DNA from: an uncultured archaeon
Lineage (GTDB): Archaea > Thermoplasmatota > Thermoplasmata > Thermoplasmatales > Thermoplasmataceae
NCBI GenBank assembly: GCA_000965745.1
Contig: CP009479.1
Coordinates: 1,376,001 to 1,440,000, forward strand
Reading direction: 5' to 3'
Length of the DNA stretch: 64,000 bases
The position numbers were made by a program, and so were the translations under genes. Each line of letters opens with the position of its first letter. The stretch's first letter is position 1. This document shows positions 1-64,000 of this stretch, in pieces. A model generated the notes under the pieces. It ran no database searches. It was not told the origin of the DNA and worked only from the letters and a program-made list of their open reading frames with translations.

Positions 1-161
1 AAAACGGGCTTGTCTGTGTACATCTCCTGAAATATCTTGCCGGCGATGCCGGACCCTCCCATGCCGGCTATAACGATTTTATCATAATTTCTTGGGATTT
101 CTAGCTTCTCTTCAAAAAAAACCTGTTTTTTCAGATTTTTCAGTTCATTGAGAAAATCCAT
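1..161 (-). CDS. Bifunctional phosphoglucose/phosphomannose isomerase (SIS domain), N-terminal part; runs off the window
   Basis: Not in ORF track; manual translation MDFLNELKNLKKQVFFEEKLEIPRNYDKIVIAGMGGSGIAGKIFQEMY contains the SIS GMGGSG motif. Confidence 0.8.
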   Translation of the reverse strand, partial: MDFLNELKNLKKQVFFEEKLEIPRNYDKIVIAGMGGSGIAGKIFQEMYTDKPV

Positions 162-270
162 GGACGACAATATGCATTGCTGTTTAATTATTTATTTCAA
201 TATTGCTGCTACTCGCTAAATGACATTACAATGCGGTCTTTCAGCAGTTTCCAAGGGCTATGAGCGAGAA

Positions 271-372
271 CTACATGAAGAACGTGAATATTACGTAAAC
301 AAGGAATGCTGCAACGGGTGTTACAATAGCGGCAATTATGAGTAACAACTTGATCTTTGTAGAGCGATCCAT
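271..372 (-). CDS. Putative 33-aa single-pass membrane protein
   Basis: Manual translation MDRSTKIKLLLIIAAIVTPVAAFLVYVIFTFFM; basic N-terminus plus hydrophobic helix; AT-rich TATA-like stretch about 25 nt upstream. Confidence 0.5.
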   Translation of the reverse strand: MDRSTKIKLLLIIAAIVTPVAAFLVYVIFTFFM

Positions 373-418
373 GGTCATTATTATCTGAGTTTATTATATA
401 TAACTATTGTCCGGACTT

Positions 419-1195
419 TCAACGATAGCTGTGGGCACAAAGCATCCCAAAGTACTCTTCTATGTAGCTGTAATCTAATTCCAGCCTCCTTTCACTTTTC
501 TCCAGAAATGACGTGAGCACTAGTAAATTCCAATAGCTATCCGGTTTGGCATTTGAAATTAATTTATCATCCATCTCGACAAGTGGTGTGAAATCATTGG
601 AAACAATCGCCTCTTTTACTATGTCCTCGTATGTTGAACTTTCTTCCGAATAACCATAGGGGCCATTCGGTGAATGCGTATGCGATTGATCTGCACTTAT
701 TATCAGTGAAACGGATTTTTCGTACTGATCTATTGAATCGAAGAGTTTCCTGCCAAATCTCCGAAGCTTTTTGCGATCGCTTATTCTAGACTGACCTATG
801 TAAACTATCGGCCTGTCCCGAAAGAACTCAAGCGGTATAAGAGTCCCAAAATCCAGTGGAAATACTGATTTATCGCCCTGAACTGTTACATAGCCGACCT
901 CTTCACAGTCCCCTCTGGAATTTTCAATGATCAGTTCAGTCAATGGCCTTTCGTTGGGTAAGGCCCTGTGAAGGTTCTTGGTCTTGAGCCCAAACCAGCC
1001 TTCGAACCTCTCTGTGTTAACAACAGGGATGCTATTGGAAAGTCTCACGCCGTGTGGACTTGCAATAACAAGAACATCTGAACCGTCGTTTCCCGTGACT
1101 TTTCCGATAGTTTCATTCATTCTTTCAGACCCGGTGCCCGGCCTGTCTAAGATCTCGTCTCCATGTGGCAGCAAGTATATGTTTTTAAGAGGCAT
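419..1195 (-). CDS. LigB/Memo-like extradiol dioxygenase subunit B family protein
   Basis: PHG, SPHG, LDFG and SADQSH motifs. Confidence 0.7.
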   Translation of the reverse strand: MPLKNIYLLPHGDEILDRPGTGSERMNETIGKVTGNDGSDVLVIASPHGVRLSNSIPVVNTERFEGWFGLKTKNLHRALPNERPLTELIIENSRGDCEEVGYVTVQGDKSVFPLDFGTLIPLEFFRDRPIVYIGQSRISDRKKLRRFGRKLFDSIDQYEKSVSLIISADQSHTHSPNGPYGYSEESSTYEDIVKEAIVSNDFTPLVEMDDKLISNAKPDSYWNLLVLTSFLEKSERRLELDYSYIEEYFGMLCAHSYR

Positions 1196-1393
1196 ACCAC
1201 CTCATCGGGCTTTTCAATATTTCTTTTTCCACATGCTCCCTGCAAGCAATGGGAAATAACCCGGGTAGGGGCGCACCTATGGTAATCGCTGAATATTGCT
1301 TCAACCTCTCCGTAACGCTGGAAAGGCAGTTCCTACTGATCAAAGTGTTTATATTCTTTCTTTAATTTACGGGACATCCAAAATAGGATATGG

Positions 1394-1447
1394 TTAAATA
1401 AGTCCTTATATTTTGGTCTTATCTAGCGATAGCAAACAGTTAGGTGA
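1394..1447 (+). promoter_or_regulatory. TATA-like box (TTAAATA, 1394-1400) and RBS (GGTGA, 1443-1447) of tuf
   Basis: Archaeal consensus motifs upstream of the ATG at 1454. Confidence 0.5.
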
Positions 1448-1453
1448 AACTAA

Positions 1454-2728
1454 ATGGCAACACAAAAACCACACATAAATCTGGTTACGATCGGTCACGT
1501 AGATCACGGAAAGTCTACTCTTGTAGGTAGGTTGCTCTTCGAGCATGGGGAAATTCCTCAGCACATAATTGATGAGTACCGAAAGCAGGCCGAAGAGAAG
1601 GGAAAGGCAACTTTCGAGTTCGCCTGGGTTATGGATAAGTACAAGGAAGAAAGAGAGAGGGGAGTTACAATAGACCTCGCTCACAGAAAGTTTGAAACTG
1701 ACAAATACTACTTCACACTTATTGACGCACCTGGCCACAGAGACTTTGTCAAGAACATGATCACTGGAACGAGCCAGGCAGATGCAGCAATTCTTGTTGT
1801 TTCATGCAGAGACGGAGAGGGTGTAATGGCCCAGACAAGGGAACACGCCTTCCTTTCCAGAACCCTCGGTGTTCAGCAGCTTATAGTTGTACTGAACAAG
1901 ATGGATGCAACTCAGCCGCCGTACAGCCAGGACAGGTACAACAAAGTTAAGGAAGATGTAGAAAAGCTCCTGAAGAGTATTGGATACAAGGACGTTCCCA
2001 TTATACCAATCAGCGGTTATAAGGGGGACAACATCCTGAAGAACACTGACAACCTGAAATGGTTTTCAGGACCGACACTTATGCAGTCTCTTGATACCCT
2101 AAAGGTTCCGGATAAACCCGTTGACAAGCCGCTCAGGCTTCCGATCCAGGATGTATATTCAATCACTGGAATTGGAACTGTTCCTGTAGGCAGAGTTGAG
2201 ACAGGCATCCTCAAAGTGAATGACAAGGTCACATTCCTTCCTGCAAACAAGCAGGGAGAGGTAAAGTCTATTGAAATGCACCATGAGAACATTACAAAAG
2301 CAGAGCCTGGTGACAACGTTGGATTCAATGTGAGAGGAATAGGAAAGAACGACATCAGGAGAGGAGATGTTTGTGGGCCTCAGGCCAACCCGCCAACCGT
2401 GGCGAAAGAATTCACTGCCCAGATAGTTGTTCTCAACCACCCGAGCGTTATAGCTCCCGGGTACAAACCGGTATTCCATGTCCATACAACACAGATTGCA
2501 TGCAGAATAGAACAGATCCTACGGACACTGAACCCCAAGGATGGAACAACTCTCAAGGAAAACCCCGACTTCATCAAGACGGGAGATATCGCAATCGTAA
2601 AGGTAATACCAGATCACCCATTTGTTATAGAGAAGGTCAAGGACATCCCACAGCTTGGTCGATTTGCCATTAGAGATATGGGCCAGACCGTTGCTGCGGG
2701 TCAGTGTGTTGACCTCGTTGCAAAGTAA
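1454..2728 (+). CDS. tuf: Translation elongation factor EF-1 alpha
   Basis: [39 protein letters not shown]. Confidence 0.99.
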
Positions 2729-2733
2729 GGTGA

Positions 2734-3054
2734 ATGGACTTGGCGTCATACAGAGCAAGAATATCACTGAGCGGCACTGAACACAAGATCGTTGATGTCG
2801 TATGCGATGAGATCAAAGGAATAGCTAAGAGAACCGGCGTCGAAGTTCATGGACCTGTTCCACTCCCTACAAAAAGATTGGTGGTTCCTGTCAGGAAAAG
2901 TCCTGACGGCGAAGGATCATCAACCTGGGACAGATGGGAATTGAGAATCCACAAGAGACTCATTGATGTGGACGCAGATGAAAGAACTCTAAGACAACTC
3001 ATGAGGATTCCGATCCCTGATGGCGTTCAGATCGAAATCCAGATAAAGAGTTGA
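2734..3054 (+). CDS. rps10: 30S ribosomal protein S10 (uS10)
   Basis: [25 protein letters not shown]; directly follows tuf. Confidence 0.98.
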
Positions 3055-3093
3055 GCCAGGCATTCCAGGATATAACCGATACCATATCCTATC

Positions 3094-3126
3094 ATTATTT
3101 TTTCAATATAACCGAATTTTTTTTTG
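3094..3126 (+). terminator. Oligo-T terminator-like tracts after rps10
   Basis: T7 and T11 runs downstream of the stop codon. Confidence 0.45.
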
Positions 3127-3139
3127 GGGCCTAATTGCA

Positions 3140-4120
3140 CTAACTTATTGCTGCATATTCATAATTCGTTTTCGAGGCTCTCAACGAAACAAGTTCAACA
3201 CAGATCAAGGCAAAAATAGCGACGATACCCAGAGGGTTTCTGGTCAAATCGACAACCAGCCCGAATAGCATCATAGGAGCGGTAAGGCCTATGGCCAGCA
3301 CCGCACTGGCTCTTGGGGATTTTCCGCGAATCCTGGTGATAATGAACCAGTATGCCACCACAGAACCCAGGATAAGTTCAACATTTAGTATTACTGGAGG
3401 CAGTGCGGTCTGCAGTCTCGGAAGAGCAACGATGAAAGGGAAGAACAGCAACCCCGCAATCAGGAGCTTGGCGTTGATTCCCCCGCGGTGCAACTTTCCC
3501 GGTGCGAACAAATTATTGGGGACCCTGCGGGAAAGATATGTGAGTATCCCTGCCGATGCAAACAAGGCCACAGAATATATGAAAGGAGGCCGGTGTGGCA
3601 ATATCGCGTCAAGGACCGTCAAGGTGAACAGGTACAGCGAGAGAATTGTTATTATCCCCTTCCTTCCCGTAATTCTGAAGTTGTTCATCCCGGGCCATAT
3701 AAGCCTGCTGAAAAGAATAGGAAGCGCTATGCTGAAAGCAGCATGGAAGATGCTGATCTCTATTGCCCACGTTGTATTGACGCCCAATACCCTCCCATAC
3801 GATCCAAATACCCCAACAGTTGAATTCACAGGATCAAAGAACGTATGGGCGGCCACGCCTTCCTCCAGAATTCCGTAAGCTATTCCAAGCATCAGTATGG
3901 TGGGCCACCCTTTTCCCCAAGCAACGGCCGCTTCTCTTATGAGTATTACTCCACATCCGTAGATTCCAAAAAGGGTTGGAATACTGAAAAAGAAAAACGA
4001 TCCCGGGTCCGTGACAATTTTCGTAAGTGGGGTCGCACCAGTCACGAATTCGGCAATAGTGATAGAGGTCAGGGCAAGAAAGATCGCCAGTCTTCCCCTA
4101 TTCATGGCGGTAAATTCCAC
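3140..4120 (-). CDS. Uncharacterised multi-pass membrane protein
   Basis: Roughly 9-10 hydrophobic segments; polar motifs AEF, YGILEEG, SIFH. Confidence 0.8.
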   Translation of the reverse strand: MEFTAMNRGRLAIFLALTSITIAEFVTGATPLTKIVTDPGSFFFFSIPTLFGIYGCGVILIREAAVAWGKGWPTILMLGIAYGILEEGVAAHTFFDPVNSTVGVFGSYGRVLGVNTTWAIEISIFHAAFSIALPILFSRLIWPGMNNFRITGRKGIITILSLYLFTLTVLDAILPHRPPFIYSVALFASAGILTYLSRRVPNNLFAPGKLHRGGINAKLLIAGLLFFPFIVALPRLQTALPPVILNVELILGSVVAYWFIITRIRGKSPRASAVLAIGLTAPMMLFGLVVDLTRNPLGIVAIFALICVELVSLRASKTNYEYAAIS

Positions 4121-4169
4121 ATCCTTCTTATAACTCTATGCCGGTTAATAAGGTGCGAAAATTGCCGCA

Positions 4170-4793
4170 TCATGGAAAGACCGCATAGAGCAGAAGGGCC
4201 ACTGGAACGGTAAGCAAATACGGAAAAACAGTTGAAACCACATACTTAATCTTCCGGTCGTTCTCTCCAGTGAATCTGATGAGTTGCATAGGCAATACGA
4301 AAATTGCAGCATAGACGATTATGGTGACGGGTATTGAGACGATGAAACCTGGAATGTTGTGGAGAAACACTAAATTGCCACCGTATTCAAAAAGAAGCCC
4401 ACCAATCCCTGCAGATACCAGGGCCTGCCCTTCAGTAAAATAAAACCTGCGGGAGAGAAAAAAGTACCACACAGTGAACCAGACTGCCCACTCGCAGGGA
4501 ACTATGATTATGTCAAACATCAAGTCGGGAACAGCTATTTTGTTTCCAAGGCTGTAGACATAGATTTCCTCAAACACAGAAACCAGTAATGCCAAGGTAA
4601 TGAATACGCCATACCTTCCGAATTTCAAGGGCTCAAAAAAACTCCTGATCTTATTCTTCTGCACGTAGACAAACCCGCCGTACCCGACCCCATAGGTCAG
4701 GGAAAAAACAACGTTACCCCAGTCCCCGGTAATAGATAGTACCAGTATGGAAATTGAAAACCAGACGAATAGGACTTTCCATCCCAAGCTCAA
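4170..4793 (-). CDS. Uncharacterised multi-pass membrane protein (start uncertain; TTG near 4793 or 4787 more likely than 4892)
   Basis: About 7 hydrophobic segments; VFEE and GLLFE motifs. Confidence 0.7.
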   Translation of the reverse strand: MSLGWKVLFVWFSISILVLSITGDWGNVVFSLTYGVGYGGFVYVQKNKIRSFFEPLKFGRYGVFITLALLVSVFEEIYVYSLGNKIAVPDLMFDIIIVPCEWAVWFTVWYFFLSRRFYFTEGQALVSAGIGGLLFEYGGNLVFLHNIPGFIVSIPVTIIVYAAIFVLPMQLIRFTGENDRKIKYVVSTVFPYLLTVPVALLLYAVFP

Positions 4794-4992
4794 CGTCAAA
4801 CAAGCAGCACAGGGAATACAGGGATAAAATATAATTCCGGATGGCATGGGCCGAACCATGTTTCTGTAAGATCGAGCGGAACACGATTGCATTATTTGTG
4901 CCTTATACTACAACCCGGTGCGAAAACTCTGTGGGTACGGTTATATAAGTAATTCTTATATCCTCTTGTCAAAATCACTAAGGTGTCATACA

Positions 4993-7197
4993 ATGGGTAG
5001 AAAAGAAGACAATATCGCTAAGGCACAAAAATTGGTAGAAAGACCTGAACGAATCAGGAATATGGGTATTGCTGCTCATATAGATCACGGTAAAACGACT
5101 CTGAGTGACAACCTGATAGCAGGAGCAGGAATGATGAGCGAAGATCTTGCAGGAAAACAGCTTCTGCTGGACTACGACGAGCAGGAACAGGCAAGGGGAA
5201 TCACAATTAACGCTGCAACCGCATCGATGGTTCACGATTACGACGGAGATGAGTATCTCATCAACCTTATAGATACTCCAGGTCACGTAGACTTTGGGGG
5301 AGATGTCACCAGGGCAATGAGGGCAGTTGATGGCTGCATTATTGTGGTAGATTCCGTGGAAGGTGTAATGCCCCAGACCGAGACCGTAATAAGGCAGGCC
5401 CTCAGGGAGAGGGTAAAGCCTGTGCTTTTCATTAACAAGGTTGACCGTCTCATAAACGAGCTTAAGCTCAACGAAGAGGAAATGCAGAAAAGGTTTGTCA
5501 AACTGATCACTGATGTCAACAAACTTCTGGCAAAATACTCTCCGGACGAATTCAAGCAGTCCTGGCAGTTAAACGTTCAGGACGGAAAAGTCGCTTTTGG
5601 ATCAGCATACAACAACTGGGCTATTTCGGTCCCTGCCATGAAAACATATGGCGTAACGTTCAAGGACATATTCCAGCTTGTCAAGGACGGGAAGCAGAAG
5701 GAGCTTGCTAAGAAGGCCCAGCTCCACAGAATTGTCCTGAACATGGTTATCAAGCACCTTCCTGACCCGAAGGAATCTCAGAAGTACAGGATACCCCAGA
5801 TCTGGAGAGGAGATGAAGACACTCCTATTGGAAAATCCATGATGGGGTGCAGCAGGTCAGGCCCTGTTACTATGATGATAACCAAGATAATTATCGATCC
5901 GCATGCAGGGGAGATAGCAGTAGGGAGGATCTTCAGCGGAACCCTCAGAAAAGGTAGCGAAGTATACGTATCCAGAGGCGGGACGCAAAAATACAAGGTA
6001 CAGCTCCTTTCCATGATGGTTGGGCCCGACAGGATACAGGTTGAAGAAATGCCGGCCGGAAATATAGCCGCAGTTGTTGGTATTAAGGCAGCCATTGCAG
6101 GATCAACTGTGTCACAGGAGCCAGAAATGGAGCCTTTTGAACCCATGACCCATTACACTGATCCCGTTGTCACACTCGCTATAGAAGCAAAACACACCGC
6201 AGATCTTCCGAAGCTCATTGATGTTCTGAGGAACGTTTCAAAAGCAGATCCATCCATCCAGGTCGATATCAACCAGGAAACAGGGGAGCACCTTATATCA
6301 GGCATGGGAGAACTGCACCTTGAAATCACAATGTACAGGATACAGCACGATTACAAGGTCGAGGTTCAGACATCAGACCCGATCGTTGTTTACAGGGAAA
6401 CAATAGAGGGCAGGGGCGGTCCATTCGAAGGAAAATCACCCAACAAGCATAACAGGTTCTACTTTGAAGTCGAGCCGCTTGATGAGACCCTGGTCCAACA
6501 GATAAAGGAAGGGAACGTACCACAGGGCTCCAAGTTCAAGGACAAGAAGGCACTGATCGAGCTTCTCCAGGAAAACGGGCTTACCAGGGAAGAGGCGAGG
6601 GGTCTGGAGCTTGTAGAGGGCATGAACATCCTCACTGATGTCACGAAAGGTATCCAGTATCTTGATGAAACCATGGAACTTCTGCTTGAATCATTCAAGG
6701 AAGTCGTATCCAAGGGGCCATATGCGAATGAAAGGGTGTATGGAATCAAGGCGAGACTTGTCGATGCCAAGCTCCATGAAGATAGCATCCACAGAGGGCC
6801 AGCACAGGTTATTCCCGCAGGCAGGAACTCCATATACGGGGCAATGTGCCAGGCAAGAAGGATTCTCATGGAGCCTGTCCAGAAAGTCTTCATCAACGTT
6901 CCACAGGAAATAATGGGCTCTGTGACCAACGAGATACAGCAGAGGCGTGGTGTTGTTGAGGAAATGAACCAGGATGGGGACGACATTGTCATAATAGCAA
7001 GGGTTCCCGTCTCCGGAATGTTTGGATTCGCTTCAGCAATAAGGAGCGCTACTGGAGGAAAGGTCCTCTGGAACTCTGAAAATGCAGGGTATCAGAAAGT
7101 CCCACCTGAACTTCAGAATGAAGTTGCATCAAAGATCAGGGAAAGAAAGGGACTTAAGCCTGAGCCATACGGTGTGGAATATTACGCCACACTCTAA
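4993..7197 (+). CDS. fusA: Translation elongation factor EF-2
   Basis: AHIDHGKTT, DTPGHVDF, NKVD, GMGELHL, diphthamide loop HEDSIHRG; ATG at 4993 with AGGTG RBS and TTATATAA at 4941. Confidence 0.99.
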   Translation: MGRKEDNIAKAQKLVERPERIRNMGIAAHIDHGKTTLSDNLIAGAGMMSEDLAGKQLLLDYDEQEQARGITINAATASMVHDYDGDEYLINLIDTPGHVDFGGDVTRAMRAVDGCIIVVDSVEGVMPQTETVIRQALRERVKPVLFINKVDRLINELKLNEEEMQKRFVKLITDVNKLLAKYSPDEFKQSWQLNVQDGKVAFGSAYNNWAISVPAMKTYGVTFKDIFQLVKDGKQKELAKKAQLHRIVLNMVIKHLPDPKESQKYRIPQIWRGDEDTPIGKSMMGCSRSGPVTMMITKIIIDPHAGEIAVGRIFSGTLRKGSEVYVSRGGTQKYKVQLLSMMVGPDRIQVEEMPAGNIAAVVGIKAAIAGSTVSQEPEMEPFEPMTHYTDPVVTLAIEAKHTADLPKLIDVLRNVSKADPSIQVDINQETGEHLISGMGELHLEITMYRIQHDYKVEVQTSDPIVVYRETIEGRGGPFEGKSPNKHNRFYFEVEPLDETLVQQIKEGNVPQGSKFKDKKALIELLQENGLTREEARGLELVEGMNILTDVTKGIQYLDETMELLLESFKEVVSKGPYANERVYGIKARLVDAKLHEDSIHRGPAQVIPAGRNSIYGAMCQARRILMEPVQKVFINVPQEIMGSVTNEIQQRRGVVEEMNQDGDDIVIIARVPVSGMFGFASAIRSATGGKVLWNSENAGYQKVPPELQNEVASKIRERKGLKPEPYGVEYYATL

Positions 7198-7322
7198 TTT
7201 TTCCCTCTTTTTCACGATCCAAAACCCCCATTTTATTCCAGTCTTTCTAGCAATCTTATTTCCGCAGAAATGTTGTCAAGGACATAAAAAACATTAATTA
7301 CTGGCAATAAGTTGCCAAAACT

Positions 7323-8345
7323 ATGCAAGCTGCCTGTATGGACTGCGGTTCCAAAAGAAAGAATCTTGAGCATAGGTGCGTTGAATGCGGAGGTCTTTTC
7401 GAACTTCTCCCGGATTTTAAATACATGGAGAGAATGGAAAGCAATTTTCCATATATCAGTGAGTGGCTATCCATCGGCGAAGTAGTGACTCCAATCGTGT
7501 CCAGGGGAGACCTATCATTCAAGCTGGATTATTTCTCACCAACTTACTCTTACAAGGACCGTGGTGCAAGGTCCCTTCTGTCCTACCTAAGAACAGAATC
7601 GAGAAAAAGTGGATTCCACTCAATAAACGAGGACTCCTCCGGGAATGCAGGAGCTGCTATCTCGGCTTATGGGTCTGTTTCGGGCTTCAATGTCAACATA
7701 TTTGTACCTGAACGAACGTCACATGCAAAAATTGGCCAGATAGCCTCATATGGTGCGAATATCGTCAAGGTGCCCGGTTCAAGAGAGGATGTCCAGGCAG
7801 CTGCCGAAAGGGCTGAAGGAGTGTATGCGAGCCATGTGCTGATGCCTGAATTCAGGGACGGGATCAGAACACTTTCGTATGAAATATTCAAACAGTACAG
7901 CGGAGACATTCCAGATCATGTTTTTGTTCCGGTTTCGGCCGGAACCTTGCTCTTAGGGCTTTACTCAGGATTTAAGCACCTTCTGGAGAGCAATGAGATA
8001 AAAAGGATGCCGGGAATAGTTGCTGTTCAGACCGAACAGGTTTCACCCCTGTGCTCACGGAAATCAGGAACCGATTTTAACCCGGACAGAAAGGTTGACT
8101 CCGTGGCTGATGCCCTTGTTTCAATGAAGCCGCCTCTGATTGTCAATATGATGGAAGCCGTAAGGGAAGGAAGTTGCATCACTGTTTCAGAGGAAGAGAT
8201 AATTTCAGCTAGAAAAGACCTTTCCGGAATTGGGATGTATGTTGAATACAGCTCGGCTACAGTTTATGCGGCTTACAAAAAGAAAAACTTTGAGGGGAAA
8301 TCCCTCCTTGTCCTTACAGGGAACGGGCTTAAGAATGTCCCATGA
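7323..8345 (+). CDS. Threonine synthase-like PLP-dependent enzyme
   Basis: N-terminal CxxC..CxxC, SYKDRG (PLP lysine), SSGNAG, LTGNGLK. Confidence 0.85.
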   Translation: MQAACMDCGSKRKNLEHRCVECGGLFELLPDFKYMERMESNFPYISEWLSIGEVVTPIVSRGDLSFKLDYFSPTYSYKDRGARSLLSYLRTESRKSGFHSINEDSSGNAGAAISAYGSVSGFNVNIFVPERTSHAKIGQIASYGANIVKVPGSREDVQAAAERAEGVYASHVLMPEFRDGIRTLSYEIFKQYSGDIPDHVFVPVSAGTLLLGLYSGFKHLLESNEIKRMPGIVAVQTEQVSPLCSRKSGTDFNPDRKVDSVADALVSMKPPLIVNMMEAVREGSCITVSEEEIISARKDLSGIGMYVEYSSATVYAAYKKKNFEGKSLLVLTGNGLKNVP

Positions 8346-8350
8346 TAAAA

Positions 8351-8800
8351 TTACGCAGGTATTACAGGGTCCGGACTTTCAACACCATAACTCTTTCCAT
8401 TGATTGAGAACTCATATGTGATCTCGGCTCCCCCTTTTCTGGCGAGAATAGAAACAGAACAGTACTTGGAGAGAGACAGGTTGATTGCCTTTCTGACCTT
8501 TGCCGGGTCAAGATTTCCAGTGAGCGTGTATTTTATGTTCGCCCTTGTGATCAACTTGGGAGGCTCCTCGTTTCGGTCAGCCTCGACTTCCACTGAATAC
8601 GTTTTGAGATCCTCTCTCATTTTTGACAGAATGTTGACAACATCATCGCTGGAGCAGGCACCCATTGCGAGAAGCACGAACTCTGTCGGTGAAAAATTGC
8701 GGGCATTGTCCGAAATTGAGTTCTTGATGTTGACGGCCCCTTTGCCCTCAACAGTGCTGACAAACCCTTCTTTCTCGTCAAGTCTGAAGGATACTTTCAC
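8351..8800 (-). CDS. OsmC/YhfA family protein
   Basis: SPTEFVLLAMGACS and SLSKYCSVS two-cysteine signature. Confidence 0.9.
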   Translation of the reverse strand: MKVSFRLDEKEGFVSTVEGKGAVNIKNSISDNARNFSPTEFVLLAMGACSSDDVVNILSKMREDLKTYSVEVEADRNEEPPKLITRANIKYTLTGNLDPAKVRKAINLSLSKYCSVSILARKGGAEITYEFSINGKSYGVESPDPVIPA

Positions 8801-8831
8801 TTAAACCAACCTCCCATGTTGACCGACCTTA

Positions 8832-9422
8832 TCAATCGTTCTGAACCTTTTGCAGAGATTTCCCCAGTTCCTTGAGCAGATTAAGAACTGCAGTGAGGCC
8901 TGATGCAATCTCAGGATCCTTGGTCATTGCCAGCAGTCTCATCATGGACAGTTTTTCGGGGTTTTTAGCTCCTGTAACCATTGAGTCAACGAGACCCTCT
9001 GAATCGAAGAGCAGTGCCTTCAGTGCGTCAGAAGTTGTCTCCCTGGAAAGTGCATACATAACTCCCAGTATGGTATTGGCAGATTTCAGAACACCAGTTG
9101 TAAACTCCCTTGAGGAGAAGAACTTGCCTATGAATTCCACATCCGAAGGAAGGTAATCCCCTGATATCCGGTCGATGAAGTCAACGATTCCGGCCTGCTT
9201 CAGCTTTCTGAACATTACAAGCATTGACTGGATCGCATCCCTGCTCTCAACTAACTCCATGATCAAGGGCTCAAGGTCATCACCATCTTCATCCTCGAAC
9301 TCTGCAACCTCGTTTTTGGGAGTTTGCTCTACAGCCTGCTTTGGACTCTCCTCACTGGCAACTTCTTCCTTCTGCTGCTTCTCTTCCTGTATTTTTTCAT
9401 CAGTTGATTTGTTTTCAGCCAT
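8832..9422 (-). CDS. DUF1641-like protein
   Basis: C-terminal LSMMRLLAMTKDPEIASGL motif; adjacent to an SQR-like gene; acidic N-terminal tail. Confidence 0.75.
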   Translation of the reverse strand: MAENKSTDEKIQEEKQQKEEVASEESPKQAVEQTPKNEVAEFEDEDGDDLEPLIMELVESRDAIQSMLVMFRKLKQAGIVDFIDRISGDYLPSDVEFIGKFFSSREFTTGVLKSANTILGVMYALSRETTSDALKALLFDSEGLVDSMVTGAKNPEKLSMMRLLAMTKDPEIASGLTAVLNLLKELGKSLQKVQND

Positions 9423-9433
9423 AATCTATCTCC

Positions 9434-10576
9434 TCACAATATCCCCCTTACAACTCCAGAGAAGTAGGTATCTGATGATGCCCACTTGAGCAGGTAATCT
9501 GCCTTGCTTGCAAAAGAAACTCTCGGCTCCTTCTCGTATGAGAAATAAAGGCTCAAAGCTCGGTCGTCTCCCACCATGGTCGTCCAGTACACATCCCCGT
9601 TGTATTCCTTGTCGTAAGGGTTACCCACAAGCTCGTGGGTTATTCTGCTTGCAAGGAATTCTGCCTGCGATTTTGCAGAAGCCCCTGATTTTGCCACAGG
9701 GATGTTGGCAGTGTCTCCAATTGCGAATACATCGTCATAATCCTTGTAGTTAAGCTTGTTCTTGTCCACAAGGACAAATCCATCTTCTCCGGCAAGGCCT
9801 GAATCTCCAAGGTACCTCTGGCCTTTGTGTGGTGGAACCAGGACAAGAAGGCCGTATTTAGCTGAATCCCCGTCCTTTGAAGTGAGCTCTTTGTTCTTTG
9901 CGTTTACGGAGCTTACTTTGAAGTTTGTAACCAGGTTGATGCCCTTTTCTTCGAACTTGGCCTCTACATGGTCTGAAACGCCTTTAATATCAAAAGCCCT
10001 GTCCGAGGGGGACAGAAAGTGAATGTTAGTCTTATCCCTTGTACCGTTTCTTCTCAAGTATTCATCAAGCATCATGGCAAATTCAAAAGGACCAGGAGGG
10101 TATTGGAACGGTCCATCAGGCTGCCCTATGACAATATCCCCTGACCTGAACGTCTTGAGATGCTCTCTCAGGTTCAGAGAATCCTGAAGACTGTAGAAGT
10201 GTTTAGCCTCTCCTTCATATCCTGGGATGTCCTCATAGGCAAAACGGGTACCTGAGGCAAGGACAAGGTAGTCATAACTGTATGTTCTCCCCGATGTTCC
10301 AGTCAGAGAACGCTGCTCTATGTTTACGTTCGCTATTTCATCCTCTATGTAGTCCACACCATGGTTGAAGAGGAATCTTGTCTCTTTTACACTATCCTTA
10401 TATCTTTTCAGACCTACGGGAATGGTTATCCCATCTGACTTGAAATAATGCGTTGTGGATTTGCCAACAACAGCTATACTTGCTTCTCTAGGTCTCAAAA
10501 GGAACCTGAGCTTGTTGGCTAGCATTATCCCAGCGCTTCCGTCTCCGACAATAATTATTCTAGTTGGGGCAAACAT
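9434..10576 (-). CDS. SQR/FCSD-like FAD-dependent oxidoreductase lacking cysteines
   Basis: GDGSAG, YDYLVLASG, PPGPFE, PPHKG, VFAIGD, AKSG motifs of the type III SQR family; no Cys in 380 aa. Confidence 0.85.
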   Translation of the reverse strand: MFAPTRIIIVGDGSAGIMLANKLRFLLRPREASIAVVGKSTTHYFKSDGITIPVGLKRYKDSVKETRFLFNHGVDYIEDEIANVNIEQRSLTGTSGRTYSYDYLVLASGTRFAYEDIPGYEGEAKHFYSLQDSLNLREHLKTFRSGDIVIGQPDGPFQYPPGPFEFAMMLDEYLRRNGTRDKTNIHFLSPSDRAFDIKGVSDHVEAKFEEKGINLVTNFKVSSVNAKNKELTSKDGDSAKYGLLVLVPPHKGQRYLGDSGLAGEDGFVLVDKNKLNYKDYDDVFAIGDTANIPVAKSGASAKSQAEFLASRITHELVGNPYDKEYNGDVYWTTMVGDDRALSLYFSYEKEPRVSFASKADYLLKWASSDTYFSGVVRGIL

Positions 10577-10843
10577 TCACATTTCACCTGCTATTTTTTT
10601 CACAGCTACTTCGTAATATCCTTCTCTCTCAAAGTCGCCTAAAAATTCATTTCCCGATTTTCTGGCCCAGGCTCTGCAGTCAACCTTCACGCCTTCATCC
10701 GTGGAATAGACAGATATGATGTCTCCGGCTGCGAGGTTCTTGAACTCGTCAATCAATCTCAAAAGAGGTCCGGGACACGGAATACCCCTGGCATCAACGA
10801 CTTTGTCGGGCCTGAGAGAAGGGCTACTATCCATCGCACTCAT
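10577..10843 (-). CDS. TusA family sulfur carrier
   Basis: DARGIPCPGPL (CPxP) motif. Confidence 0.9.
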   Translation of the reverse strand: MSAMDSSPSLRPDKVVDARGIPCPGPLLRLIDEFKNLAAGDIISVYSTDEGVKVDCRAWARKSGNEFLGDFEREGYYEVAVKKIAGEM

Positions 10844-11105
10844 ATTATAAACTTAATAATAGTATTTTCGGGCTATCTTTATTAAAATCAGCAATAGGGC
10901 ACAACAGCTTTCGACAGCCATCATGGAGACTAAACATCTTTTCATCTTGTGCCATTGATAACAGTATAAACTGGCTTAACTACTTCCGCAAATCCGTAAA
11001 TTTTGACAACTTATACTGCGGCATTCAAACATTTTTGTACGGCCGATCGCAGTTGACTCAACCAACCGCATGTAAAGAATATATATCGAGTCAAGATTCG
11101 GAGAC

Positions 11106-11408
11106 ATGGATTCCCAGTTCAGAGTCGTTTCCAAGGAAAAAAATTCTATCGTATTCGAAATGTTGAACTACGACAACACATTGTTAAGGCCACTTGTTGA
11201 AGAGCTCCTCAGGGACGAACAGGTGGAAGAGTCAAGGTATTATATCAAGCACCCTGTTATAGATAACCCACAGATTTTCATAAAGGTGAAGACAGGTAAG
11301 CCGCAGGCTGCACTCAAGCGTTCACTCAAGAAGCTGAGCAAGATCTATGAGAACCTGTCTACTGAATTGGCCAAAGAATTAAAGGAACAAAACGGAAAGC
11401 AGGCCTAA
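11106..11408 (+). CDS. rpoL: DNA-directed RNA polymerase subunit L (Rpo11)
   Basis: DNTLLRPL..Y.IKHP pattern; 100 aa. Confidence 0.85.
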   Translation: MDSQFRVVSKEKNSIVFEMLNYDNTLLRPLVEELLRDEQVEESRYYIKHPVIDNPQIFIKVKTGKPQAALKRSLKKLSKIYENLSTELAKELKEQNGKQA

Positions 11409-11416
11409 TCTCGAAA

Positions 11417-12394
11417 GTGATGAATGATCGTTTTTTTGTAGAATTCAGCCGTGAGAATTCAGAAGCGGCAAAATTTGAACTTCTGACTGTTGAAAAGTCA
11501 TCTCACAGTTTCACAACAGCAGTTCTCGAGGATCAGTTTGCAATAGTCGAGGGACGTCCTGATTATATTATGGACTGTTCATTCGTAAACTATGTTTCGA
11601 AGATTCTAGAACAAAAGGAAAGTTACCATGATTTCACAGATACTTATTTACCCGAGGGTAGCTTCTTCACACGGGTAAAAGACTTCGATGCATGCCACAA
11701 CGCCAACTCTGAACCGGAAATAGGAAGGATCATCAAGGGAGACCACACTGTAACCTTCAAGAATCCCGATTTCAAAGTAAGGGCAATTCATGCAGGGAGC
11801 TGGTATCTTTCAGTTGTAGTCTACGAGAAAGACAAAAAATCCATGGAAGCCAGAAGAGCCCCACTCCGGCCATTCTTCTCACCAATAGCAATTCATCCCA
11901 AGTACGCTAGATACCTCGTTAATACAACAGAAACAAAGCCCAAGGACACTATTCTTGACCCGTTCTGTGGCACAGGAGGCATACTCCTCGAAGCAGGACT
12001 GATGGGCAGGAGGATCAAAGGCAACGACTTCTCCTTAAACATGGTGAAGGGTGCAAGGCTCAACCTGAAATATTTCAATCTCAAGGATTATACAATTCTC
12101 AACAGGGACATAGCGGACCTGGAACTCGATACTAGCGTGGACGGTATTGCTACCGATCTCCCTTATGGAAGGAATTCCAACATGAAGGCAGAGTCCTTGA
12201 GAGACCTCTACAGGACGGCGTTCGCAAAGTTCCATGAATTGCTCAAGCCCGGGGGAGTGGCGTCCATTATAATTTCGGACACTGATCTGCTCGTGTTTGC
12301 AGACGGCTTATTTGAATCTGGCAAGATCGTGGGTGTACCTCAGCACAGGTCACTTACAAGATATTTTGTGCATTTGAAAAAGCTAGATACTTAA
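11417..12394 (+). CDS. tRNA (guanine-10-N2)-methyltransferase, Trm11/TrmG10 family
   Basis: RPFFSP, LDPFCGTGGILLEA, TDLPYG, HRSLTR. Confidence 0.85.
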   Translation: MMNDRFFVEFSRENSEAAKFELLTVEKSSHSFTTAVLEDQFAIVEGRPDYIMDCSFVNYVSKILEQKESYHDFTDTYLPEGSFFTRVKDFDACHNANSEPEIGRIIKGDHTVTFKNPDFKVRAIHAGSWYLSVVVYEKDKKSMEARRAPLRPFFSPIAIHPKYARYLVNTTETKPKDTILDPFCGTGGILLEAGLMGRRIKGNDFSLNMVKGARLNLKYFNLKDYTILNRDIADLELDTSVDGIATDLPYGRNSNMKAESLRDLYRTAFAKFHELLKPGGVASIIISDTDLLVFADGLFESGKIVGVPQHRSLTRYFVHLKKLDT

Positions 12395-12436
12395 TGACCA
12401 GTTAAGTTTATGTAGAAGAACAAATATACCAAGCAG

Positions 12437-12973
12437 ATGTCAGAGGAAGCATGCACTATGGATTCCTTAACTGATCCTATTTCAGAAGAGTTGAACAACT
12501 CAAAAATGAGACAGGCCAAATTCGGCGCAATAATGGCTGAGAAATCTATGAAAACAATAGAGTCCCTGCTGTCTGAGGTGTCTTATTACAAAGACCAGGT
12601 CATAAGGCAGAGGGCGGAAATTGACAATTATGTAAAAGCCAAAGAAAGGGAGGTAAAGAACATCCAGGAATATGCCAACAGGGACCTCATAAAAGGTTTG
12701 CTTCCGATCCTCGATTCAATTGACTCCGCACTGCTCAACGAGCCCGACTCAAAGGTTGCCGGGGTTGTGAGAGGACAGATATTAAAAATACTGTCGCAAT
12801 ACGGGTTCAAGCCAATCGAGGCAAAAGGAATGAAATTCGATCCATACTTCCATGAAGCAATTTCGGTCACCGAGAACGGGGATGACGGAATGATAGTGGA
12901 GGAGATACAGAAAGGTTACATGCTAAAGGATAACGTAATAAGGACATCGAAAGTAATTGTAGGAAAGAGGTGA
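12437..12973 (+). CDS. grpE: Nucleotide exchange factor GrpE
   Basis: [22 protein letters not shown]; precedes dnaK. Confidence 0.95.
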
Positions 12974-14835
12974 ATATTGTGGGAAAAATAATAGGAATTG
13001 ATCTTGGAACAAGTAATTCAGCAGCAGCGGCTGTTATCTCTGGGAAGCCGACCATAATCCCTAGTGCTGAGGGGGTCTCAATTGGCGGAAAGTCATTCCC
13101 CAGTTATGTGGCAATGACCAAAGACGGGGACCTTCTGGTCGGTGAGCCTGCCAGGAGGCAGGCATTACTGAATCCGGAAGGAACAGTATACGCTGCCAAA
13201 AGGAAGATGGGGACCGATCATAAGTTCAACATTTTTGGTAAGGAATACACTCCGCAGCAAATATCTGCATTCATACTGCAGAAGATAAAAAAAGATGCTG
13301 AGGCATTTCTTGGGGAGCCTGTCACAGAAGCAGTAATAACCGTGCCAGCTTACTTCAATGATAACCAGAGGCAGGCCACAAAGGATGCAGGATCAATAGC
13401 AGGTCTTGAGGTAAAAAGAATCATAAATGAGCCCACGGCGGCGTCACTCGCTTATGGGATTGACAAGTCGGACCAGTCGCAGAAGATTCTCGTTTTCGAT
13501 CTTGGAGGTGGTACGCTTGACGTCACCATAATGGACTTTGGAGAGGGCGTCTTTGAAGTCGTATCAACATCGGGAGACACAAATCTTGGCGGAACCGACA
13601 TGGACGAATCAATAATCAAGTTCCTCGCAGAGGATTTCAAGAGCAAGGAAGGAATAGACCTTCTTAAGGACAGGTCTGCGTATATAAGACTCAAGGACGC
13701 AGCTGAAAAGGCTAAGATTGAGCTTTCATCCTCAACAACAACGGAGATCAATATTCCTTATATCTCGGCTACCCAGGACGGCCCCAAACATCTCCAGTAC
13801 AATCTTTCCAGAGCCAAGTTCGAGGAACTCATTGCACCGATAATCGAGAAGGCAAAGGCACCAATAGACGATGCCTTGAAGGCAGGCAATATGGGCAAAG
13901 ATGACCTGACAAGAGTAATCCTGGTCGGTGGCCCGACGAGAATACCACTCGTGCGCAAGTTTGTTGAGGACTACATTGGCCAGAAGATTGAGGGCGGTGT
14001 CGATCCGATGGAGTGTGTCGCAACGGGGGCAGCTCTGCAGGGAGCAGTAATCTCAGGAGATATCAAGGACATAGTTCTTCTTGATGTTACACCGCTTACT
14101 CTGGGCATAGAGACCCTCGGCGGTGTGGTAACTCCTCTTATTCCAGCCAACACAACCATTCCGGCAAAGAAGTCCCAGACATTTACTACAGCGGCTGATA
14201 TGCAGACAGCAGTGACAGTTCATGTGGTTCAGGGGGAAAGGCCCATGGCAGCAGATAACGTATCACTGGGGATGTTTAATCTGACTGGAATTCCTGCGGC
14301 CCCAAGGGGCGTTCCACAAATAGAGGTAACATTCGATATAGACTCAAACGGGATTCTGAACGTGTCTGCTGTTGACAAAGGTACCGGCAAGAAGCAGAGC
14401 ATATCTATAACTGCCTCTAACAAGCTTTCCCAGGACGAAATAGACAAGATGAAAAAACAGGCAGAAGAATACGCAGAGCAGGACAGGAAAAAGAAAGAAG
14501 AGATTGAGCAGATTAACAACGCTGAAACACTGGCTTACACTGTTGAAAAGACAGTCAACGAGGCAGGGGACAAGATAGATGAAGACACAAAAACCAGGAT
14601 TCAGGGCTCTGTGGCAGACCTAAGGAAAGCGATATCTGTCAATGACCTAAACAAGGTCAGGGAGCTCAGCGACTCACTTACCAAGGAGATACAGGAAATA
14701 GGCTCCAAGATGTACCAGCCTTCAGGAGAAGAGCAGGCGGCATCAGACGAATCGTCTCAGGAAGCTGCGGGGGACCAGCAGAAAGATGAAGGCGATGAAA
14801 AGGTAGTGGACGCTGAGTATCAGGACAAAGAGTAA
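12970..14835 (+). CDS. dnaK: Chaperone DnaK
   Basis: [30 protein letters not shown]. Confidence 0.99.
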
Positions 14836-14854
14836 ACAAAGATTGATGAATTAA

Positions 14855-15964
14855 ATGCCAAGGGACTATTACGAAGTACTCGGAGTTTCAAAGGGCGCGT
14901 CTCAGGATGAGATAAAGAAGGCTTTCAGAGCCTTGGCTAGAAAATACCATCCTGACGCCAACCCGAACAATAAAGAAGCAGCGGAAGAGAAATTCAAGGA
15001 GATCGGGGAAGCATACGAAGTACTATCAGACGAAAATAAGAGGCGCATGTATGACCAGACAGGGTCGGTCGACTTCGGCTCAGGGAGGCAGGATTTCAGA
15101 TGGGAGGACTTCTCACACTTTAATGACTTCGGTGACCTCGGCGATATATTCAAGACTATATTTGGCGGTGGAGGGGGCGGTTTTGGAGACTCCTTTTTCA
15201 GTGGTTTCCATGACAGCGGACCGGACCTTGACATGGCCGTCCAGATAAAGGTAAACCTTGAGGATGCCTACAAAGGGTCTAAGAAGAGCGTCAAGTACAG
15301 GAGAAATGCCAGCTGTGATGCTTGCAAAGGCACAGGAGCCAAGAACCAGAAGCTCACAACGTGCAAAACGTGCAATGGATCAGGTCAGCAGAGGGTTGTT
15401 CAGGGCCAGGGATTCTTCAGGATGGTATCGGTAACCACTTGCCATGCCTGCAATGGAAAGGGAAGAATACCTGTAGAGCCGTGTTCCGTATGCAAGGGAA
15501 ACGGTTCAAACCCAATTACAGAGGACCTCTCCATAAGCATTCCAAAAGGGGCTGTGGACAACCTCAGGCTTCGTCTCAAAGGGAAGGGGCAGTCACACAA
15601 CGGAAGGACAGGCGACCTGTATGTGATATTAAGGGTCGAGGAAGACAGATCGATCAGGCGAAGGAATGACGATATCATAGTTGACAGATCGGTAAGCTTC
15701 CCTCAAGCAGCTCTCGGAACTGACATGGATATTGACATATTCGGCAACAGTTACGACCTGAATGTTCCGCCCGGAACACAGCCTGGCGAGATTCTGAGGA
15801 TAAAGGGGGCTGGAATGCCCAGACTTAATTCAAAGGGGTCAGGCGACCTGCTGGTACGTGTAAACGTTGAAGTACCAAAGCATCTCAACTCCAAGCAGAA
15901 GGATCTTGTCAAGCAGCTCATGGAAGAGTTTGAAAAGAAAAAAGGCTGGTTCCACAACAACTGA
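14855..15964 (+). CDS. dnaJ: Chaperone DnaJ
   Basis: HPD J-domain, G/F-rich region, four CxxCxGxG repeats. Confidence 0.99.
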
Positions 15965-16010
15965 ACTCACCTTTTTGGGCAAGACTCAGTTATGCTCCAG
16001 TTCACGGTTA

Positions 16011-16199
16011 TCAACACAATGGGGTAAAAGGAACATCTCCACACACTACAAGGAAAGCAAGAGATACCAGAATAGCAAAGGGGCTGGTGCCGGAAGTTCC
16101 GGGCAAATATCGCTGCTCGACTGCCAGAATCACCAGAGAAATAATGAAAGCTGCAATCGTCGCCCTTCTCTCATTCCTCAAGGTAGGGCTTGTTAACAT
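16011..16199 (-). CDS. Small hypothetical two-helix membrane protein
   Basis: 62 aa with two hydrophobic stretches; TATA-like tract upstream. Confidence 0.4.
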   Translation of the reverse strand: MLTSPTLRNERRATIAAFIISLVILAVEQRYLPGTSGTSPFAILVSLAFLVVCGDVPFTPLC

Positions 16200-16406
16200 T
16201 CTTTGAGTGGATTCCTCACACTTCGGGATTCTTTTTACACGCTTCTTATATTTTTATACTCAGGTATGTGCTATTCTGACGGTGGTAGAAAGATATTTTG
16301 CGGGGGAGCTGTCCCCAGCGGAAGCCCTGACTGATTGCAGGTATCAAAGCCCAATAACACCTGCAGCACGGAAAAATATAAATGCATACAAAATAATGGT
16401 TTAGCA

Positions 16407-16859
16407 ATGAAAGTACTAATTGCCTTTGACAATTCCCAGGCATCCAAAAACGCGCTCAACTTCGCCCTTAAAATGAAGCCTGTTGTGGACGAGTACTATA
16501 TCGCATACGTAACGCCGACAGTAATCGGCGCAGGCCCAACCTTTGATGCGTATGTTCCCGCGTCAGTTTACCAGAGGCAAGAGCAGACTGCGGATAACGT
16601 TCTGAACATGGCTCGTGAACTAATGGAAAGGCGCGGAGTCACCGCAACATTCCTGAAACTTGATGCTTCGGGAGACCAGGTGGCAAGAGTCATAGTCAAC
16701 ACCGCCAAGGAAAATGGTGTTGACCTTATAATCACAGGAACCAGGAAGCTGGCTGGCCTCAGTAGGGTTCTTCTCGGATCGGTGAGCACAGAAATAATCA
16801 AACTTTCTGAAATTCCAACACTCGTCGCGCCACCCGTGGAGGAAACTGAGAAAGAATGA
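16407..16859 (+). CDS. Universal stress protein (USP)
   Basis: MKVLIAFDNS start; DLIITGTR..LLGSVS motif. Confidence 0.93.
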   Translation: MKVLIAFDNSQASKNALNFALKMKPVVDEYYIAYVTPTVIGAGPTFDAYVPASVYQRQEQTADNVLNMARELMERRGVTATFLKLDASGDQVARVIVNTAKENGVDLIITGTRKLAGLSRVLLGSVSTEIIKLSEIPTLVAPPVEETEKE

Positions 16860-16899
16860 CACGTTTTTATATCTCTCCAGCATAAAGGGGTAGATTTGG

Positions 16900-17127
16900 A
16901 TGGGAAGTATCAGACCTTCAAGCATTAAGAGAATCGCAGAAGAATTTGCCGAAAAACACCAGGACAAGTTCAATGAGGACTTCGAGAACAACAAGGAAAT
17001 CATAAAGCAGTCTATCGGCGGAATCTCCAAAAAAACCGGCAACCTCATAGCTGGGTATATCACCAGGTATGTAGTCAAGAAGAAAGAGAAACTGCAGAGA
17101 GAAATGGAAGAAAACGTGGTTGCGTAA
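16900..17127 (+). CDS. rps17e: 30S ribosomal protein S17e
   Basis: MGSIRPSSIKR, F..DFENNK, N.IAGYIT. Confidence 0.95.
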   Translation: MGSIRPSSIKRIAEEFAEKHQDKFNEDFENNKEIIKQSIGGISKKTGNLIAGYITRYVVKKKEKLQREMEENVVA

Positions 17128-17241
17128 GTATTCCACGAGACTGAATTTTTATTGTTTTAACAAAATTGAGCGGGAAATCCCCTTCCGAAAGGGAGGGGAT
17201 TAAAGCGAAATCCTTATGGTTGATAAGGAAATAGTATAACT

Positions 17242-17664
17242 ATGTCCTATGACCTCGACAGGGGGGCTCATTCGGTTTACTCCCTATATTACCACTTCAT
17301 TCAGGTGGTGAAGTACCGGAGGGAAGTTTTCGTAAATGATGAGCTTGTGGATTTCCTCAAAACAAAGGTCAGGGAGATAGCGGATAGATTCAGTGTCGAG
17401 GTTGTTTCAATAGAATGCGACAGAGATCATTTCCACATGCTCTTCAAGGGAACGCCCGTTCTGAGGATCACTGAATTTGTGAATGCAGTGAAGACCATCA
17501 CATCGAGGGAAATACAGAGAAGATTCCCCGAAGTGAAGAAGGTTCTGTGGAAGGGCAAAATGTGGTCACCCTCCTACTTTCTGGCGACATCGGGGCAGGT
17601 AACATTGCCTGTAATGATGAAGTATGTTGAATCGCAGGAGGCTAAGAGAACTGAAAGCGTATAG
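17242..17664 (+). CDS. tnpA: IS200-type Y1 (HUH) transposase
   Basis: HSVY, KYRR, HFH (HUH), W..SYF, Y..SQ catalytic tyrosine. Confidence 0.97.
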   Translation: MSYDLDRGAHSVYSLYYHFIQVVKYRREVFVNDELVDFLKTKVREIADRFSVEVVSIECDRDHFHMLFKGTPVLRITEFVNAVKTITSREIQRRFPEVKKVLWKGKMWSPSYFLATSGQVTLPVMMKYVESQEAKRTESV

Positions 17665-18856
17665 GTTCAGGCTGTACCCGTCTGCGGAGCAGGAAGAAAT
17701 GCACAACGAACAGCTGGAACTCTGCAGACAGTTGTACAACTCATTCCTGCTGGAACGAAGATACGCATACAGGGGATCAAGGAAATCCCTCACGTACAAC
17801 CGTCAGCAGAACGAGATACCTGAACTGAAGAATGCTTTTGAAGAATACAAAGAGATTCACTCACAGGTACTGCAGGATGTTGCCAGAAGGGCGGATCGTG
17901 CATACCAGAACTTTTACCGAAGAGTGAAGGAGAAGAAGCAGGGAATCAAAAAGAAGGCCGGATTCCCAAGACTGAAAGGAATGGGAAGGTACAGATCACT
18001 GACCTATCCACAATCAGGTTTCAGGATCATTGAGAACGGCCATCTCAAGATCTCAAAGATCGGAAGAGTGAGAATGTTCATGCACCGTGAGATTGAGGGC
18101 GAGATCAGGACACTCAACATCTCACGTGACAGCACAGGAAAATGGTATGCTTCATTCTCGGTGAAGCAGGAGATTGTTGCCTTCCAGCCAGAGAAGACGG
18201 GCAACAGCATCGGGATCGATGCTGGGCTGTTGCATCTTGCAACGATGAGTGACGGCACCGTGATCGATCATCCAAAATTCCTGAAGAAGGGAGAGAAGAG
18301 GATCAAAAAGGCACAGAGAAAACTGTCACGCAGGAAGAAAGGTTCAAACAACAGACGGAAGGCAAGGATGAATCTCTCGAAACAAAATCAAAAAGTGAAA
18401 AATCAGAGAGAGGACTTTGCACACAAGCTGTCAAGCCAGATCGTGAAGAACAATGATCTGATCGCCTTCGAGAACCTGAACATAACAGGAATGATGAAGA
18501 ACCATCATCTGGCAAAGGGCATAGCGGATGCTTCATGGAGCACCATCGTACAGTACACAACCTACAAGGCTGGGAGTGCCGGTAAGAGTGTGGTGATGGT
18601 TGATCCAGGAAACACGTCAAGAGAATGCTCGAATTGCGGATACGGTAAGGAATCGATGAAACTATCTGAAAGGACGTTTCACTGTGATTCCTGCGGCTAT
18701 GAGATCGACAGGGATCTCAATGCAGCGATCAACATCCATAACAGAGGATTGGAAAAGGTAGGGAGGGGCACTCCCGAAGTTACGCCTGTGGAGACTGGAG
18801 TCCAACTATCCTTCCGGATGGTTCAGCCGGTCAGGGAAGCAGGAAGCCCCGTCTGA
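17624..18856 (+). CDS. tnpB: RNA-guided endonuclease TnpB
   Basis: KAYRFRLYP HTH; RuvC D (GIDAG), E (AFENL) and D (DRDLNAA); CSNC..CDSC zinc ribbon. Confidence 0.97.
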   Translation: MLNRRRLRELKAYRFRLYPSAEQEEMHNEQLELCRQLYNSFLLERRYAYRGSRKSLTYNRQQNEIPELKNAFEEYKEIHSQVLQDVARRADRAYQNFYRRVKEKKQGIKKKAGFPRLKGMGRYRSLTYPQSGFRIIENGHLKISKIGRVRMFMHREIEGEIRTLNISRDSTGKWYASFSVKQEIVAFQPEKTGNSIGIDAGLLHLATMSDGTVIDHPKFLKKGEKRIKKAQRKLSRRKKGSNNRRKARMNLSKQNQKVKNQREDFAHKLSSQIVKNNDLIAFENLNITGMMKNHHLAKGIADASWSTIVQYTTYKAGSAGKSVVMVDPGNTSRECSNCGYGKESMKLSERTFHCDSCGYEIDRDLNAAINIHNRGLEKVGRGTPEVTPVETGVQLSFRMVQPVREAGSPV

Positions 18857-18896
18857 TAGGGCGGGGAGGATGTCACCAGCTGGGGACAGCATCAGC
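18700..18896 (+). ncRNA. Predicted TnpB omegaRNA/reRNA (5' end approximate); guide from flank 18877-18896
   Basis: Established IS605 architecture: scaffold overlaps the tnpB 3' end and right end, guide is the adjacent flank (CAGCTGGGGACAGCATCAGC). Confidence 0.6.
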
Positions 18897-18954
18897 TTTT
18901 AATAAAATGGCGGGAAAAAATAATAACGCCTCCCGCAATATACGAGTGATTGTC

Positions 18955-20121
18955 ATGGAGGATGTTTATATTGTATCCGCCAAAAGAACGCCGATCGGAA
19001 AGTTCGGCAAATCCTTATCCCGCCTCACTGCACCGGAACTTGGAGCCAAAGCAATATCCGGTGCGATAAAAAGCACACAGTTGCCTTACGAAAATGTTGA
19101 TGAGGTGATAATGGGGAACGTTATACAAGCCGGAGTAGGCCAGAATCCTGCAGGCCAGGCATCCCGGCTGGCGGGTCTTAGTGATGTAGTTACAAAATTC
19201 ACTGTCAATGCAGTATGTGCTTCCGGTATGCTTGCAATTGAGTCGGCAAGCAGGGAAATAGCACTCGGGGAGAGAAACATAGTGGTAGCCGGAGGAATGG
19301 AAAGCATGAGCAATGCACCGTTTCTTCTGCCACCCTACCTAAGGTGGGGTCCGAGGCAACTGTTTAACAAGAATTACAAGATCGATGATGCCATGCTTAC
19401 CGATGGTCTCATGGACGCATTCTATTTTGAGCATATGGGTCTTTCAGCAGAAAAAACCGCTGCCAAGTACGACCTTACAAGAGAGCAGGCTGACCAGTTC
19501 TCTGTTGAAAGCCAGGAGAAAGCTCTCAAGGCGACACAGAACGGAACTCTGAAAAAAGAACTTGTTGAAATGGAGGAGCTGCAGCAGGATGAGGGGATTA
19601 GGGAAACCACGACTGAATCGCTTGGAAAACTGGTCCCTGCATTTGAAAGAAAGGGCATTCTTACAGCAGGGAATTCTTCTCAACTTTCAGACGGCGCTTC
19701 CGCACTTGTGCTTGCTTCGGGAAGGGCGGTGGAAGAGAATAACCTGAAGCCGATCGCCAGAATTCTGGGCTATGAATCTGCTTCTCTTGACCCCAGGGAC
19801 TATGTCATTGCACCCATCCCGGCAACAAAGAAACTCATGAGCAAACTGGGCAAGGATGTCAGTTATTTCGACCTTGTGGAGCACAACGAGGCTTTTTCTG
19901 TAGCATCAATTATTGTCAGGGACGAATTAAAAATACCAAAGGAGATATTCAATGTGAATGGGGACGCTATCGCTTTGGGCCATCCGCTCGGGAACAGCGG
20001 ATCGAGAGTTGTTGTAACTCTGCTGAATGCCCTGAGGGAGAAGAAGCTTTCCAGGGGGTTGGCAACACTCTGCCACGGAGGGGGCGGAGCCCATTCCATG
20101 GCTATTGAGGTGATTGAATGA
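18955..20121 (+). CDS. Acetyl-CoA C-acetyltransferase (thiolase)
   Basis: VNAVCASG, NEAFS, GHPLGNSG, LCHGGG. Confidence 0.95.
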   Translation: MEDVYIVSAKRTPIGKFGKSLSRLTAPELGAKAISGAIKSTQLPYENVDEVIMGNVIQAGVGQNPAGQASRLAGLSDVVTKFTVNAVCASGMLAIESASREIALGERNIVVAGGMESMSNAPFLLPPYLRWGPRQLFNKNYKIDDAMLTDGLMDAFYFEHMGLSAEKTAAKYDLTREQADQFSVESQEKALKATQNGTLKKELVEMEELQQDEGIRETTTESLGKLVPAFERKGILTAGNSSQLSDGASALVLASGRAVEENNLKPIARILGYESASLDPRDYVIAPIPATKKLMSKLGKDVSYFDLVEHNEAFSVASIIVRDELKIPKEIFNVNGDAIALGHPLGNSGSRVVVTLLNALREKKLSRGLATLCHGGGGAHSMAIEVIE

Positions 20122-20954
20122 AAGTAACCGTAATAGGAGCAGGAACAATGGGAAATGGTATAGCACAGGTCTTTGCACAGGGTGGAAACGAAGTAGTGCT
20201 TACAGATATTGTAGAGCCGGTACTGGAAAAGGCCAGGGACACAATAGCAAACTCCCTTGAACGGCTTTCAAAAAAGGGTCTGATCAGTGAGACCCCGGAC
20301 CAGGTGAAGAGGAGGATAACCTTCACAAAGTCAATTGATGACGGAGCGGGATCAGACATCTACGTTGAGGCAATAGTCGAGAAGGTGGAACTCAAGAAGG
20401 ACATACTTCAGAAGATAAATGAGATGGCAAATGAAGATTCAATCATAGCCACAAACACCTCTTCGATCTCAATAAACTATCTGTCCGGTTTCGTGAAGCA
20501 TCCAGAGAATTTTCTGGGCATGCACTTCTTCAACCCTCCTCCGGTCATGAAACTCATTGAAATAGTAACGGGCGTAAGGACCTCAAAGAAAGCGGTTGAA
20601 AAAATTCAGGAGATCTCAAAGGACCTGGGGAAAGAACCTGTTGTCGTGAAAGACTACCCGGGATTTGTTGCAAACAGGGTCCTCATGCCTTTGCTCAGGG
20701 AAGCCATAGTTGCCTATGAGGAAGGTGTTGCCTCCAAAGAGGACATAGACAAAACCGTGAAGTTGGGGCTGAACCACCCCATGGGCCCGCTTGAGCTGGC
20801 TGATTTTGTGGGTCTTGATGTGACCTACGATGTAATGAAGGTGCTATACGACGAATTCGGTGACCCAAGGTACAAGCCGCCGATCACACTCAGAAACATG
20901 GTAAACGCGGGTCTCCTCGGAAGAAAGACAGGGGAAGGCTTCTACAAATACTGA
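20118..20954 (+). CDS. 3-hydroxyacyl-CoA dehydrogenase
   Basis: GAGTMG, TNTSS, GMHFFNP, HPMGP. Confidence 0.95.
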   Translation: MKVTVIGAGTMGNGIAQVFAQGGNEVVLTDIVEPVLEKARDTIANSLERLSKKGLISETPDQVKRRITFTKSIDDGAGSDIYVEAIVEKVELKKDILQKINEMANEDSIIATNTSSISINYLSGFVKHPENFLGMHFFNPPPVMKLIEIVTGVRTSKKAVEKIQEISKDLGKEPVVVKDYPGFVANRVLMPLLREAIVAYEEGVASKEDIDKTVKLGLNHPMGPLELADFVGLDVTYDVMKVLYDEFGDPRYKPPITLRNMVNAGLLGRKTGEGFYKY

Positions 20955-20964
20955 AGGTGTCAAA

Positions 20965-21705
20965 ATGAAGTACATTACAGTTGAAGATATGGGAAAAATA
21001 ACTCTGGCAACGTTGAAAACCGACAATCCTCTTAACCCTTTGAACATAGAGATTCTCAGGGAGATTGGAGAGGCTGTCAGTAACTCCAGGAATGTCGTGG
21101 TCCTGAACAGTGAAGGCCGGGCATTCTCGGCCGGAGCCGACATCAAAAACTTTACAAAAATGAACGCCAATATGGCCCACAGGTTTGCAAGCGAAGGCCA
21201 TGACATCATGAACGGCATAGCCTCTGCAGACGTGCCAGTGATAGCTGCGATACATGGATACGCTCTCGGTGGCGGTTTCGAGCTCGCACTGGCATGCGAC
21301 TTCAGGGTTTCGACCCCGGATGCAAAGCTGGCTCTTCCCGAGATAACTCTCGGAATACTCCCTGGATTTGGTGGAACCCAAAGGCTTAAGGCAATTGCGG
21401 GTGAGGGAAGGGCGCTCGAACTAGTCTCAACAGGCAGGACGTTTACCGGACAGGAAGCCAAGGAAATGGGGATCGTGAACAGGATCTCGACTGACCACAT
21501 GGAAGAAGCCATGGAGCTTGCTGAAGAACTTTCTGAGAAACCCCCGCTCTCTCTTAAATATGCGAAGGCTCTGATAAGGGCGCCTCCAGATGAGTTCTAC
21601 GAAGATGAGAAAGAGAAATTTGGAGTGCTGTTTGAATCAAAAGACAGCAAGGAAGGATTTGATGCTTTCCTGAACAAGAGAAAGCCCAAGTTTAAAGGAG
21701 AATAA
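20965..21705 (+). CDS. Enoyl-CoA hydratase
   Basis: FSAGADI, ALGGGFELALACD, PEITLGILPGFGG. Confidence 0.95.
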   Translation: MKYITVEDMGKITLATLKTDNPLNPLNIEILREIGEAVSNSRNVVVLNSEGRAFSAGADIKNFTKMNANMAHRFASEGHDIMNGIASADVPVIAAIHGYALGGGFELALACDFRVSTPDAKLALPEITLGILPGFGGTQRLKAIAGEGRALELVSTGRTFTGQEAKEMGIVNRISTDHMEEAMELAEELSEKPPLSLKYAKALIRAPPDEFYEDEKEKFGVLFESKDSKEGFDAFLNKRKPKFKGE

Positions 21706-21718
21706 AAAAAGTCTCTGA

Positions 21719-22741
21719 TCACACAAGAGTAATGGCAGCTTCAGGGACCTCAATAAAATATCTCATATTTTCCTCAAATTCCTCTTCTGTGAATAGTCCC
21801 TTTTCCTTATACACCTTTTCATATTTTTCGGCGCTGTCCGGGAATACTGTAAGTATGTTTCCCTTCTCGACAGTTTCGGCCAACTTTCTTGCGCCTGCAA
21901 GGTTTGCCCCGGATGAGGTTCCAACAAACACTTTATGGTTACGCAGAAGGTACCTCACTTCCCTGTATGACTCTTCTTCTGTTACCGTTATGAAATCGTC
22001 TATAAGATCGAGGTGCTCATCAATAAGTTTCCTCTCCTTTGCCTTTTCGTAGTTCCTTATGCCCTGTATGTAGCTGTCAGGATGACTCTGAACTGCATAC
22101 ACCTTTGCCTCATGATTCCTGCTTTTGAGGTAAAAGGAAAGGCCGGTGAGCGTTCCTCCAGTGCCCATTCCGATTGCAGCATACTCTGGCACAAGCCCCG
22201 TCGCCTCCTCGACTTCAGGACCGGTGGTATAGAAGTGGGCGAGCATATTGGACACATTTCCGTGCTGAAACAGGTTGAAATATATTTCAGGATTTTGCCT
22301 TGCCTTCTCCCTCGCCTCATGAATTGCGTTTCCTGTGCTGCTTCTTGACTCTGGAGTCCCGTCATCAAGGGTTTCTATGACAGTGGCACCGGTATCCTTC
22401 AGCCTGTTCTTTGTTCCCTCACTTATTCCCGGTGGTATTATTATTTCAGCCTCAATGCCCAGGTCCTTGGCTATGCTGGCTATGGCTATCCCTGTATTGC
22501 CTGAGGTCCCCTCGACAACGATCCCATCGTCTTTGAGGAAGCCATCATATTGAGCTTTCTTTAGCATGAAAAATGCTGCCCTGTCTTTTACGGATTTGTA
22601 TTTGTTAAAGTATTCAAGCTTGGCATAGATTGAAACATTCTCCTTTACCGGAATTTTGAGAATGGGCGTTCTTCCTATGCCCATTGAATAAGCTTCCTCT
22701 CTGATTCTCTTGTACACAGCTTCTTCAGCAGGATTGAGCAT
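21719..22741 (-). CDS. Cysteine synthase family PLP enzyme
   Basis: SVKDR, TSGNTG, GTGGT, SSGAN; ATG at 22741 preferred over 22786. Confidence 0.9.
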   Translation of the reverse strand: MLNPAEEAVYKRIREEAYSMGIGRTPILKIPVKENVSIYAKLEYFNKYKSVKDRAAFFMLKKAQYDGFLKDDGIVVEGTSGNTGIAIASIAKDLGIEAEIIIPPGISEGTKNRLKDTGATVIETLDDGTPESRSSTGNAIHEAREKARQNPEIYFNLFQHGNVSNMLAHFYTTGPEVEEATGLVPEYAAIGMGTGGTLTGLSFYLKSRNHEAKVYAVQSHPDSYIQGIRNYEKAKERKLIDEHLDLIDDFITVTEEESYREVRYLLRNHKVFVGTSSGANLAGARKLAETVEKGNILTVFPDSAEKYEKVYKEKGLFTEEEFEENMRYFIEVPEAAITLV

Positions 22742-22950
22742 TCTGATGGGATATGATCGCGCACTTATTATTCTTATTGAAGTCAAAATTGTTAAATCAG
22801 GCTAGCAACCGGCGGTAGATGAATTCAGATTTTTTAGTAATAGATTTAAGAGATGACTTATTAGATATGTACTGGGGCCTATGAATTTGCATATTATAAA
22901 AATACTTATATATATGAATTCGCCTTATAGACATGACAATTGTCTGACAA

Positions 22951-25900
22951 ATGATTGATATGATGATTGAAAGCCTTGAACTGGATAACTTCAAATCGTT
23001 CGGAAATAAAAGGAAGATTCTTTTCCGGAAAGGATTCACCGTCATAAGCGGTCCGAATGGAAGCGGCAAGAGCAATATAGGCGACTCAATGCTCTTTGTC
23101 CTCGGAGTCCGCTCTTCAAAGGCTGTAAGGGCAGACAGGCTTGCTGACCTGATACACAAGGCTTCCAGCCCTAACAGGCAGAGGGATACCTGCAAGGTCA
23201 CAATCACATTCAACAGTGAAAACCCGGAACTTTCAGAGGATGAAAAGAGGATCAGGCTCACGAGGGAATTGATTTCCGATACCGAAAGTTATCATTCAAA
23301 TTATTACATCAACGGGGAGAGGGTCAGGCACTCCGACGTTGAAAGGCTACTAGACTCACTGCACATATATCTTGACTCATACAGCTTTGTGCTGCAGGGT
23401 GACATCAACAACATAATAAAAATGAGCGGGATCGAAAGAAGAAAACTTCTTGAATCCATCTCCGGCATCGAGAGTTTCGACGTGCAAATAGACAAAGCAA
23501 AATCCGACATCGAAGCGATATCCGGAAACCTGACAAAACTCGAAATTATGCACGAAGAAGCCCAGCGACGACTGGAAGAACTCAGGATAGACAAGGAAAA
23601 TGCTGAAACTTTTAACTCCTATTCACAGAGAATAAAGGACATGAGGGCCACCCTTCTTGGATATGACCTGAACAGGCTGAACAGGGACGTTGAGTCAGTT
23701 GAGACTCAGATTTCCAGCCTTACCTCAGAGATTGACACTTTAAACCTTGAGAACTCAGGCCTCCAGGAAGATGTGGAATCAAAAAGGTCCACACTCAAAA
23801 AGCTCGAGGAGGAAAGAGAAGCGATCTCCGGTTCTGAGCTAGGGGAGATAAGGCAGCACATTGCGGATCTGAGGGTAAAAATCGCTGAGTTCAGGATGAA
23901 GAAGGATGACAGGGGCGAGCAGATCCACAATCTTCAGGAAGAGGTATCCAGCAGGGATAGCCAGTCCGAGGAGATCAGGAAAACAATTTCGTCCAAGAGT
24001 GATGCACTGGAATCCAGGGAGTCGGAACTCATGAGAATTCAGGACGAAATGAGGCGCATAGAAGAACAACTTTCCAAAATGAGGATAGAGTTCAGCGATT
24101 CCACAAAATCAGCAAAGAAGTTTCAGGAGAGGCTTGTGGAGATTGATGCAAGCATAGACAACATCAATTCACAGAACGATGCTGTCAGGGAGAAATATAA
24201 CGAACTAATCCAGGAAAAATCAAAGATCATGACTGAACTGGTCTCCCGTGAGGAAAAGAGAAAAGATCTCGAATTCCAGATTAAGGATGCCCAGTGGAGG
24301 CTTAAGGACATATCGGGAACCGACCAGACCAAGAGGAAGACGCTCCAGGACCTGAGAAAGCAGTACTATGAAGTCAAGAATGAGCTGGAGGAAAACCAGA
24401 AAGCAAAGGAAGCTGCCAAAGACAGGCTTTCTATCCTTTCAAGGGAATATGACAAACTTACCATGAGCATGCAGGGGTCAAGAGGCGCAGGATCGAGAAC
24501 CCTCTCATCAATCATAAACGCCAGAAACCAGAACATGATTGATGGCATTCATGGCCCCATCAGGGACCTCATAAGCTTTGATGAGAAGTACAGAAGTGCC
24601 GTAGAATCAACTGCAGGAGGCAGGCTTAACGCTGTTGTTGTTGAGAATGACCAGGTGGCCCAGGAATGCCTGGAATATCTGAGGAAAGAGAAGATAGGCA
24701 AACTTACATTTCTGCCGCTTAACAAGTTAAGTACAGGCCGGCCAAGGGGAAAGGCAATCATTGTGCATGGGTCAGACGGCTCACTTGGCTATGTGTTTGA
24801 GCATATATCATATGAGAGCGTATATGAGGCTGCTGTCTGGTACGCTTTTCAGGATACGGTTATAGTTGACACTGTCCAGACTGCAAGAAAGTACATGGTC
24901 GGTGTAAGGCTTGTTACCCTTGGAGGGGATATTTTTGAGGCAAGCGGCGCCATCACAGGTGGTTATAATGAAGCACGGAAGAGCAATGCCGCCACGGAAT
25001 CCAAATTATCACAGCTTTCCTCCGAAATTAACGGCCTCAATGAAGAATTAAGCATTCTGAACCCTAAAATAGAGGATGGCAAACACCTTGTGGACCAGCT
25101 TACCACAGAAATGACGGAACTTTCAAAGGAAGAAGGGTCAAAGACCAAAGAGATAGATCAACTCAGGGAGATAGCGGAGAAGGCGGAAAGACAGATCGAG
25201 GGGGTTGACTCACAGGTTGCAGAGTCTGAGGAATCCCTTCGAAAAACTGAAAACCACCTCAAGGCGCTCAATGAAGAAATGCTGGAGAACGGCGACAAAA
25301 TAGACCAGCTTTCAAAGGAGAAATCAGAAATCCATGAGAAGTTGAAATCCCTGTCTCCCGAAACCGTAGAGCTCCAGAGCGACCTGGAGAGGACTTATGC
25401 CTCACTAAGAACCGACGAGCAAAGCATGCTGGATGGTATTTCATCAACAAGATCAGACTTGAAACATATGGAGGGGGACCTCCAGGAAAATGCGAAGCTG
25501 ATAGGTAACAGCACCAATCAGATCGTCCAGCTGAAAGATGAAGTCAATGTCCTGCAGGATCGGATCTCTGAACAGAATACTGAACTTGAAAAATACAGGA
25601 AGATCGAAGAGGAAATGGACCAGAAGACAAAAGAGCAGACAGAGAAGATCCATGCAATAGAGAATGAGGTCGAAAGGATAAGCGGCAGGATGGAGGGAAA
25701 CAAGTCCCTGGTTTCAACAAAGCATGATGTCATTATCACTCTAAGCTCAAGGCTTGAAACTTACAGGACCAAAATTACGGAAATAGAGGAGCAACTGGCC
25801 GAGACCGGTGGAACTGCAATTCAGGAGAAACTTTCAATTACGGAAATAAAAGGCACGATAAGCGATCTTGAGAACAGGATTGAGCAGCTCGGGCCGATAA

Positions 25901-26499
25901 ACCACAAAGCGATTACTGAGTTTGATGAGGTTAGTGTTGAATGTTCAAACATTTCAGAGGAGATGACCAGGCTGAAGGAAGAAAAGAAAAGCCTTGAGGA
26001 TTTGACCGAGAAGCTAAACGAGCAGAAGAAGACAATTTTCCTCAATCTATATCACGCCATAAACCAGCACATGAACGAGATATACGCAACACTTTCGGCA
26101 GGCGGCGAAGCACAGCTGGTACTTTCTGATGAGCTTGACCCGCTGAACGCAGAAGTTTCTATCAGGGCAAGGCCGAAAGGGAGAAACTTCAGCAAGCTCC
26201 ACTCACTTAGTGGCGGGGAAAAGAGCCTGACTGCTCTTTCGTTTATAATGGCTGTTCAGAGAATAAACCCGTCCCCGATATACTATCTTGACGAGGTGGA
26301 CATGTTCCTTGACGGAGCAAACGTGGAAAGGATCGGCAAGATGTTCAAGAGCAACTCCTCAACTTCGCAGATTCTTGTTGTATCGCTGAGGAAAGCGATG
26401 CTGAAATATGCTGAAAACATCATCGGTGTCACAAGTTTCGACGAGGAAAACACTGAAGTATTCGAGAAATCTCTCGGGACTGAACCGGAGGTGTTCTGA
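22951..26499 (+). CDS. smc: Chromosome segregation protein SMC
   Basis: Walker A GPNGSGKS, coiled coils, hinge GIHG..DLI..GGRL, signature LSGGEK, Walker B YYLDEVD. Confidence 0.98.
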   Translation: MIDMMIESLELDNFKSFGNKRKILFRKGFTVISGPNGSGKSNIGDSMLFVLGVRSSKAVRADRLADLIHKASSPNRQRDTCKVTITFNSENPELSEDEKRIRLTRELISDTESYHSNYYINGERVRHSDVERLLDSLHIYLDSYSFVLQGDINNIIKMSGIERRKLLESISGIESFDVQIDKAKSDIEAISGNLTKLEIMHEEAQRRLEELRIDKENAETFNSYSQRIKDMRATLLGYDLNRLNRDVESVETQISSLTSEIDTLNLENSGLQEDVESKRSTLKKLEEEREAISGSELGEIRQHIADLRVKIAEFRMKKDDRGEQIHNLQEEVSSRDSQSEEIRKTISSKSDALESRESELMRIQDEMRRIEEQLSKMRIEFSDSTKSAKKFQERLVEIDASIDNINSQNDAVREKYNELIQEKSKIMTELVSREEKRKDLEFQIKDAQWRLKDISGTDQTKRKTLQDLRKQYYEVKNELEENQKAKEAAKDRLSILSREYDKLTMSMQGSRGAGSRTLSSIINARNQNMIDGIHGPIRDLISFDEKYRSAVESTAGGRLNAVVVENDQVAQECLEYLRKEKIGKLTFLPLNKLSTGRPRGKAIIVHGSDGSLGYVFEHISYESVYEAAVWYAFQDTVIVDTVQTARKYMVGVRLVTLGGDIFEASGAITGGYNEARKSNAATESKLSQLSSEINGLNEELSILNPKIEDGKHLVDQLTTEMTELSKEEGSKTKEIDQLREIAEKAERQIEGVDSQVAESEESLRKTENHLKALNEEMLENGDKIDQLSKEKSEIHEKLKSLSPETVELQSDLERTYASLRTDEQSMLDGISSTRSDLKHMEGDLQENAKLIGNSTNQIVQLKDEVNVLQDRISEQNTELEKYRKIEEEMDQKTKEQTEKIHAIENEVERISGRMEGNKSLVSTKHDVIITLSSRLETYRTKITEIEEQLAETGGTAIQEKLSITEIKGTISDLENRIEQLGPINHKAITEFDEVSVECSNISEEMTRLKEEKKSLEDLTEKLNEQKKTIFLNLYHAINQHMNEIYATLSAGGEAQLVLSDELDPLNAEVSIRARPKGRNFSKLHSLSGGEKSLTALSFIMAVQRINPSPIYYLDEVDMFLDGANVERIGKMFKSNSSTSQILVVSLRKAMLKYAENIIGVTSFDEENTEVFEKSLGTEPEVF

Positions 26500-27317
26500 T
26501 GGAAACGGATCAGGTGCTGAGAGATATAGTGGTCCAGGGAACCTTGCTTGATTACAACACCGATGTGTATGCATCCATAATGAAGAAAACCAAGGATTCA
26601 CGGGAATTCTCGGACCCTTTCGCCAGGCTTGTGGCCTCTACATTCAAGCTATGCGAGGAGGGTGTCATAGATCCGTGGAATGTTGATCTTCGAGGTTTTT
26701 CCAAAATATTCATATCAATAATTGACGAGACGTTCGATCGGTTTGGCATGGCTGGGTACCTGATAGGTCAGGCATGGCACATTCTTCTTGAAAAAACGGA
26801 AAGGTCCGTTATGAAGAGGCAGCAGCTGGAGGTCCCGGAAACCTACGTTGAAGAGGGCCCGGATGATGGGATGGAGTCTCCCGTGCTTGAATTTGAGCCG
26901 CGAGCCCTTGAGCTTTCTGAACCGGTCAAGCACAGGGAAAAGAGGCAGGTAATGCTTGTGGAACTGCTTGAGGCAATGCGTGTTGCGGTAAGGAAGGAGA
27001 GGAAGAGAGTTCACACAACCCGGCAGGAAAAGGAAGAATTTGACGCCACAGCCATGGAGGAGATAATATTCGAACTTCACGCCGAAGAACCTGAGAAGGA
27101 AATTGATAACACCTACGAAAAAATACTCTCGCAGTTCGCAGATCAGTTCTACATTGAAGAAATATGGGGAAGCAGCGTGGAGGACAGGTGGGGCTTTTTT
27201 GTATATTGCCTGTTTCTCATGAGGGAGAAGAGGATCATCCTGAAACAGGAAGGCGCTTTTGGGAAAATCTCCATCCAGCGTATCGCGAGGCCGGATGGGC
27301 AGGTCATCAACATTTGA
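26499..27317 (+). CDS. scpA: Kleisin ScpA
   Basis: IDPWNVDL motif; C-terminal F..CLFL..E..I.L.Q..FG.I winged helix; coupled to smc. Confidence 0.9.
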   Translation: METDQVLRDIVVQGTLLDYNTDVYASIMKKTKDSREFSDPFARLVASTFKLCEEGVIDPWNVDLRGFSKIFISIIDETFDRFGMAGYLIGQAWHILLEKTERSVMKRQQLEVPETYVEEGPDDGMESPVLEFEPRALELSEPVKHREKRQVMLVELLEAMRVAVRKERKRVHTTRQEKEEFDATAMEEIIFELHAEEPEKEIDNTYEKILSQFADQFYIEEIWGSSVEDRWGFFVYCLFLMREKRIILKQEGAFGKISIQRIARPDGQVINI

Positions 27318-27351
27318 GCCTGCTAGGTTGCCAGGAGGAAATCTGCTTTCC

Positions 27352-27600
27352 ATGAAAGATGACGGCACCCTCAGTGCATCTGAAATATCCGAGTACTCAT
27401 TTTGCAGTGTGGCTTGGTACATGGATTCAAACGGCTATCCAAGGAGCACAATATCTTCCAAAAGGATGGAGAATGGCAGGAAAATGCACAAGAAGCTTGA
27501 GCCGAGGTACAAAAGGGTAAGCATTGCTGCCAGACTGTCGATTGCTGCCATTGTTCTACTTTCAATAATATTGGTGGCCTTTGCCGCAGGGCTGATCTGA
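27352..27600 (+). CDS. N-terminal fragment of a split Cas4-like nuclease with C-terminal TM helix
   Basis: SASEISEYSFC..AWY and G+xxH (GRKMH) match the Cas4 N-terminus; C-terminal about 22-aa hydrophobic helix. Confidence 0.75.
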   Translation: MKDDGTLSASEISEYSFCSVAWYMDSNGYPRSTISSKRMENGRKMHKKLEPRYKRVSIAARLSIAAIVLLSIILVAFAAGLI

Positions 27601-28116
27601 GTGGATGCTTATGAGATATACGCGATCCTCTTTCTTCTCATAATGCTCTTTGTGATAATGTCAGCCGTCCTTTCCCGCTCCAGAAAGAAATTTGCAATGC
27701 CCGATGGAAAGGCAGTATATGGAGACCTCATGGCTGAGGGGAAAATCCTGAGATCACGAAGGTACGGCCTAACGGGAAAGCCTGACAAGATTGTGCAGAA
27801 CGGGAAAGAAGTGGTGCCCTACGAGTACAAGTCAACAGATGCTGTAAGGCCCAGGGAGGGGCACATGCTCCAGATGGCCGCATACTTTGTGATACTGGAG
27901 GAGAACTTCCCGGGCTCAAAGGTTGAATACGGCATACTGAAGTACAAGAATTATGCATTCAGGATTGAAAACAGCCAGCGGCTCCGGGAAGAGCTCTTCA
28001 ATGTAATGGGCAGGATAAGGGGGAACCTTGGGATGCCTGAACCCAACCATAATAATCCGGGAAGGTGCGTATATTGCAGTTTCCGTGGAACCTGTTCAAA
28101 AAAGTTAATTAAATGA
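27601..28116 (+). CDS. cas4: C-terminal nuclease fragment of a solo Cas4-like PD-(D/E)XK protein with N-terminal TM helix
   Basis: LRS..YGLTGKPD, EYK, QMAAY, CxxCx5C; N-terminal hydrophobic helix. Confidence 0.85.
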   Translation: MDAYEIYAILFLLIMLFVIMSAVLSRSRKKFAMPDGKAVYGDLMAEGKILRSRRYGLTGKPDKIVQNGKEVVPYEYKSTDAVRPREGHMLQMAAYFVILEENFPGSKVEYGILKYKNYAFRIENSQRLREELFNVMGRIRGNLGMPEPNHNNPGRCVYCSFRGTCSKKLIK

Positions 28117-29159
28117 GACAGTATGTGCGCTGGTTCATGGATAAACTAGAACTCCTAGCCAGAAACATGGTGGAAGTGATCACGGAAGCTGAAGCCAAGG
28201 ACGCACTGGAATCAGGGAGGAACAAGGCATACATTGGTTTTGAGCCTTCAGGTCTGCCGCACATCGCCACGGGGCTCCTCTGGCCAAGAAAACTTAACGA
28301 TCTTATAGAGCTTGGGCTGGACACCACCGTACTCCTTGCTGACTGGCATGCCAAGGTGAACGACAAGCTCGGCGGAGACCTTTCCAGGATTCAGGAGAGT
28401 GGCCGCCTTCTCCTGAAGAGCATGAAGGTTATGGGCCTCAGCGACAAGGTCAAGTTTCTCTGGACAAGTGACATGGTTTCGGACCCGGAATACTGGAGCA
28501 CACTCCTAAACGTGGCAAAAACGGCCAATCTTTCACGCATAAGGCGCGCCCTGCCAATAATGGGAAGAACCGAGGAGGATGCGGACAAAGATTTCAGCAA
28601 GTACATCTATCCTCTAATGCAGGTTACAGACATTTTCTACATGGACCTGGATTTTGCTTTTGGCGGAATGGACCAGAGGCACGCGCACATGCTCGCCAGG
28701 GACGTGGCAGAAAAAATGGGCAGAAAGAAAGTTATATCTGTGCACGGCCCCCTCCTTGGAAGCCTTACCGGGACGGGCAGGATGGATTCATTCAAGAAGA
28801 TGTCAAAGAGCGACCCTAACTCAGCAATATTCCTTTTTGATCCTCCTGAAAAGGTGAGGTCCAAGATAAAGAAGGCATACTGTCCAATCAAGGAGGTAGA
28901 AGGGAACCCCGTAATGGACATAATACGACACATAATAATGCCGTATTATGGGGAGAACTTTTTGATACGTAGGCCTCCGCAGAAAGGTGGTGAAATTTCC
29001 CCAGAAACATATGGCGAGCTTGAGAAGCTATATGTCAATGGCGACATCCATCCGGTTGATCTCAAGAACGCGGTCTCTGACGCACTAAACGAAATGATAG
29101 CCCCGGCTAACAGGCTCGTCGAAAGAGAAGAGATTGATCTGAGCAATTTCCAGGTCTAG
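28113..29159 (+). CDS. tyrS: Tyrosine--tRNA ligase (start may be 28137)
   Basis: YIGFEPSG.PHIA, YPLMQVTD, GGMDQ, KMSKS. Confidence 0.97.
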   Translation: MRQYVRWFMDKLELLARNMVEVITEAEAKDALESGRNKAYIGFEPSGLPHIATGLLWPRKLNDLIELGLDTTVLLADWHAKVNDKLGGDLSRIQESGRLLLKSMKVMGLSDKVKFLWTSDMVSDPEYWSTLLNVAKTANLSRIRRALPIMGRTEEDADKDFSKYIYPLMQVTDIFYMDLDFAFGGMDQRHAHMLARDVAEKMGRKKVISVHGPLLGSLTGTGRMDSFKKMSKSDPNSAIFLFDPPEKVRSKIKKAYCPIKEVEGNPVMDIIRHIIMPYYGENFLIRRPPQKGGEISPETYGELEKLYVNGDIHPVDLKNAVSDALNEMIAPANRLVEREEIDLSNFQV

Positions 29160-29170
29160 TGTGCCTCATA

Positions 29171-29320
29171 CTACTTGATTTTTTCAAGTACTATTGATTC
29201 ACCATCAAAATAGAATCCCAGAATGTCTTCAGGCTTGACGTTCAATTTCTCTGTTACTTTCTTTGGAAGCGTTATCCTAAGAGAACTACCCCTTTTTGAA
29301 ACGTGTGATACATCCAGCAA
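29171..29320 (-). CDS. AbrB/MazE/SpoVT family DNA-binding protein (start uncertain)
   Basis: Not in ORF track; manual translation (TNEEKV)LLDVSHVSKRGSSLRITLPKKVTEKLNVKPEDILGFYFDGESIVLEKIK. Confidence 0.75.
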   Translation of the reverse strand: MLDVSHVSKRGSSLRITLPKKVTEKLNVKPEDILGFYFDGESIVLEKIK

Positions 29321-29435
29321 TACTTTTTCTTCGTTCGTAAATATATATTTGATATTAACTACTTAAATGAATCGCATTACTTTTAAGATTCAAAAAAGTT
29401 GCAATATTTCTTAAACTGCTATTATTTCGGAGTTG

Positions 29436-30455
29436 TCAAAAGAATGAGTCAAGATTGGCCTGCGAAGTTTTCCCGAATGCCTTCTCAAGAGTATCAAGAT
29501 AAGGTGTTACACGCCCCTCAGAGAAGTTGTGCTCTTCACACAGGAACCTCAGTATCCCTTCTCTGTCCGGTTTATTAAAGGTGAGGTCAAAGTCTGTTTT
29601 TACATCGGGGTTCATGAAAATTTCTATGATTCTGTCCTGGTTCTCTATCTCCTGATCCTTCTCCTTCAGCACAGTTGCAATGTCTCCATGCTTCTTTATC
29701 AGCTTGAGTGCAGTCTTGGGGCCTATACCCTTGATCCCCCTGTTGAAATCTGTCCCAACCAGGATACCTATGTGAATAAGCTGCTCCAGAGTCACTTCAT
29801 TCTTTTTCAGCGTCTCTTCGAGCTCAATGTATTCTGGCTGAACATTGACGTAAATATTCCTTCCGGGCACTTTTCTCCTGCCAAAAACAGCAAAGTTTCT
29901 GAGAATACGTGCTGCACCGAACAGCAGGCAGTCATAATCCTGAGATATGACGCCATTGACCTTTCCTACCTTGCTCATGTACGAAGCCTGTGCTTCCCCT
30001 TCGGAAGGCGCTTCAACATAGGGGAGCCCCATCAGTGACAGAAGTTCCATAGTCTCTGAAACGATCTCGCCGCTTACGTAATTTATACGCGATGAAAGCG
30101 ATCTCACACGGGCCGAATCTCCTTCTTCCCTTGCCTGGGCTAGCTCAATCCTTGCTTTCTCCTTGGCAAGTTTTCTTTCCTCGATTGTTCTGTTCTTCAG
30201 AACCGCAGGTTTTCCGTCAAAAACATAGACAGGCCTTATCCCGCTGTCGAGCATGTTTATGGTTCTATAGAAAAGGCCAGATAGATGTGAAGTTACTCTC
30301 CCCTGACTGTCCATCAATGGAGTTCCATCCGGCTGCCTTATGCTGCTCAAAAACTGGTAAAGTATATTGTAGGCATCAACTGAAAAGGTTGAGCCGGAAT
30401 GTTCCCTGAGTGATGTTTGATGTTTGACCACTAGATCTGATATGTCTACGCCCAT
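29436..30455 (-). CDS. fen: Flap endonuclease FEN-1
   Basis: MGV start, DAYN.LYQFL, EGEAQ, SQDYD, GTDFN, C-terminal PIP box QANLDSFF. Confidence 0.98.
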
Positions 30456-30457
30456 GT

Positions 30458-31156
30458 TTATCCCTCACAGTTTACTCCATAATCCACTATCCTGTATTCC
30501 GAACTGTTGCCTTCAGGTATGGACCTGTGCTTTGATACTGAAATTCTTCTTTTCCCTCCCGGAAGTTTCTCGAGCTGGTATATGGCCTTCATTGAATGGT
30601 CTATGAGGAAGCCCCCGAAAGGATGGAGCAGTTTTGAATCCATGTCCTGGTAAATCTGGTTGGTGATAAGTACCGGGACATTTCCCCTTAGGGCGATGGA
30701 TGAAAGGAGGCCCAACTGTTTCTGGAATCCCGCTGATCTGGAAGCAGCATCCGCCGTCTTTTCCAGCCTGAAATATTCAGTGAACGAATCCACGATCACA
30801 ATGCCTATCTTCCTGCTCTTTTCGAGCATTTTAAGTACCCTCATTATCGAGAGTTCCTGGTCATCAAGTGAGGAGACTCTGTAAAGCATAAGGCTCTCCG
30901 ACGGCTCACTTGAACCACCGCAGATCTGCATGAACCTGTCCGCGGAAAAACCTTCAGTGTCCAGAAAGACAGCAGTCTTGTCGTTCTTTATGGCTGCAAG
31001 CGCGAAAAGCATTGACATATTGCTCTTGCCTGATCCACCTTCACCGTAGAGTTCCGTTATTACCCCGCTTTCGAGGCCACCATTCATGAGTGAGTCAATG
31101 CAGCTGACTCCCACTGGTAGCTTCTCCAATTTCTGTGCGGGGTCTATTTTCTCCAT
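30458..31156 (-). CDS. radB: DNA repair protein RadB
   Basis: GEGGSGKS Walker A, no N-terminal HhH domain, KHR motif. Confidence 0.93.
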
Positions 31157-31190
31157 ATTATCGTAATGTTACTGATATATAAAACCAGTT

Positions 31191-31886
31191 TCAGGTCATG
31201 TCCAGGTAAGCTTTGACGATCAGCCCGGCAAGGGCTTGAAGGTCATTTGACTGCAGTGTTGCTGTGGCATGACGCCCTACTTCTTCCTCTGTGGGGTTGA
31301 ACCCAACCGAAAAGGCAGAATTGTTGAACATCGGCACGTCATGGATGGAATCTCCAACGCTAACTGTCCTTTCACTACTTATTTTGAGCTCTTTCTGCAA
31401 TTTCCGGACAGCCAGATCTTTTCTGAGTGGATCCACAACTGCAACTCCTTTTGGCTGTATAATTCCCTCTGAATCGGTATTCAGATAATTCACGTATGTG
31501 AAATCGAAATGAAAGGTTCCGTTTATCCTGTCGGAAAGCCATGAAATGCCACCAGAGATTATCGCCAGGGTTGACCCATAGCCACGGAGGGTCTCCATGG
31601 ATTCTCGAAGATTGTCTCTCAAAGGGATGGTGTTGAGTATATTCACTATGTCCTCTCTCCTTATCCTTCCCAGCTTTCGGTTCCAGAGGCGGACATCGCT
31701 CTCAAGAAATGTCTCATAACTTATCTCCCTGTTTTTGAAAAGCTCGTAATTCTTCCTGTTATTGACCCCTATCCTGTCGTGGACATACTGCCAGCTGCTC
31801 GAGTGCTGAGTCAATACGCCATCCATGTCGAAAATGATAAGGGTCCTCTCCTGTCTACTCACTTTTGAGGTATATTCATAACGCAT
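31191..31886 (-). CDS. HAD-IB family phosphatase (phosphoserine phosphatase-like)
   Basis: FDMDGVL, ISGG, VGDS..D. Confidence 0.88.
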   Translation of the reverse strand: MRYEYTSKVSRQERTLIIFDMDGVLTQHSSSWQYVHDRIGVNNRKNYELFKNREISYETFLESDVRLWNRKLGRIRREDIVNILNTIPLRDNLRESMETLRGYGSTLAIISGGISWLSDRINGTFHFDFTYVNYLNTDSEGIIQPKGVAVVDPLRKDLAVRKLQKELKISSERTVSVGDSIHDVPMFNNSAFSVGFNPTEEEVGRHATATLQSNDLQALAGLIVKAYLDMT

Positions 31887-31914
31887 TAATCAGCCTTTTT
31901 GATATTTTGGAGTT

Positions 31915-31959
31915 GGGACAGGCAGGCATTCTGCTTTAATAGGGCGGGGAGGATGTCAC
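31915..31959 (+). repeat. Orphan, degenerate copy of the IS605 right end
   Basis: 31939-31960 is identical (22 nt) to 18856-18877; the upstream hairpin arm is degenerate. Confidence 0.85.
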
Positions 31960-31962
31960 CGA

Positions 31963-33369
31963 TCAATAGGACTTGGAGAAAACCGACTTCTTCCCGTCAG
32001 TGCCGCAAACGATGCATTTTCCGACATCTTCTGTACCGTTGACGAATCCCAGGGGGTCAAGATCAGCTTCAGCTTCTATATGGTCTGCACACTCCTTGGA
32101 CCCGCACCAGTAAGCTGCTGTGGCTCCAATTGCTTTTTTCATGTCGTCAAGGCTTGAAGAATCTGTAAGAAGGGATAGGAACAACTTATCTGCTGATTCT
32201 TTCATGCTCGCTTTCACTTCACCAAGTAAGCCTGTCACTCCTGAAACAAAATCCCCCCTGCTCATGACTTTTTTGCCTTTCTTGCTTCTGAGGGCGACCG
32301 TCACATTTCCGGATCCGACTTCCCTTACTCCAATCTCGACCCTGACTGGAACGCCCCTCATTTCCCAGTCGTTATACTTGTACCCCGGGGTGTAGTTGTC
32401 CCGGTCATCAACTCTCACCCTGAAACCCATTTTCAGAAGGTCATCTCCGATCTTCCGGGAATATCCGATCGTGTCCTCCGACTCAGAGGGTATTGGAACA
32501 ATTATGACCTGTACCGGGGCAATTCCCGGTGGAAGAATGAGCCCCTTGTCGTCGCCGTGCACACCTATTACCGCCGCAAGCAGCCTTTCGCTCATACCAA
32601 ATGTCGTCTGAGAAACAAAATGATGCTCTCCATCGTCATCCGCATATTTAATATCGTAATTTTCCGAGAAATTAGTGCCATATTGGTGGATCGTGCCTAT
32701 CTGGAGAGACCTGCTGCTTGGAAGCAGGGTATCAAAAGCAAGAGTGTATCTTGCACCCGGGAATTTGTCCCAATCAGGCCTTCTGTTGGTTATGTAAGGA
32801 AGGCAAAGCTCGTCGGCAAGGCGTTCCCAGATCTCCTTGTACTGTACCATCTGTTTTTCAGCATCTTCATACGTCGCATGGGCTGTATGTGCTTCAAAGA
32901 AGTGTATTTCCCTTATCCTGATGAATGACCTGGTGTGTTTTGTCTCATGCCTGTAGACACTGACAATCTGGTACAACTTCATTGGAAGGTCTGCATGGGA
33001 GCGTATCCAGAGTGAAAACATCGGGTACATTGCAGCTTCGCTTGTTGGTCTCAGGGCCAGCTCCACATCCAGGTTTTCATGGCCTCCTCTTGTGATCCAG
33101 TAAAGTTCACCCTCAAAACCTTTTACATGCTCAAATTCCACCATGAGCTGGTCTTTGGTGACTGGAACAGGAAAACTTACCTCATCAAAATCACGGGAGT
33201 CGACAAGTCTTCTTATTATGCCATCTATGCCTTGCATTATTTTGAGACCATACGGCCTCCATACATTCATCCCTTTTACATGGTATCGTTTGTCGCTCAA
33301 CTCAGCAGTCTCAACTATCTCATTGTACCACTCGCTGAAGTTTTTTTTCCTGTTCTCCATCTGATGCAA
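31963..33369 (-). CDS. proS: Proline--tRNA ligase, archaeal type
   Basis: RPTSE, FIRIREI.FFEAHT, TFGMSER, C-terminal Tyr. Confidence 0.97.
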   Translation of the reverse strand: MHQMENRKKNFSEWYNEIVETAELSDKRYHVKGMNVWRPYGLKIMQGIDGIIRRLVDSRDFDEVSFPVPVTKDQLMVEFEHVKGFEGELYWITRGGHENLDVELALRPTSEAAMYPMFSLWIRSHADLPMKLYQIVSVYRHETKHTRSFIRIREIHFFEAHTAHATYEDAEKQMVQYKEIWERLADELCLPYITNRRPDWDKFPGARYTLAFDTLLPSSRSLQIGTIHQYGTNFSENYDIKYADDDGEHHFVSQTTFGMSERLLAAVIGVHGDDKGLILPPGIAPVQVIIVPIPSESEDTIGYSRKIGDDLLKMGFRVRVDDRDNYTPGYKYNDWEMRGVPVRVEIGVREVGSGNVTVALRSKKGKKVMSRGDFVSGVTGLLGEVKASMKESADKLFLSLLTDSSSLDDMKKAIGATAAYWCGSKECADHIEAEADLDPLGFVNGTEDVGKCIVCGTDGKKSVFSKSY

Positions 33370-33456
33370 CAGATTATCAAGGTTTTAATTAACTTTCCTT
33401 ATCTTACTGTTTGAGTCAGAGGACGAGTATGGCCTACAAAAAAAGAGATATATTCA

Positions 33457-34701
33457 TTGATCATTTGTCTGGTTGTGATAACAGACTCCCTTCAGGATAA
33501 GGAAAAGAAATTTATTGTCGATATCGCGCGCAGAATTATCCCGATAAGGTCCATCTCTCCGGAATCCGGTGGAAAGGGCGAATCTGAAAGGGCTGATGAA
33601 CTGTGCAAAATTCTAGATGAAATGGGGTTTAAGGGCTACTCAAGATACGACGTGGAAGACAAGGGCGGATTTAGAAGGTCCAGTGTCGTTCTCAAATCTG
33701 GGCGCAAGGAGAAAACTCTATGGATTGTGGCCCACATTGATACGGTTCCGGAAGGTGATCTGTCGCTATGGACCAGGAGTCCCTTTACAGTGACACTTGA
33801 GAAGGACCGAATTTATGGCAGAGGGACTTCAGACAACGGCCAAGCCATACTACTTTCAATGCTCCTCCTTAAGAATCTCAGGAAGGACGAGCTCAACTAC
33901 AATCTGGGGATTGCATTTGTGGCAGATGAAGAGATGGGCAGCAACTATGGGATTCAGCACCTGCTTGAGAAAGATATCTTCCGGGAGGGAGACTTGATAA
34001 TTGTTCCAGACGCAGGTACTGAAGAAGGCAATGAGGTCGAAGTGGCTGAAAAAAGTATTCTGTGGCTGAAAATAAAGACCACGGGAAAGCAGTATCACGC
34101 CAGTATGCCGTTCAATGCAATCAACGCATCAAGGGAAGGCATGAAATTCGTACTTGAACTGGACAGGCACCTTCATGAAAAATTCAAGGATAGTGTGGAT
34201 ATATTTTCACCGCCATACTCTACCTTCGAGCCCACAAAGCACGAAAAGAACGTTGATAACATCAACACGATACCCGGCGTCGATGTACAGTATATGGACT
34301 GCAGGATTCTGCCAGGATACGATTTGGTCGTCGTCATGGACCAGATTGAATTGAAAATGAGGGAGTTCGAGAAAGACAGCAAAGCAAAAATTTCGTATGA
34401 GGTGATCCAGAAGGAACAGGCACCCGCCCGGACTCCTGAAAACGCAGAGATTGTCGAAAGGCTGATCAAGTCGATAAGGAAAACCAGAAATATCGAGCCT
34501 AAAGTTATTGGGATAGGCGGCGGAACCTGTGCAGCATATTTCAGGAAAAAAGGTTTCGATGCTGCAGTCTGGTGCACAACTGTAGCAGAAAGCGCCCATA
34601 AGCCGGACGAGTACATGATACTCGATCATGTCCTAAAAGACAGGGATGTAATCGAAGACATACTCTATGGCAGAGGGGATCAGCCTATTAATGCCGACTA
34701 G
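33457..34701 (+). CDS. M20 family metallo-hydrolase (DapE/ArgE-like)
   Basis: HIDTV, GRG.SDNG, DEE, AH..DE. Confidence 0.92.
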   Translation: MIICLVVITDSLQDKEKKFIVDIARRIIPIRSISPESGGKGESERADELCKILDEMGFKGYSRYDVEDKGGFRRSSVVLKSGRKEKTLWIVAHIDTVPEGDLSLWTRSPFTVTLEKDRIYGRGTSDNGQAILLSMLLLKNLRKDELNYNLGIAFVADEEMGSNYGIQHLLEKDIFREGDLIIVPDAGTEEGNEVEVAEKSILWLKIKTTGKQYHASMPFNAINASREGMKFVLELDRHLHEKFKDSVDIFSPPYSTFEPTKHEKNVDNINTIPGVDVQYMDCRILPGYDLVVVMDQIELKMREFEKDSKAKISYEVIQKEQAPARTPENAEIVERLIKSIRKTRNIEPKVIGIGGGTCAAYFRKKGFDAAVWCTTVAESAHKPDEYMILDHVLKDRDVIEDILYGRGDQPINAD

Positions 34702-35222
34702 TCCAGCCCATCGTCCTCGTCGGTCTTGGACAGGTCGATCAGCCTGTTTACCCCGTCCACTTCCTTTATTATGTCAGCGACGGTCTGTGGGACAGCAGGT
34801 TCCCATTCTCCGCCATTAAGTATCTTTTCCCTTATCTTCGTTCCAGACCAGAATTTTCTGTTTATAAGCTTGAATGATCTGGCATCATATCCTTTTTCAT
34901 AAAACAATCTTCCCACAAGGGGGTTATTTGTGTAAACAGTCCTGAATTTCGGTGTCAGGGACTCAACGTGGGCAACCCACAAAGGGTTGGAATTGACATC
35001 CTCAATAGGCACGATGTAGAAATTTCTGATTCCCTCGTTTTCCAGAGTCGAAGAAATCATCAGATATCTTTCCCCTGCTGTAAACGGGTCCTTCAAAGTG
35101 TGTGAGTACTGTGCGCTTCCTATTCCTATAATTACGGAGGGGCTGTCCCTGAGAACTTCCTTGATGATTTCGAGATGGCCTTTATGGAATGGCTGGAAAC
35201 GACCGACAATGAATGATCTCAT
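34698..35222 (-). CDS. nadM: Nicotinamide-nucleotide adenylyltransferase
   Basis: GRFQPFHKGH, PFTAGER, SGTKIR. Confidence 0.95.
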   Translation of the reverse strand: MRSFIVGRFQPFHKGHLEIIKEVLRDSPSVIIGIGSAQYSHTLKDPFTAGERYLMISSTLENEGIRNFYIVPIEDVNSNPLWVAHVESLTPKFRTVYTNNPLVGRLFYEKGYDARSFKLINRKFWSGTKIREKILNGGEWEPAVPQTVADIIKEVDGVNRLIDLSKTDEDDGLD

Positions 35223-35317
35223 GTAATGTTGTATTACAACGGTTAAATAAATCCTTCACAGTTTTTTGAAAAAACTCCGATCTATGGATTTTCGCCGATC
35301 CTCATTACAGATTCTTT

Positions 35318-38300
35318 TCAAACGGGTTGGATGCTAATTACTACCTTTTCTCCGTTGATGTCCCAGTCCCTGCCTTTTTCTTGTGCGTCTTCAACTATCT
35401 CTTCGCTGAGAGTCTCTTCCATTATCCAGTTCTTGAATTTTCCAAGCGCTTTTGGTATCACGCCACTCCCTGAAATTCCAGTCCTTATCTTCTGGTCATA
35501 CTCAAGATTAAGGTCCTTCCTCATGACCTGTATTCTTCTTATCAGTTCTCTAGCGGCTCCCTCCAATTGGAGGCCTTCGTCGATTCTGCTGTTTACAAAT
35601 ACCTCTATTTCCGTTCTACTGTCCTGCGTATAACCGTAGTTCTCATCGGGAGTTTCTTCGATCTTGACAAGGCTGGAATCTACATCCACCCCTTCTGCTG
35701 ATATCTTCCCGTGCCTTTCAAGCTCATTTATGAGCTCTGCCTGGTCTGCATTCTTTATGTATTCCTGGACTTTCCTGAGATTGCTTCGGAGAATTGGTGC
35801 TGCTTCAGACAGAACTATCTCTACTCTTCGGATCACTGGCCTCTCGCTTGAGGCGATGAATGTTAAATCTCTCGAGTTGACTTCCGGTTTTACAAGATCA
35901 ACGAGGTCTTTTTCAAGTGCTTCTGTTCCTGAGACCAGTATTTCAGTTACCGGCTGCCTTCCTTTTATGCCTGTCAACTGTCTGACTCTTCTTACGGACT
36001 CTATGATGGAAGCGGCTTTTGAAAACGACCTCTCAAGCTCCGTATCGACTGTGGACTCATCAGTTACCGGAAAATCTGTCTCATGTACACTCCCCTTTCC
36101 TTTAGTTAGTTTCTGGTAGAGGTAATCTGTGGTAAACGGAGCAATCGGCGCAAGAAGCCTGAGTGTAGAATCTATTGTATAATACAGTGTGCTGTAGGCC
36201 TGCCTCTTCTCATCATTCATGGACTCCGCCCAAAACCTCCTTCTTGAGAGTCTCAGGTAAAAGTTGGATATGCTGTCAATGAGCTCCTGTACATCTCGAA
36301 GTGCCAGATGCAGTTGAAGTGCGTCCATTTTGGCTCCCACGCTCTTGATTGTCGAATTGACTTTTGATATTATCCAGCGATCCAGCAGGTTGGCTGATTT
36401 TTCGAGGCCTTTGTATTCATAGCTGTCCAGGTTCGCATTGGACGCAAAGAATGAGTACACGTTTGTGAGAGTGCCAAGCGTCTTGCTCGTGACCTCAGAG
36501 ATTAGCTTCTTATCCAGAGATTTAACCTTCCATGGCGCCCCTGTGAGGAAGAATAATCTCATTGGATCCGGACCGACTTCATGGACAAAATCAAGAGCAA
36601 AGACAGAATTTCCCTTGCTCTTGCTCATTTTTCTCCCCTGTTCATCGAGGATGAAATTTATGGTCAGTGCATTCTTGTATGCATTCTGCCCGAACAGAAG
36701 CGAGGAAATCACGTGAAGTGTGTAATACCATCCTCTTGTCTGGTCTATTGCCTCAGTTATGAAGTCTATGGGGAAATTGACATCCGGTGAGAAGGCGTCC
36801 TCGAATGGATAGTGCAAAGCAGCGTAAGTGGCGCTTCCTGAATCAAACCACGTATCAATCACGTAGGGTTCCCTTGACATTTCAAGGCCACATTCCCTGC
36901 ATTTGAGTTTTATATTGTCTACAAAGGGCCTGTGAAGGTCATCTGGAACTTCACCGCCATTTTCTCTAATCTCCTTTCTGCTTCCAACCACGAAATAATG
37001 TTCGTTTGAGCATTTCCAGACGGGAAGAGGGGTGCCCCAATACCTGTTTCTGCTTAGGGCCCAGTCTTTTGCCTCTGAAAGGAAATTCCCAAATCTGCCT
37101 TCCTTAAGGTGCTCGGGAAGCCAGTTTATCTTCTCGTTGTTCTCCATCAATTCCTTCCTTATGGTGGATACGCGGATGAACCAGGCCTCTAGGGGGTAAT
37201 ACAGTAGCGGAGAACTGCACCGGTAACAGAACGGGTATGTATGCTCTATCTTCTCGCTCTTGAACACCAGTCCTTTCGACTTGAGGTACTTCAATATGTC
37301 TAAGTCTGCATCCTTAACAAATTGGCCATTCCACGGAAGTCTTTCATCCGCAAATTTTCCTGAAAGGTTAACCGGATTCAGTATCTCGACATTTTCATTT
37401 TTCCCTATGTCAAAATCATCGGCTCCGAATGCTGGTGAAGTATGAACCACACCCGTACCTTCTGTGACGGTGACATGATTCCCGGTCACGATTTTCATTG
37501 TCCCAACGGGTTTTCCCAGAAATGGTATGAGTTGTTCATATTCTTTTCCGGATAGATCCGATCCCTTGAAAGTCTCAATCGTCTCATACTCTCCTTTGAA
37601 CAGCTTCGGTACTATTTCAGTTGCAAGGTAAAGTTCTTCACCCTCGTGGCGTATCAGGGAGTATTCTATGTCGGGATTAACCGCCAGAAACTCATTTGAT
37701 GGAAGAGTCCAGGGGGTAGTAGTCCATGCCAGGAAATATCTGTTTTCAGTACCTTTTTCCTTGAACCTGATATATAGTGAGGGGTCCTTGACATCCTCAT
37801 ATCCCTGTGAAACTTCGTGGGAACTAAGGGAGGTTTCGCATCTGGGGCAATAAGGCACGATCTTGTAGTCCTTAACTAGAAGTCCCCGTTCAAACATGGT
37901 TTTGAGTGCCCACCACTCACTCTCGATGTAGTCATTCCTTAGAGTTATGTACGCTTTTTCATGATCTATCCAGAATCCAAGCAGATCATCAACTTTCATC
38001 CATTCGTCGATGTACCTGAATATGCTTTCACGGCAATACGCATTGAATTTGTCAATTCCAAAATCTTCAATCTGTTTCTTGGTGGTGAAACCAAAGTGCT
38101 TTTCTGCCTCCAGTTCAACAGGGAGTCCGTGGCAATCCCATCCTGCAGTTCTTCTGAGGACGTTAAACCCCTTCATGTATTTGTATCTCAAAACGGTATC
38201 TTTGACCGTCCTGGTCATTGCATGTCCAACATGCGGCCTGCCATTTGCAGTTGGAGGCCCTTCTAGGAAAACAAAATTCCCTCTGTCCTTCTGGGGCTGA

Positions 38301-38422
38301 AAGATCTTTTCTTTCAGCTTATTATCCTTCCAGTTTTCAAGTACTTCCTCAGCTATCGAATAGTATGATCTCCCTGTATCCGGTTTTTCGTACAATTCTC
38401 CCGTCATGTGATAATGTTCCAA
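35318..38422 (-). CDS. ileS: Isoleucine--tRNA ligase
   Basis: GPPTANG.PHVGH, GWDCHGLP, WTTTPWTL, KMSKS. Confidence 0.98.
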   Translation of the reverse strand: MEHYHMTGELYEKPDTGRSYYSIAEEVLENWKDNKLKEKIFQPQKDRGNFVFLEGPPTANGRPHVGHAMTRTVKDTVLRYKYMKGFNVLRRTAGWDCHGLPVELEAEKHFGFTTKKQIEDFGIDKFNAYCRESIFRYIDEWMKVDDLLGFWIDHEKAYITLRNDYIESEWWALKTMFERGLLVKDYKIVPYCPRCETSLSSHEVSQGYEDVKDPSLYIRFKEKGTENRYFLAWTTTPWTLPSNEFLAVNPDIEYSLIRHEGEELYLATEIVPKLFKGEYETIETFKGSDLSGKEYEQLIPFLGKPVGTMKIVTGNHVTVTEGTGVVHTSPAFGADDFDIGKNENVEILNPVNLSGKFADERLPWNGQFVKDADLDILKYLKSKGLVFKSEKIEHTYPFCYRCSSPLLYYPLEAWFIRVSTIRKELMENNEKINWLPEHLKEGRFGNFLSEAKDWALSRNRYWGTPLPVWKCSNEHYFVVGSRKEIRENGGEVPDDLHRPFVDNIKLKCRECGLEMSREPYVIDTWFDSGSATYAALHYPFEDAFSPDVNFPIDFITEAIDQTRGWYYTLHVISSLLFGQNAYKNALTINFILDEQGRKMSKSKGNSVFALDFVHEVGPDPMRLFFLTGAPWKVKSLDKKLISEVTSKTLGTLTNVYSFFASNANLDSYEYKGLEKSANLLDRWIISKVNSTIKSVGAKMDALQLHLALRDVQELIDSISNFYLRLSRRRFWAESMNDEKRQAYSTLYYTIDSTLRLLAPIAPFTTDYLYQKLTKGKGSVHETDFPVTDESTVDTELERSFSKAASIIESVRRVRQLTGIKGRQPVTEILVSGTEALEKDLVDLVKPEVNSRDLTFIASSERPVIRRVEIVLSEAAPILRSNLRKVQEYIKNADQAELINELERHGKISAEGVDVDSSLVKIEETPDENYGYTQDSRTEIEVFVNSRIDEGLQLEGAARELIRRIQVMRKDLNLEYDQKIRTGISGSGVIPKALGKFKNWIMEETLSEEIVEDAQEKGRDWDINGEKVVISIQPV

Positions 38423-38539
38423 AAGGTTACAAGACTATTTATCAGTTTCTTGAAAGAACATCTGTAACATACACTGTGTAGTTTTGACTCAGAAGAGTAA
38501 AGGTTTCAAGGATTTTTAAAGTGGTTATAAGTCTGGTGT

Positions 38540-38740
38540 TCAAATCGTTGCGACTGTTACCTTCGGCAACTGACCGTACTTCTTCCTGTATTTTCGCAGA
38601 AGCTTCTGCTCTTTCCTGACGAGCCAGTCAAGGTAGTAGCCATAAAGGTCTGGGTTTTCCTTTCTAAGCTTCATTATGCCTATCCTCTCCTGGGTAACCG
38701 TATCTATATCCTCCAAAAGCCTGAATTTGTCTGACATCAT
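38540..38740 (-). CDS. Small basic hypothetical protein
   Basis: 66-aa ORF with plausible composition; AT-rich promoter-like upstream region. Confidence 0.6.
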   Translation of the reverse strand: MMSDKFRLLEDIDTVTQERIGIMKLRKENPDLYGYYLDWLVRKEQKLLRKYRKKYGQLPKVTVATI

Positions 38741-39075
38741 ATCTATCGAACTTCCTCTTAATTACTATTAATTTCGCATGATATGATAATTTTTTCATAA
38801 AAGAGGAAAATGAGAAAATGAGTGCGAACCCACTTAATACGGAGTTTACGTTATAAGGAATTTTTGCGAAATTTCTTTTTCATGTTGACCGTGGTCAACT
38901 TATTCCCTGCAATGGCAATTACTCAACGTATCGGTTTGGAAAAAACCCCATGTTCGCTGGGTTTCCTTACAAAATACCTACATTGGCAGACATTGGCTGA
39001 ACTATAATTTCTTTCACATACTTGTTCTTGTATAAAAGTAAAAATATTTATTAACCAGAACTGATTATATTTTTT

Positions 39076-39207
39076 ATGTTCAAAAATTTCTTCCACAAGG
39101 TATCAGTTTCCATCAAGGAAGAAACGGCCAGGCTGCGATCAGTGATTCATGAACAGTTTGATTTACCGCAGATTGACCCTGAACAAGTAAAAAATCATCA
39201 CAAATAA
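39076..39207 (+). CDS. Putative 43-aa leaderless small protein
   Basis: Manual translation MFKNFFHKVSVSIKEETARLRSVIHEQFDLPQIDPEQVKNHHK; TTTATTAA about 22 nt upstream. Confidence 0.45.
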   Translation: MFKNFFHKVSVSIKEETARLRSVIHEQFDLPQIDPEQVKNHHK

Positions 39208-39220
39208 TATAATGATTTTA

Positions 39221-40246
39221 TTATTTTATTCTTCCAAGAGTCGGTTTCTCAGTAAAATGCTCATAACCAAGTCCGGTTATGGCTTCCCATCTTTCCCCGT
39301 CGAAGATTATGTTATTCTCTTCCCAAACCTGCCCAATTATTGAAACATCCACATTGTTGGATTCCATGTTCTCAAGGAAATCTCCGTAATTTTCATTTTC
39401 TATGGTGAAGAGAATCTCGTAGTCCCCTCCGAAAGAGAAGAGAAGGTCACGCACAGATGCCCCGGAAAGTTCTGATGCCTTATCCACATTCCTGTCTTGC
39501 TGGACAGAGTCCTCCACAATCTTGAACCCTATGCCATAATCATTCTTCATCTGCGCAACAGATGAAAAGATCCCGTCAGAAAGATCCATCATGAACTTTC
39601 CGCCATGACGGCTTATTATGTCAGCTTCCCTTATTCTGGCCTGGACCCCCATCATAAGGTTTATTCCAAGGTCTTTCTTGTAACCTGTCTTGTAGAAAAC
39701 ATAACCTGATGCAGATCTTCCCAACCTGTTGGTCACACCGAGAAGCTGGCCAGGCTTGATATCCCCTCTCTTTCTCGTATACTCCTTTTTTTGCCTGCCC
39801 ACTGCTATGCCCGTCAAGGTCAGGGAAGCGCCTTCCTTCATGTCTCCCCCGAGGTGCTCTACTTCATATTGATCCAGCACTTTGCTCACGCCCGTTTCCA
39901 GGCCCTCGAAAAACTCTATATCGGTATCCGGCGAGGCTGAATAGGCAGACATAAAGCCAATAGGTTCACCTGCCATTCCTGCTATGTCGCTTAGGTTTAT
40001 GTTTGCAAAAAAGCTCCCTATCTGTTCAGGGCTTGCACCCTTTGGCGCGTGGGTGAGTGGAGTTATAACATCGGTGGAGAGTAACAGGTAGTCTTCCCCA
40101 TCTTCAATCAGAGCACAGTCATCCTTAGGAACCTGCTTTGAGTGCATAGACATAAGTCTGTCTATAATTCTCCGTTCTCCTATGTCCTTCAATTTCAATA
40201 CTTCAGCATTGAAGGTAATCTGATTAATCTTTCTCCACCCGATCAA
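39221..40246 (-). CDS. thiL: Thiamine-monophosphate kinase (true start probably a TTG near 40198)
   Basis: GERRII, DDCA, NLSDIAGM, GGD, DLSDG, GGDYE. Confidence 0.93.
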   Translation of the reverse strand: MIGWRKINQITFNAEVLKLKDIGERRIIDRLMSMHSKQVPKDDCALIEDGEDYLLLSTDVITPLTHAPKGASPEQIGSFFANINLSDIAGMAGEPIGFMSAYSASPDTDIEFFEGLETGVSKVLDQYEVEHLGGDMKEGASLTLTGIAVGRQKKEYTRKRGDIKPGQLLGVTNRLGRSASGYVFYKTGYKKDLGINLMMGVQARIREADIISRHGGKFMMDLSDGIFSSVAQMKNDYGIGFKIVEDSVQQDRNVDKASELSGASVRDLLFSFGGDYEILFTIENENYGDFLENMESNNVDVSIIGQVWEENNIIFDGERWEAITGLGYEHFTEKPTLGRIK

Positions 40247-40255
40247 AAAGGAGAG

Positions 40256-41314
40256 TCAGAGGTAGGAACATGAGGATGATATTCTTGTGACCAGCCTGTT
40301 ATAATCTGACTGAAAAATTAGAACATCTTCGGAATCAAGCCTTCGGTCAAACGATTCCCTGCTGCCCCTGCTGTAGTATTCCTCCAAGGGTGAGAAATCC
40401 TGCGAAAGCGAGGATTCAAAGATCAGATTGAGAAGCGTTCTGTCGCGTTCTTCATTATGAACTCCTCTTAGCTTGTCTCCACCTGTTGGGTAAGAGACGA
40501 CTGAAGTTCCACAACCTTTGCTTCTCAGCAGGACCTCTGCCAGGCTCCACAGCCTTGGAGGCCTGTACAGCCCAGCTTTCCAGAGCTTCTCTACCATTGT
40601 ATTCTTCTGTATATTCATGGGATTCACTGACACATCGTCTGAGAAGTGTGCAACAGCATTGATGGAGTAAAGCGCATCTTCTACTGCTTCTCTTTCTGAT
40701 ATGAAGGGCGGCTTGAAAAGTAGGTATGTTCTGAGCTCTAGCTTCAACTTTTTCAGCACTTCTGCCGATTCCTTGAACTTGCTGAATGTGCTGCCTTTGT
40801 TTACAGAATATTTCATTATGTAGTCATTGGCGCTTTCCAGGCCTATTGCAACTCTTGTAGGAACCTTGTAGTCTCCAATTTTCTGCAGGTTCTTTTCTGT
40901 AATGTATTCTGTCCTCGACTCGACCAGCGCCTTCTCAATCTTGCCCTCAATCGATTCGTAGAAATAGTCCCTTACCTCAAGCGGGACTTCTCTGGGGTCT
41001 AGAAAACTTCCAGAGGTGAACACTTTCAGCACCTTCGAATCCGAAAGGGATGATGCCATCAGGTCGATCTGCCTGTACAGGTTTTCTGGCTCGATCTTGC
41101 TTGAAACATCATTAAAGTATCCGCACATCGAACATGAAGAAAAATTGAACCATGAGCATCCCTTTGTCTTGAATATTACCACAGTTGTCTGTTCAGGGTA
41201 GCCTCTGATCCTATCAAGCTCTTTCCATAGTGAAACGGGTTTGTCAAGCTCCTCATCCCGGTCTCTGTCTGGCATGAGATGTTTAATTGCAGTTGCATAT
41301 TCTCGGTTGATCAT
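40256..41314 (-). CDS. Radical SAM protein, archaeosine-biosynthesis RaSEA-like
   Basis: T.GCSW...SCSMC, FTSGSFLD.RE, ESR.E, GLES, NKG, YRPP.LWS. Confidence 0.85.
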   Translation of the reverse strand: MINREYATAIKHLMPDRDRDEELDKPVSLWKELDRIRGYPEQTTVVIFKTKGCSWFNFSSCSMCGYFNDVSSKIEPENLYRQIDLMASSLSDSKVLKVFTSGSFLDPREVPLEVRDYFYESIEGKIEKALVESRTEYITEKNLQKIGDYKVPTRVAIGLESANDYIMKYSVNKGSTFSKFKESAEVLKKLKLELRTYLLFKPPFISEREAVEDALYSINAVAHFSDDVSVNPMNIQKNTMVEKLWKAGLYRPPRLWSLAEVLLRSKGCGTSVVSYPTGGDKLRGVHNEERDRTLLNLIFESSLSQDFSPLEEYYSRGSRESFDRRLDSEDVLIFQSDYNRLVTRISSSCSYL

Positions 41315-41404
41315 ATCTCGTATCTTGGAGGATAATTCCGACTCAATTTATTATGTTGATCATTCCTGCTTACATCAAAAAATGGGTACGCACAGGTTGA
41401 AATT

Positions 41405-42715
41405 CTAGTTTCCAGGCTTGCCTTTATCATCAGGCCCAATCTTGGAAGTGCCATCCCGAAAGACCACTTCCCTCCTTGGGACTGCGATCTTGATTCCATT
41501 TTTGTCGAACTCTTTTTTAATGTTGTACAGTGATTCCTTCTCAAGTGTCCAGTTATCATTCTGGTTCCTCGCCCTTCCCAGCGCCCGCAGCTGGACTCCG
41601 TATTCCGTATAGTCCATTACAAGCACGCTTGGCATACCTTCTGTCGGGTAGAAAAGCGGGTGTTTTCTGATCACATCCTTCATAATCTCCATTGCTTTGT
41701 CAAGGTCACTCTCAAGAGTGATCTGCATATAGATAACAGCCAGTTTTGTCTCGTCCACTGCGTTGTAGTTAACCACAATTGTATTCAGGAACATGTTGTT
41801 GGGCACCATCAGCCTGCGCCCGTCCCAGGTTCTTAAAACAGTGAATATCAGCTTGATATCCTCCACGAAGCAATAGTTGCTGTCGAAAATTATGGCGTCC
41901 CCGATTCTGAAGGGCTGGGCGATGGAAACAACACCGCCGGCAATGAGGTTGGAAAGGCTGGATTGTGCAGCAAGACCGATCACTATCGATGTGAACCCTG
42001 CCGCCACGAAGAGAGATGCGATTGCACCCGAAGCGCTCGGGAATGCACTGAATCCTGCTGCCGCTGCTCCCACGAGTGCTATTATGCCTATTAGAACACG
42101 CCTTCCGAAGGTAATGGTTGTGTGAAGCTGTGGCTGTTTTCCCTTTATTGTGCTCTGGTATCGCAGTATTATGAGGTTTATGATATATACAATAATGTAT
42201 GTGAGGATAAGTCCCGTTATGAAACTTACAACCTGGAATGCACTCGCCGCTATGATGGGGCTTATTGGCGATGTGAAGATGATGTAGAACAGGGCTATGA
42301 GCCCGATGGAGTATATCCCCAGAAGAAGGAGGCGCCTCCCTCCGTTTCTAATGTTGAAGAAGTCCCTTATGACAATTGTGCTGATTTTTCTGGCCGCATT
42401 TATAGATACGAGGAGAAGAACCAGCTCAAAAATGAAAATGATGGTCCCCTCACTCAGATAATCTGGAAAGAGATGGGGATGTATTCTGCCAACTATTACC
42501 AGAACAATTCCGAGTACTACAACTGGAACAGGCCCCCTGATGACAACCATTATTGATTTTTTGAACTCTTTCGCCCTGTTGGACCTGCTCAGCGAAATCC
42601 TGACCGCAACGTAAATTGTTATGATCACCCCCAGGGCAAGGACCAGGGGTAGGACAAGTGACACGAAGTAGTCAGAAAGGTACCTGAAGAATACAATTAC
42701 GTCCATGGGCCTCAC
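41405..42715 (-). CDS. MscS family mechanosensitive channel
   Basis: GLAAQSSLSNLIAG, PFRIGD, VPN; multiple TM helices. Confidence 0.93.
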   Translation of the reverse strand: MRPMDVIVFFRYLSDYFVSLVLPLVLALGVIITIYVAVRISLSRSNRAKEFKKSIMVVIRGPVPVVVLGIVLVIVGRIHPHLFPDYLSEGTIIFIFELVLLLVSINAARKISTIVIRDFFNIRNGGRRLLLLGIYSIGLIALFYIIFTSPISPIIAASAFQVVSFITGLILTYIIVYIINLIILRYQSTIKGKQPQLHTTITFGRRVLIGIIALVGAAAAGFSAFPSASGAIASLFVAAGFTSIVIGLAAQSSLSNLIAGGVVSIAQPFRIGDAIIFDSNYCFVEDIKLIFTVLRTWDGRRLMVPNNMFLNTIVVNYNAVDETKLAVIYMQITLESDLDKAMEIMKDVIRKHPLFYPTEGMPSVLVMDYTEYGVQLRALGRARNQNDNWTLEKESLYNIKKEFDKNGIKIAVPRREVVFRDGTSKIGPDDKGKPGN

Positions 42716-42899
42716 ATTTCGGCTTGCTTTTCAGATCGATCAGTTGTTTGGAATATAAAGGCTAATCGTCTATGGTATAAATGATTTATTTGCAATTTTT
42801 GCATCAAATTTACGAGAAAGTGCTCGTTTTGTCTACGAGTTCCGTTGGAGACGCAAGAATTGAACCATATTTATTATAAGTGGTAAGTAATAGCACCCG

Positions 42900-44039
42900 A
42901 TGGTTTCCTCTAGACTTGACAGCATAAGCGCGTCTCCAACTATCAGCCTTTCCAACAGGGCAGCAGAGTTGCAGAGAAAGGGAATGAAAGTATACAATTT
43001 TGGTGTTGGGGAGCCTGATTTCACGACTCCGGAGAACGTCATCGACTACGCATTCGAATGGGCAAAAAAAGGCAAAACGCACTACACACCTTCCAGAGGA
43101 ATAATGGAACTGAGGGAAAAGATAGTTGAGGAGGCAAAAGCAGCCAACAACATTGACGTAACATCCAAGAATGTACTGGTTTCTTCTGCAAAATTTGCGA
43201 TCAACATGGGACTTATGTGCATCCTTGAAGCGGGAGAAGAAGTGCTTCTTCCTGAGCCTTACTATTCATCATATCCCGATATTGTGAAACTTGCGGGAGG
43301 CAAGCCGATTCCGGTCCAGACCGACGAGGAGTATGATTTTGACTTTGACGCTATGTCAAAGCTTGTTGGCCCAAACACCAGGGCAATAATAATCAGCAAT
43401 CCTACCAACCCCACAGGGAAGGTCTATTCTGAAAAAACTTTGAGGAAGCTCACTGACTTTCTTCTTGAGAATGACCTGCACCTAATTTCTGACGAGATAT
43501 ATTCAGAGCTCATTTACGAGGGCAAGATGTTTTCCCCCGCATCCATCGACGAAGCGAGTGACAGGGTGATCACTATTGGCGGATTCTCCAAGAGCCACGC
43601 CATGACAGGCTGGAGGATCGGGTACATGCTTGCATCATCAGACATCATTGACGCATCAGACAAAATCCAGCAGCAGACTGTTACATGTGCACCATCTATT
43701 TCTCAATACGCAGCACTCGAGGCACTGAGAGACAAGGAAAGCCCGAAGCGAATGAAGGAGGAGTTCAGAAGAAGAAGGGACATGGTATCCAAACTGCTTT
43801 CCGAAACCGGGAAACTTAAATTCAGGATGCCCGAAGGAACCTTCTATTTCTTCCCGTCCTATGAATCCGACATTCCTTCCAAGACTTTCAGTGAGAACCT
43901 GCTAAATGAGAAGCAGGTAATAACTACGCCTGGAATTGCCTTTGGCGGTCAGGGGGAACGGCACTTCAGGGCTTCCTTTGCTGCATCCGATGAAGTGATA
44001 AATGAAGGCTTGAGCAGGCTTAACGACTTCATTTCATAA
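42900..44039 (+). CDS. Aspartate aminotransferase family (class I/II PLP) enzyme
   Basis: GEPDF, NPTNPTG, DEIY, FSK.HAMTGWRIG. Confidence 0.95.
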   Translation: MVSSRLDSISASPTISLSNRAAELQRKGMKVYNFGVGEPDFTTPENVIDYAFEWAKKGKTHYTPSRGIMELREKIVEEAKAANNIDVTSKNVLVSSAKFAINMGLMCILEAGEEVLLPEPYYSSYPDIVKLAGGKPIPVQTDEEYDFDFDAMSKLVGPNTRAIIISNPTNPTGKVYSEKTLRKLTDFLLENDLHLISDEIYSELIYEGKMFSPASIDEASDRVITIGGFSKSHAMTGWRIGYMLASSDIIDASDKIQQQTVTCAPSISQYAALEALRDKESPKRMKEEFRRRRDMVSKLLSETGKLKFRMPEGTFYFFPSYESDIPSKTFSENLLNEKQVITTPGIAFGGQGERHFRASFAASDEVINEGLSRLNDFIS

Positions 44040-44054
44040 TTTTACGCTAAGAAT

Positions 44055-45080
44055 TCAACTTCTTCTCTTCAGGATTATTATGCTATGGTTCTCCACGCTG
44101 CTATCTGGCGAAATGGTTGAAACTACTCTTCCACCTTTCCTGAATCCGAGTATGAATGTACCCGGAACTTCATACTCGTTGTATACCAATGAAAATGGCT
44201 TTCCCGAATACTTTTTCAGGTCTATCTCCTTAAGCTCGGTATCTCCCTTTCCATAGATCAGGTCTTTGAGGATCTTGGACAGCCCGGGATGATCAATAGA
44301 GTTCGAAATAAGCTGTGAGGACAATTTCCCCTTGACAATTATTTCGTCTATACCTACATTGACTGCATGAACTTCGTTGGCCGAATCTAGAATTTCGGCT
44401 ACCACATACGTGTCAGGATTGCTCTTTCTGACAGTCATGCCCATCAGGATGGTTCTGGCATCTACTTCCGAGTACTCTTCATCGCTTGCAGATCTTCCAG
44501 ATAATATGATCACAGTATCTGATTTTGAAATTCCTGCATTTTTGAGGGACTCCTCTTCAAGGCAGCTTCCTTTCACATACCTGAACTCAATCCCTTCTTC
44601 CTTAATTTCAGACCTTGCCACTACCACTACCGGGACAGATTTTCTGTTCAGTTCGCTTATTATATCCTTTCCAGTTGAATCAAAGTTGCATATGATTACA
44701 TGCTCTCTCAATCTTAGCCTCACTCTCCCTATTCTCTGTGATATCTTGGAATTAACTATATTTGCAGACACAGATGCAAGCAGGTAGCCTAAGCTCCCAA
44801 TTCCCACCACCATTATTAGCATTGCATTCAGCCTTCCAAGATACCCTATGACTGCGGTATCTCCGTAACCAACGGTTGTCAGTGTCTGCATTGTCCACCA
44901 GAGACTTGTGAACAGGCTGTGTATTCCAGAAGAAGGTATGCTGTTTTCAAGGTAGTACTCTGACAGTGTACCGTAAATTATCACAGTTATTGTACTGAGG
45001 GATGACCCTACAACCCCTTTCTTTATGGTTTTGCCAATTTTCCTTAGGAATATCCATATGGGAATCATTTGCAGCCTCAA
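44055..45080 (-). CDS. Potassium channel with RCK domain (MthK-like)
   Basis: TTVGYGD selectivity filter between two TM helices; C-terminal RCK domain. Confidence 0.93.
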   Translation of the reverse strand: MRLQMIPIWIFLRKIGKTIKKGVVGSSLSTITVIIYGTLSEYYLENSIPSSGIHSLFTSLWWTMQTLTTVGYGDTAVIGYLGRLNAMLIMVVGIGSLGYLLASVSANIVNSKISQRIGRVRLRLREHVIICNFDSTGKDIISELNRKSVPVVVVARSEIKEEGIEFRYVKGSCLEEESLKNAGISKSDTVIILSGRSASDEEYSEVDARTILMGMTVRKSNPDTYVVAEILDSANEVHAVNVGIDEIIVKGKLSSQLISNSIDHPGLSKILKDLIYGKGDTELKEIDLKKYSGKPFSLVYNEYEVPGTFILGFRKGGRVVSTISPDSSVENHSIIILKRRS

Positions 45081-45805
45081 ATAATCACTAATTCTTTAGT
45101 GTTGTTGCCCTCCTCAATATGTCATTGATCATATTTTAAACCTCATTCAGGTTGCCCATCACTTTCGAGCGTCTTTCCTTCCAGCTGGCCTGAAGGGATC
45201 TGAGTGCCTCAGTACAGAGAATGTAAGGCCAATTATCGGGCTGGTTGAGATGAACGCTTCAACCTGGACAAGGAAAGGTACTGAATTGTCCGGAATTATT
45301 CCTTTGGCAAAATCGGTGACCATTAATCTTATGCCGATGAAAATAGTAAATAGAAAAAGCCTGTTGACCCGGCCAAGAATTGGATGCTGAAGGCTTTCAC
45401 CGGAGATATTCGGTATAAGACCAACCAGAACCGGATACGCGGCAAGAAGAAGTCCTGAAATGTGTCATAAAGCGACAGGAGCGCCTGGTTTGAAAAGAAA
45501 ACGACAATTTGGGCCCAACATTAGGAAGATAGGCTGGAACATAGCTGTTTCTCAGATAGTTTCTAGCGAGAAGTAAGGTGATTGCAGGAGGTAATATCAC
45601 TATCGTCCCGACCCTGTGCAGGCTTCTACCATCCATATGGCCCTGACTCCTGCCATATTACGATCACACGGGCAGAAAGCCCACATGCTTTAGCCATGTG
45701 AGCATGTCCGGGCACCCATAACGGTAGGCAGATAAAATTATCTATCATTTCCCTGCAATAATTTTTATCCTAACAATGCCCTAATGGAAGTAGACTGGTG
45801 ATTAA

Positions 45806-46747
45806 TTGTCTATTGCAGTATTACTTGAAGCGGGGGTTATTTCAGCCATTGTTGCCTTTATTGTATCTTTCTTCACAGTGAAGTTTCTCGCCATAAAAGG
45901 GAGGAGACGCCTTCCAGTCAATAAACTCGCAAAACCAGAAAGGAAATACGAGGATCCACGACGGCAGAAACCGATTAACAAGAAGGTGAAGGAGAAAGAA
46001 AAATCCAGGAAAATGGAGTATGAGACTAGCCCGGATCATAGCGCAGTCCTCCGAAAGATAGCATCGGACATGAGATCGCAGCTTAAGGGCTTCAGCGATT
46101 CCATCTCCAGGGTGCCCGTTCCTGTCGTTGTTCCAGAGATTTCTACGATGGCTCTGTGGTCAGACCTTATCCGCAACCATCTTCAGGAGAATGAATTTGA
46201 CTTTGAATCCGGCTGGTACAGGTACATAGAACTCTTAAGGGAGCATTCAAGGCTGGAGGCAAACCTGTTCATAGATATCGAGGCACTTATAAAGGAGAAA
46301 ATGGTTGGGTACGCTGCAGTAAATAATGACAATGTGAACATTGCCCCTCCGGAGAACACTGTTTATTACAATTCTGAGCTAATAGGATCTATAATGAGGA
46401 ACTGGCTGGACTCAATACGCGGTTCTGATCTTCATTATCCTCTTGATAACGGAACAGACTTGGGCATGGAGGATGCCAAGAAGTATCTCAAGATACCGGA
46501 TGCAAGGTTCCTTACACTATATAACAAGAAAATAGGGTCAGGGCCCGAGGTGATTGTAGAAGAACTGGAGACCATAGCTAGAGAACTTCTGTTGAACTTT
46601 CACGACACCCCTTCATTCGTGAAATACAGATCGAACCTGACTGAAAATGAAACCGAGGTAACGACGCTTCAAACCAGGCTGAAGGGCATTCTCAGCAACC
46701 TTGAGGCTTTGCCAGTCTTCAAGGGGCTCTGCGAATATTCGCATTGA
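45806..46747 (+). CDS. Hypothetical protein with N-terminal membrane anchor
   Basis: 313-aa ORF; hydrophobic residues 3-28 followed by a basic linker. Confidence 0.7.
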   Translation: MSIAVLLEAGVISAIVAFIVSFFTVKFLAIKGRRRLPVNKLAKPERKYEDPRRQKPINKKVKEKEKSRKMEYETSPDHSAVLRKIASDMRSQLKGFSDSISRVPVPVVVPEISTMALWSDLIRNHLQENEFDFESGWYRYIELLREHSRLEANLFIDIEALIKEKMVGYAAVNNDNVNIAPPENTVYYNSELIGSIMRNWLDSIRGSDLHYPLDNGTDLGMEDAKKYLKIPDARFLTLYNKKIGSGPEVIVEELETIARELLLNFHDTPSFVKYRSNLTENETEVTTLQTRLKGILSNLEALPVFKGLCEYSH

Positions 46748-46774
46748 ACACCCTACAAAGAGGATATGTCAGGT

Positions 46775-46993
46775 TCAACGGCCCCTAAGCCACTGGCCTA
46801 TGAGTATCGAAAGAACAATGAGCCCCGCAGCCAGCAAAACTAGGCCGGAAATCAGCACCGTTCTGTGAATGCTGGATACAACCTCCGATATAACAACGCC
46901 GATCAAGTACCCGCCAACAACCGTTATCACTATACCTACGATGAATGTAATCAGTTTGTATGGTATCTCCCCATTCTTGCTGCCTTCTGCCAT
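46775..46993 (-). CDS. Small two-TM membrane protein
   Basis: 72 aa with two hydrophobic helices. Confidence 0.65.
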   Translation of the reverse strand: MAEGSKNGEIPYKLITFIVGIVITVVGGYLIGVVISEVVSSIHRTVLISGLVLLAAGLIVLSILIGQWLRGR

Positions 46994-47079
46994 ATTGATC
47001 AGTTAATATTATTATATTTTAAATATTAACATTTTGTATAATTATTGTAACATGTATACCATGCGCCTGCTGCATCATC

Positions 47080-48180
47080 CTAACTTCTTGGCTCTATGTG
47101 TGTGAGAAGCCTGTAACCAGGGAATTTCTGGCGAAATCTTTCATCAAGTTTGTGGGCTACATCATGAGCCTTCTCAAGTGTAATATTCCTTTCAAACACA
47201 AGATGCAACTCTGCAATTGATGTACCGAGAGACTCTCTGATCTCCAGCCCATGAAAGCCAACAATCTCCTCTTCCTGGTTTATCAGGTCCTTGATAGATT
47301 TCTCTATATCTTCTATTAAGGCAGTTCTACGTGTATCGACATGAACATGCGCAGAATAAAAGCCGTTATTCGTCAGCTCATCCTGCACCATGTGGGAAAT
47401 TGCGTGAGCCGAAGAGGCATCCAGATTGCCTGAGAGCACAATTGTGATATTGACAACAACCCTTTCCCCGTATTCATGGACTTCTATTTTTCCTATGTCT
47501 CTCACTCCTTTGATTCCCAGGGAAATCAGCCTGGCCTTGTCTATCAGGTCCTTGCTCTGGAAGCCTCCCATTAGCTGATTTATGCTCTTCCTGCCGTAAG
47601 AAAATCCAAGGTAAATCAAGAACAATGCAATTGCCGCACCGATCGCAGGATCAACGAAATTATACCCCTGCCCACTCAATATGAGTCCGACAATAACTGC
47701 TCCGGTAACGAGGTTGTCTGATTGTTCATGCCAGTAATCGGCCGACATGAATTCTGCTGACTTCTCCTTGCCCAGCCTTGAAACATAGACGCCAAGGAAG
47801 AACTTGACCGGTATCGTGATAGCAATCAGGATCACGTAAAGAGTGGAATATCTTATGACAGCAAGATGCCGTATGTCGAAGTATTCCCCTCCGAGTATAG
47901 CTGCACCGGTGGCTATCAACGTAGCCGCAAGGACAAAGAGAACCACGTACTCGGCACGTCCATGCCCGAATGTGTGCTCCTCGTCAGGAGGCATGTAGGC
48001 ATATGTTATCCCTGCGAACATTGACAATCCAACCAGAGCATCCGTCAAGGAATTGAAAGAATCTGAAACAAGAGCGTAACTGTGGATATACACGCCAATG
48101 ATAAGCTTGTATACAAACAAGGCCACGTTCACGGATAGAACAACAATTGAACCTGTTTTCAGTACGGCTCCCCTGTCCAA
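47080..48180 (-). CDS. Cation diffusion facilitator (FieF-like) with duplicated C-terminal domain
   Basis: SD..NS.TD, HTFGHGRAE, H..SD; two AH....H..HxE/D repeats. Confidence 0.92.
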   Translation of the reverse strand: MDRGAVLKTGSIVVLSVNVALFVYKLIIGVYIHSYALVSDSFNSLTDALVGLSMFAGITYAYMPPDEEHTFGHGRAEYVVLFVLAATLIATGAAILGGEYFDIRHLAVIRYSTLYVILIAITIPVKFFLGVYVSRLGKEKSAEFMSADYWHEQSDNLVTGAVIVGLILSGQGYNFVDPAIGAAIALFLIYLGFSYGRKSINQLMGGFQSKDLIDKARLISLGIKGVRDIGKIEVHEYGERVVVNITIVLSGNLDASSAHAISHMVQDELTNNGFYSAHVHVDTRRTALIEDIEKSIKDLINQEEEIVGFHGLEIRESLGTSIAELHLVFERNITLEKAHDVAHKLDERFRQKFPGYRLLTHIEPRS

Positions 48181-48326
48181 GGTTTTTGATCATAGTCATC
48201 TGATTTAAATTTGCTTTGGATCTGCAAGCTCTAATTCCCACTGTCAGGCTTGAAAGTCGGGAGTATCATGTCAAAAACATTTATCCGGAAATGTATCATG
48301 TGCACCTGTCTGATTGGGGTAGCAAT

Positions 48327-49157
48327 ATGAGTTTGACAAACAGGACGATCGTTGAAACCGGATGGCTCGCTAAGCATCTGCGCGAAGATGACATTGTAGT
48401 TGCAGATTGCAGGTACAACCTTATGGATTCCTCCGAAGGCCGGAAGAAGTACCTTTCTGGACACATACCCGGAGCCTATTTTGTCGACATGGAAACTGAC
48501 CTCACTGGTGAAAAAAAGGAACATGGCGGCAGGCATCCAATTCCCGACAAGGATGACTTTTCCAAAAAAATGTCAGCCATCGGAGTTGAAAAAGGGAAAA
48601 CGGTAGTTGCGTATGATGACGACCTGTCTGGTGCGTCCAGACTGTGGTGGCTGCTGAATTATTTCGGCCATGATCATGTGTACGTGCTGAACGGCGGCAT
48701 AGGAAAGTGGATGGAGGAGGGTCGTGAGATATCTCTGGAACTCCCGGTTGAAATGAACAGCCGTTTTGAGCCCGCAGTCAACCACGATCTGCTCTTCGAT
48801 GTTCACACTGTCAGGAGCAGCCGATCAAACGTTATTGTCGATTCCCGCGCACCGGAAAGGTATGCGGGCAAACACGAGCCAATAGATTTTAAAGCAGGGC
48901 ACATACCGGGTGCTGTAAACATATTCTACAGGGATGCTATGAATCCAGAGGGGAAGATAAAGGAGCGCGATGACCTGAGGAAGCTCTATAAAAACACGGG
49001 CCCATCCCCCGTTATATATTGTGGTTCGGGCATAACTTCCTGTGTAAACATTCTTGGAATGGCTGTGATCGGAATAGAAGCCAAATTGTATCCTGGCAGC
49101 TGGAGTGACTGGATAAGTTACCCTGAAAACGATGTTGAAACAGAAGCTGGCTCATAG
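48327..49157 (+). CDS. Tandem-domain rhodanese / sulfurtransferase
   Basis: GHIPGA twice, YCGSG active site, YPGSWSDW. Confidence 0.93.
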   Translation: MSLTNRTIVETGWLAKHLREDDIVVADCRYNLMDSSEGRKKYLSGHIPGAYFVDMETDLTGEKKEHGGRHPIPDKDDFSKKMSAIGVEKGKTVVAYDDDLSGASRLWWLLNYFGHDHVYVLNGGIGKWMEEGREISLELPVEMNSRFEPAVNHDLLFDVHTVRSSRSNVIVDSRAPERYAGKHEPIDFKAGHIPGAVNIFYRDAMNPEGKIKERDDLRKLYKNTGPSPVIYCGSGITSCVNILGMAVIGIEAKLYPGSWSDWISYPENDVETEAGS

Positions 49158-49168
49158 ATGAGAGGAAA

Positions 49169-49675
49169 TCAAGCCCCAATAAATGGGAGCTCCCTCATGG
49201 AAACCCCAACCATCAGCCTGTCCCAGTCACCCAATGGGATTTTTCTGCACACCAGATAACATCCGCCCTCTTCTTTTGAATCCATTCTGCAGAACTTTCC
49301 GAAGTGGCCATTCTCATTGCTGTTGACCTCGGTGTAGAAGTTCATTTCCTTCCCATGCAGGTAAACTGCCTTATAATCTGTTCGCCGGAAAACAGTATCA
49401 TCATCGTTTTCCTCATCAGGGGCCTCATCCCATTCCCAGAATATCCTCACGTTTCTGATGGAGATGGATCTTCCCATGATTTTTCTAACATGGACCCGGA
49501 TAATCATTTCAACTTCTTCTTCAGCTTTTCCCCATATGACATCCCTTCCGTTTTCTTCAATAATGGACCTGCAGATGGATGGCGCAAATCTTGAGCCGAG
49601 GAGAAAATTTCCACCTTCAAGATCATCCGAAAAGATTCGGATACTCTTCAAGAGCGAACAGTTTTGGACAGGCAC
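49169..49675 (-). CDS. Hypothetical protein
   Basis: 168-aa ORF filling the gap; no recognisable motif. Confidence 0.4.
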   Translation of the reverse strand: MPVQNCSLLKSIRIFSDDLEGGNFLLGSRFAPSICRSIIEENGRDVIWGKAEEEVEMIIRVHVRKIMGRSISIRNVRIFWEWDEAPDEENDDDTVFRRTDYKAVYLHGKEMNFYTEVNSNENGHFGKFCRMDSKEEGGCYLVCRKIPLGDWDRLMVGVSMRELPFIGA

Positions 49676-49886
49676 ACAGGAATAAACATGAGGCCTAGTT
49701 AAATGTTGCCACAGAATATCGTATCATCAGCTTGCTATTCTGGTCTGGCTGTTAATGCACGCGCTTTGTAGTTGGAACGATTATGGGCAGATGATGAACC
49801 TGGAAACCAATATCCCATGAAGCTTGCTAATGAACTGTGCGAATGTCCATGGCCGTACTTGAAATAATAATCAGTTTCAGAAGTCA

Positions 49887-51161
49887 TTACTTCCGGCTTG
49901 GCCCCTGTATGTCTGCTCCGCTGTTGATGGTATTGTATTCTTTTTCAATGACAGGGGAGAGTGCGTAGTACCCGAGAGCTGAGATCAGGGAAACTGCTGC
50001 TATTACGTACCAGCCAAGGAATGCGCGCGATATGAGCAGACCGAACAGAAGCGGCCCTATATACGAGGAAAGTGAAATGCCGGCTCTTGAGAAGGCAAAG
50101 TAAAACCCCTGGTACCTCCCCCTATTGTGCTCTCTTGAGAACAGTGTGGCTACTACCTGGGTGGGCACTGCCACCATTATTTCTCCCAGCGTTGTCAGAG
50201 TAATTGCTATCAGCAGCGGTATGAGCCCATCAGCCCTTCCTATGGCAACAAACCCTGCTGCCATGAGGACAGAGCCAAGAGCAATGGGAAACAACCTCAT
50301 TCTTCTCTCTATGCCCATGGCTCTGGAGATCGGGACCTGCAGAACTGTTATAAGAAGGCCGTTTGTCGTGAGGACTATTCCTATTTTCACGCTGGAAAGC
50401 GAAAGGAACTGGGACTCGAAAACGGATAGGGGAATAGCCTGGTACCCTATGGCAAGCCAGGAGATGAAAATGAGCACGAAGAACGGGAAAAGGCCCCGTT
50501 CAAGCCCAAGTGAGAATTTTCCCGGACGTTTGTCATCTTTGAATCTTAGGGCGTATTTCGGGTTAATTTTGATCTTCATCAGGGCCACTACTGCTGAAAC
50601 GAGGGTTACGACAGCCCCGAAAACAAAAATTGAACTGTATCCGTAGTAGGCTATGAGAAACCCTCCTGAAACCGGCCCTATAGTGAAACCCAAATTAACG
50701 CCTACGTAAAGAAGAGACATCCCGCTGGCCATCTGCCCTTTCTGCCTGTCCGATACATGGGAGGAAAGGGCAAGCTGCGAAAGGTTGTTGAACAAGCTGA
50801 GGACGGGGTACGAGATCATGTAAAGAAAAACGGGGCTGTCCTCCACCACAAAAAGTGCCAGCAGTGCATAAAATACAGTGGATACGGACAACCCAATAAC
50901 AGTCAGCGTCTTGGTTCCAAGAACATCTGACAGCCTCCCCCCGACTATCTGGCCTGCAATACCCAACACTCCTGAGGCAAGGTATATTATCCCTACCTGT
51001 GTCACCGGGACACCTTTTACCTGGAGAAGGAAAACAGCAATAAACGGGAAGCTTGTGCTGAACCCTGTATAGGCAAGCGTAACAGCAGTGAAAATGGTGT
51101 AGTTTTCCCTGGCAACATCATTCGGGTCTGCCAAAGGCTGGAGCTGTCCCTTAACGGTCAC
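49887..51161 (-). CDS. MFS transporter
   Basis: About 12 TM segments; GRLSDVLGTK motif A; RGRYQG. Confidence 0.92.
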   Translation of the reverse strand: MTVKGQLQPLADPNDVARENYTIFTAVTLAYTGFSTSFPFIAVFLLQVKGVPVTQVGIIYLASGVLGIAGQIVGGRLSDVLGTKTLTVIGLSVSTVFYALLALFVVEDSPVFLYMISYPVLSLFNNLSQLALSSHVSDRQKGQMASGMSLLYVGVNLGFTIGPVSGGFLIAYYGYSSIFVFGAVVTLVSAVVALMKIKINPKYALRFKDDKRPGKFSLGLERGLFPFFVLIFISWLAIGYQAIPLSVFESQFLSLSSVKIGIVLTTNGLLITVLQVPISRAMGIERRMRLFPIALGSVLMAAGFVAIGRADGLIPLLIAITLTTLGEIMVAVPTQVVATLFSREHNRGRYQGFYFAFSRAGISLSSYIGPLLFGLLISRAFLGWYVIAAVSLISALGYYALSPVIEKEYNTINSGADIQGPSRK

Positions 51162-51403
51162 AGGCCACTCCGAAAGAAGTACTCATTGTATAAACAGGCT
51201 GGAACACTGACATTAGCCATCTAACAATCTCAGAGGTATAATTCATCCCCGGTATGAACCTTTCTTGGAACAGGGTCGACTTTTCCCATCTCGAATATAT
51301 AACCGCTTGGCATGCGATATTTCCGTGAAACCTGACCAAAAATCTCGCCACAGCCTTACATGTACGTCATAACGGTTTAATTCAACCTTCAATTGAATTA
51401 ATT

Positions 51404-52162
51404 ATGGTGCTGGTTGAGGAAGAAACTCTTTCCGGAACACATACGAACTGCATAAGCGTAAACGACGTTACCAAATCCTACGGAAAGAACCCGGCACTCA
51501 GCGGATTGAGTTTTTCCATCCCATGCGGAGAGAAATATTCCCTGATTGGTCCAAATGGCGCAGGGAAATCCACGACTCTAAAGCTCCTTGTAGGGCTGCT
51601 TGTTCCTGACAGGGGGTCTGTATCTATTGACGGCATTGACCCTACAACAAAGAGGGCCAAGAAACTCATTGGATACCTTCCAGAAGACGCGTCCCCGTAC
51701 AATACTCTTTCAGTGAGGGAGAACCTGGAATACATTGGTGCGATAAGGGAAGTCCAGAATCTGAGGGAGCGGGTTGATCAGCTCATTTACGAAATGGGCC
51801 TTTCTGAATATGAAAAATCCAAGGTAAGCAAACTCTCAAGGGGGAACAGGCAGAAACTTGCAGTTGCACTGTCGGTGATCCATGAACCGGACATACTGCT
51901 TCTCGATGAACCGCTGAATTACCTCGATATTCCCACCCAGGAAAAGACGATCTCCATCTTTGACAGGCTTAATGCAACCGTTCTCGTATCAACGCACATA
52001 ATGTCAATTGCTGAAAGGCTTACTCACGGGGCAATTGTGATATCCAGGGGAAGAACAATCTGGGACGGCACTATGGAACAGCTTAAACAGCTTGGGGACC
52101 CGACGGAAGCCATTGAAAAAATTGTAATGAGGTTGATGACTGGTGCAGCCCCGACTCATTAG
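51404..52162 (+). CDS. ABC transporter ATP-binding protein
   Basis: GPNGAGKS, LSRG signature, LLLDEP. Confidence 0.95.
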   Translation: MVLVEEETLSGTHTNCISVNDVTKSYGKNPALSGLSFSIPCGEKYSLIGPNGAGKSTTLKLLVGLLVPDRGSVSIDGIDPTTKRAKKLIGYLPEDASPYNTLSVRENLEYIGAIREVQNLRERVDQLIYEMGLSEYEKSKVSKLSRGNRQKLAVALSVIHEPDILLLDEPLNYLDIPTQEKTISIFDRLNATVLVSTHIMSIAERLTHGAIVISRGRTIWDGTMEQLKQLGDPTEAIEKIVMRLMTGAAPTH

Positions 52163-53555
52163 GCTCCTGATAGCCTCCCGCTTTTCCAGGCCATTGATAG
52201 GGGTTATGATATTCGTTCTTGTTTACTCTGTTCTCATGGGCTTCTTTGTTCCGCCGGAAGCTGTGCAGATGGGGGAGTTCTGGACATATTATATCATAGG
52301 AATCACTGCGTTTTTCCTCATACTGATGACCATGATCGGTGGAATCGCGATAATGAAATCGGACCTCGATTATCTCTTCACTCTGCCCCTTAGCAGGAGG
52401 GAACTTGCAGTCAGCTTCTATATAACACAGTTCCTTGCGACAGGAATATCATACGTTCTGCTTTTTGGGTACGTTTTCATCTTCATCCAGGGAACCTCTG
52501 CTGAAAAATTGATGCTGGCAGGCGACATGGTTCTGATCGGGCTTTTGCAGACAGCTTTGAGCATAGTTTCATTCAGGCTCGAAACGAGACAGAAGGCACT
52601 TCTTGCCGGAGCTATGGGAGTATATGCTCTTCTGCCACTTGCCGGTTTTAGCTACTCGTTCACTTCGATTTTTACTGGGCACATACTGGAGGGAACAATA
52701 GTAATCGTGATCCTGAATGTTATTTTCAATTACCTCGCGCTGACCCAGCTGAGCACCATCGAACTTGGCTTTACAAAAATCACATCAATAAGGTCATCCG
52801 CAGAATACAAAACCACTGAGAAATTCGTAGGGCTTTCCCAGAGGGCGGCAATTGTAAGAAGGTACCTTTCAGAAATCAGTTTTACCGGAAGGTTCAACCT
52901 GGGAGGAAGCGTCAGCGTTAGAGTATCCCGAATCAGGCTCAGGACACTTCTCATTCCGGTAGCTGCAATTGCAGTTGTTTACGGATACTTTGCACTCATT
53001 TTTAATCCTGCTGACGGTTCTCCCGGAGTGGCAGTAGTCCTTTCCATGATGTACCTCGGGATATTCATTCCAATGTTCTTCCCCGAAGTATTCTCGCATG
53101 AGAGGGCATGGCTTGCGTTTTCTTCAATGACTGCTAAAAACTACTGGACTTACATTGTTTATGCAAAGGTGATACAGACATTCGCCATGATGCTGCCATT
53201 CATAGGGGTGAATATTGTTCTCGCTATCATTGGAGTATCGGGTGCAGTAAATGCAATAATATATCTTGGTATGGTGCTGCCAACTTCCCCGTTGATATCA
53301 CTTTACTTCTCAGGCAAATACTCCCCGGCCCAGGTGATTGACATGGAGACCCTTCCTGCCGAGTTCAGCCTCAGGCAACTCGCAACCCTGGTTCCGGTCA
53401 TATTTTTCACTGCAGCGGCAATCGTCTCGATGTTTTCCATCATCCTTGCATTGGTGTGTGGTGCATTCTTTATCACGATTGCTCTTGCAATTCTAATGGG
53501 GAACAAGAGATGGAACAGAATAGTTTACAGGCTTACAGAGAAAGGATTCGTTTAG
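52143..53555 (+). CDS. ABC exporter permease
   Basis: About 12 TM segments; overlaps the ATPase gene; D.DYLFTLP. Confidence 0.8.
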   Translation: MQPRLIRLLIASRFSRPLIGVMIFVLVYSVLMGFFVPPEAVQMGEFWTYYIIGITAFFLILMTMIGGIAIMKSDLDYLFTLPLSRRELAVSFYITQFLATGISYVLLFGYVFIFIQGTSAEKLMLAGDMVLIGLLQTALSIVSFRLETRQKALLAGAMGVYALLPLAGFSYSFTSIFTGHILEGTIVIVILNVIFNYLALTQLSTIELGFTKITSIRSSAEYKTTEKFVGLSQRAAIVRRYLSEISFTGRFNLGGSVSVRVSRIRLRTLLIPVAAIAVVYGYFALIFNPADGSPGVAVVLSMMYLGIFIPMFFPEVFSHERAWLAFSSMTAKNYWTYIVYAKVIQTFAMMLPFIGVNIVLAIIGVSGAVNAIIYLGMVLPTSPLISLYFSGKYSPAQVIDMETLPAEFSLRQLATLVPVIFFTAAAIVSMFSIILALVCGAFFITIALAILMGNKRWNRIVYRLTEKGFV

Positions 53556-53620
53556 ATGGAAGAAAAAAGTAAAGAGATGGTTACAAAAAGCTGAAACATC
53601 ATCAGGTATAAAATGGAAGT

Positions 53621-55570
53621 TCAGTTTGACGCTTCCCGCCTGAACCCCTCAATGGCATCTTTTATTTCTTCTACCGATGCAGAATTTTCCAAGGTGCTGA
53701 TATCGCCCGGCACTTCGTTAAGGGCCACAGCTTTGACAACACGCCTCATTATCTTTCCGCTTCTGGTCTTGGGAAGCCCCTTCACCACATGTATTTCTTC
53801 CGGAACATATATTGGGCCAAGATCCGCCCTTATTTTCTTCCTGAGTTTTCCTACAATCTCCCCATCCTGTTCGTACTGGTCCTTTACGACAATGAAAGCT
53901 ACGATAACCTCTCCCTTGACCTTGTCCGGCCTGCCGAACACTGCTGCCTCGGCAACCTCATGGGATGCTATGAGTGCGTCCTCGATCTCTATGGTCCCTA
54001 GTCTGTGGCCGGATATGTTCAGTACTTCGTCAGCCCTGCCTAGCAGCCAGAAGTATCCGTCATTATCCTTTATTGCATAGTCTCCGCAGTAATACATTCC
54101 ATTGAACTTCTCGAAATAAGTCCTCTTGAACCTTTCAGGATCGTTATTGAGGGTCATGAACATCCCGGGCCACGGCCTCTTATACGCAATAAACCCTTTT
54201 TCTCCCGGTGCCACCTCAATCCCATTCTCATCCAGTATTACCGGGTCCACTCCGGGCATTGGAAAAGTGCCCGATCCAGGCTTCAGAGGAGGGAGCCCCA
54301 GGCCAAGTGGCGGTGCAATCATGAAGCCTCCCGTTTCAGTCTGCCAGTAAGTATCAATGATAGGGCTGTTGGATTTTCCTATAATGTCATAATACCACTT
54401 CCATGCTGCTGGATTTATCGGCTCCCCAACCGTCCCCAGAACTCTGAGGGAACTCAGGTCATGCATTTCGGGGTATTTCTCGCCGTATCTCATCAGCGTC
54501 CTGATTGCCGTGGGTGAGGTGTAGAGCAGATTCACCCTGTACCTCTCTATGAGCTCCCACATTCTGTCGGGACCCGGGTAAGTTATGGCCCCTTCGTACA
54601 TTATCGAAGTGAGGCCAAGGAAAAGTGGGGCAAACACAATGTAGCTATGGCCGGTAACCCAGCCTATGTCTGCCGCACACCACCACCTGTCATCCTCCTG
54701 GGGGTTGAACGCCCATTTCATGGTGTTTGCCACCCAAACAGAATAGCCGCCATTTCCATGGACGGCGCCTTTGGGCTTTCCAGTTGTTCCTGAGGTATAA
54801 AGGATGTAAAGGGGATCATTGGCGTCCATCCACTCCGGCTCAACATAAATCTGTTTTCTGCTTACGATATCGTGCCACCAAATGTCTCTCCCCTCCTGCA
54901 TCTGGATGTCGTTTCTCCCCCTCCTGACGACAACAACGGACTCCACTGATGACACCTGGACAAGTGCCTCATCCACAATGTCCTTAAGCTTGACCATTTT
55001 TCCTCCACGTTGGAATCCGTCAGCAGTAATGACCAGCTTTGCCTTTGAATCATTCATTCTCTCTGCAAGTGCTCCGGCACCAAATCCAGCAAAGACAAAA
55101 GAGAATACGGCCCCAATCCTGGCCGCGGCAAGCATGGCTACGGGAGCTTCCAGGATCATCGGGAGATAGATTATGATCCGATCACCTTTCTTTATGCCAA
55201 GGTCTTTTAAGGACTTGGCAAAATTATTTACACGGAGATAAAGGCCATCGTATGTTACAATTTTCTCCTCGTCGTTTTCACTTATCCAGATAAAAGCCGC
55301 TTTGTTCCTCCTGTTTCTATTAACATGCCTGTCAAGGGCATTGTACGAGGCGTTAATCTTGCCGTTTGGAAACCACTTGTAGAACGGGGCTTCAGATTCG
55401 TCAAGGACCTTGTCCCATTTCTGAAACCAGTCAAGGACTTGAGCTTGTTTCTCCCAGAATGCATCTGGTTTTTCCAATGACTCATTGTAAACCTGCTTGT
55501 AGGTTTCAATACCGGGATGAAAAACCTCGCTCATAGGAAGAACGTTACTCTGTGTTTTGCTTTTGGCCAT
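53621..55570 (-). CDS. acs: Acetyl-CoA synthetase (AMP-forming)
   Basis: YTSGTTGKPKG, DTYWQTETG, LPKTRSGKIMRR. Confidence 0.95.
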   Translation of the reverse strand: MAKSKTQSNVLPMSEVFHPGIETYKQVYNESLEKPDAFWEKQAQVLDWFQKWDKVLDESEAPFYKWFPNGKINASYNALDRHVNRNRRNKAAFIWISENDEEKIVTYDGLYLRVNNFAKSLKDLGIKKGDRIIIYLPMILEAPVAMLAAARIGAVFSFVFAGFGAGALAERMNDSKAKLVITADGFQRGGKMVKLKDIVDEALVQVSSVESVVVVRRGRNDIQMQEGRDIWWHDIVSRKQIYVEPEWMDANDPLYILYTSGTTGKPKGAVHGNGGYSVWVANTMKWAFNPQEDDRWWCAADIGWVTGHSYIVFAPLFLGLTSIMYEGAITYPGPDRMWELIERYRVNLLYTSPTAIRTLMRYGEKYPEMHDLSSLRVLGTVGEPINPAAWKWYYDIIGKSNSPIIDTYWQTETGGFMIAPPLGLGLPPLKPGSGTFPMPGVDPVILDENGIEVAPGEKGFIAYKRPWPGMFMTLNNDPERFKRTYFEKFNGMYYCGDYAIKDNDGYFWLLGRADEVLNISGHRLGTIEIEDALIASHEVAEAAVFGRPDKVKGEVIVAFIVVKDQYEQDGEIVGKLRKKIRADLGPIYVPEEIHVVKGLPKTRSGKIMRRVVKAVALNEVPGDISTLENSASVEEIKDAIEGFRREASN

Positions 55571-55740
55571 ACAGGAAACAAAGGAATTGTTGTAGATTAA
55601 TCTTATGAATTACTTAATATTTAAAGCGATACATTAAATTACTACGATCCACAATATGTAAAAATCTTAAGGAACACGCTAAATGAATTGCGCATGCTTA
55701 ACCTCTGACACCCATATTCCGCATGGGAGTTCTGGATAGA

Positions 55741-55813
55741 CGCCCCGGCCGGGATTTGGACCCGGGTCACGGGCTCGACAGGCCCGTATGATAGGCCGCT
55801 ACACTACCGGGGC
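55741..55813 (-). tRNA. tRNA-Asp(GTC), intronless, CCA not encoded
   Basis: Cloverleaf GCCCCGG..CGGGC-CTGTCGA-GCCCG..CCGGG-TCCAAAT-CCCGG-CCGGGGC-G; TATA-like box about 25 nt upstream. Confidence 0.95.
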
Positions 55814-55971
55814 TGATAGGTAAATAGGAAGGATTTATTTATAGGTTAGCTGATTCAGAATAGAATTAGACGAATGCTGTGCAGAAAAGAGGCATGTATT
55901 TAGACAACTTTAAATACGTATAAGTTTGCTTAAATAATATGGAAGCATTCTCAAACATAAACCCCTGACGA

Positions 55972-57255
55972 GTGATAATGATGCTTGACGGAATGATTAG
56001 GCTTGTGGCTTGGACGCAGAACGACTCCTACAAATCACTCGAAGAAGTGCTCTCCATACCCGAAGAAAAGTGGAAAGAGAAACTTCAGGAGTACGGAGTC
56101 ACGAATTATGTTCTGATATCAACGTGCAACAGGTTTGAAATATATTATAGTTCACCAGCTGATTTGAATGGGATTTTTAAGGAAGAAAGCGCGTTGAAAA
56201 TGTCAGGGTCGCAGGCACTTGAACATCTTTTCAGGGTTACTGCCGGCCTCGAATCCATGTCTGTTGGAGAACATGAGATTCTCCACCAGGTCAAAGAGGC
56301 TTTTGACAAAGCTACTTCCGAAAAACACGCACACGATCCACTGGCATTCATATTCAGAAGGGCCCTAAGCTCAGGAAAACTAGTCAGGAAAGATACAGAC
56401 ATTTCAAAGGGAAAGGTCTCAATTCCGGCTCTTTCAATGGATATTCTCCAAAAGAAGTTTGGCGTTTCGGGCAGAAGGGTCGCTGTTGTGGGCACAGGAA
56501 AGATGGCCTCAGACATCCTCAAGTATATACAGAAGCTGGGTCCAAAACAAATAATCGTTCTTGGAAGATCAGACGACAAAACAGCCGCTTTTGCAAAGGC
56601 ATTCAAGGTCAGGTGGAAAAACATATCCTCCATCGGGAACGTTATCAATGAAAACGATGTGGTTGTAACCGCGACCTCGTCCAAGGACTTGCTTGTCAAA
56701 AGGGGAATGATTTCCGGGAAAGAACAGAGGAAGGTATTCCTTGACATATCAAATCCAAGAAATGTTGAAGCCCCGGAGGAAAGTGATTTTTACGACCTCA
56801 TTGATCTAGCATCGCTTAAGCCGATACTGGAGCGCAACAGATCAAATAAGGTGAAGGAGATAAGTCACGCAAAAGAGATCGTAGACTTACAGACTGAGTC
56901 GATTATATCGAAGCTTTCCAAACTCGAAATGGAGAATTTGATCGCAAGCCTTTACAAACGTGCCGAAGAATTGAAGGAGCACGAAATTTCAAAACTGAAG
57001 AGGGCACTTGCCTCCGGAGTTGATTTTGAGGATGCGCTAGAAGCCATGTCCTCCGCACTGGTAAAGAAACTGCTGGCATCTCAGACTGAGGTTTTAAGAA
57101 ACGTGCATGGCACAAGGGTAACTGGAGATATAAGAGAAGCCATAGAAGGTGCCTATTTTGGTAAACCCACTAAAACTTCCTCGAAGAAATCTCGAGGTCG
57201 CCGAGATAACCAAAATCAACAAGACCAAACTCCTCAGTTATCCCGAACACCCTGA
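55972..57255 (+). CDS. hemA: Glutamyl-tRNA reductase
   Basis: STCNRFE, GLESM.VGE.EIL.Q, GTGKM, DISNPRNV. Confidence 0.95.
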   Translation: MIMMLDGMIRLVAWTQNDSYKSLEEVLSIPEEKWKEKLQEYGVTNYVLISTCNRFEIYYSSPADLNGIFKEESALKMSGSQALEHLFRVTAGLESMSVGEHEILHQVKEAFDKATSEKHAHDPLAFIFRRALSSGKLVRKDTDISKGKVSIPALSMDILQKKFGVSGRRVAVVGTGKMASDILKYIQKLGPKQIIVLGRSDDKTAAFAKAFKVRWKNISSIGNVINENDVVVTATSSKDLLVKRGMISGKEQRKVFLDISNPRNVEAPEESDFYDLIDLASLKPILERNRSNKVKEISHAKEIVDLQTESIISKLSKLEMENLIASLYKRAEELKEHEISKLKRALASGVDFEDALEAMSSALVKKLLASQTEVLRNVHGTRVTGDIREAIEGAYFGKPTKTSSKKSRGRRDNQNQQDQTPQLSRTP

Positions 57256-57910
57256 ATTTCTTGGCATCGGTGTGCTTTAGTACAGGCGTGAAGTGCTCTT
57301 CGCTGAGCAAGGATTCTGTTACGTCAGTTCCCGATGAGAAAAAGCTCATTGCAGGGGTGATTAGAACATTGGAATTTTCATTGTAGATGAAGGCAGGTAC
57401 CTTGAAGATCCCTCCTATCCGGTCTCTCAAAACAAAGGACGGGTGCTCGTGGCCGATTATTGTCAACTTCTTCAGTGACCTGTCCTTATCCCCATGGTAG
57501 ATGTAATACCGGTCCGTTTCATAGGTCTCGTACAGATCTATGTCCCTGTTCTTCAGAATGGTCATCAGGTAGTTGTCATGGTTTCCCCTTACGAAGATCA
57601 GTTTCACCTGCTTCCTGTAGCGGTCAATGAAGTGTTTTATGTCGGTCCATTCCTGAGGAAGATTCTTTGAAAACTCATGCTTGAAATCGCCGTTTATTAT
57701 CAGTTTGTCAATCTTGTACCGATCAACTATCCTGTCCACCATCGACTCAACATGGTCCCTTTGCAACTTTGGCAAAAAAAGTCCATGGAGGTTCATCTCC
57801 TCCTCAAAGCCCAGATGCAGGTCAGAAATAACAGCTGCATTCTCATCCCTGAGGTATACGCAATGTAGGTCTGAAATGAATACGTCCCTGGCAACCTGAA
57901 TGTCCTGCAA
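57170..57910 (-). CDS. Calcineurin-like metallophosphoesterase
   Basis: DLHLG, GD, RGNHD, HGD, GHEHP. Confidence 0.92.
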   Translation of the reverse strand: MQDIQVARDVFISDLHCVYLRDENAAVISDLHLGFEEEMNLHGLFLPKLQRDHVESMVDRIVDRYKIDKLIINGDFKHEFSKNLPQEWTDIKHFIDRYRKQVKLIFVRGNHDNYLMTILKNRDIDLYETYETDRYYIYHGDKDRSLKKLTIIGHEHPSFVLRDRIGGIFKVPAFIYNENSNVLITPAMSFFSSGTDVTESLLSEEHFTPVLKHTDAKKFRVFGITEEFGLVDFGYLGDLEISSRKF

Positions 57911-57993
57911 TTCCCCTGGTCATTCCAGTATAAAGCTTAACCTTTTTCAGATCGAAAAGGCAATCTCAAAATACAGATTTCGTATGGTCGATC

Positions 57994-58812
57994 ATGATCC
58001 AAATTTCAAGCTCATCAGGAAAGGCTGCTCTCGAAGAAAAAGGTGCATATCTTAGATCACTTGCTCTAGGAGGGCAGGACATCATTAAAGGGTCCGCCGA
58101 TGGAAAACCCACTCACGGGGGGTCAGCGGTCCTCATCCCTTACGCTGGAAGGGTGAAGAACGCAACTTACACTTTCGAAGGAAAGAAATACGACCTTCCT
58201 GAAAATAACGGAGAACACAGCATACATGGATACCTCAAGGACGTATTGTGGAGCGTGAAGGAGAAGAGCGAGGACAGCGTCACCTTTTCATCAGACTTCT
58301 CTGATACAGGCTATCCATCTTCAATACACACAGAGATTGAATACAGGATTGGTGGCCAGGATCTAACTGTGATCACTTCTGTTAGGAACTCAGGCACTGA
58401 AGATATTCCATTGCTCATAGGCTTTCACCCATATTTCATCACAGGAGTTGCATGGGCGCTGTCGCATACGGAACCATTGCGCAAACTGAACTTTGAGGAG
58501 GGATTCTTTCCCGACGGAACATATGAAGACATTGATTTCAACAGAATGAAAAATCCTCAGGATATGAGCTTTGACAACTCTTATGTAGGGGGTGGTGAGA
58601 TAACACTCTCAAGAAAAGGGGGAAGTATAGTCATAAGGAGGACAAACATGCCATATCTTGTAATTTACAATGGCACTTATTCCGAGGGGAAGTCAGTTGC
58701 CATTGAACCTATGACCGGTGCACCCGATGCTTTCAATAATGGCATCGGCCTTATCACGGTTGAGCCCGGGAAATCCTTCAACTGCACTTTCAGTGTGGAA
58801 TTCAAGTTATGA
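57994..58812 (+). CDS. Aldose 1-epimerase family protein
   Basis: PYAGRV, IHG, GFHPYF, FDN, AIEPMT. Confidence 0.92.
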   Translation: MIQISSSSGKAALEEKGAYLRSLALGGQDIIKGSADGKPTHGGSAVLIPYAGRVKNATYTFEGKKYDLPENNGEHSIHGYLKDVLWSVKEKSEDSVTFSSDFSDTGYPSSIHTEIEYRIGGQDLTVITSVRNSGTEDIPLLIGFHPYFITGVAWALSHTEPLRKLNFEEGFFPDGTYEDIDFNRMKNPQDMSFDNSYVGGGEITLSRKGGSIVIRRTNMPYLVIYNGTYSEGKSVAIEPMTGAPDAFNNGIGLITVEPGKSFNCTFSVEFKL

Positions 58813-58852
58813 GGCCGCAAAAAAATTAATCGCTAAACCTGTTTAGCTATCC

Positions 58853-59980
58853 ATGAAGATTGTAAGGGCATCAACACTTTACAACGGTGAGTCTCTGCTT
58901 AAGGATGTTTATGTGGGGTTTGACGAAACCATCGAGTACGTTGGCAAGGAGAAACCTGAAGGGGAAATGATCGGCGAAGGTGTTGTCACCCCTGCTTTTG
59001 TGGACGGGCACAGCCATATAGGAATGGCCAGGGCAGGAGAACCGAGTGGCGAGGATGAGTCAAACGAACAGATGGATTCGCTATTTCCCCTGGTCAATGC
59101 ACTTCATTCCATATACATGGATGACAGTGCCTTTGCAGAATCAGTGGAGTCCGGGGTGCTCTATTCAACAATTCTTCCCGGGAGCGGTAACCCCATCGGG
59201 GGAAGAGCGGTCCTGGTGAGGAATTTCGGCAGAAACATCCGCGAATCCTATATCAAAGACATAGGGGTCAAGGCGGCACTCGGCTACAACCCAAGAAGCA
59301 CAACTGAATGGAAAGGCAGGCGGCCTACAACGAGAATGGGTGCGGTTGCACTTCTTCGAGAGGGGTTTACAAAAGCGCAGAAAGCGATGGCACTTGTAAA
59401 ACTCGGTAAGAAACTTCCCGAAGAGATTGAGCCAGTGGATGAAGTATTTATGGACATTCTCAGTGGAAAACTGAAAATGATGGTTCACCTTCACAGGGAG
59501 GATGACGCTTTCGTCCTTCTCGACCTGATCAGGGAGTTCAAGATAAGGGCAGTTCTCAACCATGGGATGGACATCTACAGGGAAGAGACATTCACCTTCC
59601 TTAAGGAGAATGGGGTGGATCTTATATATGGCCCGCTCGACTCACACCCGTACAAAGTGGAACTCAAACATGAAACCTGGAGGAATACGGAGAAGGTCCT
59701 GAAGTCCGGAATTAACTTCGGTCTTATGAGCGACCACCCCGTTATCCTTCAGAGAAACATGTTCTACACCTTGAGGCACTTCATGAGGTTTGGACTCACC
59801 CGTGAGAATGCAATATCAAAAGTCACATCGGAAACTGCGAGAATTATAGGTGCAGACGGCATAGGCTCAGTGAAGAACGGATTCAAGGCTTCGCTGGTGC
59901 TATGGAACGGCGATCCCTTCTCCCTAGACGGGCACCCTTCCCTGGTGGTGGGTGAGGGAAATGTGGTGTATGAAGATTGA
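58853..59980 (+). CDS. Amidohydrolase family protein
   Basis: PAFVDGHSH, HLH, NHG, SDHP. Confidence 0.9.
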   Translation: MKIVRASTLYNGESLLKDVYVGFDETIEYVGKEKPEGEMIGEGVVTPAFVDGHSHIGMARAGEPSGEDESNEQMDSLFPLVNALHSIYMDDSAFAESVESGVLYSTILPGSGNPIGGRAVLVRNFGRNIRESYIKDIGVKAALGYNPRSTTEWKGRRPTTRMGAVALLREGFTKAQKAMALVKLGKKLPEEIEPVDEVFMDILSGKLKMMVHLHREDDAFVLLDLIREFKIRAVLNHGMDIYREETFTFLKENGVDLIYGPLDSHPYKVELKHETWRNTEKVLKSGINFGLMSDHPVILQRNMFYTLRHFMRFGLTRENAISKVTSETARIIGADGIGSVKNGFKASLVLWNGDPFSLDGHPSLVVGEGNVVYED

Positions 59981-60060
59981 TGTCTTTTGACCACTCCAAT
60001 CTAAAATAGCTATATCTATTCAGACGTAACCATTAAAAGAGCAACTATCATTACTGATCT

Positions 60061-60336
60061 ATGCCCAAAGATGACAGGGTATGCACAGAAGTACTGAATG
60101 AAATTATCAGCAGGTACAGCAGAATAGCCTTCGAGAAAGGAGGCGAAGAGAAGGAAGAAGCCACCCTAGGAGTCGTGGAGCAGAAAAACGGGACTGAAGA
60201 AGAATTCTGGGCATGGTTTTGCAAAGAGATGAAAAACAAAAGCTTCAGGGACTGTTTTGAAAAGAGTGAAAGGGAAGACTTTTACGGCTCTCTTTCCGCT
60301 GTCAGGAAAGAATACGATTCAAGGTGCAAGGATTAG
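60061..60336 (+). CDS. Small hypothetical protein with four Cys
   Basis: 91-aa ORF with an upstream TATA-like tract. Confidence 0.6.
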   Translation: MPKDDRVCTEVLNEIISRYSRIAFEKGGEEKEEATLGVVEQKNGTEEEFWAWFCKEMKNKSFRDCFEKSEREDFYGSLSAVRKEYDSRCKD

Positions 60337-60458
60337 CCTTCTGGCCGAATAACAGAAAACACAACTGGTTTCCTTCTCTCTTCATAGCTTCATCTTGCCT
60401 TGGCGCAGGGAACCACTACCGTTTAATACGAAGATTTTATGTTTAAAGCTAGAGACTG

Positions 60459-61358
60459 ATGAAGTGCACCGTCTGTAATTACAACTCCAGCAGCATGGAT
60501 TATGCGGACCTCGGTGGCCATTTCATTGACATGGCATCAGAAAGTGATGCCGATCACATAATGTGGCTGAACCGTTTTATAACTAAATCAAAAACAGGGA
60601 GGCAGGACCTTGCCAATATGCTCAGGGAGTTCTTTGAGCTTAATGAATCTGGCCTCAAGAGGTGGATCATAAACAGATTTGTGTCAAACTTCTTCTCTGA
60701 ACCACCGCACCTGTTCATAGGGGCCATGCAATCACCTGAAAGAAAGGTGCTCCTGGGGTATGTGGTGGAGCATCACCACTTTCTGAAGCAATGGATCAAA
60801 TCATGCGCTTACGTCATAGCAAAGACGGATAATGAGGATGTGCAGATGTACGAAATGGAAAACATAATGGCTGAAATGCACGGTTTCGGATCAAAAACAC
60901 CATCACATCATGAACTTCTACTCAGAATGGGGGAATCACTCGGACTGCCGCGAGAAACGGTTCTAATGTCCGAACCCCTGCCCGCAACAAGAAAGGCTAT
61001 TGAACTCTGGGGAAATTTATCCAGAAACTCTCACTGGATAGAAATAATGGCAGCAATGCACTCTCTGGAACTCATAGCAACAAGGGGGCTTGAAAAATAT
61101 GGTGCGAAATACTCTTACTTCGACCCAGCCATCTTCCAGAGGTCCGATATTCCAAATGAAGTTAAAGATTTCTTGAGAGAGGGCTACGACGCCGACGCTT
61201 CCCATTCGGATGAGGCTTTGAACCTTATTGAAAAATATTCAGATGAGTATGGGGACATCCAGGCCATACAGGCAACATTCATCAGGTCGATGGTGGCTTT
61301 TGACAGCTACCTTAACGCAAGGCTGGAAAGGGGCGAGCAATATGAAAACGAATTATGA
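60459..61358 (+). CDS. C2H2-type zinc finger fused to a heme-oxygenase-like (TenA/PqqC/CADD) domain
   Basis: CxxC..H..H at the N-terminus; ENIMAE..SHHELL, HSLE and DASH helical-bundle motifs. Confidence 0.75.
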   Translation: MKCTVCNYNSSSMDYADLGGHFIDMASESDADHIMWLNRFITKSKTGRQDLANMLREFFELNESGLKRWIINRFVSNFFSEPPHLFIGAMQSPERKVLLGYVVEHHHFLKQWIKSCAYVIAKTDNEDVQMYEMENIMAEMHGFGSKTPSHHELLLRMGESLGLPRETVLMSEPLPATRKAIELWGNLSRNSHWIEIMAAMHSLELIATRGLEKYGAKYSYFDPAIFQRSDIPNEVKDFLREGYDADASHSDEALNLIEKYSDEYGDIQAIQATFIRSMVAFDSYLNARLERGEQYENEL

Positions 61359-61629
61359 AGGGTGTGCCCTGTGTGATGCAACATGGGGAGAATACTGGAG
61401 AGAGATTGAAGGGCAGAACATGTTTTTCTGCTGCAATATCTGCGCTGATGCGTACGAGAACATGATAGGGGAGGTCAAAAAAAAAACAGGCTGGGAAGAA
61501 CTGGACTATGTCGAAATAACCGGCAACTACCGGCTTGGCAGAACCTGCAGAGCCACCAAAGGAGACAGTGAATACAAGTACTTCTTCAGGCACGAGAACG
61601 GGAATATTACCCAGTTTGAGGAAAGATAG
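61342..61629 (+). CDS. TA0938-like Cys-rich small protein
   Basis: GCALCDATWGEYW..FFCCNICA; overlaps the upstream gene by 17 nt. Confidence 0.75.
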   Translation: MKTNYEGCALCDATWGEYWREIEGQNMFFCCNICADAYENMIGEVKKKTGWEELDYVEITGNYRLGRTCRATKGDSEYKYFFRHENGNITQFEER

Positions 61630-61630
61630 C

Positions 61631-62680
61631 CTAAAAGATTATTCCCTTGGACGCAAGCTTCTTCCTGATGAAATCGAACGCTTCCTCATTGTATCCTATA
61701 TTTTCAGGTGGCAGGACACCTTTACCATCCACTTTCCCTTCAATGACCGCTTCGGCGATCACTGAAGCTGTGTATCCTGTCATGCGGCTCATGGAGCTAA
61801 CCCCATTCTTATCGTCGTAACGGTCAATACAGAAGAATTCCCTGTTTTCCTTTCCTATTCCTCTAACTATGAGGATGCAAACATCCTTTTCTCCCGTTCT
61901 CAGTTTTTCGAAAACCTGCTCAGAAACCTTTCTGACAGTGGTACCGGATACCTTCTTGTCAGAAAAGAAACCCATCTCCCTCAGAAATCTTATTTTTGCG
62001 AGGTGTCCCGGGTATCTGAGAGTCTTTTCGAACATGTTTACAACCCTGTCAGAATCCAGAAGTGTTCTCAGGCCGTCAGAGTAGAAAGCCTCGAAGTCAC
62101 CCAGCCCCTCGACGTGAAAGCAGGATATGTCATCAAGGGGATCGACTTCCCTCAATTTCCTCTCTGCTATTATTCTGGCAGGTCGGGTATACTCGTCTAT
62201 CAACCCCTCAACAGACCAGGTTACAGCGTAGTCAAGAGGTGGTTTCTTTTCCTGAGGCAGCCCTGCTACGTACATCTCAACAGAATGGTATCTGCCCTCT
62301 TTCAACAGGTTCCCGGCCAGGATGTTGGAAAGGCCAGGTGCAAATCCTGCGTCAGGTATGAGGAGGGCATTGTTATCCTCGGCAAGGTCTTGAAGCTCCA
62401 TTGGATCATTCTCCGAAAAAGATATGTCTACAACTTTTAACCCGTGCGATACAAGTTTCTTTACAACCCCGAAAGCAACACTCCCGGGAAGGGCTACAAG
62501 AACAACGTCGGACCTCTCAAGCACTTCCCAATGGTCATCTACGGTTCCTGCAAGCCACCTTATGCCCTTGATCTTCTTCAGCCTCTCGGCGTCTAAATCA
62601 ACAACTGCCACTTCATGGTTCCCTGAAAGATAATCTGAAATCGTTTTACCGATGGCCCCTGCTCCGACAACTGATATCAT
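61631..62680 (-). CDS. Saccharopine/lysine dehydrogenase family oxidoreductase
   Basis: GAGAIG, GFAPGLSN, WSVEGLIDEY, TLRYPGH. Confidence 0.9.
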   Translation of the reverse strand: MISVVGAGAIGKTISDYLSGNHEVAVVDLDAERLKKIKGIRWLAGTVDDHWEVLERSDVVLVALPGSVAFGVVKKLVSHGLKVVDISFSENDPMELQDLAEDNNALLIPDAGFAPGLSNILAGNLLKEGRYHSVEMYVAGLPQEKKPPLDYAVTWSVEGLIDEYTRPARIIAERKLREVDPLDDISCFHVEGLGDFEAFYSDGLRTLLDSDRVVNMFEKTLRYPGHLAKIRFLREMGFFSDKKVSGTTVRKVSEQVFEKLRTGEKDVCILIVRGIGKENREFFCIDRYDDKNGVSSMSRMTGYTASVIAEAVIEGKVDGKGVLPPENIGYNEEAFDFIRKKLASKGIIF

Positions 62681-62746
62681 GATTTCATTAAGTGTTGGTT
62701 ATATAAAATTACCATCCCTTAGCAAAGATTATGCCGCTGTTAGCCC

Positions 62747-63583
62747 ATGGTTAATGCGTTAATGGCAGGCAATAACTCTGAAAACTCCCTGAATGAGATC
62801 GTCAGGGACAACAGGTCCGGTTCAACAGAGCTTTCATTGAAGGTGGCAGATTTCTATTCCAGATGCTCCAGCTGCAATGGGGACTTCATGAAAGACGCGA
62901 TGGGAAGGATAGGCTCCGCCCACATTGGGATGGGGCTAGTGAGAAATACAAACAGAATCATGTTTTCAGCATGGGAAAACGATCCTCACTCCCTGGTTGA
63001 GGAATCTGAAAAACTGAAACTGCAAATAAAAACCCTGTCCGAAAAGGCTGTGAAAAATTCTCCGGATATCCTGCCCGACGGGGTATCGGTGGCTACTATA
63101 AGCAATAGTTCAGCAGTCAGAAACGCTCTTGTTTTAAACAGGAAGAAAATTGCGCGGGTATATGTACTGGAAAGTAGGCCGGGGCTGGAGGGGCAGTCAA
63201 TGGCGGAGGAACTCGACAGAAACGGGATCGACACTGTGCTAATGGTTGATGCGGCTGTCCAGAAGGCATCCCAACTCGCAGGCATCGCCATATGCGGCTC
63301 CGATTCTGTGTTGTCAGACTACTCCCTGGTGCACAAAGTCGGAACGTACCCCCTGTTCATGTCGATGAGAAAAGAAAACAGGAAAACCTACTCTCTTTCG
63401 ATAAGCCTGAAGTTTGAAGCCGAATTCGACGGTGGGTCTTACCCTTCATTTGCCGTTCACGACCCACGGGAGATCGTGCAAGGAAACCTCGAAGCACTGA
63501 ACTTATATTTTGACATAACCCCTCCAACGCTAATTACAGCGTATGTGACGGACAGGGGGATCCACTTACCACGGAGCGATTAG
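62747..63583 (+). CDS. eIF-2B / ribose-bisphosphate isomerase family protein
   Basis: DNRSGS, ESRPGLEG, GSD.V, HKVGT, FDITP. Confidence 0.85.
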   Translation: MVNALMAGNNSENSLNEIVRDNRSGSTELSLKVADFYSRCSSCNGDFMKDAMGRIGSAHIGMGLVRNTNRIMFSAWENDPHSLVEESEKLKLQIKTLSEKAVKNSPDILPDGVSVATISNSSAVRNALVLNRKKIARVYVLESRPGLEGQSMAEELDRNGIDTVLMVDAAVQKASQLAGIAICGSDSVLSDYSLVHKVGTYPLFMSMRKENRKTYSLSISLKFEAEFDGGSYPSFAVHDPREIVQGNLEALNLYFDITPPTLITAYVTDRGIHLPRSD

Positions 63584-63629
63584 CAAATCTTTATAACTCC
63601 CGACTTTTATGGCGCCTTGATACTGATAT

Positions 63630-64000
63630 ATGAGCTCCTTTGTAAACTTCCTTTCCAAGTTGCTTGCCAATCCACTCAGCTACTTCAATCTGCCAAATTT
63701 CCAGATCTACCAGCTCTCATTCTTCGCGATTCTCATTTTCGTCCTGATTGCATTGAGGGTGGGACTTTCAGTGGCTGGCAGGAAGTATTCTACTCTTAAG
63801 CTTTTTACTGGTCCTGTTTTCCTGGTGCTCCTGGTTACTTACAACTATTACAATTCCTATCTTGTCTCGCTGACTCTTAACCTCTCAAGCCTGACGAAGG
63901 TCGAAGTACTTCTAGTCCCGTTCCTTGTGGCGCTTGGAATTGCCGCAGGCCACAGGCTTGCCAGGAACGACAGAGTTTATATTAAGAAAGGTGCGCCGCA
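63630..64000 (+). CDS. Membrane protein, partial (runs off the window)
   Basis: Open frame MSSFVNFLSKLL..FFAILIFVLIALRVG.. with at least 3 TM segments. Confidence 0.65.
   Translation, partial: MSSFVNFLSKLLANPLSYFNLPNFQIYQLSFFAILIFVLIALRVGLSVAGRKYSTLKLFTGPVFLVLLVTYNYYNSYLVSLTLNLSSLTKVEVLLVPFLVALGIAAGHRLARNDRVYIKKGAP

Follow-up and report, generated by a model that had tools for sequence, protein, structure and literature searches.

Features of the gene pair

Two adjacent genes on the plus strand, at positions 27352 to 28116 of the window (the whole stretch of 64,000 nucleotides that was analyzed), encode the two halves of a Cas4-like protein. ORF1 (27352..27600, +) encodes the N half, a protein of 82 aa closed by TGA, in which Cas4 N-terminal helices are followed by a tail-anchor helix. 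It carries the first Fe-S cysteine, C18, in the motif SASEISEYSFC18 (27403-27405, +), the motif-I histidine H46 in GRKMH46 (27487-27489, +), and a membrane helix of approximately residues 57-82 (27520-27597, +), which is hydrophobic up to the last residue. ORF2 (27601..28116, +) starts with GTG and encodes the C half, a protein of 171 aa closed by TGA. An N-terminal membrane helix (residues 6-24; 27616-27672, +) is followed by D62 in GKPD62 (27784-27786, +), E75-Y-K77 as the E75-x-K77 motif (27823-27831, +), Q91MAAY95 as the Q91xxxY95 motif (27871-27885, +) and the three cysteines C156, C159 and C165 (28066-28068, 28075-28077 and 28093-28095, all +). A sequence-only reading had given the same ORF coordinates and the same residues (C18 and H46 in ORF1; KPD, EYK, QMAAY and C156/C159/C165 in ORF2), and all of these were reproduced from the sequence. 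Each of the two genes encodes a single hydrophobic span of about 22 residues, and the pair thereby departs from the "single soluble polypeptide" criterion of Cas4. The split, membrane-anchored Cas4-like gene pair as observed in the window is confirmed as real.

At the junction (27598..27603, +) the TGA of ORF1 (27598-27600) is followed without a gap by the GTG of ORF2 (27601-27603) in the same frame. ORF1 and ORF2 thus lie in one reading frame and are parted by a single TGA, a point absent from the earlier reading; a single point change at the junction would fuse them into a chain of 254 aa that is like the natural relatives with two helices.

Membership in the Cas4 family

Cas4-family nucleases are soluble single chains in CRISPR adaptation and also occur as solo proteins. 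The C half of the pair alone scores above the curated cut-offs of PF01930 (36.5 bits, cut-off 22.7) and TIGR00372 (68.1 bits, cut-off 65). The N half alone remains below the TIGR00372 cut-off (20.8 bits, E 2.7e-4, profile positions 3-44) and covers only the first ~50 positions of the Cas4 and PDDEXK_1 profiles (positions 3-50); against three PADLOC Cas4 models it yields E-values of 2e-5 to 7e-5. The 254 aa obtained by reading through the stop span positions 1-246 of the 247 positions of PDDEXK_1 (E 6.3e-13) and reach 85.2 bits on TIGR00372 cas4, for which the cut-off is 65. In a PADLOC scan that covered the pair and the 272-aa protein encoded upstream of it, the pair was matched by Cas4 models only and the 272-aa protein by nothing.

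Within an alignment of 14 relatives, C18, W22, G42 and H46 (N half) as well as D62, E75, K77, Q91, Y95, C156, C159 and C165 (C half) do not vary; the four cysteines C18, C156, C159 and C165 are likewise invariant in single-chain relatives. The RecB-like motifs of the pair (His, D, ExK and QxxxY) align with those of 8D3L, 4R5Q and 4IC1. With the full-length profile, C18 and H46 were aligned to the FQFC...EGQHLH segment of 8D3L; taken alone, the N-terminal segment matches solved Cas4 sequences weakly (i-E 0.071 for this alignment, and 29). A single-sequence phmmer search of the read-through product against the PDB produced spurious matches (influenza NS1) and a weak match to 7MI4 only, and the N-half profile searched against the PDB yielded helix and TM artefacts only. 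His62, Asp99 and Glu113 of 4IC1 bind metal (PMC13621843). Because C18 and H46 align to 8D3L, and because His62 of 4IC1 is a metal ligand, the N half would by homology supply one ligand of the cluster and one of the active site.

According to an alternative reading, the C half functions as a nuclease by itself, as a truncated solo Cas4, and the N half, incidentally co-transcribed, is a small membrane protein that either regulates it or is unrelated to it. The C half alone does exceed the Cas4 cut-offs, and, according to that part of the work of Rentz et al. 2025 that is relayed in PMC13621843, a mutant of the M. mazei solo-Cas4 that had lost its Fe-S cluster stayed active. However, the N half aligns to positions 3-50 at the N-terminal end of the Cas4 profiles, its C18 and H46 are invariant, it superposes on the Cas4 N-terminus in the structure model described below, and it accompanies the C half at every complete locus examined. 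The reading in which the C half acts alone is considered highly improbable. That ORF1 represents the Cas4 N-terminus, a claim that the sequence-only reading had beforehand named as one on which it could fail, is upheld by both the sequence profiles and the structure superposition.

Conservation of the split

Since ORF1 and ORF2 share a frame, two rival readings of the junction arise, a pseudogene and a read-through product; the comparative data speak against both. Regarding the first, one gene would have been killed by a nonsense mutation; on this view the locus is in decay, and the TGA arose recently or through a fault in the assembly. The common frame and the single stop fit such a history, as does the restoration of a 254-aa chain by one point mutation. 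The independent assemblies, however, carry the same stop: three further soil-metagenome runs, of as many other studies, yielded contigs that span the junction with the TGA unchanged (one of them at depth 136), and the only differences across 901 bases of these contigs are at 27579 and 27684, both of them synonymous. The stop is also kept across members of the genus that are 61-72% identical and for which dS is saturated, and in other genera the gene is broken at the same place in other frames and with overlapping start codons.

Matches were obtained in 24 of 41 related genomes. Canonical two-gene junctions were present in 15 of the 16 loci from the genome search (genomes of the same family) and in 50 of the 54 named loci from the scan of species genomes, six bacterial loci included. 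The gaps at the 50 named junctions were -4 (18 loci), -1 (11), +1 (11), 0 (6), -7 (2), +2 (1) and +17 (1), i.e., between -7 and +2 nt for all but one of the 50 loci that could be classified, and the 15 genome-search loci keep within these limits as well; the genes are adjacent and on the same strand, and all three relative frames occur. N halves at the named loci measure 80-93 aa and have one C-terminal helix, whereas C halves measure 163-187 aa and have one N-terminal helix. One bacterial C half among them is shortened to 103 aa, and one named locus is cut by a contig end. Three E-plasma-type loci (L008, L035 and L054, including the E-plasma scaffold) have CTGA at the junction instead of ATGA, TTGA or GTGA, and the C half of each is without a canonical in-frame start codon; in L008 and L054 a G7 run is located just upstream of the junction. 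This suggests that translation restarts at CTG, or else that a frameshift or a fault in the sequencing is involved.

Where computable, dN/dS was approximately 0.06-0.13 for both halves, with saturated dS and dN of 0.18-0.34 within the genus. Given the conserved junctions, the low dN/dS in both halves and the invariant residues, the locus does not behave like a pseudogene, and a recently inactivated gene is an extremely remote explanation. The split is a genuine design and not a lesion. The survey of homologue pairs that the sequence-only reading had proposed thus found the split to be conserved and purifying selection to act on it. The pair is missing from nine of the 24 family genomes searched and is hence dispensable.

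The second rival holds that the stop is read through or recoded in this genus, the product being a single chain of 254 aa with a two-helix hairpin. A single in-frame stop is also found in three genomes of the same genus (61-72% identical) and in one other genus, and the in-frame geometry occurs in seven genomes altogether; the common frame leaves room for some read-through product, and natural single-chain relatives with two helices are scattered among the split forms in the tree. On the other hand, the in-frame stop is TGA or TAA depending on the genome, and the codon that follows it is always ATG, GTG or TTG, which read-through does not need. In the remaining family members the two halves differ in frame, and their junction is either an overlap (ATGA, TTGA, GTGA or TGATG) or a gap of 1 nt; most relatives are thus out of frame, and there read-through is impossible. 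A Shine-Dalgarno-like match precedes the start of the C half in 70% of cases as compared to 38% in control windows, a weak difference as the genomes are related. Read-through or recoding is considered very unlikely.

Membrane topology

In 49 of 49 pairs the side rich in lysine and arginine is the side of the soluble domain for both helices. The mean number of K+R residues flanking helix 1 in these pairs was 5.3 on the soluble side versus 0.12 on the other side, and that flanking helix 2 was 4.6 versus 0.04. Beyond the hydrophobic span of the N half there are 0-1 residues, and before that of the C half there are 0-6 residues (49 pairs). The number of helices at the insertion site of single-chain relatives is mostly 2, 4 or 8. 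On account of the charge bias in all 49 pairs, to which the mostly even helix counts add the same message, both soluble parts are predicted to be cytoplasmic, with nothing exposed outside. The sequence-only reading had demanded that the topologies of the two halves agree, and the location of both soluble parts on the K/R-rich side bears this out.

The N half has the attributes of a tail-anchored protein, i.e., a single span at the extreme C-terminus and a soluble domain that is predicted to be cytoplasmic. ArsA/Get3 (PF02374) is present in the genome, but the control search matched in 14 of 14 reference genomes, so that its presence says nothing about tail-anchor insertion.

Fold and pairing models

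The read-through product was modelled with AF2 from an alignment of 16 rows that included natural two-helix chains (an alignment of five rows gave a pLDDT of only 57.8). The resulting model has a pLDDT of 83.8 and a pTM of 0.77. In it, a helix of residues 33-78, which carries H46, runs into the membrane and is followed by a short turn, a return helix of residues 86-113 and then the beta-core. The top Foldseek matches of the model were all Cas4-family Fe-S nucleases. By VIA-align, residues 2-254 of the model superposed on residues 6-201 of the Cas4 of 7MI4 with Z 17.8 and an rmsd of 2.9 A over 174 aligned residues; the scores were Z 16.2 for 8D3L and Z 13.1 for 4IC1, and in these comparisons the model was covered from residue 1 or 2 to residue 253 or 254. 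Structural matches to Fe-S nuclease domains of the AddB, AdnAB, Dna2 and Exo5 type reached Z 9-12.6.

A two-chain complex modelled together with a 4Fe-4S cluster yielded an ipSAE of 0.86, as compared to 0.00 for the best of three controls; of the solved complexes, 58 of 80 attain this mark, as do two of 110 mismatched pairs. At least 90% of the contacts recur between the runs, and the pLDDT of the partner was 72-74. The contacts connect N-half residues 4-35 to C-half residues 132-167, and residue 67 in one helix to residue 17 in the other. The proposal that the two membrane halves pair into one nuclease is supported by this model. As single-chain Cas4 structures have already been solved, the pass may come from the model's memory of these; it speaks for likeness, not for binding.

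Genomic context

A canonical cas4-cas1-cas2 module is located at genome positions 1251103-1253039, about 151 kb from the pair and outside the window; its Cas4 is 29% identical to the pair over 107 residues. A PF01930 search of the genome lists only this canonical cas4 and not the split gene. No tandem repeat array was found within the 64-kb window. The earlier statement that the window holds no CRISPR array, cas1 or cas2 was correct, the repeat scan being empty and the cas genes all located outside. The pair is not part of a CRISPR adaptation module and, being outside any cas locus, it qualifies as a solo-Cas4. Elsewhere in the genome, a second full cas1 is located at 2223667-2224611, and a third Cas1 match at 1601730-1601993, which is partial (26.6 bits over profile positions 35-125) and interrupted by a TAA, probably stems from a fragment of cas1.

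The genes upstream of the pair in a probable operon (22951..27317, +) are smc (22951-26499, +; 1182 aa) and a gene of 272 aa (26499-27317, +), which overlaps smc by 1 nt and is separated from the N half by a gap of 34 nt. Downstream, a gene for a class-I Tyr/Trp-tRNA synthetase (aaRS; 28113..29159, +; PF00579, E 6.6e-44) has an ATG that overlaps the stop of the C half (ATGA). The order smc, 272-aa gene, N half, C half and aaRS has no exception among the complete Thermoplasmatales loci (16 of 16 and 46 of 46). The 272-aa gene had no match in Pfam, NCBIfam or PADLOC, and PF02616 (ScpA) had none anywhere in the 2.23-Mb genome. Because the 272-aa gene is kept next to smc in all Thermoplasmatales loci examined, in the usual position of scpA (kleisin), it may encode a divergent kleisin.

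This arrangement raises the alternative that the pair serves as nuclease arm in an SMC-kleisin machine with a loose resemblance to Wadjet or Mks and would cut SMC-delivered DNA at the membrane in segregation or plasmid restriction. The contiguous genes, which overlap or nearly overlap, and their fixed order in all 16 and all 46 complete loci are in keeping with such a machine, and so is the lack of an ScpA family match in the genome. However, the linkage is confined to one family, within which aaRS, FEN1 and RadB genes are equally syntenic, and PADLOC assigns the 272-aa protein to no defence family. Split pairs of a sister family follow a DUF2240 gene and not smc, and bacterial pairs are found elsewhere, adjoining genes for MmeI-type R-M, AcrB, Fic or an RNA methyltransferase; further members are located near SSB, MCM, glycosylase or ribosomal genes. 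Moreover, one genome of the family (G009) keeps smc, the 272-aa gene and aaRS but is without the pair. Since the linkage stops at the family boundary and since this genome keeps the neighbors without the pair, an obligatory SMC partnership is unlikely, and the reading of the pair as an SMC-kleisin arm is rated as quite unlikely. Outside the Thermoplasmatales, the neighborhoods examined offered no conserved partner gene that would hint at a role; the neighbors vary widely.

Two of these loci show further details. In the sister-family locus L025 (2668-3156), the stop of the DUF2240 gene (E 1.1e-28) overlaps the start of the N half (ATGA); the DUF2240 gene of the genome to which the window belongs is located elsewhere, at 1545197-1545634. 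In G009, the spacer between the 272-aa gene and aaRS contains a frame of 89 codons (L101 2624-2893, -) that has a hydrophobic C-terminus but lacks Cas4 motifs. Either the remnant of an N half or a small membrane protein unrelated to it may be encoded there.

Distribution and single-chain relatives

The organism belongs to the Thermoplasmatales; the named relatives comprise MAGs of the Thermoplasmataceae and Thermoplasmata as well as E-plasma and Thermoplasmatales archaeon AK. A search of the genome for mcrA was negative, and the organism is therefore not a methanogen. The two-gene module is also found in the Planctomycetota (Tautonia sociabilis and Isosphaeraceae) and in a Defluviitaleaceae MAG, as well as on a conjugative plasmid of Singulisphaera acidiphila DSM 18658 and on Bacillus subtilis plasmids. 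A tblastn search of a phage collection yielded no match. Separate N-half genes of about 80-92 aa are called in public data, mostly as 'hypothetical protein' (e.g., in Cuniculiplasma sp. SKW3).

An exhaustive profile search returned 1871 cluster representatives at E-values up to 0.001. Regarding the best 150 of these 1871, the most frequent form was a stand-alone C half with one N-terminal helix (112; about 162-215 aa), followed by single chains with two helices (about 10; about 260-300 aa), with four helices (about 9; 322-357 aa) and with eight to nine helices (4; 534-596 aa), and by one soluble form of 198 aa. In the single-chain relatives of 534-596 aa, 8-9 hydrophobic segments are located between the Cas4 N-terminus and the core, and this membrane part is without a Pfam family.

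With 89 of 154 branches open, the nuclease-core tree has little resolution and permits no more than a loose conclusion, namely that split and single-chain forms are interleaved; its supported branches force at least five changes between the split and the single-chain state. Because of this interleaving and these forced changes, fission or fusion in the interhelix loop looks recurrent. Single-chain membrane Cas4-like proteins, from sister families of the same order and from metagenomic representatives, belong to the same subfamily as the pair and have the same invariant residues. Their helices are inserted at the same place as those of the pair, after the helix that carries the His and before the beta-core. 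They differ in that they form one chain with two, four or eight helices, whereas the break that separates the two halves of the pair falls in the loop from helix 1 to helix 2. No published description of single-chain membrane-embedded Cas4-like forms was found in open-access papers and preprints.

Comparison with known systems

Canonical Cas4 (PF01930 / TIGR00372 / COG1468; 8D3L, 7MI4, 4IC1 and 4R5Q) has the same fold as the modelled pair, to judge from Z scores of 13-18, and the aligned sequences point to the same His, D, ExK and QxxxY motifs and the same 1+3 pattern of cysteines for a [4Fe-4S] cluster. In contrast to canonical Cas4, the pair consists of two polypeptides, with a helix ending the first and a helix starting the second where Cas4 has a short link, and it has no cas1, cas2 or CRISPR neighbors. 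The pair resembles solo-Cas4 (Hudaiberdiev et al. 2017, PMC5704561; M. mazei Solo-Cas4) in being a Cas4-family gene away from CRISPR-cas; the described solo-Cas4 proteins, however, are soluble single chains, whereas the pair is membrane-anchored and split. The text of the Cas4 phylogenomics study (PMC5704561) mentions neither a membrane-embedded nor a split form. The Fe-S nuclease domains of AddB, AdnAB, Dna2 and Exo5 have the same iron staple as the pair, made of one N-terminal and three C-terminal cysteines. These are soluble domains of large helicase-nucleases in which the cluster is held within one chain, whereas in the pair it is predicted to lie between two chains. By every sequence and fold criterion the pair is a Cas4-family nuclease; it is two-subunit, membrane-tethered and not CRISPR-linked. 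No published description of a split or membrane Cas4 was found in open-access papers and preprints.

Proposed assembly and function

ORF1 and ORF2 are probably a translationally coupled pair that encodes the two subunits of one membrane-tethered nuclease of the Cas4 family (RecB-like PD-(D/E)XK, Fe-S). The tail-anchored N subunit would contribute the N-terminal helices and, with them, C18 as the first cysteine of the cluster and H46 of the metal site, and the C subunit, anchored by its N-terminal helix, would contribute the catalytic D62, E75-x-K77 and QxxxY together with the other three cysteines. The two helices may pair in the membrane in the manner of the hairpin of single-chain relatives, so that the cytoplasmic soluble parts would come together as an ordinary Cas4 fold on the inner side of the membrane and close to it. 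Two chains would thus contribute to the Fe-S cluster as well as to the active site, and for that reason neither half should work alone. The stop/start junction is expected to tie synthesis of the C half to translation of the N half, which would favor co-assembly.

The substrate would likely be DNA ends or single strands at or crossing the cytoplasmic membrane. A role on incoming plasmid or viral DNA, or on chromosomal DNA at the membrane, is a guess, offered as a tentative possibility. Plasmid-borne copies are found beside a MobF relaxase and a methylase, or beside a helicase and a toprim gene, neighbors that are compatible with, though no proof of, a function on DNA located at the membrane or passing through it. 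A more far-reaching reading, which we consider unlikely, takes the [4Fe-4S] cluster as a true inter-subunit staple, so that assembly at the membrane would hinge on cluster insertion and the enzyme would act as a gatekeeper, degrading or processing the strands of entering DNA (conjugative, viral or transforming); coordination with SMC may then occur in the Thermoplasmatales. If true, this would give the Cas4 fold a CRISPR-independent role that is sited at the membrane.

A widespread membrane-built subfamily, here cut into two subunits that would share cluster and active site, would represent a new way to localize and assemble a nuclease. It provides a natural test case for an iron staple between chains and for the co-assembly of a tail-anchored with a signal-anchored subunit, and a handle on what solo Cas4 proteins do. 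Since copies exist on plasmids of B. subtilis isolates and of S. acidiphila DSM 18658, the biology is testable in culturable hosts. On the B. subtilis plasmid NRS6116_2 (L106 348-5976), genes on the same strand encode, in this order, a helicase C-terminal-domain protein and two small hypothetical proteins, the latter of which represents the N half, followed by the C half, Hfq, a thermonuclease-family protein and one with a toprim domain. The run may be a DNA-processing cluster.
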